In this document: piece by piece, positions 1 through 32,000 of the stretch
How positions within the stretch are numbered: position 1 is the stretch's first letter
How the letters are laid out: each line of letters starts with the position of its first letter
DNA from: an archaeon
GTDB lineage: Archaea > Asgardarchaeota > Thorarchaeia > Thorarchaeales > Thorarchaeaceae
Direction: 5' to 3'
Length of the DNA: 32,000 bases
Assembly (NCBI GenBank): GCA_024275415.1
Contig: JAJRZD010000031.1
Span: 11,176-43,175 of the forward strand
The notes under the pieces: generated by a model
Seen by the model: the letters and a program-made list of their open reading frames with translations, nothing else
Databases searched by the model: none
What the model was told of the DNA's origin: nothing
Translations under genes and position numbers: made by a program

Positions 1-25
1 ACAACCAATAGGTGATTTGACGAAT

Positions 26-118
26 ATGAGAAACACAGACATGAACTCGATACGAAAGAAGAGAACTCATCAGACTACCACTGATGCGATATACCACGCG
101 TATACTTACAGGAGGTAA
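26..118 (+). CDS. Small peptide ORF 1 (MRNTDMNSIRKKRTHQTTTDAIYHAYTYRR; alternative start ATG at 41)
   Basis: Hand translation. SD-like AGGTGA at 10-15 lies before ATG26. C-terminus is similar to the next ORF. The frame is also open to the window edge, so the start is uncertain. Confidence 0.55.
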   Translation: MRNTDMNSIRKKRTHQTTTDAIYHAYTYRR

Positions 119-124
119 GACAGA

Positions 125-205
125 ATGGCACTTTCAAAGAAACAAGTACCAAAGAAACCGGTCACAACACAAGCTCTCCACTTCGCATTTGTGTACAATA
201 GGTGA
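125..205 (+). CDS. Small peptide ORF 2 (MALSKKQVPKKPVTTQALHFAFVYNR)
   Basis: Strong SD GGAGGT at 111-116 overlaps the ORF1 stop. ATG lies 6 nt after that stop. Paralogous to ORF1. Confidence 0.65.
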   Translation: MALSKKQVPKKPVTTQALHFAFVYNR

Positions 206-211
206 TCCCTA

Positions 212-328
212 ATGTCAAATGCATCAGAAACATCCGAGCGGCGAAACCTGCAAGATTCACCGATCCATGATATGTTGCGCAAGAAGGAAATCGCCCTTGA
301 GGATGTCTTAAATCTAGAGGCGACCTAG
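212..328 (+). CDS. Small peptide ORF 3 (MSNASETSERRNLQDSPIHDMLRKKEIALEDVLNLEAT)
   Basis: SD AGGTGA at 200-205 overlaps the ORF2 stop. ATG lies 6 nt after that stop. Followed by a terminator. Confidence 0.6.
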   Translation: MSNASETSERRNLQDSPIHDMLRKKEIALEDVLNLEAT

Positions 329-346
329 TCGCCATTTCTTTTTTTT
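319..346 (+). terminator. Hairpin plus U-tract terminator
   Basis: GGCGAC-cta-GTCGCC followed by ATTTC and T8 (339-346). Confidence 0.65.
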
Positions 347-363
347 CTAATTCAAGGTATGCA

Positions 364-1173
364 TTATTTCCGAAACACTATCTGGTAGAATGCATCATTC
401 ATTACATAAGACACCTCGATATCTTTTGCCTTATCCGGAATATGCTCCAATGGTGGCTTTGCTGCGAAGAGACTGTTCGCTTTGATGATTTGTTTCCCTC
501 TCTCAGTTTCTCTCAATGTAGGTGATATCCCTTCATCGACGACTACCACAAAACCCCCCTTCCTTGCTATCCTCAACATCTCATTCAATGCTTTTGCTAT
601 ATCTGAGAATGTGTTGATCCCGCCAGTATGAAGGACTACATCGAACAAATTGTCGTGATAAGGGATATTGAATACGCTGCCATGAGTGAGGTTGATGGTC
701 AACCCGATGTTCATTGCTTTCCGTTGGGAAACACGTAGCATCCCCCATGAAACATCTAGTCCGTGAAGGTCAAGGCGCCTCATCTGGTCATCGAACGTTT
801 CTTTCAGTGCAACGAAGTTTGCCGCAGTTCCTATGCTCACATCCATTATTCGTGATGTGTCCTCGATTGGTACGAACTGGGAGAATCGTTGTCGCTCCTC
901 CAACATGTTGATGCCAAGCCAGTCGTCATATTGCTTTACCGCCTGGTCGTAGCCCTCCGCCATCTCGTCGTATTCAGCAATCCATTCCTTGTCCTCCTTA
1001 CTCAGGTCGGGATATAGCAAGCTGGGAATTCCTTCTTCAATTGGCCATTGGTGTCCTTTTTCACATACTAAGGCCCCATTCTCGACTCCATTGTGATTTT
1101 CTGAGAGTTCTGATATCCTTAGCCCCCTCTTGCATCTAGGACAGCATAAGATATTGATATGTGATGGCATCAT
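364..1173 (-). CDS. Class I SAM-dependent methyltransferase with N-terminal Trm112-like zinc-ribbon domain
   Basis: CPRC...LVCEKGHQWPIEEGIPSLL (Trm112-like). Motif I DVSIGTA, then GSVFNIPYHDNLFDVV and EMLRIARKGG. ATG1173/1170 preferred over TTG1182. Confidence 0.85.
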   Translation of the reverse strand: MMPSHINILCCPRCKRGLRISELSENHNGVENGALVCEKGHQWPIEEGIPSLLYPDLSKEDKEWIAEYDEMAEGYDQAVKQYDDWLGINMLEERQRFSQFVPIEDTSRIMDVSIGTAANFVALKETFDDQMRRLDLHGLDVSWGMLRVSQRKAMNIGLTINLTHGSVFNIPYHDNLFDVVLHTGGINTFSDIAKALNEMLRIARKGGFVVVVDEGISPTLRETERGKQIIKANSLFAAKPPLEHIPDKAKDIEVSYVMNDAFYQIVFRK

Positions 1174-1241
1174 GATAATCAATTCTCGCCATGGTCAAAT
1201 ACTAACCAGTATTTCTACTCATCGTGGGATATGTTGTCCTA

Positions 1242-2081
1242 TCATGTAGGCCTTTTTCCTAGCCAGCCAGTCAACGATTCTATCGTGGACAGCACTGTCT
1301 TCACTACTTGCCATTGTATCATGACAATCAAAGGATTTCGAATATGGAGCCCCCAGGGCTTTTGACTATCAGAGGTTGGATTGAACACAGCAATGCTTTC
1401 GTTTCCATCGACGACTATGATTGACATGGCATCAGGATCTCCACCGATGGATTCTAACTTGATTTCTTGGAGCACATGTCCAATGTTCTCAACTAACACC
1501 GCGGAGCTTGGTATCGCACTGTGAATTACCATATAATGTTTGAACTCGCTGAATTTATCCATCAGAGTACCTGTTGTATGCAGTTCAGACACGACCCCTC
1601 TACTCTTTGCCCTTGCCAGAGCGCTCCTGAGAGGGCTGACAAGCGAAGGTCGTCGGGTTGCAATGAATATAGACTTTCTCGCTCTATCAAAGGTAGAGAT
1701 GATGTCCAGAGTGATCTGTTCTTTCCCCTGCGTCGTCCAAACGAATTCTTCTCCAATGGATTCCCTTTCCCTTTCTAAGGTTTCAAGCGCTGTGAGAACA
1801 GCATCACTTGAGGCTTCCAGCTTCATACGTAGGTGTTCAATGGTGGCCCTAGGCGGGAGTGCCTGAAAAGTGGCAGGTTCCTTTCCAAGGATGCGTTGGA
1901 CAAAACCTTTCCTTTCAAGTGATCCAAGAGTTTCGTACACTTTGCTTCGTGGAACTCCTGATATTTCTGCAATCCTTCTCGCATTCGAACTACCTACCAT
2001 GACCAATGCCTTGTACGCTCTGGCTTCGTTGAATGTGAGCCCGAGCTTTGTCAGGTCATCAACAATCGAGTCTGAGATCAA
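1242..2081 (-). CDS. TrmB-family transcriptional regulator
   Basis: LGLTFNEARAYKAL...IAEISGVPRSKVYETLGSLERKGFV wHTH plus a C-terminal effector domain. Start likely TTG2081 (ORF track starts at 2108). Confidence 0.9.
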   Translation of the reverse strand: MISDSIVDDLTKLGLTFNEARAYKALVMVGSSNARRIAEISGVPRSKVYETLGSLERKGFVQRILGKEPATFQALPPRATIEHLRMKLEASSDAVLTALETLERERESIGEEFVWTTQGKEQITLDIISTFDRARKSIFIATRRPSLVSPLRSALARAKSRGVVSELHTTGTLMDKFSEFKHYMVIHSAIPSSAVLVENIGHVLQEIKLESIGGDPDAMSIIVVDGNESIAVFNPTSDSQKPWGLHIRNPLIVMIQWQVVKTVLSTIESLTGWLGKRPT

Positions 2082-2126
2082 ACCTGTTCCCCAACCACAC
2101 CGTTGCACAGTAATATATCAATTAGC

Positions 2127-2145
2127 TGTCACTTTAGGAGTAACA
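2127..2145. promoter_or_regulatory. Putative operator 1 (TGTCAC-N7-GTAACA), 8 nt from the AT-rich TATA-like element (2111-2119) of trmB
   Basis: Imperfect palindrome. Reverse complement of operator 2 at 17/19 positions. Confidence 0.55.
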
Positions 2146-2229
2146 CAGTGGATGCTGGTTTTGCATCTTCTGTTTCTAGAACCGAGGAATCCTCAGAAAC
2201 GACTTGTCCAAGTTCTCCTGATTCCGTCC

Positions 2230-2248
2230 TGTTACTCCCAACGTGACA
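2230..2248. promoter_or_regulatory. Putative operator 2 (TGTTAC-N7-GTGACA) upstream of the ABC operon
   Basis: Imperfect palindrome, 8 nt upstream of a weak TAAAT element at 2256, about 30 nt before the ABC start. Confidence 0.55.
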
Positions 2249-2285
2249 TCAGTCCTAAATCCACTTTTGTCCAATACCACTTGAG

Positions 2286-3248
2286 TTGATGTCTTTGATT
2301 GAAATCGACCATCTAAGCCATGTTTACAAAGGTGGGATTAAGGCTCTTGATGATCTTTCGTTCTCTGTTGAAGAGGGAGAGATACTCGGGTTACTCGGTC
2401 CTAATGGTGCAGGAAAATCAACATGCGTGAAGATGATCACAGGAGCAATCCGGCCGAGTTGTGGCAGTGTTCGGGTATCAGGGTACGAGGTTTTCAGGAA
2501 CCTCCGGAAGGTGCGTCATATCATCGGGGTGATGCCCCAAGAAACAGCTCTCTATCAGGATCTTACAGCTCAAGAAACCCTTGAATATCATGCTGATATC
2601 TATGGTGTGCCACGAGAGGTTCGGGATGACCGGATCGCAGAGATGCTGAAACTTGCAGGACTGTCCCTTCGTAAGGACGACCTTGTCAAGACTTATTCGG
2701 GAGGAATGAAACGAAGGCTGGCTCTTGTTCGGGCACTATTACATGATTCGAAACTACTGATATTGGATGAGATGAGTCTGGGTATCGATGTTCAGAGCCG
2801 TAACCTCATCTGGCAACAGGTGAAGATGCTCAAAAAGGAGGGCAAGACAATCATCTTTTGCACGAACTACATGGACGAGGCAGATGAGCTGGCTGACAGG
2901 CTGGTAATCATTGACCGAGGCAGACTGGTAGCAGAAGGGTCTCCCCAGAGCCTCAAAAAAACACATGTCGGAAATTTCATCATCGAGCTAGAGTTCAGGG
3001 GACTTACAGATGAGCAAGACCAATCTTGGATCAGTGAGCAGATTGGCCTAGAGGTAGAGTTGGCTTCAGAGAATGAGGATCCCGGCATACAAACCGCAAG
3101 AATCCAGAGCGAAGACGGATACAATGATTTGCCACAGGTCATCCGAATCCTTTCGAACCTCGGGATCACGGTCAGACAGGCCTCGATGCGCTCCCCCTCA
3201 TTGGGTGATGTGTTCCTTACAATAACAGGCTCCAAGCTGAGGGATTGA
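2286..3248 (+). CDS. ABC exporter ATP-binding subunit (DrrA/NodI-like)
   Basis: Walker A GPNGAGKST, signature YSGGMKRR, Walker B LLILDE. H-loop reads CTNYMDEA. C-terminal SLGDVFLTITG. Confidence 0.93.
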   Translation: MMSLIEIDHLSHVYKGGIKALDDLSFSVEEGEILGLLGPNGAGKSTCVKMITGAIRPSCGSVRVSGYEVFRNLRKVRHIIGVMPQETALYQDLTAQETLEYHADIYGVPREVRDDRIAEMLKLAGLSLRKDDLVKTYSGGMKRRLALVRALLHDSKLLILDEMSLGIDVQSRNLIWQQVKMLKKEGKTIIFCTNYMDEADELADRLVIIDRGRLVAEGSPQSLKKTHVGNFIIELEFRGLTDEQDQSWISEQIGLEVELASENEDPGIQTARIQSEDGYNDLPQVIRILSNLGITVRQASMRSPSLGDVFLTITGSKLRD

Positions 3249-4384
3249 TAGTGGTGTTACGTCAACTAGCTGCGATTATCAGGAAAGATTTACGTATTGC
3301 CCGCAGAGACCCCCGATTCATCGCGCCTTCCCTCATTGTCCCATTCATTCTTCTCAGTGTATATCTCGTTCTGTGGTCCTCTGTGGGCGGGGGGGAGTCT
3401 TTTGTCTGTGGGCTCGTTGTCGAGGACCAGACCTCATTCGGTGAAGAGATGGCAAAGATCATTGAAACTATGAAATCGTCAACCAACCATACTTGGTTCT
3501 CGGTCACCCGGTATGGCCTTGATGAGGCTGAACAGCTGTTCCTTCAGGGCGATTTGATTGCATACATCATCATACCTGATGGGTTCGGTGCTAACATCTC
3601 AAATAACCAGGATGCAACGGTGCTCATGAGAATCAATAACGCCAATGATGACATCGTAAAGAACTATGTGCACAGAATTGAAGCTGCTGTTCTTCTCTAC
3701 AATCAAGGCGCACGCTCCCCTGATTTCAACCAAAGCGAAGCCAAGGTTTCTCTTGAGGAGTATCATACGCTTGATATAACCCCTGGCAATGTTGAATATG
3801 CCGGAGCTGTAACTATAATCCTGTCGCTGATAACCTGTTCTCTTGCAGGACAAGTAATGAATACATCTTCCGAGTTCGAAAGCAAAGCAATAGAAGACAC
3901 TTTGAACTCTCCAATCTCTCGTTGGGTGTTGGTCGTTGGGCTTACTCTGTCAGCAATCCCTAGGTCGGTACTTGTGCTGGTCATCGTCTTCCCAATCGTA
4001 TCGCTAATCGTGGGTATCTCGCCCGTAGGAAATCCCATTCTTCTGGTGCTTGTTGTGCTTCTCTCAGTGCTTGCTCTGACCCCGCTAGGACACTTCATTG
4101 GAGTACTCACTAGAGAGAGGGAGAAGGCCCTGCTCGTTTCGGTGCTATTGGCAGTCATAGGATTCTTGGCTGGAGGAGGTCTGGCACCAGTATCTCTATT
4201 GCCCCTCCTCTTCAGGGTAGTGGCACTGCTTATCCCTATCTCACATGTCATCATCCTCTGGACTCGCCTGTTCTTCTATGATACAATGTCCGGCTTACTG
4301 CTCAGTATCTTTGCTCTGCTTGCCACTTGGGTACTCTTCACCCTTGCCGCGGTCTATGTCACGAATAAGGAGGTTGAAGGATAA
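3245..4384 (+). CDS. ABC-2 type permease
   Basis: KDLRIARRD N-terminus, one TM plus extracytoplasmic domain plus five TMs. 4-nt overlap with the ATPase. Confidence 0.9.
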   Translation: MIVVLRQLAAIIRKDLRIARRDPRFIAPSLIVPFILLSVYLVLWSSVGGGESFVCGLVVEDQTSFGEEMAKIIETMKSSTNHTWFSVTRYGLDEAEQLFLQGDLIAYIIIPDGFGANISNNQDATVLMRINNANDDIVKNYVHRIEAAVLLYNQGARSPDFNQSEAKVSLEEYHTLDITPGNVEYAGAVTIILSLITCSLAGQVMNTSSEFESKAIEDTLNSPISRWVLVVGLTLSAIPRSVLVLVIVFPIVSLIVGISPVGNPILLVLVVLLSVLALTPLGHFIGVLTREREKALLVSVLLAVIGFLAGGGLAPVSLLPLLFRVVALLIPISHVIILWTRLFFYDTMSGLLLSIFALLATWVLFTLAAVYVTNKEVEG

Positions 4385-5520
4385 TGGGTTACTTTCTTCG
4401 TGTCTTGAGAGCAACTATCTTGAAGGAAATCAGGATTCTGCGTAGGAACAAGGTCACGATTGGTCTTGTTGTCCTTGCTCCACTAATGTTCTGGTCTGGC
4501 TTCGTGTTATTGATGGGAGGTGTATATTCGCAAGGCATTGAGGCTGGTCTTGTTGTGCTTGAAACAGAACCTGGCTACTTCACAAATGGGCTCATCGAGA
4601 TCTTGGGAGCACCAGACGAGATTCCGCCGAACCTCATCCTTAGAGAGATGGACAATGACACAGCGTCAGCACTCTTCAAAACGGGCGAGATAATGCTGGT
4701 AATAGTAATTCCTGATGGGTTCGAGGAATCGTTATCTCAGAATGAGTCTACAAGTGTAGGGATCTGGGTGAACAACTTCCATGAGGACATGACCAAAAAC
4801 CTAAGGATGCCTGTGATTCGAAAACTAGACCTCTTCTATCAGACCTATCTCGGTGAAGATGCTTCAGTAGACTTTGACTACACCCTGCTTCGTCCCTATA
4901 CGTATCCTCGCCTCGGGTACATGACATGGACCATGTCAATATATGCGGTAATGTTTGGAGCGCTGTTCATGGGTGGGTCGCTGATGACACAAGAGTTCGA
5001 GGACAAGACTATCGAGGAAATCGAAATGGCGAGTCACTCTCCCGCAGCAATCACTGTGGGGAAGTTGCTGACCGGGGCGTCCATCGGTTTTATTGCTCCC
5101 CCCGTCCTGTTGCTTCTTGGTTTCGTTGGTTTTGGGATCTGGCCAAAAGGTGACATTATCACTTACATGCTTCTGTCATTGCCATTGTCTATAACCGCCT
5201 CTGGTATCGGAATCATACTGGGCTCTCTTGTGAAGCATTCCGTGTATATTGTTCCAATCTCGGCTCTTTCGTCCCTCTTCTACTGGATAATGGGCGGAGG
5301 GATGGTTCCTCTTCTTATCGCAGGTCTGAGTTTTGGTATAGCTGATACGTATTCTCCCATCTCGAATGCTTACAGGTCACTTACAGAGATGTTTGTTGAT
5401 GGCACATCCAGTTCCCTATTTGTTGATGCAGGCATACTATGGATGGCAGCTGTCGCATTCCTACTTTTTGCTCATCTTGCTGTGAAAAGGCTTTTGCGCC
5501 TCGGCAATCGTACTTTGTGA
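4384..5520 (+). CDS. ABC-2 type permease (second paralogue)
   Basis: KEIRILRR N-terminus, same topology, EFEDKTIEE...GKLL motif. 1-nt overlap with the previous gene. Confidence 0.9.
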   Translation: MGYFLRVLRATILKEIRILRRNKVTIGLVVLAPLMFWSGFVLLMGGVYSQGIEAGLVVLETEPGYFTNGLIEILGAPDEIPPNLILREMDNDTASALFKTGEIMLVIVIPDGFEESLSQNESTSVGIWVNNFHEDMTKNLRMPVIRKLDLFYQTYLGEDASVDFDYTLLRPYTYPRLGYMTWTMSIYAVMFGALFMGGSLMTQEFEDKTIEEIEMASHSPAAITVGKLLTGASIGFIAPPVLLLLGFVGFGIWPKGDIITYMLLSLPLSITASGIGIILGSLVKHSVYIVPISALSSLFYWIMGGGMVPLLIAGLSFGIADTYSPISNAYRSLTEMFVDGTSSSLFVDAGILWMAAVAFLLFAHLAVKRLLRLGNRTL

Positions 5521-5712
5521 ATTGGACAACATTGGGTCTAATCGTGTTTCTCTCAGAGAGCAACACAGGAACCAACTCCGTGAATGACAAAGCATGAATG
5601 CTACCGTGAATCATCCCACGTTTTGCCTCCCTCTCTGAATTGAACTCGACATGCTATTATATGGGTGCTGCACATAGTCGTGAGTCAATCTCTGATGAGA
5701 GGAGCGAGAAAA

Positions 5713-7059
5713 ATGACAGATGAAGAACTTACTCCTGACACTGCATTATCCATGGCAAAGAATGAGCCTGAACCAATGCGATGGCTATATGTCTTCGTCA
5801 TAGGACTTGGATTCTTTACAACAGGAGTCAGCTGGAGTGTGTACAACAGCTTCCTGCCTGCTGATTTCCTGCCATTGTTCATCCAAGGCGACCTTCAGAA
5901 CACGATTATTGGAATCATAATGGTGCTTGATAATGTTCTTGCATTATTACTGCAGCCATACATCGGTGCCCGTTCTGACCGCCAGCGCTCGAAGCTCGGT
6001 CGAAGGATGCCGTACATTCTCATTGGCACTCCCGCCGCAGCTGTCTTCTTCGCGTTGATCGCACTTGGTTGGGCTGCCTTCAACTTTTGGTTGATGTTCC
6101 TATTTATCACTATATTCAACGTGTCAATGGCATACTATAGGGCTCCAGTGGTTGCACTTATGCCTGATGTTGTCCCCTCTGAGCATCGTAGCAAAGCCAA
6201 TGGTGTGATCAATCTCATGGGAGGAATTGGAGCCATCTACGCCTTCGCTATTGCTTCCCAAATATACAAGATCAAAGACCCCGGCCTAGCAGCATTATTT
6301 GCCACCACGACCACTAGGATCGGACCTATCCTTGCTTTCCTGACCACCTCTATCATTATGGTTGTCGCAACCATCATCCTTTTCGTCGTGATCAAGGAAC
6401 CCGAGGTGCCTCCTGTTGATCCTGATAAGCCAGAGGAGGTTGGCATAATCGATGCAATACGACAGGTTTCTTTCAGCTCTGATAAGAGTGCCATCGCCCT
6501 GTTGCTAGCCATACTCTCGTGGTTCTTTGGCTACAACGCCATCGAAACGTGGTATACAAAGTATGGTAGTGAGGTTCTTGGTTTCGCCACGGCTGATTCT
6601 GCTTTCCAACTAACCGCATTTGCATTATCCTTCGTGGTATTTGCAATTCCTGCAGGGTTGATTGCTGGTAAAATAGGGCGCAAAAAGACTATCATGGTGG
6701 GACTTGTCATAATGATTACTGGGATCGCTCTCCTTATCGTTGTGATAGATTATTATCTCATGATGGTGATCCTAATCATCGCCGGTTTGGGTTGGAGCTT
6801 AACAAACGTTAATTCAATCGTCATGCTGTGGGAACAATTTGGAAAGGCGCGATTGGGGGCTGGAACTGGTCTTTACTATCTATTCAGCATGGGCGCAGCG
6901 ATTTTTGGACCGGTCATCTCAGGTGTCATCTTCGACCTCACGACAATCGAGATTCTGTTTCCGCTCTCGATTACTTTTCTGATAATAGCACTCATTTTCA
7001 TGTTGATGGTGCGGACTGGCGAAGTTGGAGATGAGGTAATCTCTGAATATGCATCATAG
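5713..7059 (+). CDS. MFS transporter, MalT/sucrose-symporter-like
   Basis: GARSDRQRSKLGRRMPYILIG motif A, about 12 TMs, second repeat KIGRKKTI. ATG5713 with GGAG SD preferred. Confidence 0.9.
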   Translation: MTDEELTPDTALSMAKNEPEPMRWLYVFVIGLGFFTTGVSWSVYNSFLPADFLPLFIQGDLQNTIIGIIMVLDNVLALLLQPYIGARSDRQRSKLGRRMPYILIGTPAAAVFFALIALGWAAFNFWLMFLFITIFNVSMAYYRAPVVALMPDVVPSEHRSKANGVINLMGGIGAIYAFAIASQIYKIKDPGLAALFATTTTRIGPILAFLTTSIIMVVATIILFVVIKEPEVPPVDPDKPEEVGIIDAIRQVSFSSDKSAIALLLAILSWFFGYNAIETWYTKYGSEVLGFATADSAFQLTAFALSFVVFAIPAGLIAGKIGRKKTIMVGLVIMITGIALLIVVIDYYLMMVILIIAGLGWSLTNVNSIVMLWEQFGKARLGAGTGLYYLFSMGAAIFGPVISGVIFDLTTIEILFPLSITFLIIALIFMLMVRTGEVGDEVISEYAS

Positions 7060-7062
7060 TCC

Positions 7063-7086
7063 ATGAAGGGGATCTATCCCCTTCAT
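7063..7086. terminator. Perfect 10-bp hairpin between convergent MFS genes
   Basis: ATGAAGGGGA-tcta-TCCCCTTCAT then CTTTGTCTTT. Confidence 0.7.
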
Positions 7087-7132
7087 CTTTGTCTTTAGGA
7101 CTTGACAATTTTGCACATGTGCGAGCATGTAG

Positions 7133-8287
7133 TTAGGTACAACCTTCTCCAAGTGCAGAATCGTCCTCCATGACCACTTCAACCTGTTTCGGTTCGATGA
7201 GAGCACACTCCACATTTCGATTGGTGATGCTGAATATCAGAAATGAGAGAAACGCCATAAAAGCTGCAAAGAAGATGACCGTGTAATAGTTTCCACCAAG
7301 GGTAAATATGATTGCTGCGTAGATTGGTCCAACCACTCCCGATATCGCTAGCATGGACTGCAACAACCCCGAAGCGGTTGCTCGTTCTGTATTCCTTTCC
7401 GTGACGTATTTCAGAGCACCAACGTAGAGGCAAGCCCATGCAAAGCCAAGCAGAACCTGTGCAGTGAATATCTCTATGATGTTCTGTGCCATCCCAATCC
7501 AGACGAAAGTCATCGAGGATGCCACAAGACCTGTTGCGACTAACTTCGAGCAATCGAATCTATCGGTAAGGCCAAGCATGAAGATGACCTGGGCCAATGA
7601 GTTGGTTGCTTGAACCAGTCCGATAATGCCCAAATCGCCACCGAGGTTTGAAAGGATCAACGGCCAGTAAGTCCAGACTGCAAAAGCGCTACTGTGACGG
7701 ATAAGGACTGCAAGGTATACAGGATAGTTCCTCTTGAAGGTTTCAATAGGAAAGAGTGGGACTTTGATCGAGTGTACTTCTATCTTTGGCAGAGTAAAAG
7801 CACTGGCAAACGCAAACAGAAAGAAGAGTGCTGAAAACAGAAATGCGTAATATATGTTGAATCCTGCGGCATATCCTGCCAGTACTGTGCCAAATCCCCA
7901 TCCGAGCGCCCCGAAGGAGGCAAACCTCCCCATCTTCATTTTGGACTCGTAGGCAAAAGCTGCAAGCGCACCGGGATATATCCCGATGCAAAAGCCATTC
8001 AGCACTCGGACGATGAACAATATCTCTAGCGTACTTGAGAGTACAATCAATCCAAAACTCAGTGTCGATAGCAGAATGCCAATGCGGAGGATGATGCGTC
8101 GTCCATAGATGTCCCCAGCTCTGCCGAAGATATAGCTTGAGAAGAAGGATGCGGTAGCATAAGCAGAAACCATGAACGCGATGTAGAGGTCATCTGCTCC
8201 CAGATGATCTCTTGCAAGTATCGGGATATACGTGATTGCAGAGAGTATCGCTGCACCTGCCATCATCTGTATTATTTCTGTTCTCAC
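7133..8287 (-). CDS. MFS transporter
   Basis: FGRAGDIYGRRIIL motif A, about 12 hydrophobic segments. Confidence 0.9.
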   Translation of the reverse strand: MRTEIIQMMAGAAILSAITYIPILARDHLGADDLYIAFMVSAYATASFFSSYIFGRAGDIYGRRIILRIGILLSTLSFGLIVLSSTLEILFIVRVLNGFCIGIYPGALAAFAYESKMKMGRFASFGALGWGFGTVLAGYAAGFNIYYAFLFSALFFLFAFASAFTLPKIEVHSIKVPLFPIETFKRNYPVYLAVLIRHSSAFAVWTYWPLILSNLGGDLGIIGLVQATNSLAQVIFMLGLTDRFDCSKLVATGLVASSMTFVWIGMAQNIIEIFTAQVLLGFAWACLYVGALKYVTERNTERATASGLLQSMLAISGVVGPIYAAIIFTLGGNYYTVIFFAAFMAFLSFLIFSITNRNVECALIEPKQVEVVMEDDSALGEGCT

Positions 8288-8420
8288 CTTCGTCTCCCAC
8301 TCTTTCGTGAGTCACACATTCATATTAAGCGTCTGATTGGGACAATGCCTGAAGTACATGTGGCAAACCTTTTTTCCCTTCAAAGGATAATAGAGATAGA
8401 GTGCGTTCGAGGAATAGAAA

Positions 8421-8801
8421 ATGGTTTCGCCAAGGGTCAAGTTCATCGCTATCACTGTGGACGAATTGGTATTAGTGCCACTTGCCATCGTATTTGTCTA
8501 CTATTTTTTGCCAGATTTCTTCCTGGCAAGTATTGTGTTCGGGTTTGTCGGCTCAGTTATCTTTGTGGCAATCAAGTATTATCTTGTCTATCCTCAGCTG
8601 ATAGACTCGTCTTATGCTTATTATGGCCTCAAGGGATTGCTTGGGATTGTGAACGAAACAGTCACAGCTCAGTCTGGGAAGATCAAGGTCGGTCAGGAAA
8701 TCTGGGATGCACGTTGTGATTCTGGTGAGATTGCACCCGGCACAAGGGTCAAGATAGTCGCACGTGAGAGCATGCAGGTCAAGGTCATCCCAGAGGAATG
8801 A
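8421..8801 (+). CDS. NfeD-family membrane protein (short form)
   Basis: Two N-terminal TMs plus an OB-fold-like tail GKIKVGQEIWDARCDSGEIAPGTRVKIV. Confidence 0.8.
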   Translation: MVSPRVKFIAITVDELVLVPLAIVFVYYFLPDFFLASIVFGFVGSVIFVAIKYYLVYPQLIDSSYAYYGLKGLLGIVNETVTAQSGKIKVGQEIWDARCDSGEIAPGTRVKIVARESMQVKVIPEE

Positions 8802-9851
8802 TCATTTCCCCTCAGACATAAGGAACTGAAATACAAGCTCCACTGTTTTTTGCACATCAGACGGATCGATGCACTCGAAACTGCTGTGTGTGTATCTGCA
8901 GGGCACACCGACAGTCGAAACAGGCTGTCCTTGTGAGGCAATTGGAAAACCATCCGTGGCGTAGTTATGATACACTGCGCGCTGGATAGGAATGCCCTTC
9001 TCTTCTGCGACCTTGAATAATTGCTTGTTGATCTTATGCGAGTACACCAGTTGGTTGTCCTTAACAACTATAACAGGCCCCTTGCCTAATCCGACTGAAG
9101 CCTCACCACGAGTCCCAGGATAGTCGTCTGCAAGTCCTACCTCCAGAACAATCACACCATCCACATCGAGGTGTTTGGCAACTGCTGCGACACCTTTTGC
9201 GCCAATCTCCTCCATCACTGTCGAAACAAGTGTCACACTGGGCCTGCGTTCCTTGTCAACCTTTGAGAGCCTTTCAGCAATTACAATCACCATTGCTAGG
9301 CCAACTCTGTCGTCAAATGACTTGCCCATCAGGTAATTGCCTACTCTCTTCACGGAAGTTGCATAGACCACTGGTGTTCCAATGTGAATCCCTGCACTCT
9401 CCACCTCTTCTGACGACCGAAGCCCGACATCTATGAAGACCTCATCCCATCTGGGGATGCTTGCCTTTCTCTTTGTTCCCGCAATATGAGCAGTTTGGAC
9501 GCAGAAGCATCCTGGTAGCATCCCTGACTCGGTCATCAGGAGTATCCGTTGTCCCGGAAGTAGTCTGAGATCTGGCATGTGTCCTTGTGTGCTCCACTTT
9601 GCCTTTAGGAAGCCATTCTCATCGATGTTGCTCACAAAGAAACCGACCTCATCTGCGTGTGCCACTAGCGCATAATGTTTTCCTGTGCCATCGATTGTCG
9701 CAACAAGATTACCTATCTTGTCTGAGGTGACAGCATCACAGGATTTTACAAGGTGATCCCTCACAAATTCTTGGACCAACTCCTCTCTTCCCACAGGCCC
9801 GTGGATACCACTTAGTTCTTCCAGAAGGTCAAACACTTTCTCGGACAACAT
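8802..9851 (-). CDS. M42-family (TET/FrvX-like) aminopeptidase
   Basis: AHADE, KSFDDRVG, VMEEIG, GKGPVI and RYTHS metal-binding motifs. Confidence 0.92.
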   Translation of the reverse strand: MLSEKVFDLLEELSGIHGPVGREELVQEFVRDHLVKSCDAVTSDKIGNLVATIDGTGKHYALVAHADEVGFFVSNIDENGFLKAKWSTQGHMPDLRLLPGQRILLMTESGMLPGCFCVQTAHIAGTKRKASIPRWDEVFIDVGLRSSEEVESAGIHIGTPVVYATSVKRVGNYLMGKSFDDRVGLAMVIVIAERLSKVDKERRPSVTLVSTVMEEIGAKGVAAVAKHLDVDGVIVLEVGLADDYPGTRGEASVGLGKGPVIVVKDNQLVYSHKINKQLFKVAEEKGIPIQRAVYHNYATDGFPIASQGQPVSTVGVPCRYTHSSFECIDPSDVQKTVELVFQFLMSEGK

Positions 9852-9863
9852 CAGACTCTCCCT

Positions 9864-10271
9864 TTACGACTCGACTTGGATGTTAAAAACTTGAGTTTCT
9901 GCATGATTGATTAGGGGAGCGTCATCATAGGCTGTTATGAAGAACTTGACCGCATCCCCTTGTTCCAATGGCCCAAAGTTTGCTATCCAGCGTCCTCCAG
10001 CAGAGCAGAAACATGTGTAGAAGGTCATGTCCTTCACCTGCCACTCTTGACCATTTAGAGAGTAGCTCAGGCTAACGCTTGAGATTCCAGACGGATCCAC
10101 ACAATAGACAGTCACGCTGATTCTATCTCCCACAACAGGTTTTTGCGGTGACACATTGACCTCGTATATTCTTGGCCCTTCTACATCATCAAATAGATCT
10201 ATGACGATTATACCTGAAAGCATCAGGATGACCATCGTTCCAATTCCGATGAGTTTGGTCTGGTTTCTCAA
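9864..10271 (-). CDS. Membrane-anchored protein with an extracellular beta-sandwich (Ig-like) domain, function unknown
   Basis: N-terminal TM (LIGIGTMVILMLSGIIVI), then P..VSP..P.VGD.I.V...YFITAYD pattern. Start moved to TTG10271 because the longer ORF overlaps the opposite gene. Confidence 0.65.
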   Translation of the reverse strand: MRNQTKLIGIGTMVILMLSGIIVIDLFDDVEGPRIYEVNVSPQKPVVGDRISVTVYCVDPSGISSVSLSYSLNGQEWQVKDMTFYTCFCSAGGRWIANFGPLEQGDAVKFFITAYDDAPLINHAETQVFNIQVES

Positions 10272-10424
10272 ATCTCGTCCATCCCATAGATTTTCGGTTG
10301 AAGAACTAATTTCAAGAGGTATGTTATTTAGTCTTTCTCGAAAGTTGGCTGTACCCCAGATGTGTTGTGGAGAGAATACGACACGATTACCTGAGAATAT
10401 ATTGGTGAAAGCCATTGTATTTGT

Positions 10425-10880
10425 ATGGCAATCATGGACACACTCCTTGGACTTGTGATGGGGCTCATCATAGCATTCTTCGTCTATATGGCAATGAAGG
10501 CAAGGCTCCGACATCGAATCGCTCAGGTCCAAGCGGAGTTCGAAAAGACATGGCTTGAGCAGGAATCAAGTATTCGAAAGGATGCTGCAAGCAGAAGCAG
10601 GAGTGTACTGAAGGGCAAGATTGCAGAGCATATGATTCCCATGATACCAGCGGTCTTTCATTATGAACCAGCAGATGCACGGTTCATTGGAGCCCCCATC
10701 GATTACATCATATTTGATGGCTATACTCGGTTGAAGGACGACAAGGTCGATGAACCAATTACGATTGTGCTTGCGGACATAAAGACAGGGAATGCTCGGC
10801 TCAATCGGACTGAAAGAAAGATAAAGGAAGCAGTCGAAGCAGGGCGTGTCAAGTGGGAAACCATTCGAATTGATTTCTAA
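10425..10880 (+). CDS. Holliday-junction-resolvase-like PD-(D/E)xK nuclease (Endonuc_Holl/PF10107-like) with N-terminal TM
   Basis: SRSVLKGKIAEH, ARFIGAPIDYIIFDG and DIKTGNARL motifs. Confidence 0.85.
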   Translation: MAIMDTLLGLVMGLIIAFFVYMAMKARLRHRIAQVQAEFEKTWLEQESSIRKDAASRSRSVLKGKIAEHMIPMIPAVFHYEPADARFIGAPIDYIIFDGYTRLKDDKVDEPITIVLADIKTGNARLNRTERKIKEAVEAGRVKWETIRIDF

Positions 10881-10896
10881 CAGGCAGCTATGATGT

Positions 10897-11352
10897 CTAT
10901 AGCCTCGTGGCAATCATAATGCCGAACTCTCGCGCCTTGTCCTCTTCCCCTTCCGCGAGAGGGCCCTTTCTTCCGTCAACCTTGGCTGAGAAACCAGCAC
11001 CTACGAGGTCTATCCCTTCAAATTTCTCTTTTATTATCTGACCGAGCTTCCCCAGTGCAACTCCCTTGTTGCCTCCGGTATAGGTATCGAACACGCCTCC
11101 TACCTTGCCTTTCACATGGACGATTGCTGCGCGTTCCAAGAACCTGCTCATATTCAGGGCTGGGGCCTGATTATGGTTCGGACATCCGAAAATAATGGCG
11201 TCATAATCACAGATCTCATCGGTGTGGATTTCACCTGTCTTGACGACACGGCATTCAACATCCCCTCTTTGTCGTATTCCTTCTGCAATGGCATCGGCGA
11301 CCTTTTTCGTGTTCCCATACAAACTCTCATAGATGATGATTGCGCTTTTCAT
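10897..11352 (-). CDS. Flavodoxin-like protein
   Basis: IIYESLYGNTKKVADAIAEG FMN loop, IIFGCPNH, GGVFDTY. Confidence 0.9.
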   Translation of the reverse strand: MKSAIIIYESLYGNTKKVADAIAEGIRQRGDVECRVVKTGEIHTDEICDYDAIIFGCPNHNQAPALNMSRFLERAAIVHVKGKVGGVFDTYTGGNKGVALGKLGQIIKEKFEGIDLVGAGFSAKVDGRKGPLAEGEEDKAREFGIMIATRL

Positions 11353-11487
11353 GTTCCTTCACTCAATCCCCATGTGACATGTGCTTTATGTGCATTACGA
11401 CATCTCGCTACTTGATTTGTCTTACTAAACTACAAAAGATGATTTCATCATGTTTGCACTTGGCTGAAAGTCCGTCAAGGTGAGCCT

Positions 11488-12381
11488 ATGAACGAGAGCT
11501 CTGAACAGAACTGCGAACAATTGCTGCGGCGCGGAGAACGGTTTTTGGCCTTCGGAGAAACCGATGCTGCCAAGGATGAATTCACAAAGGCATTGAATCT
11601 GAACGAAGACAATGCGAAGGCATGGTATCTCTTAGGGTTGGCACATCGGGACAGCAAGAACCCAGAACAAGCCAGAAAATGTCTGAAGGAAGCGATAGCT
11701 TCTGATCCTGAATGGCTAGAACCTCTTGCTGTCCTTGGAACCCTTGAGTTCTCTCTGGGCAATGATCGCCAGGCAGTGAAGACCCTCAAGCAGTACTTGG
11801 CTCTTGGTGGTTCAGATATTGACACATTGATGACCTTAGCACGCGCCGCATTCGAGGTCGATGATTGCAGGATCGTGCTCAAGGCTACTTCGAAGATCAT
11901 AGAACAACAAGATGAATTGTCGCAGGTCTGGGTCATGCGTGGGCTGTGTCAAGCAAAGCTTAAGCGGTTCAATGCCGCTTGCACAAGTTTGAATGTCGCA
12001 GTTGAGTTGCATCCTGGCTTTGTGAGTGCCCTCAACACTGTGGGCGACCTGTCTTTCAAGGCAGGGAACTATCCCGTCGCCATAGAACTGTACACTTCGA
12101 GCCTGCAACAGGGTGCAGACCAACCTGATGTATTGTTCCGGTTGGGCGCTTCTTACTGGTTTGTTGGTGACTGGGCAGAGGCCATTCATCCCTTCGAAAA
12201 GTATGTGAAGCTGGTTCCTGATGATCCTAAAGGATGGAACAATCTAGGGGTTGTGCTCAGAGAAAAGGGCGAAGTGAAGAGGGCAATGGAGTGCTACACG
12301 AAGGCCCTCGCATTGGATGAGTCCCTCGAAGTGGTTCGAAAGAACATGGACACTGCGAAAGACATGGAATTACTGATATAG
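11488..12381 (+). CDS. Tetratricopeptide-repeat protein
   Basis: Repeated 34-aa TPR patterns (AWYLLGLAH, GWNNLGVVLREKG...AMECYTKAL). Confidence 0.9.
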   Translation: MNESSEQNCEQLLRRGERFLAFGETDAAKDEFTKALNLNEDNAKAWYLLGLAHRDSKNPEQARKCLKEAIASDPEWLEPLAVLGTLEFSLGNDRQAVKTLKQYLALGGSDIDTLMTLARAAFEVDDCRIVLKATSKIIEQQDELSQVWVMRGLCQAKLKRFNAACTSLNVAVELHPGFVSALNTVGDLSFKAGNYPVAIELYTSSLQQGADQPDVLFRLGASYWFVGDWAEAIHPFEKYVKLVPDDPKGWNNLGVVLREKGEVKRAMECYTKALALDESLEVVRKNMDTAKDMELLI

Positions 12382-12474
12382 GCACAGCTGTCAACCTTCT
12401 CATGCACACAACACTTCAATGACACGATTGTTATATAGCGGTCTTCTGGCTGTACTATACTAAGGTGCGATTAA

Positions 12475-12864
12475 ATGAATAGAGAAACATACCATAAACA
12501 GATGTTCATGGTTGCTGCATTATGGAACTGGGCCCTTGCAGTGACATTCCTCGTCTTACCACGAATTGACATCGCCTATTTCAGCCTTGCCGGAGATACG
12601 ATTCCTCCAACTCTCCTGTGGTTTGATAGCTTCATGGGGCTCGTCTTTGCCTTTGGCATAGGATTTTATCTTGTCAGCCTTGACATGAAAACCAATCATG
12701 GGCTAATCATGATAGCATCTTTTGAGAAGGTCTGGGTGTTTATCGTAGGATTCTCGTACTTCTTGCTTGCTGAAGCGTCAATCTTGGTGGCACTGATCGT
12801 GTTTGGTGACCTTATCTTCGGCTTGCTCTTCATGGAGGATCTTCGGGCAATCCGAAAGGCATGA
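12475..12864 (+). CDS. Small 4-TM membrane protein, unknown function
   Basis: Four hydrophobic segments, AGGTG SD upstream. Confidence 0.75.
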   Translation: MNRETYHKQMFMVAALWNWALAVTFLVLPRIDIAYFSLAGDTIPPTLLWFDSFMGLVFAFGIGFYLVSLDMKTNHGLIMIASFEKVWVFIVGFSYFLLAEASILVALIVFGDLIFGLLFMEDLRAIRKA

Positions 12865-12869
12865 TCCAA

Positions 12870-13973
12870 TCAATTCCCGTACCTCTCGACGAGCTCCTCA
12901 AACCTATCAAAAGGGATAGCCCATTTTCCGAGTTCACTATCAAACAGATTGAACACTTCTCGATACTTTGACTCCACTCTGTCAGGAAGATGGAATTGGA
13001 AAAAGTACGATTCCATCTGCGGTCGAATTGCATTGAAACCTTCCATAAACTGTTTCAAGTCCGAGGTGGTGAAACCCATCCGCAGACAGAAGCTTTGGGG
13101 GTCTTCTGCCAATATAATGCCCGGGAATGGAAGATTCTGGAATCTTTGAAGGATGCCTCCAATCTTTGATCTCATCCTCATGAAGATAGAGACCCAAACG
13201 AGGTCTCCCGAGAATCCGTATGCCCTGGTGTATCCCCTGATCACGCCTCTTGTTCTCAGCCGTTGTATCCGGTCTCTGACCGTTGCCAGAGGAAGTTTTG
13301 TGATGCCTGCAAGGCTTGTCATTGAAGCATCTGGACTGTCCTTCAGGATCCTCAGGATAAGGATGTCTTTCGAGTCGTACTCTATGACTTCCTTCATACT
13401 ACTAATCTCAAAAGGTAGCTTTTGGTCTTTTTCGCTCAGTGACATCAATTCCTCTTTCCAGACATCCCAGTTACATGACCATCCCTTTGTAGGATTGTAC
13501 AGGTTGAAGTCAATTCTTTTTGAATGATGGCTTGCAATATCAAAGAAGAAGTATTGATTGATCAGTCCATGTTTCTGCATCTTCTTTGCCAGCATCTCTA
13601 TCCTGTCAGGCATGACAATATCATATGCAGTGTGAACCAGATAACCATCATATCTGCCATGTGTCGGCACATACCAGTGGAAAATTGGGATTTCTCGAAT
13701 GACACTCTCAAGAGTTCGAGTCCTCTCTGGTATCTCTTGGAACAAGAGGATTCCCTCACCTAGCCCCACCTTTCGTTCATCTGTTTCAAGGAACGACGGG
13801 AGCAGAATTCCCCTTTCCATCAAGGTTGAAAGGCGGTATCTTATCGTTCTTGCAGGAATGCGTTTTTCCTTCATCGTGTTTGCGATATAGTCGCTCAGTT
13901 CTTGAGCTGAAGCATTCCCTCCAAGCCTTTCAAGTGCAGTCAGTATCTTCTGGTCATCAGACCATCTCTTCAT
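12870..13973 (-). CDS. Lrp/AsnC-like regulator with two wHTH modules
   Basis: N-terminal HTH (IPARTIRYRLSTL) and a second Lrp-type HTH (DILILRILKDSPDASMTSLAGITKLPLATVRDRIQRLRTRGVIRGY). Confidence 0.8.
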   Translation of the reverse strand: MKRWSDDQKILTALERLGGNASAQELSDYIANTMKEKRIPARTIRYRLSTLMERGILLPSFLETDERKVGLGEGILLFQEIPERTRTLESVIREIPIFHWYVPTHGRYDGYLVHTAYDIVMPDRIEMLAKKMQKHGLINQYFFFDIASHHSKRIDFNLYNPTKGWSCNWDVWKEELMSLSEKDQKLPFEISSMKEVIEYDSKDILILRILKDSPDASMTSLAGITKLPLATVRDRIQRLRTRGVIRGYTRAYGFSGDLVWVSIFMRMRSKIGGILQRFQNLPFPGIILAEDPQSFCLRMGFTTSDLKQFMEGFNAIRPQMESYFFQFHLPDRVESKYREVFNLFDSELGKWAIPFDRFEELVERYGN

Positions 13974-14047
13974 TCGCGAGAACACATCCCATGCTTGCGG
14001 TCGTCAGATATTTTATAAGAAACTTCCCACCTAGAAGACACAACGAA

Positions 14048-14075
14048 CGGCAAATTTTAAACAGTAAAATTGCCG
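14048..14075. promoter_or_regulatory. Inverted repeat overlapping the TTTTAAA TATA of the wHTH gene
   Basis: CGGCAA(A)TTTTA-aacag-TAAAATTGCCG: 11 bp with one bulge. Confidence 0.5.
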
Positions 14076-14095
14076 ATTATTAATGAGGTATTTGA

Positions 14096-14380
14096 ATGAG
14101 TCTATCAGGATTGCCAATGAGTGCCTTGATAGTTCTGAATGAACTTGCTACAAAGGGCCCCATGACCCCCAAGCAGCTCAGGAACGAAGTCACCTTGTCC
14201 CCTCGATCCGTTTCTGATGCACTCAGACGGTTGACTGATAAGTCGCTGTGCAAAAGAATCCCAAACTTGCAAGATATGCGTCAGCCCATCTATAGCGTGA
14301 ACATGCATGTTATCCGGGAACTCAATGTGAGCTTCGAGCAGATACGCACCCTTGCTCAAATCTACATGAAAGTCGCATAG
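14096..14380 (+). CDS. Small winged-HTH (MarR/TrmB-like) regulator
   Basis: LPMSALIVLNEL...GPMTPKQL...LSPRSVSDALRRL...PNLQDMRQPIY. GAGGT SD. Confidence 0.8.
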   Translation: MSLSGLPMSALIVLNELATKGPMTPKQLRNEVTLSPRSVSDALRRLTDKSLCKRIPNLQDMRQPIYSVNMHVIRELNVSFEQIRTLAQIYMKVA

Positions 14381-14491
14381 GTCGGTCACACGAATCACCA
14401 ACTGCATCTCTGCCAACCATAATGGCTGACGCGATGACGACCTCTTATCCCAAACAGAAGGGCGTCGCTTTATTCGTGATGTCCCAGATAA

Positions 14492-15322
14492 TTAGAATGG
14501 GGCATCAAACTCAACTTGGACTGCCTCAATTCTTTCTCCAGACACCCTCGGAGATAGGCTCCCCATGTTATTCTCGTTGGCAAGCATCAGATGTCGGACT
14601 CTTGTGACATCGAGCCCCATTACTTTTGTGACTATCGTATCGACAGAAACAGGATTCTTTCCGACAATGAATGCCCCGATGGGCCTGGTTTTTGGGCCAT
14701 TCCATCCTTCAACACCAACTCTCGCATCGACGATACAGAGGTCTGAAGGGACAATCCGATTCAGGTCTACCAGAATCTCGTCTATCTTGGCGTGGTAAGA
14801 CGCTTTTCCCTTATTCGGGAGCAGACCAAATTGATTCTTGAAGGACGCAGTAAGGAATGCGGTTTCGTGAGTCTTGGCGATTGCTAGCGAGATGTAATAA
14901 TGTGGCTCGGTCAGGATCTCATGGAGTTTGATGGTGTCAAAGTACATACCATTGACTGCCACAGGCACCAGAGGCTCGTTGCTCAGGTCGACTATATCTA
15001 CATCGAAACCTTGTTTCCGTTTTTCATCTTTTAGACTAGTGTAGCCAAACTTCTCGAACGATTCCATCGCGTTCTTGCTTTGGCTATCGGATTCGATGAT
15101 CCGTATTGAGGCATCAGGGAAGGTTTCGAAGAACAGATCTACTACAGCTTCGACCAGTCTGATATCGGTCACTGAGTGCCCTGTTCCATCTGAGATGGTA
15201 CAAATGTTCGGTTTGATAAGGATGGGAGCATCAGTTTTCTCAAGACCTCCAATGTGCTCCAGTCCCATTCGGACAGATTCCCTTATCGAGTCTTGGAACC
15301 TGACGAGTGCTACCTTTTCCAC
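14492..15322 (-). CDS. DUF362-domain protein (probable Fe-S protein)
   Basis: ILIKPN, AKTHETAFLTASFKNQFG, IVDARVG.EG.GP and NPVSVD motifs. Confidence 0.85.
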   Translation of the reverse strand: MEKVALVRFQDSIRESVRMGLEHIGGLEKTDAPILIKPNICTISDGTGHSVTDIRLVEAVVDLFFETFPDASIRIIESDSQSKNAMESFEKFGYTSLKDEKRKQGFDVDIVDLSNEPLVPVAVNGMYFDTIKLHEILTEPHYYISLAIAKTHETAFLTASFKNQFGLLPNKGKASYHAKIDEILVDLNRIVPSDLCIVDARVGVEGWNGPKTRPIGAFIVGKNPVSVDTIVTKVMGLDVTRVRHLMLANENNMGSLSPRVSGERIEAVQVEFDAPF

Positions 15323-15422
15323 TAAGTGAACCTCTCCCCCTATGAATTATGAATGTCCTTAAAAATTCCCTTCATAATGTTTTATTAGTGTTCCCTCATT
15401 TGGTTTTCCCGGATTTGCTAGC

Positions 15423-16040
15423 ATGACCGATATCACATTATGGAGCGAAACGAAAAAGGGTGGGAAAGTAGTTGAGCGTGTTGTGCCTGGGACCAGCACC
15501 ATCAATCTTAGCGATAGACGCATCGCGACCACTGACCTTTCGCCACTAAAGGACTGTCCCAATCTGGAGGTACTGATTCTTTCAGGAAACGAGTTGCAGA
15601 GTATTGACCTCTCGCCCCTGTCCCACTGTTCGAACTTGCTCGAACTATCACTTGGTAGCAACGAGATGGGATCCATAGACCTGACACCACTGGAGAACTG
15701 CAAGAACCTCATGCATCTTGACATCTCTTTCAACCGGTTAACGGAACTAGACCTCACGCCTCTTGCCTCATGCCCCGAGCTGAAAGCGCTTCATCTCTAT
15801 CAGAACAAGCTCGGATCCATAGACCTCACGCCTCTCAAGAAGTGCAAGAAGCTTCGTAATATCACTCTAGAGAAGAACGAGTTCAAGAGTATCGACATCT
15901 CTGCTCTTTTCTCATGCCCCCGTCTTGTCAAGATTGGCTTCGATTCTGACACAATACTGACTGCAGCAGCGAAGAACAAAGAAAAGACAAAGCTGCCGAT
16001 TGGTTTCAAACCTATCCGTTCTAGGATAAAATGGACCTGA
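15423..16040 (+). CDS. Leucine-rich-repeat protein (24-aa units)
   Basis: Five full repeats CxxLxxLxLxxNxLxxIDLxPLxx plus partial flanking units. DNA repeat ATCCATAGACCT at 15671 and 15815 (144 nt apart). Confidence 0.92.
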   Translation: MTDITLWSETKKGGKVVERVVPGTSTINLSDRRIATTDLSPLKDCPNLEVLILSGNELQSIDLSPLSHCSNLLELSLGSNEMGSIDLTPLENCKNLMHLDISFNRLTELDLTPLASCPELKALHLYQNKLGSIDLTPLKKCKKLRNITLEKNEFKSIDISALFSCPRLVKIGFDSDTILTAAAKNKEKTKLPIGFKPIRSRIKWT

Positions 16041-16062
16041 AATTCATGGATATAGAATCAAT

Positions 16063-16085
16063 GAAAGGGGAACATCTCCCCTTTC
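16063..16085. terminator. Perfect 9-bp hairpin between the convergent LRR and rps19 genes
   Basis: GAAAGGGGA-acatc-TCCCCTTTC. Confidence 0.7.
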
Positions 16086-16095
16086 TTGAATGATG

Positions 16096-16506
16096 TTATT
16101 TCAGTGGGACGTATGCAGAACTCTTTGTTGCGCCAATCCCCGGGTTGCCATGACTGACACGCCTAGTAGTTATTGAGAACTCGCCTAAGACATGACCGAT
16201 CATCTGGGGAAGTATTTTGACCCGTTGAAAGTCTTTGCCATTATGGACTGCGATGGTAAGATCGACCATCTCAGGAAGAATGACCATATCACGACAATGA
16301 GTCCTGACCACAACATCCTTGCCTTTTCTCTGGGCTTTGCGGGCATTTCGCAACTTGACGAGGAGTTTCTTTTGTCTAGAAGGTAATCCTCTCTTGAGCG
16401 TTCTTCTTCTGCGTGTAGGTAGAAGTTCGATGAGCGAGTCCATATTCATCCTGACAAGCTCTGAGAGTGGAACTCCTCTGTACATTGGTTCGCCTTTCCG
16501 TGACAT
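16096..16506 (-). CDS. rps19: 30S ribosomal protein uS19 (archaeal S19P)
   Basis: YRGVPLSEL, RTLKRGL, VRTHCRDMVILPEMV, HNGK, MIGHVLGEFSIT, HGNPGIGAT.SS.YVPLK. AGGTGA SD. Confidence 0.97.
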   Translation of the reverse strand: MSRKGEPMYRGVPLSELVRMNMDSLIELLPTRRRRTLKRGLPSRQKKLLVKLRNARKAQRKGKDVVVRTHCRDMVILPEMVDLTIAVHNGKDFQRVKILPQMIGHVLGEFSITTRRVSHGNPGIGATKSSAYVPLK

Positions 16507-16650
16507 GTTGTAATCACCTGATATGGTCAGACGGGGTCATAGCGCCGTCAAAAACTGCGATGAGTCAAGAGAATGTTGTTTTAAAGCTTATCATCTGGCT
16601 GACCCTTCCGCCAACTCCTGTTATGTCCCTGAAGCACCTTATAGCGCTTT

Positions 16651-17208
16651 TCAGAACATCCTAGGTTGTTTTTGGGGTCTGTCAATGGGATTACCTTTCT
16701 CGTCGAGCAATCCTGCCTTCTCCATAGCATCCTTCACCCATGTCAGCGTACTCGCCACGGTAGGGTCACGGATTATTGCAAGTCTTGCAAGTTCGATAGA
16801 CTCCTCATAGTTCTCCAGCTCGTAGTTTATCTCAGCTTTGTGAAGGATGGCAAGTGTGAAACGCTTCTCGATGGCAAGCACTCGGTCAAACAGCTCCAGT
16901 GCCTCTTCCGCTCTTCCGAGGTCTCGTAAGCAGACTGCCTTGTTGAACAGGGGGACGGGGTCTTTCGGATTCACTTCCGCAGCTCTATCCAGATACGAGA
17001 TGGCCTTCTCGACTACCACAGGATTTTTCTCGCCATTGCCAAGTGATTGGATAATCGCTACACCCAATGTGGTAAGTGCATTTGTATGGTCTGGATGATT
17101 CTCGATTATCTCCTGAAGTTTCATCATAGCCAAGTCTATGTCTCCATCTGCCAGTAATCGGGCAGCCTCATTGTATTCCTTGTTTTTTGAACGACCAAAC
17201 AGTGGCAT
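16651..17208 (-). CDS. TPR-repeat protein
   Basis: PVPLFNKAVCLRDLGRAEEALELFDRVL-type TPR motifs. Confidence 0.85.
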   Translation of the reverse strand: MPLFGRSKNKEYNEAARLLADGDIDLAMMKLQEIIENHPDHTNALTTLGVAIIQSLGNGEKNPVVVEKAISYLDRAAEVNPKDPVPLFNKAVCLRDLGRAEEALELFDRVLAIEKRFTLAILHKAEINYELENYEESIELARLAIIRDPTVASTLTWVKDAMEKAGLLDEKGNPIDRPQKQPRMF

Positions 17209-17288
17209 TGCAGTTCAGGTTCCCACGATGGCAGGACAACTCTTAAGTCCTGACCTAGCGCAGACTTTGTACTATCGGATGTGATGAC

Positions 17289-18647
17289 ATGGGCAGGCTG
17301 TTTGGGACGAACGGTGTACGCGGAACGATTAACGATGAGCTAACAGTCGATATGATGCTTGACCTCGGCAGGGCGATTGGTTCCGTCCTAGGGCCCGGGA
17401 AGATAGCTATTTCAACCGACTCTAGGATGGGTGGCGAGATGTTCAAGCAGTCCGTTATCTCAGGACTACTATCGACCGGTTGTGATGTGGTCGACATTGG
17501 CCCATGTCCAACTCCTTGCCTTCAGTTCAACACCCGTGAGCTCGGATGCATCGGAGGTGTGATGATCACTGCATCACATAATCCCCCCGAATTCAATGGG
17601 ATCAAGGTGATGGGCTCTGATGGCATCGAGGTGACTCGTGAAGTAGAGTCCGTGATTGAGGATGTTTATTTCTCGCGCGAGTTCAAAGTGGCCCCTTGGG
17701 ATGAGATTGGAACGCAATATTCCGATGACCTTGCGATTCGCAGGTACATTGATGGCATCAAGAAACATGTGGATGTGGGCGCGATACGCAAGAAAGCCCC
17801 CAAGGTCGTAGTGGATGGTGCTAATAGTGTGGGTGCATTGGCCACCCCACTCCTGCTTCGTGAACTCGGATGCAAAGTCATAACAATCAACTCGCAGATG
17901 GATGGTATGTTTCCCGGAAGGAATCCTGAACCTACTCCCGAAAACATCGTTGACCTGTCCAAGACTGTTATCTCTGTTGGTGCTGATATCGGCATTGCCC
18001 ATGACGGTGATGCAGATCGTGCAACATTTGTCGATGAGAATGGTGCGATTCTTTGGGGCGACCAGTCCTTTGCCATCATTGCCCGTCACGTGCTTTGGAA
18101 GAAGCCTGATTCCACTCTGGTCACTCCCGTAAGCAGCGGTCGGCTTATTGAGGATATTGTCAAGGAATCAAATGCTCGGGTTGACTGGACAAAGGTTGGT
18201 AGCGTGATTGTATCACATCGCGTTGTGGAGATTGGTGCAGAGCTTGGTGGTGAAGAGAATGGTGGTGTGTTTTATCCTGATCATATTGCGGTACGCGATG
18301 GAGCTATGACTGCTGCACAGATGATTGATATAATGGTTTCAAACAACTCCTCACTCTCCGGACTTGTGAAGAGCTTGCCCCAGTATTATAGTACAAAGAC
18401 AAAAGTACCTGTCCCTCCCGATAAGAAGGACGCTCTCCTTGAAACCCTTCTTGAATTGACAAAGGATGAGAACCGGATAACGATGGATGGCGTCAAACTG
18501 ACGTACGCTGAAGGTTGGATTCTTATTCGTCCTTCGGGCACTGAGCCTCTCTGGAGATGTTTTGCCGAAGCGAAGACCCAAGAAATTGCCGATACCTTAT
18601 GTGAACGGGGAGTGAACCTGATCCGAGATGCTGCTGCAAAGACCTAG
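17289..18647 (+). CDS. Alpha-D-phosphohexomutase (phosphomannomutase/phosphoglucomutase or phosphoglucosamine mutase)
   Basis: LFGTNGVRG, catalytic TASHNP, metal loop DGDADR, GEENGG, RPSGTEP. Substrate not resolvable by eye. Confidence 0.93.
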   Translation: MGRLFGTNGVRGTINDELTVDMMLDLGRAIGSVLGPGKIAISTDSRMGGEMFKQSVISGLLSTGCDVVDIGPCPTPCLQFNTRELGCIGGVMITASHNPPEFNGIKVMGSDGIEVTREVESVIEDVYFSREFKVAPWDEIGTQYSDDLAIRRYIDGIKKHVDVGAIRKKAPKVVVDGANSVGALATPLLLRELGCKVITINSQMDGMFPGRNPEPTPENIVDLSKTVISVGADIGIAHDGDADRATFVDENGAILWGDQSFAIIARHVLWKKPDSTLVTPVSSGRLIEDIVKESNARVDWTKVGSVIVSHRVVEIGAELGGEENGGVFYPDHIAVRDGAMTAAQMIDIMVSNNSSLSGLVKSLPQYYSTKTKVPVPPDKKDALLETLLELTKDENRITMDGVKLTYAEGWILIRPSGTEPLWRCFAEAKTQEIADTLCERGVNLIRDAAAKT

Positions 18648-18943
18648 CTTGTTCTTCGAAGCCTCCTGATTTGTATCATCACATCCACTGCCATGATGAG
18701 AACGGGTATCAACACGATAAAGTTCAGATTTTCAATGATGACTAGCAAGTGAAGTCCTGTTGGGGTCCAGAGAAATGCAAGCATGCCAATGACCCATATG
18801 ACCAACAGTGAGGTTGAGATACTCGCACATACATCGCTAAGATCTTTGTCCCGTATTCCTCTTTCTTTCACTAGTAGCCATGCGATGAGGATTATCCCTG
18901 TCCATGATGCTAATATTCCCAAGTAGTTGAATGCCTGCATCAA
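18644..18943 (-). CDS. Small 3-TM membrane protein, unknown function
   Basis: Three hydrophobic segments. Fills the gap between the neighbouring genes. Confidence 0.6.
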   Translation of the reverse strand: MMQAFNYLGILASWTGIILIAWLLVKERGIRDKDLSDVCASISTSLLVIWVIGMLAFLWTPTGLHLLVIIENLNFIVLIPVLIMAVDVMIQIRRLRRTS

Positions 18944-19077
18944 GTGCTATCCCCGCACATCTCACTCGTTCATCAAGTATTCATTATGCATTCTATGAAT
19001 ATGAATCTTGGCAATCTCATCCGTCACTTTTTCTAATTGATACGTGAGATGCTGTAGAATTAGTAAATGTTGGTAGA

Positions 19078-19097
19078 AGGGATCCTGCTGGATCCCT
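19078..19097 (-). terminator. Hairpin downstream of the DPM2-like gene
   Basis: AGGGATCC-tgct-GGATCCCT. No clear U-tract. Confidence 0.45.
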
Positions 19098-19132
19098 ACC
19101 CCGGTTGAATGAGTTGTTGCTGAGAAGAGGAC

Positions 19133-19459
19133 TTACTGGGATTCTTCCTTCTCAACTTCCTTGTCCATATCCGAACTCTCGCTTTCGAAATCGAAATCTT
19201 CGAGTGGTTCAGGTGCTGGAGTTGTAAGCATAGTCCAACCAATCCACATGGCTATGACCATGATCAATACTGCAGCAAGCCAGACTGGCAGGATGACAAG
19301 CCATTTCCAATCGGGAGCGAACAGCCATTCCCAACCCTCTGGGGCGAGGCCGGCGAGATCTGGGAATATCTGGATTAAGAGCAGCCCCCATGTATAATAG
19401 ATAAGCACGAGAAGCGCAAAGACGAATATGAGCGCACCAATTATTTTTTCCTTGCCCAT
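19133..19459 (-). CDS. Two-TM membrane protein resembling eukaryotic DPM2
   Basis: IIGALIFVFALLVLIYYTW...FAPDWKWLVILPV...IGWTML, followed by an acidic tail. Similarity judged by eye against the remembered DPM2 sequence. Confidence 0.7.
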   Translation of the reverse strand: MGKEKIIGALIFVFALLVLIYYTWGLLLIQIFPDLAGLAPEGWEWLFAPDWKWLVILPVWLAAVLIMVIAMWIGWTMLTTPAPEPLEDFDFESESSDMDKEVEKEESQ

Positions 19460-19772
19460 TTTGCAAAACCTCTTTCAAATAGTGACAATTTTAGATAGTC
19501 ACAACTGGTTTGTACTAGTACAGGTATTCCCTGTCGTCTCAGATAAAAGGCTTGCGTAATACCTCGATTTCATTTCCCTGCGGTCATAGTAAAGGTATGG
19601 TATGAATTGATTTGTTTGATTCAATCCTTAATACTGAGTAAATTACTTGAATCGAGTCCTCCTTTGACTTGTATCAGGTGATACAAGTCGTAAAAGAGCT
19701 GCTTGCGTATTGCTTATAATGGGGGCATATCTGTTTCACGGAATAAATAGCAGCCAATTTGGTGGTGGATGT

Positions 19773-20570
19773 TTGAAGATTATCGTACCAGTCAAACAAG
19801 TTCCGGAGGTTGCCGAGGTAAAGGTCAACCCCGAAACAGGCACGCTGATCCGCGACGGTGTTCCCAGTATCCTGAACCCGTTCGATGAGCTTGCTGTTGA
19901 AGAGGCCATAAGAATCAAAGAGGCACATGGCGGTGATGATAGTGAGGTCACCGTAATCACCATGGGCCCCCCTCAAGCAGTTGATGTCCTGTACAAAGCG
20001 ATGGCAATGGGTGCTGACAAGGCCGTCCATATGACAGACCGCATTTTTGCAGGAGCCGACACTTGGGTTACCGCATTGACTCTTGCAGAACAGATACGGA
20101 AGATGGAGTTCGACCTCATTATTTGTGGAAAACAGGCAATCGATGGTGATACAGCACAGGTTGGCCCTGAGATTGCAGAGATCCTACGCATCCCTCAGAT
20201 ATGCTATGTCCGCAAGGTCGAGATATCTGAGGATGGCAAGTTTGTGACAGCCCACAGGGAAACGGACGAGGGCTATGAGGTTGTCAAGGCAAAACTCCCA
20301 GTCCTGCTAACCGCAACCAAAGGACTGAATGAGCCTCGCCTTCCTAATATCATGGGCATCATGAAAGCCAAGAAGAAGCCCCTCGAGGTCGTCGATGCAG
20401 AAAAGCTCGGAGTATCCGAAGACCGCCTCGGGTTGAAGGGCTCGCCCACTACTGTCAGGAAAGTGTTCCCACCTGAGCAGAGAGCAGGTGGTATTAAGAT
20501 CGATGGCGAGAATCCCAAGGAAGCCGCAAGGCAACTGGTGGAATTCCTCGCAAAGAAGGGGGTAATCTGA
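19773..20570 (+). CDS. etfB: Electron transfer flavoprotein beta subunit (bifurcating-type motifs)
   Basis: IIVPVKQVP, LNPFDELAVEEA, GKQAIDGDTAQVGP, LNEPR, GSPT.V. Start TTG19773 after GGTGGTGG SD. Confidence 0.93.
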   Translation: MKIIVPVKQVPEVAEVKVNPETGTLIRDGVPSILNPFDELAVEEAIRIKEAHGGDDSEVTVITMGPPQAVDVLYKAMAMGADKAVHMTDRIFAGADTWVTALTLAEQIRKMEFDLIICGKQAIDGDTAQVGPEIAEILRIPQICYVRKVEISEDGKFVTAHRETDEGYEVVKAKLPVLLTATKGLNEPRLPNIMGIMKAKKKPLEVVDAEKLGVSEDRLGLKGSPTTVRKVFPPEQRAGGIKIDGENPKEAARQLVEFLAKKGVI

Positions 20571-20571
20571 G

Positions 20572-21771
20572 ATGGGACTCATCTATGACAAGGACAAGTG
20601 TACTGGCTGCATGCTCTGTATTAAGGCCTGCAACTTCGCTGCCATCGAAAAGGATGGTGACAAGGTAAAGTTCGATTTTGACAAATGTGTCCTCTGCGGC
20701 TCTTGTGAGGAAGTCTGTCCTGCTGACGCCATCTTGATCGAACGACAGACGGTCGATAAAGAGGCAATCGCCCAGTACAATGATGTCTGGGTCGTCACTG
20801 AGATCCATGATGGACGACTCCGGAGCGTATCGTACGAACTTGTTACCAAAGCAAGAGACCTTGCTGATAAGCTCGGAGAGAAAGTCGTTGCACTCCTTCT
20901 CGGACATGAGGTGGAGAGTCTGGCAGAATCACTCATTCATCAGGGCGCTGACAAAGTGCTCGTCGTGGATGACAAGATTCTTGCGGACTATACCACTGAT
21001 GCCTTTACCATTGCAGTCACTTCACTAATCACCTCTCGAAAGCCTGCTATCGTTCTTTACGGTGCAACATCCAACGGTAGGGATCTTGCCCCGCGCGTAG
21101 CAGCCCGTCTTGCACTCGGACTCACCGCTGATTGTACCGGTCTGGATATCGATGATGAACGTCAGCTCGTGCAGACTCGCCCGGCATTCGGTGGTAACAT
21201 CATGGCAGAGATCCTCTGCCCCTACACAAGACCTCAGATGGCCACCGTGCGCCCAAACGTCTTCAAGCCCACTGAGCCCGACACCTCACGGACAGGCGAG
21301 ATCGAGAAGGTCGATTTCAGCATAAGCCCTGTTCAGGTACGAACCCGTGTCCTAGAGAAGGTCTCTGAGGTCGTGGAAGGCATGAAGTCCGTGGAAGAAG
21401 CCGACATCATCGTCTGTAGCGGACGCGGGATCAAAGACCCCTCGAATCTGGAACTTCCCAAAGAACTGGCAAAACTCCTTGATGCTGCCATCGGCGGCTC
21501 TCGCCCCATCGTTGACCTCGGCTGGCTCCCTCCAACCCAGCAGGTGGGACAGTCCGGACGCACCGTTTCTCCCAAGCTCTATTTCGCTCTTGGAATATCA
21601 GGCGCAATACAACACTGTGCTGGTATGTCATCAAGCGAGATCATCGTTGCCATCAACAAGGACGAGGAGGCACCGATATTCGAGCTTGCTGACTTTGGTA
21701 TCGTCGGTGATATCTTTGCAATAGTTCCAGAGATCATCGAAGAGATCAAGCGAGTCAAGGCAGAAAGATAA
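20572..21771 (+). CDS. etfA: Electron transfer flavoprotein alpha subunit with N-terminal 2x[4Fe-4S] ferredoxin domain
   Basis: CTGCMLCIKAC and CVLCGSCEEVCP motifs, then GLTADCT, TRPAFGGN, QVGQSGRTV.PKLY, GISGAIQH.AGM. Confidence 0.95.
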   Translation: MGLIYDKDKCTGCMLCIKACNFAAIEKDGDKVKFDFDKCVLCGSCEEVCPADAILIERQTVDKEAIAQYNDVWVVTEIHDGRLRSVSYELVTKARDLADKLGEKVVALLLGHEVESLAESLIHQGADKVLVVDDKILADYTTDAFTIAVTSLITSRKPAIVLYGATSNGRDLAPRVAARLALGLTADCTGLDIDDERQLVQTRPAFGGNIMAEILCPYTRPQMATVRPNVFKPTEPDTSRTGEIEKVDFSISPVQVRTRVLEKVSEVVEGMKSVEEADIIVCSGRGIKDPSNLELPKELAKLLDAAIGGSRPIVDLGWLPPTQQVGQSGRTVSPKLYFALGISGAIQHCAGMSSSEIIVAINKDEEAPIFELADFGIVGDIFAIVPEIIEEIKRVKAER

Positions 21772-21781
21772 CCTCTCATAC

Positions 21782-21817
21782 GAGCCCAGTCGTATCGTGC
21801 TGGGCTCTACTTCTTTT
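21782..21817 (+). terminator. Hairpin plus T-rich tract after etfA
   Basis: GAGCCCAG...CTGGGCTC then TACTTCTTTTC. Confidence 0.65.
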
Positions 21818-21906
21818 CAAGATATAAAGGAGTTCATAATCGATTCTTTGGACAATATGATTAGTAAACTCAGAAGAACACAAGATGTTCAACAACTAGG
21901 AGTAAA

Positions 21907-23640
21907 TTGAATGTGAAGTCACGGCGGCGTCTTTCAGAAGGCAAAATGAGATTGAACATCCACGATTCGCCGAGCGATGCTTTAAGACGGATGTATAATT
22001 TTCGGAAGGTCTATGACACAAAGCCAATTGATTTGAGAAAGCGGACTGGATGTAAGAGAGTACGAATGTTCTATCCACGAATCCGCGGAAACACAATCAA
22101 GAGCATTGAACATCTCATGAAAGTTATAAGTAGTGATTATCCTGGTATAAGGAACATCGATACCTTTTCTGAATTGATGTCAGACGCAAGTACTCATTTT
22201 TCTCTTATTGACCGACTTGAGGGAAAGACAGAATTGAAACAGGGGGAGTTCGCTCAGATTATCAAAGACATCGACAAACCCCGCTCTACTCTAGCTGCTT
22301 GGACATTCAAAGAACGCCCTCCAAAGATATATCTAATTCTTGAAGGCACACTTCCAAAATCTGAAGCACAGAAGTTATTCAAGGCTATTACCAAAAGGAA
22401 TGATGGACTGAATCAGACTGAAGCGATCCAATCACGACTTGATTCATATTATGCGGCGAACGAATACCGAAATTCCAAGAACTATCCAAAGGACATGGAG
22501 ATGATCTGCAAATACTTCTCATTCTGGGATGCAATACAACAAGGGATGCCACTCTCTGTAGCTGCGCGGAATATCGGGATATGTTTCAGTGATGGTAAGC
22601 GATGGGTTGAGGGACATGTACCTTGGATGATGAAACTCGCGAGATCTATCCCTTCCAGACCCCCCCGTGAAGGCAATCTCTGGCTTCCACTCACCACAGG
22701 CGAGAAGATGAATCCGAAAGATTTCATCGAAGTCCCCCTGAAAATCACGAGTCTACAAGATATCAGGGATGTCTTATCTCAATTAAAACCAAGAAACGAC
22801 TTACAAATGAACGAATGGCGTGAACGATTCGGGGAAAGTGATATTCTTGATTCATTCATGTATTCGTTAGGCTCGCTGATATCTGATGGCAAGACCCAGT
22901 TCGCCAGCGATGCATGTTTAGCTGGCTCTCGTCCTGCCATTGGATTAGGAAAAACATACGACTGGAGCGTTGAGTATGGCGAGGGAACCTGTTACCATTA
23001 TGGCAAGATTGGCATCACTATGAGTAGGATTAAGGATCAAGATGAGGTTTCTGACAAGTCCTTTCCCTCGGATGGTCAATACAGATGGCAGGGCCAGCGG
23101 AGCACATTATTGACTTGGCTTCGTCGAACGGGCTTAGGCTTCAACGATACGGAGTCAAAGACATACCATCCACTTAATGCTGACTGGATACTGAAAATGC
23201 CAGAAAGAGAACGAGTGTCTTTTCTCCAAGGTGTTTGTGATGGGGATGGATGTGTATCTCTCGCATCACAATATCTAAGCATAGGAACTTGCAGTAACTC
23301 GGAGTTCTATCGACGACTGCTACATTCCTTGGGTATGACATCTCACCTTGGCGATGGTGCTGTGGTTGTAAGCGCTCACGAATCTTTGCAACGGGCACGG
23401 GATTTGAGAGTCTTTAGATATGCAAGGAATAGGCTTGCAAAGCTTGAGAAGTTAGGTGCTATGATTGATTCCTTTGATATAAATCGGGAGATGGATTGTA
23501 GTATGAGAGAGTACGCAAAGAGCCTCAGAAAACATAGAGAATCATGGGGCGCAATCTCTGAGCACATATTCGATAGATTTGGATACACCTGGCCATACTA
23601 TACAATTAAGAGAAGACTATGCAGGATAGACAATCAATAA
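21907..23640 (+). CDS. Free-standing LAGLIDADG (two-motif) endonuclease-like protein with additional HTH-like regions
   Basis: Motif 1 FMYSLGSLISDG (about 22855-22890) and motif 2 FLQGVCDGDG (23221-23250). HTH-like LSVAARNIGICFSDGKRW and C-terminal SWGAISEHIFDRFG. TTG start with AGGAG SD. Confidence 0.8.
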   Translation: MNVKSRRRLSEGKMRLNIHDSPSDALRRMYNFRKVYDTKPIDLRKRTGCKRVRMFYPRIRGNTIKSIEHLMKVISSDYPGIRNIDTFSELMSDASTHFSLIDRLEGKTELKQGEFAQIIKDIDKPRSTLAAWTFKERPPKIYLILEGTLPKSEAQKLFKAITKRNDGLNQTEAIQSRLDSYYAANEYRNSKNYPKDMEMICKYFSFWDAIQQGMPLSVAARNIGICFSDGKRWVEGHVPWMMKLARSIPSRPPREGNLWLPLTTGEKMNPKDFIEVPLKITSLQDIRDVLSQLKPRNDLQMNEWRERFGESDILDSFMYSLGSLISDGKTQFASDACLAGSRPAIGLGKTYDWSVEYGEGTCYHYGKIGITMSRIKDQDEVSDKSFPSDGQYRWQGQRSTLLTWLRRTGLGFNDTESKTYHPLNADWILKMPERERVSFLQGVCDGDGCVSLASQYLSIGTCSNSEFYRRLLHSLGMTSHLGDGAVVVSAHESLQRARDLRVFRYARNRLAKLEKLGAMIDSFDINREMDCSMREYAKSLRKHRESWGAISEHIFDRFGYTWPYYTIKRRLCRIDNQ

Positions 23641-23904
23641 TCATTAGAAACACCTGTAAACTTGTTTAATTCCTTAATTATAGCAAAAGCGGAACCGTTG
23701 ATTGTCATGAAGTTCAACATGATCTTCTTTAGCCTCCAACCGAGCATACCACCGAACAGATTGGTTTCCAAATATCTGATACCTCTCAATATCATACATC
23801 ACGCCTTGAGGAGCCATAATTCGTGCTCCGTTCTTCATGACATACCCTTCAAATATTAATAATATTTCAACCATCAATTAACCCATAGTCATAGGGATTC
23901 GACA

Positions 23905-24288
23905 ATGATAAAATATTATTACAGCTCAACCTCGAATCCATACGCGAGCGATTCCAATCGTGGATTACTTGAAGTACAGGATGAAATTACAAGATTTAGC
24001 AAACTAGGAAAAATCGAACTCGTAGACACATCTCCATGGACTGCTGGTGTACGATTCGATACATATGGCGATGCAATAGTTGTTTCTGTAAAGAAGAAAT
24101 CAAAGATCCGAAGAATCTATGGAACCAATCGCTATCCAGCCATCAATTTTGGAAAAGAAGTCCCATCACTTATCATCTACAATAATGAAGGATATCCTAT
24201 TGATGCATATCCGCGAGAAGAAAATGGAATTGTTCTTACTATCAAGAGCTTCCTAGATCCCGCAAACTTGGAGGAGAATGCTTTCTAA
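23905..24288 (+). CDS. Hypothetical protein (127 aa)
   Basis: Protein-like composition (IELVDTS, FGKEVPSLIIY, PIDAYP). Lies in an AT-rich segment. Family not nameable from memory. Confidence 0.7.
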   Translation: MIKYYYSSTSNPYASDSNRGLLEVQDEITRFSKLGKIELVDTSPWTAGVRFDTYGDAIVVSVKKKSKIRRIYGTNRYPAINFGKEVPSLIIYNNEGYPIDAYPREENGIVLTIKSFLDPANLEENAF

Positions 24289-24686
24289 CTGGAGTTGACA
24301 CGACCTATCCAAATCAAAACAATATCTCAACGCATATGAAACAAATCAATATTGAAGCCTTCACACCTCTCACAGAAATAGGTTTTTTATTATTGATGGT
24401 CTGATTATTAATCTGAAATGCATCTGGAATAATATGACTTGGAGATAGTCGCAAGCATAATATCTTCAAGATCTGTGATAATTGCATTGGACTAATATTC
24501 TTCTTGGGGCTTCTTGTACTTGTCATTGTGTTATGACGATTTGCAGTTTTCAAAGCCCTGTTCTTTCCTCCACCAGTGAGGGAGTAAATACAAAGTTAGT
24601 TAATATTCAATTTAGTTGCTAAGCAAACCAGACAACGCGTTGTAGACAACAATGCGGACTCGTTCCATAATGAGGGATGCAGCAAA

Positions 24687-24890
24687 TTGTCAGAAGTAAA
24701 ACCAACGAAAATTGACAAGATCAAAGCCGACCAGAAGGCTTGGAAAGCCGGTGTTGCGGCCATAGCGAGGCGGAAGTTCATCACTCCTGACGAGAAGAAG
24801 GCTATGGCTTCAAAATACGACGCTCAATTCAAAGAGCTGCTGGCTGCTGAGAGAGCGAAGGCAAAAGCAAAAGCCAAGAAAAAGAAGTGA
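24687..24890 (+). CDS. Small, very basic Lys/Ala-rich protein (67 aa)
   Basis: TTG start with GAGGGA SD. 18 K, 15 A, 3 R and 8 D/E by hand count. Own terminator downstream. Confidence 0.8.
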   Translation: MSEVKPTKIDKIKADQKAWKAGVAAIARRKFITPDEKKAMASKYDAQFKELLAAERAKAKAKAKKKK

Positions 24891-24909
24891 CCTACTCACT
24901 TCAACTTCG

Positions 24910-24940
24910 GGTCGGACTTTGTCCGACCATCTCTTTTTTT
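24910..24940 (+). terminator. Hairpin plus U-tract terminator
   Basis: GGTCGGAC-ttt-GTCCGACC then ATCTC and T7. Confidence 0.75.
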
Positions 24941-25008
24941 ATGTCATCACCTAGTGATTTTATATGATTGTCCACACATATCTGAGATGTCTTTCAGGGG
25001 TATGGACA

Positions 25009-25539
25009 ATGAGCGATACTGATTGCATCAAGATGTTAATGACCCGACAGTCAATTCGTAAATTCACAGGCGAGCATGTGCCTGAAGAGGTAGTAGATGA
25101 GGTCATTGAGATGGCCCTTCAAGCGCCATCTGCCGGAAATCGTCAGCCATGGCGTATCGTTGTCGTTCGTGACAAATCGAGGATTCAGCGACTAGCTGGT
25201 GCTGCCCTTGGACAAAGCGTGGTATCGACCTGTGATGTCCTTTTGGGCGTCTTTGCTGTTCCCGAGGAATCTGCTGAGCGTTATGGTGATAGAGGACGAG
25301 ATCTCTATGTGATACAGGACACAGCTGCACTTACCTATGCCCTGTTGCTGGGGATTCACTTCAAGGGATATGGAGCATGTTGGGTTGGCGCATTCGATGA
25401 TGAGGCTGTTGCAGAGACATTCAACGCTCCAGAAGGATTTCGTCCTGTCGCTCTGATTCCTATAGGGGTATATGAGAAGGCACCGCCGCCCCGACCTAGG
25501 AAATCCGTTTCTGAGGTCGTACTCCAAGAAGCATTCTGA
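25009..25539 (+). CDS. Nitroreductase-family protein
   Basis: RQSIRKF, APSAGNRQPW, QDT, GYGACWVGAFD, LIPIG. ATG25009 preferred. Confidence 0.92.
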   Translation: MSDTDCIKMLMTRQSIRKFTGEHVPEEVVDEVIEMALQAPSAGNRQPWRIVVVRDKSRIQRLAGAALGQSVVSTCDVLLGVFAVPEESAERYGDRGRDLYVIQDTAALTYALLLGIHFKGYGACWVGAFDDEAVAETFNAPEGFRPVALIPIGVYEKAPPPRPRKSVSEVVLQEAF

Positions 25540-25666
25540 TCTTCCGAACCATGGCAGCAGCGATCACCACAAGTAAATAGCGTAGATTCTGACAGTGCGT
25601 GATGAACATCGCATTGACCGACAGCCATATTGGACTGGATGTGAGTGTTCTTCTACGTGATTCGAT

Positions 25667-26569
25667 ATGCATCTACAAAGTAAGCCAAAGTTAAGCACAT
25701 TCTCCATTGTAGCGCGAGATCCCTCGAATGCTGACCTTGGGATTGCAGTCCAATCCAAGTTCCCCTGTGTTGGCTCGGTGGTTCCTTGGGCAGCAGCAGA
25801 GGTTGGAGCAATCGCCACGCAGGCATGGGCGAACGTATCATACGGCCCTCGTGGACTCGAACTTTTGCGAGATGGGAACTCTGCGTCAGAAACTCTTGCA
25901 ACTCTTGTTAAAAGTGATGAAGGCGCTCAACATCGACAGGTCGGTATCATTGATTCGAAAGGAGGAGTCGCAGTGCATACAGGAGAGGAGTGCATGAGCT
26001 GGGCAGGCCATGTGACTGGTGATGGCTATACCTGTCAGGGGAACATCCTTGCTGGAGAGGCTGTTGTCATTGATATGGCCGAGGCGTATGAGCGTACCGA
26101 AGGGGATTTGCTCGACAAGCTATTGGCGGCACTCAAAGCAGGACAATCTGCTGGTGGTGATAGAAGAGGAATGCAATCCGCGTCACTCTATGTCGTCCGG
26201 AAAGAAGGTGGCTATGAAGGTGGCAATGATCGCTACGTGGATGTACGGGTTGATGATCATCCCACTCCTATTGGAGAACTAGAACGGATCTTCAAACTCT
26301 ATGACATGACTCTTTTGAGCAGGGAGGATCCATCTAACCTGCTTAAAATTGAAGGGCCCGTAGCAAACAAGATTCAGATGATGCTCAGAGACCTTGGATA
26401 TCTCAAAGAGGATGACCTCGCAGAAACATGGAGTCCGAATGCCTTAGCTGCACTTCAGGAATGGACGAACACTGAGAACTTTGAGAACAAAGCTGGTGTC
26501 TACACAGAGAACAAGATTTGGAAAAGTGTCCTTGATTATCTTACAGAGCAATGGAACGAACAGCGTTGA
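25667..26569 (+). CDS. DUF1028-family Ntn-hydrolase-like protein with C-terminal helical domain
   Basis: TFSIVARDP, VGSVVPW, GAIATQA, RQVGIID, QGNIL, AGGDRRG.QSA, DVRVDDHPTPI.EL. Confidence 0.9.
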   Translation: MHLQSKPKLSTFSIVARDPSNADLGIAVQSKFPCVGSVVPWAAAEVGAIATQAWANVSYGPRGLELLRDGNSASETLATLVKSDEGAQHRQVGIIDSKGGVAVHTGEECMSWAGHVTGDGYTCQGNILAGEAVVIDMAEAYERTEGDLLDKLLAALKAGQSAGGDRRGMQSASLYVVRKEGGYEGGNDRYVDVRVDDHPTPIGELERIFKLYDMTLLSREDPSNLLKIEGPVANKIQMMLRDLGYLKEDDLAETWSPNALAALQEWTNTENFENKAGVYTENKIWKSVLDYLTEQWNEQR

Positions 26570-26634
26570 ACATATACCATTCTGATACAATGCGCTAAAT
26601 TGTAGACTGTATCTTTCAAAAATAGCGATTTGTG

Positions 26635-26661
26635 GGAGGCAGCAGTTGCTCTGCCGCCTCC
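26635..26661. terminator. Hairpin between the convergent DUF1028 and histone genes
   Basis: GGAGGC(A)GCAG-ttgct-CTGC(C)GCCTCC. Confidence 0.5.
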
Positions 26662-26689
26662 TGTTTCACACTAGGGCTCACGATCAGGA

Positions 26690-26884
26690 TTATAGGTCGT
26701 AAGCCTTGAGGGTCTTCCTCTTGTTCTCCTTGCACCGGAATGCTGCTGCCTTGAGCATATTCCCAATGTGCTCGTTGATCGCATCATATGCGTCCGAGCC
26801 AACCATCATGTCTTGGGATTTTGCGAATTCTTTGATAGCACTCTTCACGAAGAAGGTTGGTAGCTTTTCTTTTTTCTTAGCCAT
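26690..26884 (-). CDS. Short histone-fold protein, face-to-face (alpha3-truncated, DUF1931/HTkC-like) type
   Basis: VKSAIKEFAKS.D M.V....YDAI......L..A..R......RKTLKAYDL. ATG26884 after GAGGTGG SD. 64 aa. Confidence 0.88.
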   Translation of the reverse strand: MAKKKEKLPTFFVKSAIKEFAKSQDMMVGSDAYDAINEHIGNMLKAAAFRCKENKRKTLKAYDL

Positions 26885-27042
26885 TTTCAAACCACCTCAG
26901 CTATACATCTGTTCTAGGGCGTCTAGCTCCATTCTGATGTATACCCCTCGAAGTTCGAGGTCTAAACGTTCGTGAACTCCTTAATAAGGCTATGTCGCAC
27001 GAAATGGCGTCTGGCGCCGTTCTAGTAAAGCTCTGCGCCAAA

Positions 27043-27132
27043 TCATGAAATGACCCCTAGCTCATGAAATTGGCATTAAAACCAGCATTTCATGCTTTAA
27101 GAAATGCCTTCTTTTGTCTTTGTTTCATGAAA
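27043..27132. promoter_or_regulatory. Cluster of four TCATGAAA-type motifs
   Basis: TCATGAAAT at 27043 and 27062, ATTTCATG at 27087, palindrome TTTCATGAAA at 27123. Confidence 0.5.
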
Positions 27133-27276
27133 ACAATCTCAATTGGCCTATTCTGTGAACTCCTTACGATTCGAATCACAAAAAATCACATCCGCAAAGA
27201 AACACTTTTAACTGTAGAATATTACAACTGTATTAAGTTACAGTAATTGTATTGAGTTACAGTTGGTGCAGAATCT

Positions 27277-28164
27277 ATGTACGATTTCGACGAGTTTGAT
27301 GAGGAATACGATGCGGACGCACAAGATGACTCTGATAATAATAGGGGCGAACTGATAGCTCACAGGAATGAACTGTCTGAGAGTAAGGATGGTAGAGAGC
27401 AGGAAGAGTTTGCTGAGAACCCGCAGGATCTTGAAGCCATACGACGTGAGCTTGAAGAGGTTCGAAGGATGAAAGAGGAACTCAGGAAAGAAATCGAAGA
27501 GGTTCGTCGTGAAAAGGAGGCGCGAAGGATTGGACGACGGGTTCATACCAAAGTGAAACATCCGCGCCCACCCAAGCCTGTCCGATCCCCCAGACGAGCA
27601 TCGATAGTGGATTTTGAAGCTCTGACTGATAGCCTTGAGGAGATGATGGAAGGGTTGGGTGAGCAAATAAAGACCTCTCTGACCGGTTTAAAGGTCATAG
27701 GTAAGGAGATCACAGAACCGTTCCTTGACCTGCATACATCAAGGGAACGAATCAAGTATGGCAAGAGGCGTTCCAAGTCACGCATCGAGAAGGTCGCACC
27801 TGAACGAATTGCCCGCGTGATAACACCATTGGCAAGCGAGGAACGACTGAAAATACTGGATTATCTGAAAGGCGGAGGCAAGACCTTCAACGAGCTGGAA
27901 CTACACACTGGGAAGACAGGAAGCTCGCTCACTCATCACCTGAATCCACTTCTTGAGGCTGGGTATGTGATAAAGGGTGAGGTTCGAGGAACATATTACA
28001 TCACTGTTGAGGGTCAACTGGCATACCGTCTTGTGCAATGGTTGACAGATAGGCTTGAACGGGAGATTCAGCTTAAGGATGTCAAGGATTCTAATGTTGG
28101 GAATGGGCAGCAAGGCGAGGTCAAGATTATCATAGAGGATGAAGAGGAGGATGATATAGAATGA
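27277..28164 (+). CDS. ArsR-like wHTH regulator with long acidic/coiled-coil N-terminus
   Basis: LASEERLKILDYL...KTFNEL...TGSSLTHHLNPLLEAGYV...RGTYYIT.EG. Confidence 0.85.
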   Translation: MYDFDEFDEEYDADAQDDSDNNRGELIAHRNELSESKDGREQEEFAENPQDLEAIRRELEEVRRMKEELRKEIEEVRREKEARRIGRRVHTKVKHPRPPKPVRSPRRASIVDFEALTDSLEEMMEGLGEQIKTSLTGLKVIGKEITEPFLDLHTSRERIKYGKRRSKSRIEKVAPERIARVITPLASEERLKILDYLKGGGKTFNELELHTGKTGSSLTHHLNPLLEAGYVIKGEVRGTYYITVEGQLAYRLVQWLTDRLEREIQLKDVKDSNVGNGQQGEVKIIIEDEEEDDIE

Positions 28165-28940
28165 ATATCACTGTAGACGATAGACTAATGAAGCTCACAA
28201 AGGAATTCCGTCTGATTGACACAAAAAAGGCATTTGTGACACTGGGCATGGGGACTGTCTGGGCGCCATTGAAGGAGTCCGATAAGACAATAGGGGCTGC
28301 ATTTCATGGCCCTAGTAGGTTTGCAGTTGACGCCATCGTTGAGTCTGATTATGGTGTAACGGGCGAATCTATTGCGGCGGAACTCAATGGGATTCAGCTG
28401 TATTTCGGATCGTCTGACTTGACGGGCCCCTCACAGCCTGTGACCGAGGATGATCTGTTAGAGCTTGGCTATCCCTCATCTGTTTCATTTTGTGAGTCTG
28501 TGCGGACGAAAATAGATGGTGCCCCGAGTAGAAACGATAAAAGATTCGATATCGAAGGCGATGCAGATATTCTGATTGGAGAAGACGAGTCCCGGAAGAA
28601 AGTCATGCTAGTCGTCAAAAACAATTCAACAGTATTTACACATGATAAGAAAGTATTCGTCACGGACGATGATGGCAAGAGCGTCTTTGTGCAAGGTTCG
28701 AGGATATCCATCGGTGACTCTGACGGACAGACACTCATTATCGATGAAGATAGGCTGAGAGGATTTGAAGTGCTCAATAGGCTTGGTCCGACAATTGCTA
28801 GAACTGTTTCTTCAGTGATGCGCAATATCCCAAAGATTACAAGGCATATTGGCGAACAAATGCGGGCTACCCGATGGCATCAAGATTTTGATATATATGG
28901 CTCGTATGATAATGTGGACGAATTTGATTGGCCTGACTGA
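28161..28940 (+). CDS. Hypothetical protein, translationally coupled to the regulator
   Basis: ATGA overlap with the previous gene. Beta-rich middle region, helical C-terminus. Confidence 0.75.
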   Translation: MNITVDDRLMKLTKEFRLIDTKKAFVTLGMGTVWAPLKESDKTIGAAFHGPSRFAVDAIVESDYGVTGESIAAELNGIQLYFGSSDLTGPSQPVTEDDLLELGYPSSVSFCESVRTKIDGAPSRNDKRFDIEGDADILIGEDESRKKVMLVVKNNSTVFTHDKKVFVTDDDGKSVFVQGSRISIGDSDGQTLIIDEDRLRGFEVLNRLGPTIARTVSSVMRNIPKITRHIGEQMRATRWHQDFDIYGSYDNVDEFDWPD

Positions 28941-29003
28941 TCTCTTGAGATTCTGTGAAACGGAGAAGCTCCCGATGTATTATCATGGGCATCTCTGTGT
29001 CTA

Positions 29004-30815
29004 TCACTCAGGATGAGCCCGTGTGCTCATTCCTCTCGGATTGATTTGAAGCTCGTAAAGCGAGTAGTACTTGCCGCGCTTCTCCATTAGCTCACGATGG
29101 TTTCCCGATTCTACGATTTTGCCATTCTCAATGACGATGATACGGTCCGCGCTAACGATGGTGGACAACCGGTGTGCGATGACGATGGATGTCCTACCCT
29201 CCATCAGAGCCTTCATGCCTTTCTGGATTGCATACTCGGTATAGATGTCTATGGAACTCGTCGCCTCGTCAAGAACAAGTATCCTTGGGTTTGCCAATAG
29301 TGCCCGAGCGAAGCTGATAAGCTGCCTCTCTCCTTCAGACAAGTTTCCCCCTCTTTCTCCTACTTGAGTGTCAAAGCCATCCTTCAGACTCTCCAACAGC
29401 CTGCGCGCACCGATTATCTCTGTTGCTTTGTAAATATCTTCGTCAGTCGCATCAGGTTTCCCATATCTGATATTCTCCTTTACGGTTCCCATGAAGAGGA
29501 AAGGATCTTGCAACACCAGACCTATGGATGCCCTGAGAGATTCCTGTGTCACATCTTGGATATTTATGTCATCGATTTTAATTGTACCATCCCAGATCTC
29601 GTAGAACCTGTTGAGAAGACTTACTATTGTCGTCTTGCCGGCACCAGTATCGCCCACCACAGCGACGGTTTCGCCCGGCTGTATCTCCAAGTTGAAGTCA
29701 ACCAGAATAGGGATGCCCTCGATGTAGCCAAAGGTCACATGGTCGAAGGTGATCTTCCCTTTGATGTTTGAAAGAACGAGCGCATCCGGCTTGTCAATGA
29801 TTGTCGGTTCTTCATCAATGATGCTGAATACACGTTCGGCTCCAGCAAAGGCACTTTGCACGGAGGTATAAAAGTCTGCGATAATAAGAATGGGTCTGAA
29901 AAACCGTCCGCTGAACTGGATGAACAGTATTACTGTCCCAAGTGTTATGGTTCCTTCGATAAGTCGCAGCCCACCGAACCAGAGGATTAGGATTACGCCC
30001 AACGTTCCAATGAACCTGATACCCGGAAAGAACATGGCTTGCGATTTTCCAGCATCCACATTCGATTCGTAATCTGCTTTATTTAACGCATCGAAGTTCT
30101 CGATGTTAATCCTTTCACGAGCGAAGCTCTTTGTGACCTTTGCACCAGAAATCGTTTCTGCTAGGTTCGCAGTTACGCTGGATATTGTTTTTAGGGTGTC
30201 ACGATATGCAATCCTTAGTTTCCTTCGAAAGATAATCGTAGTGGCAAGAAGGACTGGTACTACGGCAAGAGAGATGAGGGCAAGCTGTAGGTCAACAGTG
30301 AATATCACTATCCCGATACCTATCACAATGAACACCTGAGCGAAGGTGCTGATGAGACCTCCACTCATCAATTCACTCATCCTGTCGATATCGCTGGTTA
30401 TTCGGCTGATGACCCGCCCTGATGCAGACTTATCGTAAAAGTCCTGTGATAGGACTTGAAGTCGAGCATACAGCTTCTGTCGGATATTGAAGATGGCATT
30501 CTGTCCCATGTATGTCGTGTAGTATTCGGTTCCGTAATTAGCTCCCCATTGGATGATGGAGAGTGTCACATAGAGGAGCGTTGTGAACAACAGTGCATCC
30601 AAGTTGCCTGAAGGAAGGTCTTCATCGATTGCTTTTCGAAGGATGAACGGGAGTGAGATCTCAAGCACGATACCAAGGGCGACCAATGCTGAAACCCCTA
30701 TGAACACGATTTTGTACTCTAGTAGATACCCGACCATCCGACCCAGCAGTTGGGAATCTGTGAAGCGATAGGTTCGTGCGTCTGGATCATCTTGAGTGTC
30801 GAGCCCACTACTCAT
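29004..30815 (-). CDS. ABC exporter half-transporter (TMD+NBD), TM288-like partner
   Basis: Six TMs, Walker A GDTGAGKTT, degenerate signature LSEGERQ, Walker B LVLDEATSSID, IAHRLSTI. Confidence 0.95.
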   Translation of the reverse strand: MSSGLDTQDDPDARTYRFTDSQLLGRMVGYLLEYKIVFIGVSALVALGIVLEISLPFILRKAIDEDLPSGNLDALLFTTLLYVTLSIIQWGANYGTEYYTTYMGQNAIFNIRQKLYARLQVLSQDFYDKSASGRVISRITSDIDRMSELMSGGLISTFAQVFIVIGIGIVIFTVDLQLALISLAVVPVLLATTIIFRRKLRIAYRDTLKTISSVTANLAETISGAKVTKSFARERINIENFDALNKADYESNVDAGKSQAMFFPGIRFIGTLGVILILWFGGLRLIEGTITLGTVILFIQFSGRFFRPILIIADFYTSVQSAFAGAERVFSIIDEEPTIIDKPDALVLSNIKGKITFDHVTFGYIEGIPILVDFNLEIQPGETVAVVGDTGAGKTTIVSLLNRFYEIWDGTIKIDDINIQDVTQESLRASIGLVLQDPFLFMGTVKENIRYGKPDATDEDIYKATEIIGARRLLESLKDGFDTQVGERGGNLSEGERQLISFARALLANPRILVLDEATSSIDIYTEYAIQKGMKALMEGRTSIVIAHRLSTIVSADRIIVIENGKIVESGNHRELMEKRGKYYSLYELQINPRGMSTRAHPE

Positions 30816-32000
30816 GGTGTCGTCCTCCTGTTGTGGGCACTGCAGTGGCTACCTCCATTTCTTCCAACGTTTCGTAGATATCTGCATACAACCCTCCACG
30901 ATTGATGAGTTCCTGATGAGAGCCTATTTCCATTATCCGGCCTTTTTCCATCATGACTATGATATCCGCATTCCGAACCGTGCTAAGCCTATGGGTTATT
31001 ATGAATGTCGTCCTGTTCTTCATCAGGGTTTCCAAAGCTCTCTGTATGAGCATCTCAGTCCTTGCGTCAACAGAACTCGTCGAATCGTCCAGTATGAGTA
31101 TTTTTGGATTTGCCAATAATGCACGAGCAATTGCAATTCGTTGCTTCTGCCCCCCGCTCAGTGTCACTCCCCTCTCACCGACAGGCGTTTCATATCCTCC
31201 CTCAAGTGTTTCGATAAAGTCGTGGATATTCGCAGCCTTTGCCACAGCAATGATTTCATCCAGACTGGCGTCTGGTTTTGCAAAGGCGATGTTCTCCCGA
31301 ATGGTTGCTGAGAACAGGAATGGGTCTTGATGCACCATGCCTATACTACTGCGAAGTTTGTTTATGCTGAAGTAATCTATATCGATGTCATCTATGTAGA
31401 CCTTTCCAGGCTTGATGATTGAATACTCTTTTTTTCCAATCCTTACGCTGTTCTCCTCAACGGGATAGTCTTTACCATCGATTGTCACATTCCCGTCCTT
31501 CACACGGTAGACTTCTCCATTGTATTCCACCACCTCCGATTGGTCAGCATCGTAAAACCGAGGGATCAGGTTTACCAAGCTTGTCTTCCCCGAACCGGTT
31601 CCTCCAAGCAAGGCGACGATCTGTCCTGACTCCACCTCCATCGTGATATCCTTCAGGATGTAGTCCTGTTGCAAATAGCTGAAGTAGACATGATTGAATG
31701 TGATTTTGCCCTGTATCTCGTGTTCAATAGGGTTCTGGGGGTCATGTACACTGTCTTTGTAGTCCAAGATATAGAACGCTCGCTCAACAGATGCTGAAGC
31801 CCTTTGGTACATTCCGACCGACCATGAAAGGAATCTGGCTGGAAGCATCAGCATCCCAATGAGTGTGACAAACCCCACAAAGACGCCATATGTCAGGTCG
31901 CCCAAGATGTAGGAGTATCCGCCGACATAGATGAGCAGCCCTATCACAAGTCCGAAGAGTGTGGGGAGCAATGGTCTATAGAACGCAAACAACCGGAATG
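30808..32000 (-). CDS. ABC exporter half-transporter (TM287-like), 5'-truncated by the window edge
   Basis: Walker A GGTGSGKTS, LSGGQKQR, degenerate Walker B LILDDSTSSVD. Frame is open to the window end. 42-aa insertion in the NBD. Confidence 0.95.
   Translation of the reverse strand, partial: FRLFAFYRPLLPTLFGLVIGLLIYVGGYSYILGDLTYGVFVGFVTLIGMLMLPARFLSWSVGMYQRASASVERAFYILDYKDSVHDPQNPIEHEIQGKITFNHVYFSYLQQDYILKDITMEVESGQIVALLGGTGSGKTSLVNLIPRFYDADQSEVVEYNGEVYRVKDGNVTIDGKDYPVEENSVRIGKKEYSIIKPGKVYIDDIDIDYFSINKLRSSIGMVHQDPFLFSATIRENIAFAKPDASLDEIIAVAKAANIHDFIETLEGGYETPVGERGVTLSGGQKQRIAIARALLANPKILILDDSTSSVDARTEMLIQRALETLMKNRTTFIITHRLSTVRNADIIVMMEKGRIMEIGSHQELINRGGLYADIYETLEEMEVATAVPTTGGRHHE

Follow-up and report, generated by a model that had tools for sequence, protein, structure and literature searches.

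Positions 26-328 of the window (the whole 32,000-nucleotide stretch of contig JAJRZD010000031.1 analyzed here) are an operon of three micro-ORFs, which confirms what had been observed from the letters alone. On the evidence of comparative sequence analysis, positions 1-348 together with the promoter just upstream are one self-contained predicted transcription unit, which represents a gene family specific to the Thorarchaeaceae. Its three peptides belong to no described protein family. Our favored reading, to which we would give roughly an even chance, is that the unit supplies trans-acting, cationic, helical micro-proteins (A1 and A2) together with an acidic partner (C) in a fixed ratio. The parts of the unit and its convergent neighbor are as follows.

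G000:C7 11131-11158, just outside the window: promoter, an inverted repeat GTTTG-N5-CAAAC abutting the BRE/TATA CCAAACCTTTATATC
1-25, plus strand: 5′ UTR with the SD of ORF1, AGGTGAT (10-16)
26-118, plus strand: ORF1 (A1 type), 30 aa, net charge +5, C-terminus ...TTDAIYHAYTYRR
111-116, plus strand: SD of ORF2, GGAGGT, which also encodes the two C-terminal Arg of ORF1 and overlaps its TAA stop (116-118)
125-205, plus strand: ORF2 (A2 type), 26 aa, net charge +5, beginning MAL..., Lys-rich, C-terminus ...TTQALHFAFVYNR
198-205, plus strand: SD of ORF3, AGGTGATC, which overlaps the last Arg codon and the TGA stop (203-205) of ORF2
212-328, plus strand: ORF3 (C type), 38 aa, net charge -3
319-348, plus strand: 3′ hairpin GGCGAC-CTA-GTCGCC (319-333) around the ORF3 stop (326-328), then a T-rich tract
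364-1182, minus strand: class I SAM methyltransferase with an N-terminal Trm112-like zinc ribbon, convergent

Every coordinate of the array as originally described checks, including the three ORFs, the SDs that overlap stops, the 6-nt gaps, the 11-mer CAATAGGTGAT at 6-16 and 196-206, and the hairpin followed by T8 (339-346). ORF1 starts at the ATG at 26, the alternatives being an ATG at 41 and a TTG at 17, and within the window all three ORFs share one frame. The gap between a stop and the next start is exactly 6 nt at both junctions (ORF1/ORF2 and ORF2/ORF3), and at each the final codons and stop of one cistron contain the near-perfect SD of the next, an overlap and a spacing that support the proposed translational coupling. 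As SD-like motifs precede only ~16% of long ORFs in the host genome (by a crude count), three consecutive strong SDs are not background. A terminator scan found 2 sites versus 0.2 expected in shuffles, and the 3′ hairpin and T-tract likely serve as both the end and the stabilizer of the transcript; the predicted mRNA is ~330 nt long, carries three micro-cistrons and ends in the hairpin plus T-tract.

The strong BRE/TATA lies 54 nt upstream of the ORF1 ATG, and in ~20 related loci the inverted repeat and TATA sit 39-40 nt ahead of the first ATG. A search of the host genome (G000) for the promoter inverted repeat returned this site alone. A second CAAACCTTATATAC occurs on contig C9, ahead of an unannotated short ORF that is followed by a Cdc48-like ORF, so CAAACCTTATATAC is probably just the local BRE/TATA consensus. 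Upstream lies a divergent gene (G000:C7 10277-11008) for a winged-helix regulator, a homologue of the PH1932 wHTH regulator, and this divergent arrangement of regulator and operon recurs at practically every main locus. This PH1932-like protein would control the promoter via the inverted repeat, or else the repeat may not be an operator but a pair of BRE elements, set back to back, that belong to divergent promoters. The original prediction had the array running on past the window edge, with another upstream ORF ending ...TTNR*. The array does not continue there: that frame contains no ATG, GTG or TTG and crosses the TATA box; the first copy of the 11-mer, taken as the end of such an ORF, is ORF1's own SD within the 5′ UTR; and the upstream contig shows the BRE/TATA promoter and the divergent regulator instead.

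Related genomes show that these ORFs are genes. A unit of A1 (~35 aa), A2 (~29 aa) and C (~38 aa) occupies the same syntenic site in 28 of the 30 related loci examined, with cistrons, SDs, spacing, promoter and hairpin all kept. The SD of ORF2 recurs as (A/C)GGAGGTAA in nearly all related loci, and in other genera the position of the ORF3 SD carries AGGTAGAT. An HMM of A2 has matches in 74 of the 85 Thorarchaeaceae genomes; in 315 genomes from elsewhere in the phylum no match was credible, the hits there falling inside long ORFs or lacking a start codon. Synonymous sites are saturated (pS ~0.65 vs pN 0.23-0.34) and dN/dS is 0.17-0.32 (0.18 over the last 14 codons of the ORF1 type, 0.17-0.26 for the ORF2 type), values which indicate that all three cistrons are under purifying selection at the amino-acid level. 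Although divergence is close to saturation, ORF3 remains an open frame of 37-40 aa in every one of the 25-29 loci. The hairpin over the ORF3 stop is present in 25 of the 25 loci folded, and its outer stem in other genera has compensatory changes in 2 of 6 pairs. The proposal of an unannotated peptide family in an Asgard lineage thus stands, both the motif HMM run on related genomes (conserved ORFs, SDs and motif) and the selection test having come out in its favor. One might still suppose that the ORFs arose by chance within a non-coding RNA, or that they are what decay has left of the 3′ end of a once longer gene, considering that all three share a frame within the window. Yet the frame relations between cistrons vary among genomes while starts, stops and SDs stay, which is not how a decayed long gene would behave; starts, stops, SDs and spacing persist despite saturated synonymous sites, which takes the arrangement far beyond chance; the ORF3 frame stays open across divergent loci; dN/dS is well below 1; and Rfam has no match. 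On these comparative data the reading is already refuted, and we leave it next to no probability.

The host species appears to hold just one copy, the syntenic main locus, and a tblastn search for paralogues within its genome gave noise alone. ORF1 and ORF2 of this copy are exceptionally short and diverged, and the terminal hairpin is different as well. In relatives the number of cistrons reaches about a dozen, scattered over the genome in copies of ~400 bp; one genome (G014) has five copies with 88-97% identity over only ~410 bp, from operator to terminator, set among unrelated neighbors. A mobile element was considered for these dispersed copies and rejected, as their common sequence runs exactly from promoter to terminator and no terminal inverted repeats were seen. 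The trio is not obligate: paralogous units of relatives are A-A, A-A-A, A0-A or single A, often without C.

The shared aromatic C-terminal motif that first drew attention to the array is the most conserved part of the family, with ...DAIxYAYxYR(R) at the C-termini of the A peptides. The A1 alignment contains one invariant Ala and near-invariant A, Y, R and R; that of A2 has invariant M, T and A. In the C type, the N-terminal 28 residues are variable and predicted to be disordered, and a conserved motif, ..(E/D)(E/D)VLx(L/W)EAT, occupies the C-terminus. Each of the three cistrons is conserved in its last 10-14 codons only, and upstream of these length and composition alone are kept; conservation limited to the C-terminus is the pattern of cis-acting nascent peptides as well. 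The early caution that the terminal Arg before the stop may be forced by the SD proved well founded. In ORF1-type peptides the final RR is read from the AGGAGG that serves as SD for the following cistron, ORF2-type peptides owe their last R to the AGG within AGGTGA or AGGTAG, and at loci with a separate SD the peptides end ...YKQM, ...YKQV or ...YREV. The last Tyr stands at no fixed distance from the C-terminus (YR, YRR, YNR, YSR, YREV, YKQM). Some A2 peptides end L-Y-R, reminiscent of the HbYX proteasome-activating motif, a reading that was dropped on account of this variable position of the Tyr.

Mean net charges are +4.7 for A1, +6.1 for A2 and -1.9 for C. The peptides are polar, with a negative mean hydrophobicity, a hydrophobic moment of ~0.2 and a longest apolar run of at most 8 residues. 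AF2 models A1 as a single helix (pLDDT 74), such single-helix models of 35-residue peptides being weak evidence, and gives C a short helix over the conserved motif alone. A prediction of the A1+A2+C complex with alignments scored 0.02, for peptides shorter than the calibration set and with an uncertain partner fold, and counts neither for nor against a partnership.

Database searches returned few relatives. Among 1.84 billion representatives, a protein search found 19 unnamed relatives of 34-49 aa. Pfam-A and NCBIfam contained no match near a curated threshold for the 45 members scanned (E up to 10), the sole match, Mst1_SARAH at E 0.037, being taken as chance. The PDB and the ESM Atlas held no usable relatives of the peptides, Rfam had nothing relevant to the unit, no viral contig matched the conserved hairpin/coding pattern, and the family was not described in the literature searched. 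The C-terminal half of A1 bears an ungapped likeness over 19 residues to the N-terminal rRNA-binding helix of bL20 (...A..A...YAYRDRR), and both are basic and helical, the helix of A1 being predicted. Kinship was rejected on a PDB profile match of E 0.61 (9g6k_LB) and a probability of 4% (P 0.01) from hhalign against 28 bL20 sequences; PF00453, the Pfam entry for bL20, had no match in G000. The resemblance would be convergence at most.

The operon belongs to a block of regulator, operon, methyltransferase, TrmB-like gene and ABC ATPase that is syntenic family-wide, and the methyltransferase and further flanking genes keep their synteny with the operon. Because the whole block is conserved in this way, the adjacency of operon and methyltransferase tells little on its own. 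The methyltransferase is absent from genera that retain the peptides, and its best PDB match is the RiPP C-terminal methyltransferase LahSB (E 7e-9), over the generic SAM-binding region only. No transporter or immunity gene adjoins the operon at this locus; an ABC transporter and an MFS gene lie 2-5 kb downstream in the window, both within the long syntenic block. In relatives, A cistrons are found directly ahead of MFS transporters from three different families, one of which begins right after the A2 stop, and the pumps so chained include the MFS_3 ‘secretion effector’ type. Most copies have no adjoining transporter, and the next gene is usually convergent. An S41 peptidase follows a single A cistron at one site, and other neighbors are heterogeneous housekeeping genes. 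Enzymes of the rSAM, SPASM, YcaO, P450 and LanM/lanthipeptide types were absent beside this locus and ~55 related loci, as judged by Pfam on the neighbors of the locus and ~30 immediate neighbors of paralogous loci and by clustering of all neighbors.

The trans-acting reading that we favor begins with the overlap of stop and SD and the 6-nt gap, which would couple translation of the cistrons and so yield the three products in a fixed ratio. A1 and A2 would be paralogous, very basic, non-hydrophobic single helices acting in trans. Their conserved half, in which a small-xxx-small pattern (A-x-x-x-A/S) is flanked by a ladder of Tyr/Phe/His and a terminal Arg, would suit helix–helix pairing and stacking or ionic contact with a polyanion, be it RNA, the ribosome or DNA. 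The acidic C peptide, mostly disordered with a short conserved C-terminal helix, would partner or neutralize A1 and A2. The repeated chaining of A cistrons to MFS efflux pumps points to a role in transport or a stress response rather than in the synthesis of a peptide natural product.

This same chaining of paralogous copies to MFS pumps raises another possibility, namely that the peptides are cis-acting regulatory nascent peptides of the arrest or sensor type, similar to SpeFL and TnaC. The exit tunnel would be where the conserved 10-14 residues at the C-terminus take effect. A ribosome halted on the stop codon would mask the SD and the start 6 nt on or, at ORF3, melt the terminal hairpin, and either event would set the translation or read-through of downstream sequence. 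The A and C cistrons would then be the first archaeal ribosome-sensing nascent peptides, gating the next SD, a chained MFS pump and the ORF3 hairpin. Several traits fit: in all three cistrons the C-terminal residues and the stop alone are conserved, a length of 26-40 aa approximates the capacity of the tunnel, every stop shares nucleotides with the SD that follows, a conserved hairpin ahead of the T-tract contains the ORF3 stop, and relatives' A cistrons directly precede transporters. SpeFL, a leader of 34 aa, combines a basic sensor segment with an aromatic C-terminal effector domain ending Ala-Arg-stop; its hairpin takes in the 3′ end of the ORF, and the operon that it controls includes a transporter (bioRxiv 10.1101/604074). 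The unit shares with SpeFL and TnaC the length of ~30 aa, the basic middle, the aromatic C-terminal cluster with Arg-stop, the C-terminal conservation and the 3′-end hairpin, and in some paralogous loci only the link to a transporter operon. The likeness to SpeFL is architectural, without sequence homology. At this locus and in the majority of copies the unit has no gene behind it in cis; it runs into a terminator, and the gene beyond is usually convergent. The archaeal host sets the unit apart as well, as does the number of paralogous cistrons, 2-4 in each unit and as many as a dozen in a genome with many units, unlike known leader peptides. To our knowledge no arrest peptide has come from archaea, and we consider this explanation unlikely. 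A more speculative variant has abundantly translated mini-genes clearing a tunnel-binding toxin from ribosomes, with the pumps exporting the toxin.

There are two further alternatives. Leaderless exported cationic peptides (an archaeocin or a signal), with C as intracellular neutralizer and the MFS and ABC pumps as exporters, would fit the tandem genes for paralogous, cationic, ~30-aa peptides that lack signal peptides, a lineage-specific, multi-copy family, the chained pumps of relatives with their MFS_3 type, and the ABC transporter and MFS 2-5 kb away here. Like the staphylococcal psm-alpha operon and the multi-peptide leaderless bacteriocins aureocin A70 and garvicin KS, the unit has unannotated paralogous cationic cistrons of 20-35 codons with their own SDs, no signal peptides and a dedicated (here putative) regulator. 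Those peptides are amphipathic, hydrophobic, membrane-active, ABC-exported and patchy in distribution, whereas the present ones are strongly polar without an amphipathic or hydrophobic helix, include an acidic third peptide, and behave as a near-universal syntenic core gene of one archaeal family under strong purifying selection rather than as a patchy, fast-evolving accessory. Most copies have no transporter beside them, and we know of no MFS pump that exports peptides of 30 residues; export is decidedly unlikely. The original prediction had named RiPPs such as triceptides, besides signalling peptides and regulatory microproteins, and the peptides could be precursors of RiPPs or of a peptide cofactor, modified at the Tyr/His-x-Tyr C-terminus by enzymes encoded elsewhere or by the adjacent methyltransferase. 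An aromatic-x-aromatic C-terminal motif recalls the cores of triceptides, biarylitides and cittilin, which likewise come from short precursors with Tyr/His-x-Tyr near the C-terminus; a conserved core and dispersed precursor genes are reminiscent of cofactor precursors; and LahSB is the best PDB sequence match of the methyltransferase, if only through its generic region. The layout of leader plus core is reversed, the N-terminal halves being variable and the last 12-14 residues conserved, and those halves are very basic and poorly conserved, unlike typical leaders. The offset of the last Tyr from the C-terminus varies, and the methyltransferase is convergent, sits within a longer syntenic block and is missing from some peptide-bearing genera. 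With no rSAM/SPASM, YcaO or P450 gene, nor any other recognized modifying enzyme or recurrent peptidase, beside this or any of the ~55 loci, the RiPP reading loses its support, and we regard it as very unlikely.

Asgard archaea have been heavily mined for eukaryote-like proteins by means of annotation that is blind to genes shorter than ~40 codons. An entire family has thereby been missed. Its genomes have between one and about a dozen cistrons, equipped with what appear to be their own promoters, putative operators and terminators, and the family constitutes a near-universal, strongly selected trait of the Thorarchaeaceae without relatives elsewhere. With three peptides in 330 nt, the unit provides a compact test case for the roles of micro-proteins in an uncultured lineage, in which conservation of the C-terminus only and the chaining to efflux pumps make the choice between free micro-protein and ribosome-sensing nascent peptide directly testable. 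The ‘empty’ intergenic gaps in these MAGs merit re-annotation.

The three micro-ORFs are genuine: they make up an autonomous micro-protein transcription unit specific to the family Thorarchaeaceae. Re-reading window 1-360 bore out the original prediction in its three ORFs, their Shine–Dalgarno (SD) sequences, the 6-nt gap between stop and next start at both the ORF1/ORF2 and ORF2/ORF3 junctions, and the closing hairpin with T8. ORF1, ORF2 and ORF3 are hereafter the A1, A2 and C types.

26-118, (+): ORF1, ATG at 26, 9 nt after the SD AGGTGAT (10-16)
111-116, (+): SD GGAGGT, overlapping the ORF1 stop
125-205, (+): ORF2
198-205, (+): SD AGGTGATC, overlapping the ORF2 stop
212-328, (+): ORF3
319-333, (+): hairpin GGCGAC-CTA-GTCGCC with the ORF3 stop inside it, then T8

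Alternative ORF1 starts, TTG at 17 and ATG at 41, are less likely. SD complementarity was judged against the general archaeal anti-SD, the 16S 3′ end being absent from the source assembly; by a crude first-ATG estimate, SD-like motifs precede only ~16% of the long ORFs in this genome. A terminator scan returned 2 sites against 0.2 expected, and an Rfam search of window 1-360 gave no match. The array had been thought to extend past the window edge, with a further ORF ending ...TTNR*. What lies upstream is instead an AT-rich intergenic region holding the BRE/TATA CCAAACCTTTATATC, with an inverted repeat, GTTTG-N5-CAAAC, before it and a divergent 243-aa gene beyond. Because the ...TTNR* frame runs through the TATA box with no start codon, the copy of the repeated 11-mer at 6-16 that had suggested it is the ORF1 SD in the 5′ UTR, not another cistron's tail.

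A DNA search of relatives yielded weak collinear matches in two same-genus genomes, whose translations hold all three ORFs with many substitutions. With the convergent Trm112-fused methyltransferase as synteny anchor, the three-cistron unit adjoins that gene, at what we call the main locus, in 28 of 30 loci drawn from 86 Thorarchaeaceae genomes, which belong to one family and so are not independent samples. In these relatives A1 is ~35 aa long and ends ...AKVxTTDAIGYAYxYRR; the Lys/Arg-rich A2 (~29 aa) begins MALAK and ends ...ISTDAITH(S/A)YxYR; C (37-40 aa) has a variable N-terminus and a conserved end, ...T.EEVLxWEAT; and some genera carry an upstream paralogue, A0, ending ...LYY(A/D)Y.... 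The A2 HMM matches 74 of 85 Thorarchaeaceae genomes; beyond the family, 315 genomes of the phylum gave only matches that lie inside long ORFs or lack a start codon. With every pair of aligned orthologues pooled (21-24 cistrons per type), pS is ~0.65, that is, saturated, versus a pN of 0.23-0.34; dN/dS is 0.17-0.18 for A1 and A2 over their 14 final codons and 0.26 in the tail of C, whose N-terminal part is almost without sequence constraint, the frame nonetheless staying open at 37-40 codons everywhere. The cistrons share one frame in the window and stand in other frame relations in other genomes, which excludes a single decayed long gene. The caution that the terminal Arg might be forced by the overlapping SD was well placed: the codons for the terminal Arg residues double as part of the next SD, and where that SD is separate in relatives the terminal residues become K-Q-M, K-Q-V or R-E-V.

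A hairpin spans the ORF3 stop in 25/25 loci folded. Most genera have a GTGCTC...GAGCAC stem with an inner GTGG/CCAC stem and compensatory changes in two outer pairs, and the source genus has a shifted stem, GGCGAC/GTCGCC. Across both hairpin types Val-Leu-x-(Leu/Trp)-Glu-Ala-Thr is kept through synonymous changes, so the tail of C must be under constraint as a peptide.

Neither Pfam nor NCBIfam matches any member of the family, nor does the Atlas match the micro-proteins, and 1.84 billion proteins include only 19 representatives (34-49 aa), those checked being unnamed or 'hypothetical'. The best PDB profile match, the bL20 N-terminal helix, is insignificant (E 0.61); kinship with bL20 was rejected, hhalign against 28 bL20 sequences giving a probability of 4% and PF00453 no match in the genome. 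The peptides differ in charge: A1 (mean net charge +4.7) and A2 (+6.1) are highly basic, C (-1.9) acidic. In all three, apolar runs stop at 8 residues or fewer, and the hydrophobic moment is unremarkable. With the family alignment, AlphaFold2 predicts one helix for A1 (pLDDT 74) and, for C, disorder apart from a short helix at its conserved tail. Together with the near-invariant Ala/Ser four positions further on, the invariant Ala would form a small-xxx-small helix face flanked by an aromatic ladder.

The inverted repeat and TATA of the main locus are almost invariant, 39-40 nt ahead of the first ATG (54 nt in the source genome). The divergent gene encodes a winged-helix protein related to Pyrococcus PH1932 (E 7e-6), with weak PadR/HTH_20 Pfam matches, and this regulator gene lies beside the operon at essentially every main locus. 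In a sub-lineage of genus g3 that has neither the three-cistron unit nor the methyltransferase (L004:1200-1640; G008:C16, minus strand), the inverted-repeat/TATA promoter drives just one ORF, divergent and 36 aa long, that starts MALAKKQKKQ and ends ...EVYRTSFVR. Elsewhere in the source genome (G000:C9:46240-46850, outside the window), the CAAACCTTATATAC promoter recurs with two direct copies of TGGTCACTAGT after it, ahead of an unannotated short ORF and then a Cdc48-like ORF, both named by reading the translation; this arrangement may be a stress operator.

The cistrons also occur as dispersed copies, with as many as 13 matches per relative genome at E ≤ 1 and as many as 11 at the stricter E ≤ 0.1. 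One relative (G014) has five copies, 88-97% identical over only ~410 bp, exactly from upstream palindrome to T-tract. Such dispersed, class II units differ in their operator-like palindrome, AGTCACA-N4-TGTGACT, which is conserved across genera and lies well ahead of TATA. Forty further non-main loci, sampled for composition and neighbours, comprise A1-A2-C, A-A, A-A-A, A0-A and single A. Fourteen of the 40 share a second syntenic position, facing an unannotated ~200-aa gene in convergent orientation (L137:2285-2881 and L139, L140, L142, L143, L146, L147, L149, L152, L153, L159, L163, L166, L168). Its product is conserved, with a CPxCG-like N-terminus and no Pfam match; in 13 of the 14 loci the gene lies 20-50 nt from a class II A1-A2-C unit, and in L163 145 nt away beside an A1-A2 unit. 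Only one unit was found in the source genome, a 127-contig MAG from which repeats are easily lost.

The block of regulator, operon, Trm112-fused methyltransferase, TrmB-like regulator and ABC ATPase is syntenic family-wide, so adjacency to the methyltransferase carries little weight; genera g4, g5 and g7 have the peptides without that gene. In a same-genus MAG (G003:C161:5442-6259, partly in L002) its orthologue is split into two matches and has an in-frame TGA, either a pseudogene or an assembly error. Neighbours of the dispersed copies are mixed (DsrE, Cbf5/TruB, DinB, PolX, luciferase-like, GNAT, DsbD, FtsX, CLC, UvrA, aminotransferases, hemerythrin). RimJ/RimL-like GNAT acetyltransferases (Acetyltransf_3) were identified by Pfam scans near class II units at L141:3851-4522 (g6; cluster L141, L148, L150) and L072:5168-5749 (g9), the latter's blastp cluster also holding L077 (g11; weak A match, E 0.001) and L083 (g6); speculatively, the near-invariant Met-Ala N-terminus of the peptides would be a typical substrate after Met removal.

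The sole recurrent theme is co-directional MFS transporters, of three different families, downstream of A cistrons. An MFS_3 open frame directly follows the A2 stop in place of C in L080 and L138, with no canonical start codon found at the junction; MFS_1 (511-594 aa) lies ~255 nt downstream of an A cistron in L154, L161, L162 and also L075; and MFS_1/2 follows the unit by ~400 nt in g4 (L164, L170, L174). The L170 transporter is 64% identical to that at window 5665-7056 (+), so the g4 adjacency may be old synteny, the 5-kb methyltransferase/TrmB-like/ABC transporter block (window 364-5500) having been either inserted here or deleted there. L075 (5800-8200; G045:C1, minus strand) has two A-type cistrons, each alone under a class II promoter of its own. 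An S41 C-terminal processing peptidase comes after one of them; after the other comes a second promoter, of class I type (GTTGG..CAAACCTTTATAT), ahead of the MFS_1 transporter.

How might such a unit act? The suggestion that the peptides are RiPP precursors is weakened by the lack of modifying-enzyme context, no recognised peptide-modifying enzyme occurring among the surveyed neighbours of dispersed copies, and by the inconstant distance between the Tyr and the C-terminus; we consider it very improbable. Export of the peptides is also improbable, given their polar character and core-gene distribution. The main rival, that the cistrons act as nascent peptides within the ribosome, is unlikely as well, albeit with more to recommend it: conservation is restricted to the last 10-14 codons and stop of all three cistrons, their lengths fit the exit tunnel, the SD of each following cistron overlaps the stop before it, the final stop lying within the hairpin, and in paralogous units A cistrons are chained to efflux pumps. 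This architecture is like that described for SpeFL (bioRxiv 10.1101/604074), but there is no homology to SpeFL, and no gene follows the unit in cis at this locus.

We rank a trans-acting role first, at about an even chance, because most units stand alone between a promoter and a terminator of their own, the gene is nearly ubiquitous in Thorarchaeaceae, and the copy number suits a need for abundance. A1 and A2 would then serve as paralogous basic helices and C as their acidic partner, produced in a fixed ratio through translational coupling.

Follow-up and report, generated by a model that had tools for sequence, protein, structure and literature searches.

DPM2 (PF07297) is the regulatory subunit of the eukaryotic type-II Dol-P-mannose synthase and also occurs in the GPI-GlcNAc transferase, of which PIG-P/Gpi19 (PF08510) is an essential small subunit. 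DPM3 has two helices and then a cytoplasmic tail, by which the soluble DPM1, the catalytic subunit, is tethered. Congenital glycosylation disorders result from defects in the Dol-P-mannose and GPI pathways, and the exact roles of the small subunits DPM2 and PIG-P are unclear even in human cells. An archaeal relative lets one ask what their hairpin did, and which enzyme it served, before the ER.

Helices 1 and 3 of the type-III DPMS of Pyrococcus furiosus (PDB 5MLZ) were found to resemble human DPM2, and the two helix pairs of this enzyme correspond topologically to DPM2 and DPM3 (Gandini et al. 2017). Dpm1 was inferred to be of proteoarchaeal origin (Lombard 2016). More recently, PF07297 was listed as Asgard-derived with an Asgard sister lineage; its tree has two LECA descendants, DPM2 and PIGP, and their split was dated to the eukaryotic stem, before LECA (Kay et al., Nature 2025). 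We analyzed a 32,000-nucleotide stretch of Thorarchaeotal DNA (the window) in which a sequence-only reading had proposed a DPM2 homologue close to a phosphomannomutase-family gene. Since the kinship had already appeared in print, as one entry of a large phylogenomic table, the window adds a member and its context, not a discovery. The added context consists of the spread of the family beyond Asgard archaea, a tail motif, and recurrent though not universal sugar-activation neighbours.

A two-helix membrane protein related to DPM2 and PIG-P

The ORF at 19133-19459 on the minus strand of the window is a real conserved gene for a 108-aa protein with 162 close homologues, and it sits where the sequence-only reading had placed it (Table 1). 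Two long helices, residues 3-31 and 51-79, are predicted by an AF2 model (mean pLDDT 82), with an invariant P49 before helix 2 and P58 inside it. The N-terminus is Lys-rich, from which we infer that both termini are cytoplasmic. In length (108 aa), number of helices and this probable orientation, the protein agrees with the DPM2 type (about 80-90 aa, two TM helices, both ends cytoplasmic).

Table 1. Coordinates of the small gene, its parts and its neighbours in the window
Feature	Position	Strand	Remarks
Ribosomal protein uS19	16096-16506	minus	Same gene in locus L007; conserved Thorarchaeotal block
TPR protein	16651-17208	minus	Same gene in locus L007; conserved Thorarchaeotal block
Alpha-D-phosphohexomutase (P0002), convergent	17289..18647	plus	452 aa, all four PGM/PMM domains; context gene
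99-aa hydrophobic ORF (P0003), downstream of small gene	18644..18943	minus	tblastn
DPM2/PIG-P-like two-helix membrane protein gene (P0001)	19133..19459	minus	ORF, stop codon included
Acidic C-terminal tail, residues 92-108	19136..19186	minus	Sequence variable, always Glu/Asp-rich
W72-F91 hallmark, end of helix 2 and cytoplasmic juxtamembrane peptide (WIGWTMLTTPAPEPLEDFDF)	19187..19246	minus	Invariant columns
Helix 2, residues 51-79	19223..19309	minus	AF2 model, hhalign alignments, conservation
Helix 1, residues 3-31	19367..19453	minus	AF2 model and alignments
Upstream region of small gene	19460..19500	minus	Read by eye from sequence
Electron-transfer flavoprotein beta, divergent	19710-20570	plus	L007 equivalent by Pfam
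Electron-transfer flavoprotein alpha fused to ferredoxin domain, divergent	20572-21771	plus	L007 equivalent by Pfam

All the motifs named in the sequence-only reading are present, but two of its spacings were off by one: helix 1 reads IIG(6-8)-x12-YYTW(21-24), and helix 2 reads F47-x-P49-x7-L57-P58 with TML at 76-78. Mammalian DPM2 has VVG-x12-YYT, F-x-P-x6-IP and VML, so that TM1 aligns with DPM2 ungapped and TM2 with one gap. The human DPM2 sequence quoted in that reading was right; a 44-residue N-terminal stretch was 100% identical to mammalian DPM2 records. G8 and Y21-Y22-T23-W24 of helix 1 align with G10 and Y23-Y24-T25 of DPM2, and helix 2 aligns with DPM2 residues of about 47-74. Among 42 Thorarchaeotal orthologues Y21 and W24 never vary, and conservation is 90% or higher at Y22 and T23. 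Like the archaeal protein, DPM2 is a small two-helix hairpin with a Gly early in helix 1 followed by x12-YYT, a Pro-containing segment before helix 2, and a helix 2 that ends in V/T-M-L.

The two proteins also differ. The archaeal protein is longer than DPM2 (108 versus 84 aa), and so is its outer loop; its end is formed by an invariant TTP-PEP-LE-DFDF peptide and an acidic tail, whereas that of DPM2 is short and basic. The peptide W72-F91 is almost wholly invariant across Thorarchaeota and is kept in the wider family as WIGWTM-TTPPP-P-[IL]-E. The hallmark of the family is an invariant cytoplasmic tail, WIGWTM-TTP-PEP-LE-DFDF, directly after helix 2, for which the alignment shows no counterpart in mammalian DPM2. 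The acidic tail behind it is helical in the AF2 model at moderate pLDDT (about 70-79). A comparison of Pfam profiles indicates that PIG-P shares with the archaeal family both the two-helix hairpin and a conserved cytoplasmic stretch after helix 2. DPM3 (PF08285) serves as a working analogy only, and no sequence relationship to it was seen.

The Pfam DPM2 model is the top match of the 108-aa protein (19.3 bits, E = 0.0014, profile positions 2-71 of 75); the PF07297 search that had been suggested thus found the expected family, yet below its gathering cut-off of 27.3 bits. A six-frame search of the genome with this model gave 17.7 bits for the small gene. The PIG-P match is weaker (15.1 bits, E = 0.021; cut-off 39.3 bits) and reaches past helix 2 into the tail, with protein residues 12-89 matching profile positions 5-80. 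Among the 42 Thorarchaeotal orthologues, PF07297 matches 26 (best E 4.5e-7) and PIG-P 10, and no unrelated Pfam family was matched repeatedly. Among 83 wider relatives the order is reversed: PIG-P matches 44 (best 2.3e-10) and DPM2 31 (best 1.7e-8), and most members outside Thorarchaeota have PIG-P as their top Pfam match. At E <= 0.01 the gene is matched by the PIG-P model in 91 of 201 Asgard genomes, and there is no match in any of 14 control genomes. The 108-aa protein and nearly all its relatives stay below Pfam's own thresholds; a single one of the 201 Asgard genomes passes that of PIG-P, at 40.4 bits. The relatives repeatedly match three families, DPM2 and PIG-P among them, and some mammalian DPM2 records bear the Pfam labels of both.

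The third family, Phage_holin_3_6 (PF07332), an actinobacterial two-helix 'holin' model, bears on the objection that there is no real relationship to DPM2, the protein being instead a holin-like small membrane protein or the likeness a product of generic transmembrane composition. This model matches 45 of the 83 relatives more weakly (best E 2.4e-6) and gives 17.4 bits for the 108-aa protein (cut-off 28.4). Scores below the Pfam cut-offs and a weak pairwise BLASTP match with DPM2 (9 of 28 TM1 positions identical, E = 0.002 in this single comparison) also speak for the objection, as do the structure searches. Foldseek found no match of the AF2 model in the PDB, and VIA-align against about 48,000 chains found generic helical hairpins only (Z <= 5). 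A shape search of the ESM Atlas returned Bathyarchaeota clusters and one fungal PIG-P cluster (TM 0.53, too weak for a hairpin). Sequence searches of the PDB with two profiles of the family recovered no DPM2, PIG-P or DPMS chain, 5MLZ included; at best, a profile matched helices one and two of human DHHC20 (E = 0.03).

Profile-profile comparison argues strongly against this objection. A profile of the 83 archaeal relatives aligned by hhalign with 12 mammalian DPM2 sequences at 97.4% probability (score 63.9, 74 columns, DPM2 residues 4-78), and a Thorarchaeota-only profile reached 89.7%; the DPM2 profile is shallow, because the search matches listed for DPM2 were mammals only. The score was 14.0 against a reversed DPM2 profile, at most 18.6 against sixty column shuffles, and at most 27.0 (mean 15.5, SD 3.6) against sixty shuffles within each helix or loop. 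Generic membrane-helix composition, which the sequence-only reading had itself named as the explanation that would overturn it, therefore does not account for the match. Along the alignment, which also covers the whole of DPM2, the conserved Gly residue and the YYT stay in register, and the PIG-P model separates Asgard from control genomes as described above. As for the holin reading, a chromosomal gene that is near-universal, mostly single-copy and set among housekeeping genes is no phage holin. We regard the absence of a real relationship as close to refuted and extremely improbable.

These comparisons show the 108-aa protein to be homologous to DPM2 and PIG-P. The kinship to DPM2 proposed earlier holds, but it is not specific to DPM2: since the family scores on PIG-P as well as or better than on DPM2, it looks like an undivided archaeal form of the two, an archaeal branch whose sequence is recognizably related to both.

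Distribution and gene neighbourhoods

The small gene was found in 182 of 201 Asgard genomes, mostly in one copy, and in 82 of the 85 high-quality ones. In the phylum of the Bathyarchaeia it was carried by 187 of 201 genomes, a minority of which have two to four copies. Archaeal amoA, sought as a marker of class, was found neither in five genomes of this phylum nor in the control genomes. The family is therefore not Asgard-specific, and the protein proposed as a potential eukaryotic signature protein is not an Asgard-only one. The proteoarchaeal origin proposed for Dpm1 (Lombard 2016) matches the spread of the family. Loki-type proteins of roughly 260 aa with weak PIG-P matches were set aside, because the one inspected is a membrane protein with many helices that lacks the family hallmark. 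Because it is free-standing, nearly universal, mostly single-copy and equipped with a sharply conserved cytoplasmic peptide, the archaeal protein offers a simple system for the role of the hairpin before the ER.

In the window, a phosphohexomutase gene (P0002) converges on the small gene, with 486 bp from stop to stop, in agreement with the 0.5 kb noted from the sequence. Its catalytic motifs appear intact by eye (TASHNP Ser loop, DGDADR metal loop, GEENGG sugar loop, RPSGTEP phosphate loop). It had been read as a phosphomannomutase-family gene that could supply mannose-1-P for GDP-mannose. The PGM/PMM domains agree with the family; however, the best-scoring NCBIfam model is archaeal GlmM, TIGR03990 (549 bits, equivalog cut-off 439). 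The genome has three such paralogues and a second passes the same cut-off at 521 bits, so that a match to this model does not by itself fix the substrate of P0002. A phosphomannomutase role, and with it a supply of mannose-1-P, is thus no more than possible for P0002.

Thorarchaeota and three more Asgard families keep a phosphohexomutase next to the small gene. A phosphohexomutase, a GlmS-like double-SIS protein and the small gene form a co-directional run in two Asgard families outside Thorarchaeota. In Loki-type genomes a phosphomannose-isomerase-type cupin and a sugar kinase lie beside the small gene, and three further families have a GDP-mannose-pyrophosphorylase-like nucleotidyltransferase, an epimerase/dehydratase and a UDP-GlcNAc-dehydrogenase-like gene nearby. 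The best NCBIfam match of this nucleotidyltransferase is mannose-1-P guanylyltransferase (287 bits, below the cut-off of 440). Genes for sugar-phosphate or nucleotide-sugar metabolism occur within two genes of the small gene in about 24 of 41 Asgard loci, from 8 of about 17 families; these and the other neighbour counts are approximate, because genes were called simply as longest ORFs and grouped by BLAST clustering. The phylum of the Bathyarchaeia shows about 7 sugar-activation or glycosylation genes among 54 immediate neighbours. A nucleotidyltransferase follows the small gene in 7 of 33 Bathyarchaeia loci, and S-adenosylhomocysteine (SAH) hydrolase, which has no tie to glycosylation, is the fixed upstream neighbour in 30 of these 33. 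The recurrent sugar-activation neighbours lend some indirect support to a glycosylation role. Part of this gene order may have been inherited and have no functional meaning, since the gene lies near a ribosomal-protein cluster in 21 of the 41 Asgard loci, often at its edge.

Possible roles and partner enzymes

We propose that this archaeal counterpart of DPM2/PIG-P acts as an accessory subunit of a cytoplasm-facing glycosyltransferase, an explanation to which, taken whole, we give an even chance of being right. The protein is a small integral membrane hairpin of two TM helices, from an old archaeal family, and it would have no catalytic activity of its own, as is the case for DPM2 and PIG-P. 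Its enzyme would move a sugar from a nucleotide sugar to a membrane lipid, either dolichyl phosphate or an inositol lipid. Either the membrane part of the enzyme or the lipid acceptor would be what the hairpin packs against, and the conserved TTP-PEP-LE-DFDF peptide with the acidic tail would keep a cytoplasmic partner bound or in position.

The search for partners in the genome (92.9% complete) gave mixed results. Two GT2 genes related to the Pyrococcus furiosus DPMS (5MLZ) provide the DPM1 homologues that had been looked for, and one of them has a C-terminal membrane segment. The hairpins of 5MLZ are fused to the catalytic domain, whereas the Thorarchaeotal hairpin is a separate gene. No hydrophobic C-terminal segment is evident by eye in the other GT2, and it was rejected as a partner because 16 of 17 related Thorarchaeotal genomes have no orthologue. 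Both genes are patchy at E <= 1e-20 (1 of 17 and 4 of 17 Thorarchaeotal genomes), whereas the small protein is nearly universal. Co-folding of the small protein with a Pyrococcus-DPMS-like GT2 returned 'no answer' (score 0.00) and is evidence neither way. The other partners sought were not recovered: the DPM3 model gave nothing convincing (best E = 0.18, inside a 444-aa frame), the PIGA-domain model had no match at E <= 1, and the best GPI2/PIG-C match (14.6 bits) lies inside a frame with a stop. Three PIG-L/LmbE-family deacetylases, one of them beside another GlmM paralogue, and two GlcNAc-1-P-transferase-family genes were present.

A narrower reading would make the protein a DPM2 orthologue that stabilizes or activates a Dol-P-mannose synthase, with the neighbouring mutase making mannose-1-P for GDP-mannose. 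The better scores of Thorarchaeota on DPM2 (26 versus 10 of 42) are consistent with this, as are the G-x12-YYT spacing of helix 1, the cupin and guanylyltransferase-like neighbours in other genomes, and the GT2 with a membrane segment. The likeness to DPM2 that was noted in the membrane helices of the Pyrococcus enzyme (Gandini et al. 2017) points the same way. However, the wider family fits PIG-P better and DPM2 and PIGP parted in the eukaryotic stem; the genome yielded no DPM3, the direct partner of DPM2; and the candidate GT2 is missing from most Thorarchaeota at E <= 1e-20. The mutase also passes the archaeal GlmM cut-off and is paired with a GlmS-like protein in two families, which points to UDP-GlcNAc rather than GDP-mannose. 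We therefore consider DPM2 orthology in this strict sense improbable.

A second alternative is a PIG-P-like subunit of a UDP-GlcNAc-using transferase, either an archaeal forerunner of the GPI-GlcNAc transferase with an inositol phospholipid as acceptor or an enzyme for the first GlcNAc steps on dolichyl phosphate. PIG-P is the best family for most non-Thorarchaeotal members, one of which passes its cut-off; its match extends into the conserved tail; four Asgard families show an adjacent or co-directional arrangement with GlmM and a GlmS-like gene; and the deacetylases and GlcNAc-1-P-transferase-family genes would fit such a pathway. However, of the complex of PIG-P (PIG-A, PIG-C, PIG-H, PIG-Q) the searches covered the PIGA domain and PIG-C, and the genome yielded neither. 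In the 100-odd loci examined, the small gene has no GT4 or PIG-L neighbour, and PIG-L-family enzymes serve many unrelated roles. A PIG-P-like role of this kind thus appears improbable.

Another alternative has no glycosylation role at all. The hairpin would be a general membrane tether that only anchors the conserved cytoplasmic peptide for the recruitment of a soluble partner, and eukaryotes would have reused it later for DPM2 and PIG-P. The partner would be a helix-hairpin-helix/DUF4332 protein, the ribosome or a metabolic enzyme. Fusions to DUF4332 or HHH_5 (helix-hairpin-helix) modules, found in 4 of 150 family representatives, are consistent with tethering; so are a stand-alone DUF4332 gene directly upstream in one Thorarchaeote, the SAH hydrolase upstream in Bathyarchaeia, the ribosomal-protein cluster nearby in half of the Asgard loci, and the conservation of the protein, which is highest in the tail that DPM2 lacks. 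Such fusions are foreseen by no glycosylation model. They are rare, however, and different sugar-activation genes recur beside the gene in independent arrangements. Both eukaryotic descendants also serve lipid-directed glycosyltransferases, most simply by inheritance. A tether without a glycosylation role is in our view rather unlikely.

Within the glycosyltransferase-subunit explanation, a bolder form may be considered, although it is quite unlikely to hold in full. The protein, as the undivided ancestor type of DPM2 and PIG-P, would be a core subunit of an undescribed archaeal membrane complex present in nearly all Asgard archaea and in the sister phylum. One candidate is a UDP-GlcNAc- or GDP-mannose-dependent transferase with dolichyl phosphate or an inositol lipid as acceptor, and the invariant tail TTP-PEP-LE-DFDF would be the docking site of its catalytic subunit. 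If true, multi-subunit lipid-sugar transferases of the ER type would be older than eukaryotes. Against the glycosyltransferase-subunit explanation as a whole stand the scores below Pfam's thresholds, the DPM3, PIG-A-specific domain and PIG-C not found in the 92.9%-complete genome, the patchy GT2 genes, the SAH hydrolase neighbour in Bathyarchaeia, the ribosomal-protein cluster nearby in Asgard archaea, the rare fusions and the weaker matches to the holin model.

Other features of the window

By eye, a putative Shine-Dalgarno-like AGAGG lies 8-12 nt ahead of the ATG of the small gene, and a putative A/T-rich, TATA-like stretch (ATCTAAAAT) about 25-35 nt ahead of it. The gene clusters on the TPR/uS19 side (c8 and c1, 16096..17208) recur among loci. 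The flavoprotein genes at 19710..21771 (clusters c7 and c11) belong to the Thorarchaeotal synteny block, and a functional link to the small gene is not evident. The membrane ORF P0003, between the phosphohexomutase and the small gene, had been left out of the sequence-only reading. Among the Thorarchaeotal loci compared, it is confined to that of the nearest relative, L052, where a counterpart occupies the same position (tblastn, 40% identity, E = 2.6e-22).

Relationship of the small membrane protein to DPM2 and PIG-P

Our profile analyses indicate that the 108-residue protein of the window is very probably homologous to the DPM2 family. The sequence-only reading had pointed to DPM2-like motifs in this protein; these are present, although two of the spacings it gave were off by one (IIG-x12-YYTW and F-x-P-x7-LP). 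The human DPM2 sequence behind that reading was sound: a 44-residue DPM2 stretch matched mammalian DPM2 entries at 100% identity, and the comparisons reported here were based on those mammalian database sequences. The pairwise likeness is barely visible, with BLASTP aligning helix 1 alone (9/28 identities). The best Pfam match was DPM2 (19.3 bits over nearly the whole model, below the cut-off of 27.3), followed by PIG-P (15.1 bits). DPM2 was matched by 26 of 42 Thorarchaeotal orthologues and PIG-P by 10, with one matching any other family. An exhaustive profile search for relatives yielded 202 cluster representatives. Searches of 83 full-length representatives against Pfam returned PIG-P for 44 (best 2.3e-10), DPM2 for 31 (best 1.7e-8) and, more weakly, a two-helix actinobacterial 'holin' model for 45 (best 2.4e-6). 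PIG-P was the better match outside Thorarchaeota, and its own cut-off was exceeded in one Asgard genome (201 searched).

Relatedness to DPM2 was upheld by a profile-profile comparison (hhalign) of the 83 archaeal sequences with 12 mammalian DPM2 sequences. This gave a probability of 97.4% and a score of 63.9 over 74 columns (DPM2 residues 4-78), in which the conserved glycine and the helix 1 YYT line up with their DPM2 counterparts. The reversed DPM2 alignment scored 14.0, 60 full column shuffles averaged 11.1 (maximum 18.6), and 60 shuffles confined within each helix, loop or tail averaged 15.5 (SD 3.6, maximum 27.0). Since these controls scored far lower, generic transmembrane composition, the alternative raised with the original proposal, does not account for the match. 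The case for DPM2 gained nothing from structure searches with a model of the small protein, the shape of a helical hairpin being too simple to be informative. A PDB search with the archaeal profile returned the first two helices, with the 'W-x-Y-W-x-T-I-F-T-S-P' stretch behind them, of the human DHHC20 palmitoyltransferase (E = 0.03), which may reflect chance or a common hairpin type.

On the simplest reading of these sequences, the archaeal family shows the state from which DPM2 and PIG-P later diverged. Kay et al. (Nature 2025) date the duplication behind DPM2 and PIGP to before LECA and call the family archaeal in origin; in their supplementary table, the PF07297 tree has 'Asgard' as sister lineage, with DPM2 and PIGP as its LECA nodes. 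For Dpm1, Lombard (2016) inferred a broad 'proteoarchaeal' origin, which agrees with the spread of the small-protein family. The kinship itself is already published, and the value of the window's small gene lies in the question of which partner its product has.

Family plan and distribution

The archaeal family (80-130 residues) has a fixed layout in alignments. A short, basic N-terminus (M-x-K-D/E-K/Q-x-x-G) leads into helix 1, then an outer loop that varies in length, and helix 2, which terminates in WIGWTM; the tail then reads TTPPP-x-P-I/L-E and runs into an acidic stretch. In Thorarchaeota, nearly all of I69-F91 is invariant. Mammalian DPM2 has no counterpart to this conserved tail, whereas matches of the archaeal protein to the Pfam PIG-P model reach into it. 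A comparable stretch, ...G-x-N-M-M-S-T-S-P-L-D..., follows the second helix of human PIG-P. Beyond the acidic tail, four of the 150 representatives listed (P0185, P0206, P0229 and P0251) carry a C-terminal helix-hairpin-helix/DUF4332 module, recognized as DUF4332 (148 bits) or HHH_5. One Thorarchaeote (CP070761), whose gene setting is otherwise quite different, has a separate DUF4332 gene directly upstream of the small gene on the same strand. The fusions and this upstream gene suggest a general role for the tail in docking or as a linker, and they keep alive an explanation outside glycosylation, in which the hairpin with its tail would serve as a tether. In many Loki-type members, the six-frame match is interrupted once by an in-frame stop close to its 3′ end, which may reflect an intron or simply a match running beyond the genuine stop codon.

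The source organism is a Thorarchaeote, an Asgard archaeon, and the nearest homologues of the small protein come from records named Thorarchaeota. Searched with the family profile, 182 of the 201 Asgard genomes sampled (82/85 of those of high quality) have the gene, as a rule only once. Scanning one genome of each prokaryotic species with a pattern recovered at least 405 relatives, the top 80 of which by similarity belong to Thorarchaeota, other Asgard lineages (Hermod-, Hel-, Atabey- and Jordarchaeia) and many Bathyarchaeia. The phylum holding one of those Bathyarchaeia genomes, which we take to be Thermoproteota, carries the gene in 187 of 201 sampled genomes; these genome counts cover this phylum and Asgard. 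Given this occurrence, the idea of an Asgard-only eukaryotic signature protein was not borne out, and the family belongs to the core small membrane proteins of a far wider range of archaea.

Gene neighbourhood and the adjoining mutase

Coordinates of the features discussed
Feature	Sequence	Position	Strand	Remarks
Small gene	window	19133-19459	minus	ORF, 108 residues
Phosphohexomutase	window	17289-18647	plus	452 residues; all four PGM/PMM domains (Pfam)
Hydrophobic ORF	window	18644-18943	minus	99 aa; about three hydrophobic segments; between small gene and mutase
uS19 gene	window	16096-16506	minus	solitary, separated from uL22 and uS3
Leucine-rich-repeat protein	window	15423-16040	plus	205 aa
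577-aa ORF	window	21907-23640	plus	LAGLIDADG-like motif (by eye)
Setting with DUF4332 gene, locus L006	CP070761	5557-5916		DUF4332 gene upstream
GlmM-type paralogue	C106	4644-6018
PIG-L/LmbE-family deacetylase	C106	7238-7561
Loki-type member	G073, C85	10864-11217		in-frame stop

The Thorarchaeotal block runs ETF-alpha, ETF-beta, small gene, phosphohexomutase, TPR protein and uS19; transcription of the small gene leads away from the ETF pair and converges with that of the mutase. It is kept in the window, L007 and five further loci (L012-L014, L016 and L017); an eighth, L015, has the block without the mutase. The spacing of about 0.5 kb first noted between small gene and mutase proved correct (486 bp between stop codons). 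The intervening 99-aa ORF has a counterpart at the matching position in the nearest relative, L052 (40% identity, E = 2.6e-22), and is missing from the other Thorarchaeotal loci, where the gap is about 80 bp.

The genes for uS19, uL22 and uS3 form an unbroken run beside the small gene in Loki-type genomes. The protein encoded beside uS19 in the window consists almost wholly of leucine-rich repeats (LSPL..C.NL..L.L..N). The 577-aa ORF, which contains 'LQGVCDGDGCV' and lies in a G+C dip (0.43 vs about 0.47), may from its sequence encode a free-standing homing-endonuclease-like or intein-derived protein.

Neighbours differ in other Asgard families and are frequently sugar-activation genes. Two families have a co-directional run of phosphohexomutase, GlmS-like double-SIS protein and small gene, and in Loki-type genomes the opposite strand upstream of the small gene encodes a phosphomannose-isomerase-type cupin together with a kinase of the ribokinase family. 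Elsewhere the neighbours include a nucleotidyltransferase nearest to mannose-1-P guanylyltransferase, an epimerase/dehydratase and a gene resembling UDP-GlcNAc 3-dehydrogenase. A sugar-activation gene lies within two genes of the small gene at about 24 of 41 Asgard loci, which represent 8 of about 17 families. Part of this pattern may be inherited order, since many of the loci lie at the end of the ribosomal-protein cluster (uS19, uL22, uS3). As a further caution, 30 of 33 Bathyarchaeia loci (including L081 and L084) have the gene for S-adenosylhomocysteine hydrolase immediately upstream of the small gene and in the same orientation, and just seven of the 33 have a nucleotidyltransferase downstream. 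An amidohydrolase often lies one gene further upstream of the hydrolase. Immediate neighbours varied in 27 further genomes of the same phylum, about 7 of 54 being sugar-activation or glycosylation genes. The association with sugar metabolism is recurrent and probably above background, without being strict.

The window's mutase has intact catalytic loops and passes the NCBIfam archaeal GlmM model (549 bits vs a cut-off of 439). This label does not fix its substrate, because one of two further paralogues in the genome also passes (521 bits). The initial picture, an Asgard signature protein that is a DPM2 orthologue and lies beside a phosphomannomutase, holds in part: the homology withstood the controls, but the mutase matches archaeal GlmM and PIG-P fits the wider family better. 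Where the mutase pairs with a GlmS-like gene, a UDP-GlcNAc route seems likelier than a GDP-mannose route; a lipid-directed transferase would be supplied by either one.

Candidate partners and possible function

The most likely mechanism, to which we give about an even chance, is that the small protein serves a lipid-directed glycosyltransferase as an accessory subunit of two helices, without taking part in catalysis. The enzyme served would face the cytoplasm, and the conserved tail would hold a partner. The suggested search for DPM1, DPM3 and PIG-A homologues was partly productive. Profile searches of the source assembly (3.5 Mb, 127 contigs, 92.9% complete) found no DPM3, PIG-A-specific domain or PIG-C, while two of the four GT2 genes are related to Pyrococcus Dol-P-mannose synthase. 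One encodes 253 residues with a C-terminal membrane segment (E = 8.8e-17), and the other 242 residues with no hydrophobic C-terminal segment evident by eye (E = 3.3e-11). They occur in four and one, respectively, of 17 Thorarchaeotal genomes, and this sparseness makes both a poor fit as partners of a near-universal small protein.

Two genes of the GlcNAc-1-P-transferase family and three encoding PIG-L/LmbE-family deacetylases are likewise present in the genome. One deacetylase lies about 1.2 kb from the GlmM-type paralogue, and judged by sequence this paralogue and the deacetylases could belong to a GlcNAc-lipid or thiol-sugar pathway. The two other deacetylases are encoded on contig C9, where a GT2 gene lies 4-11 kb away.
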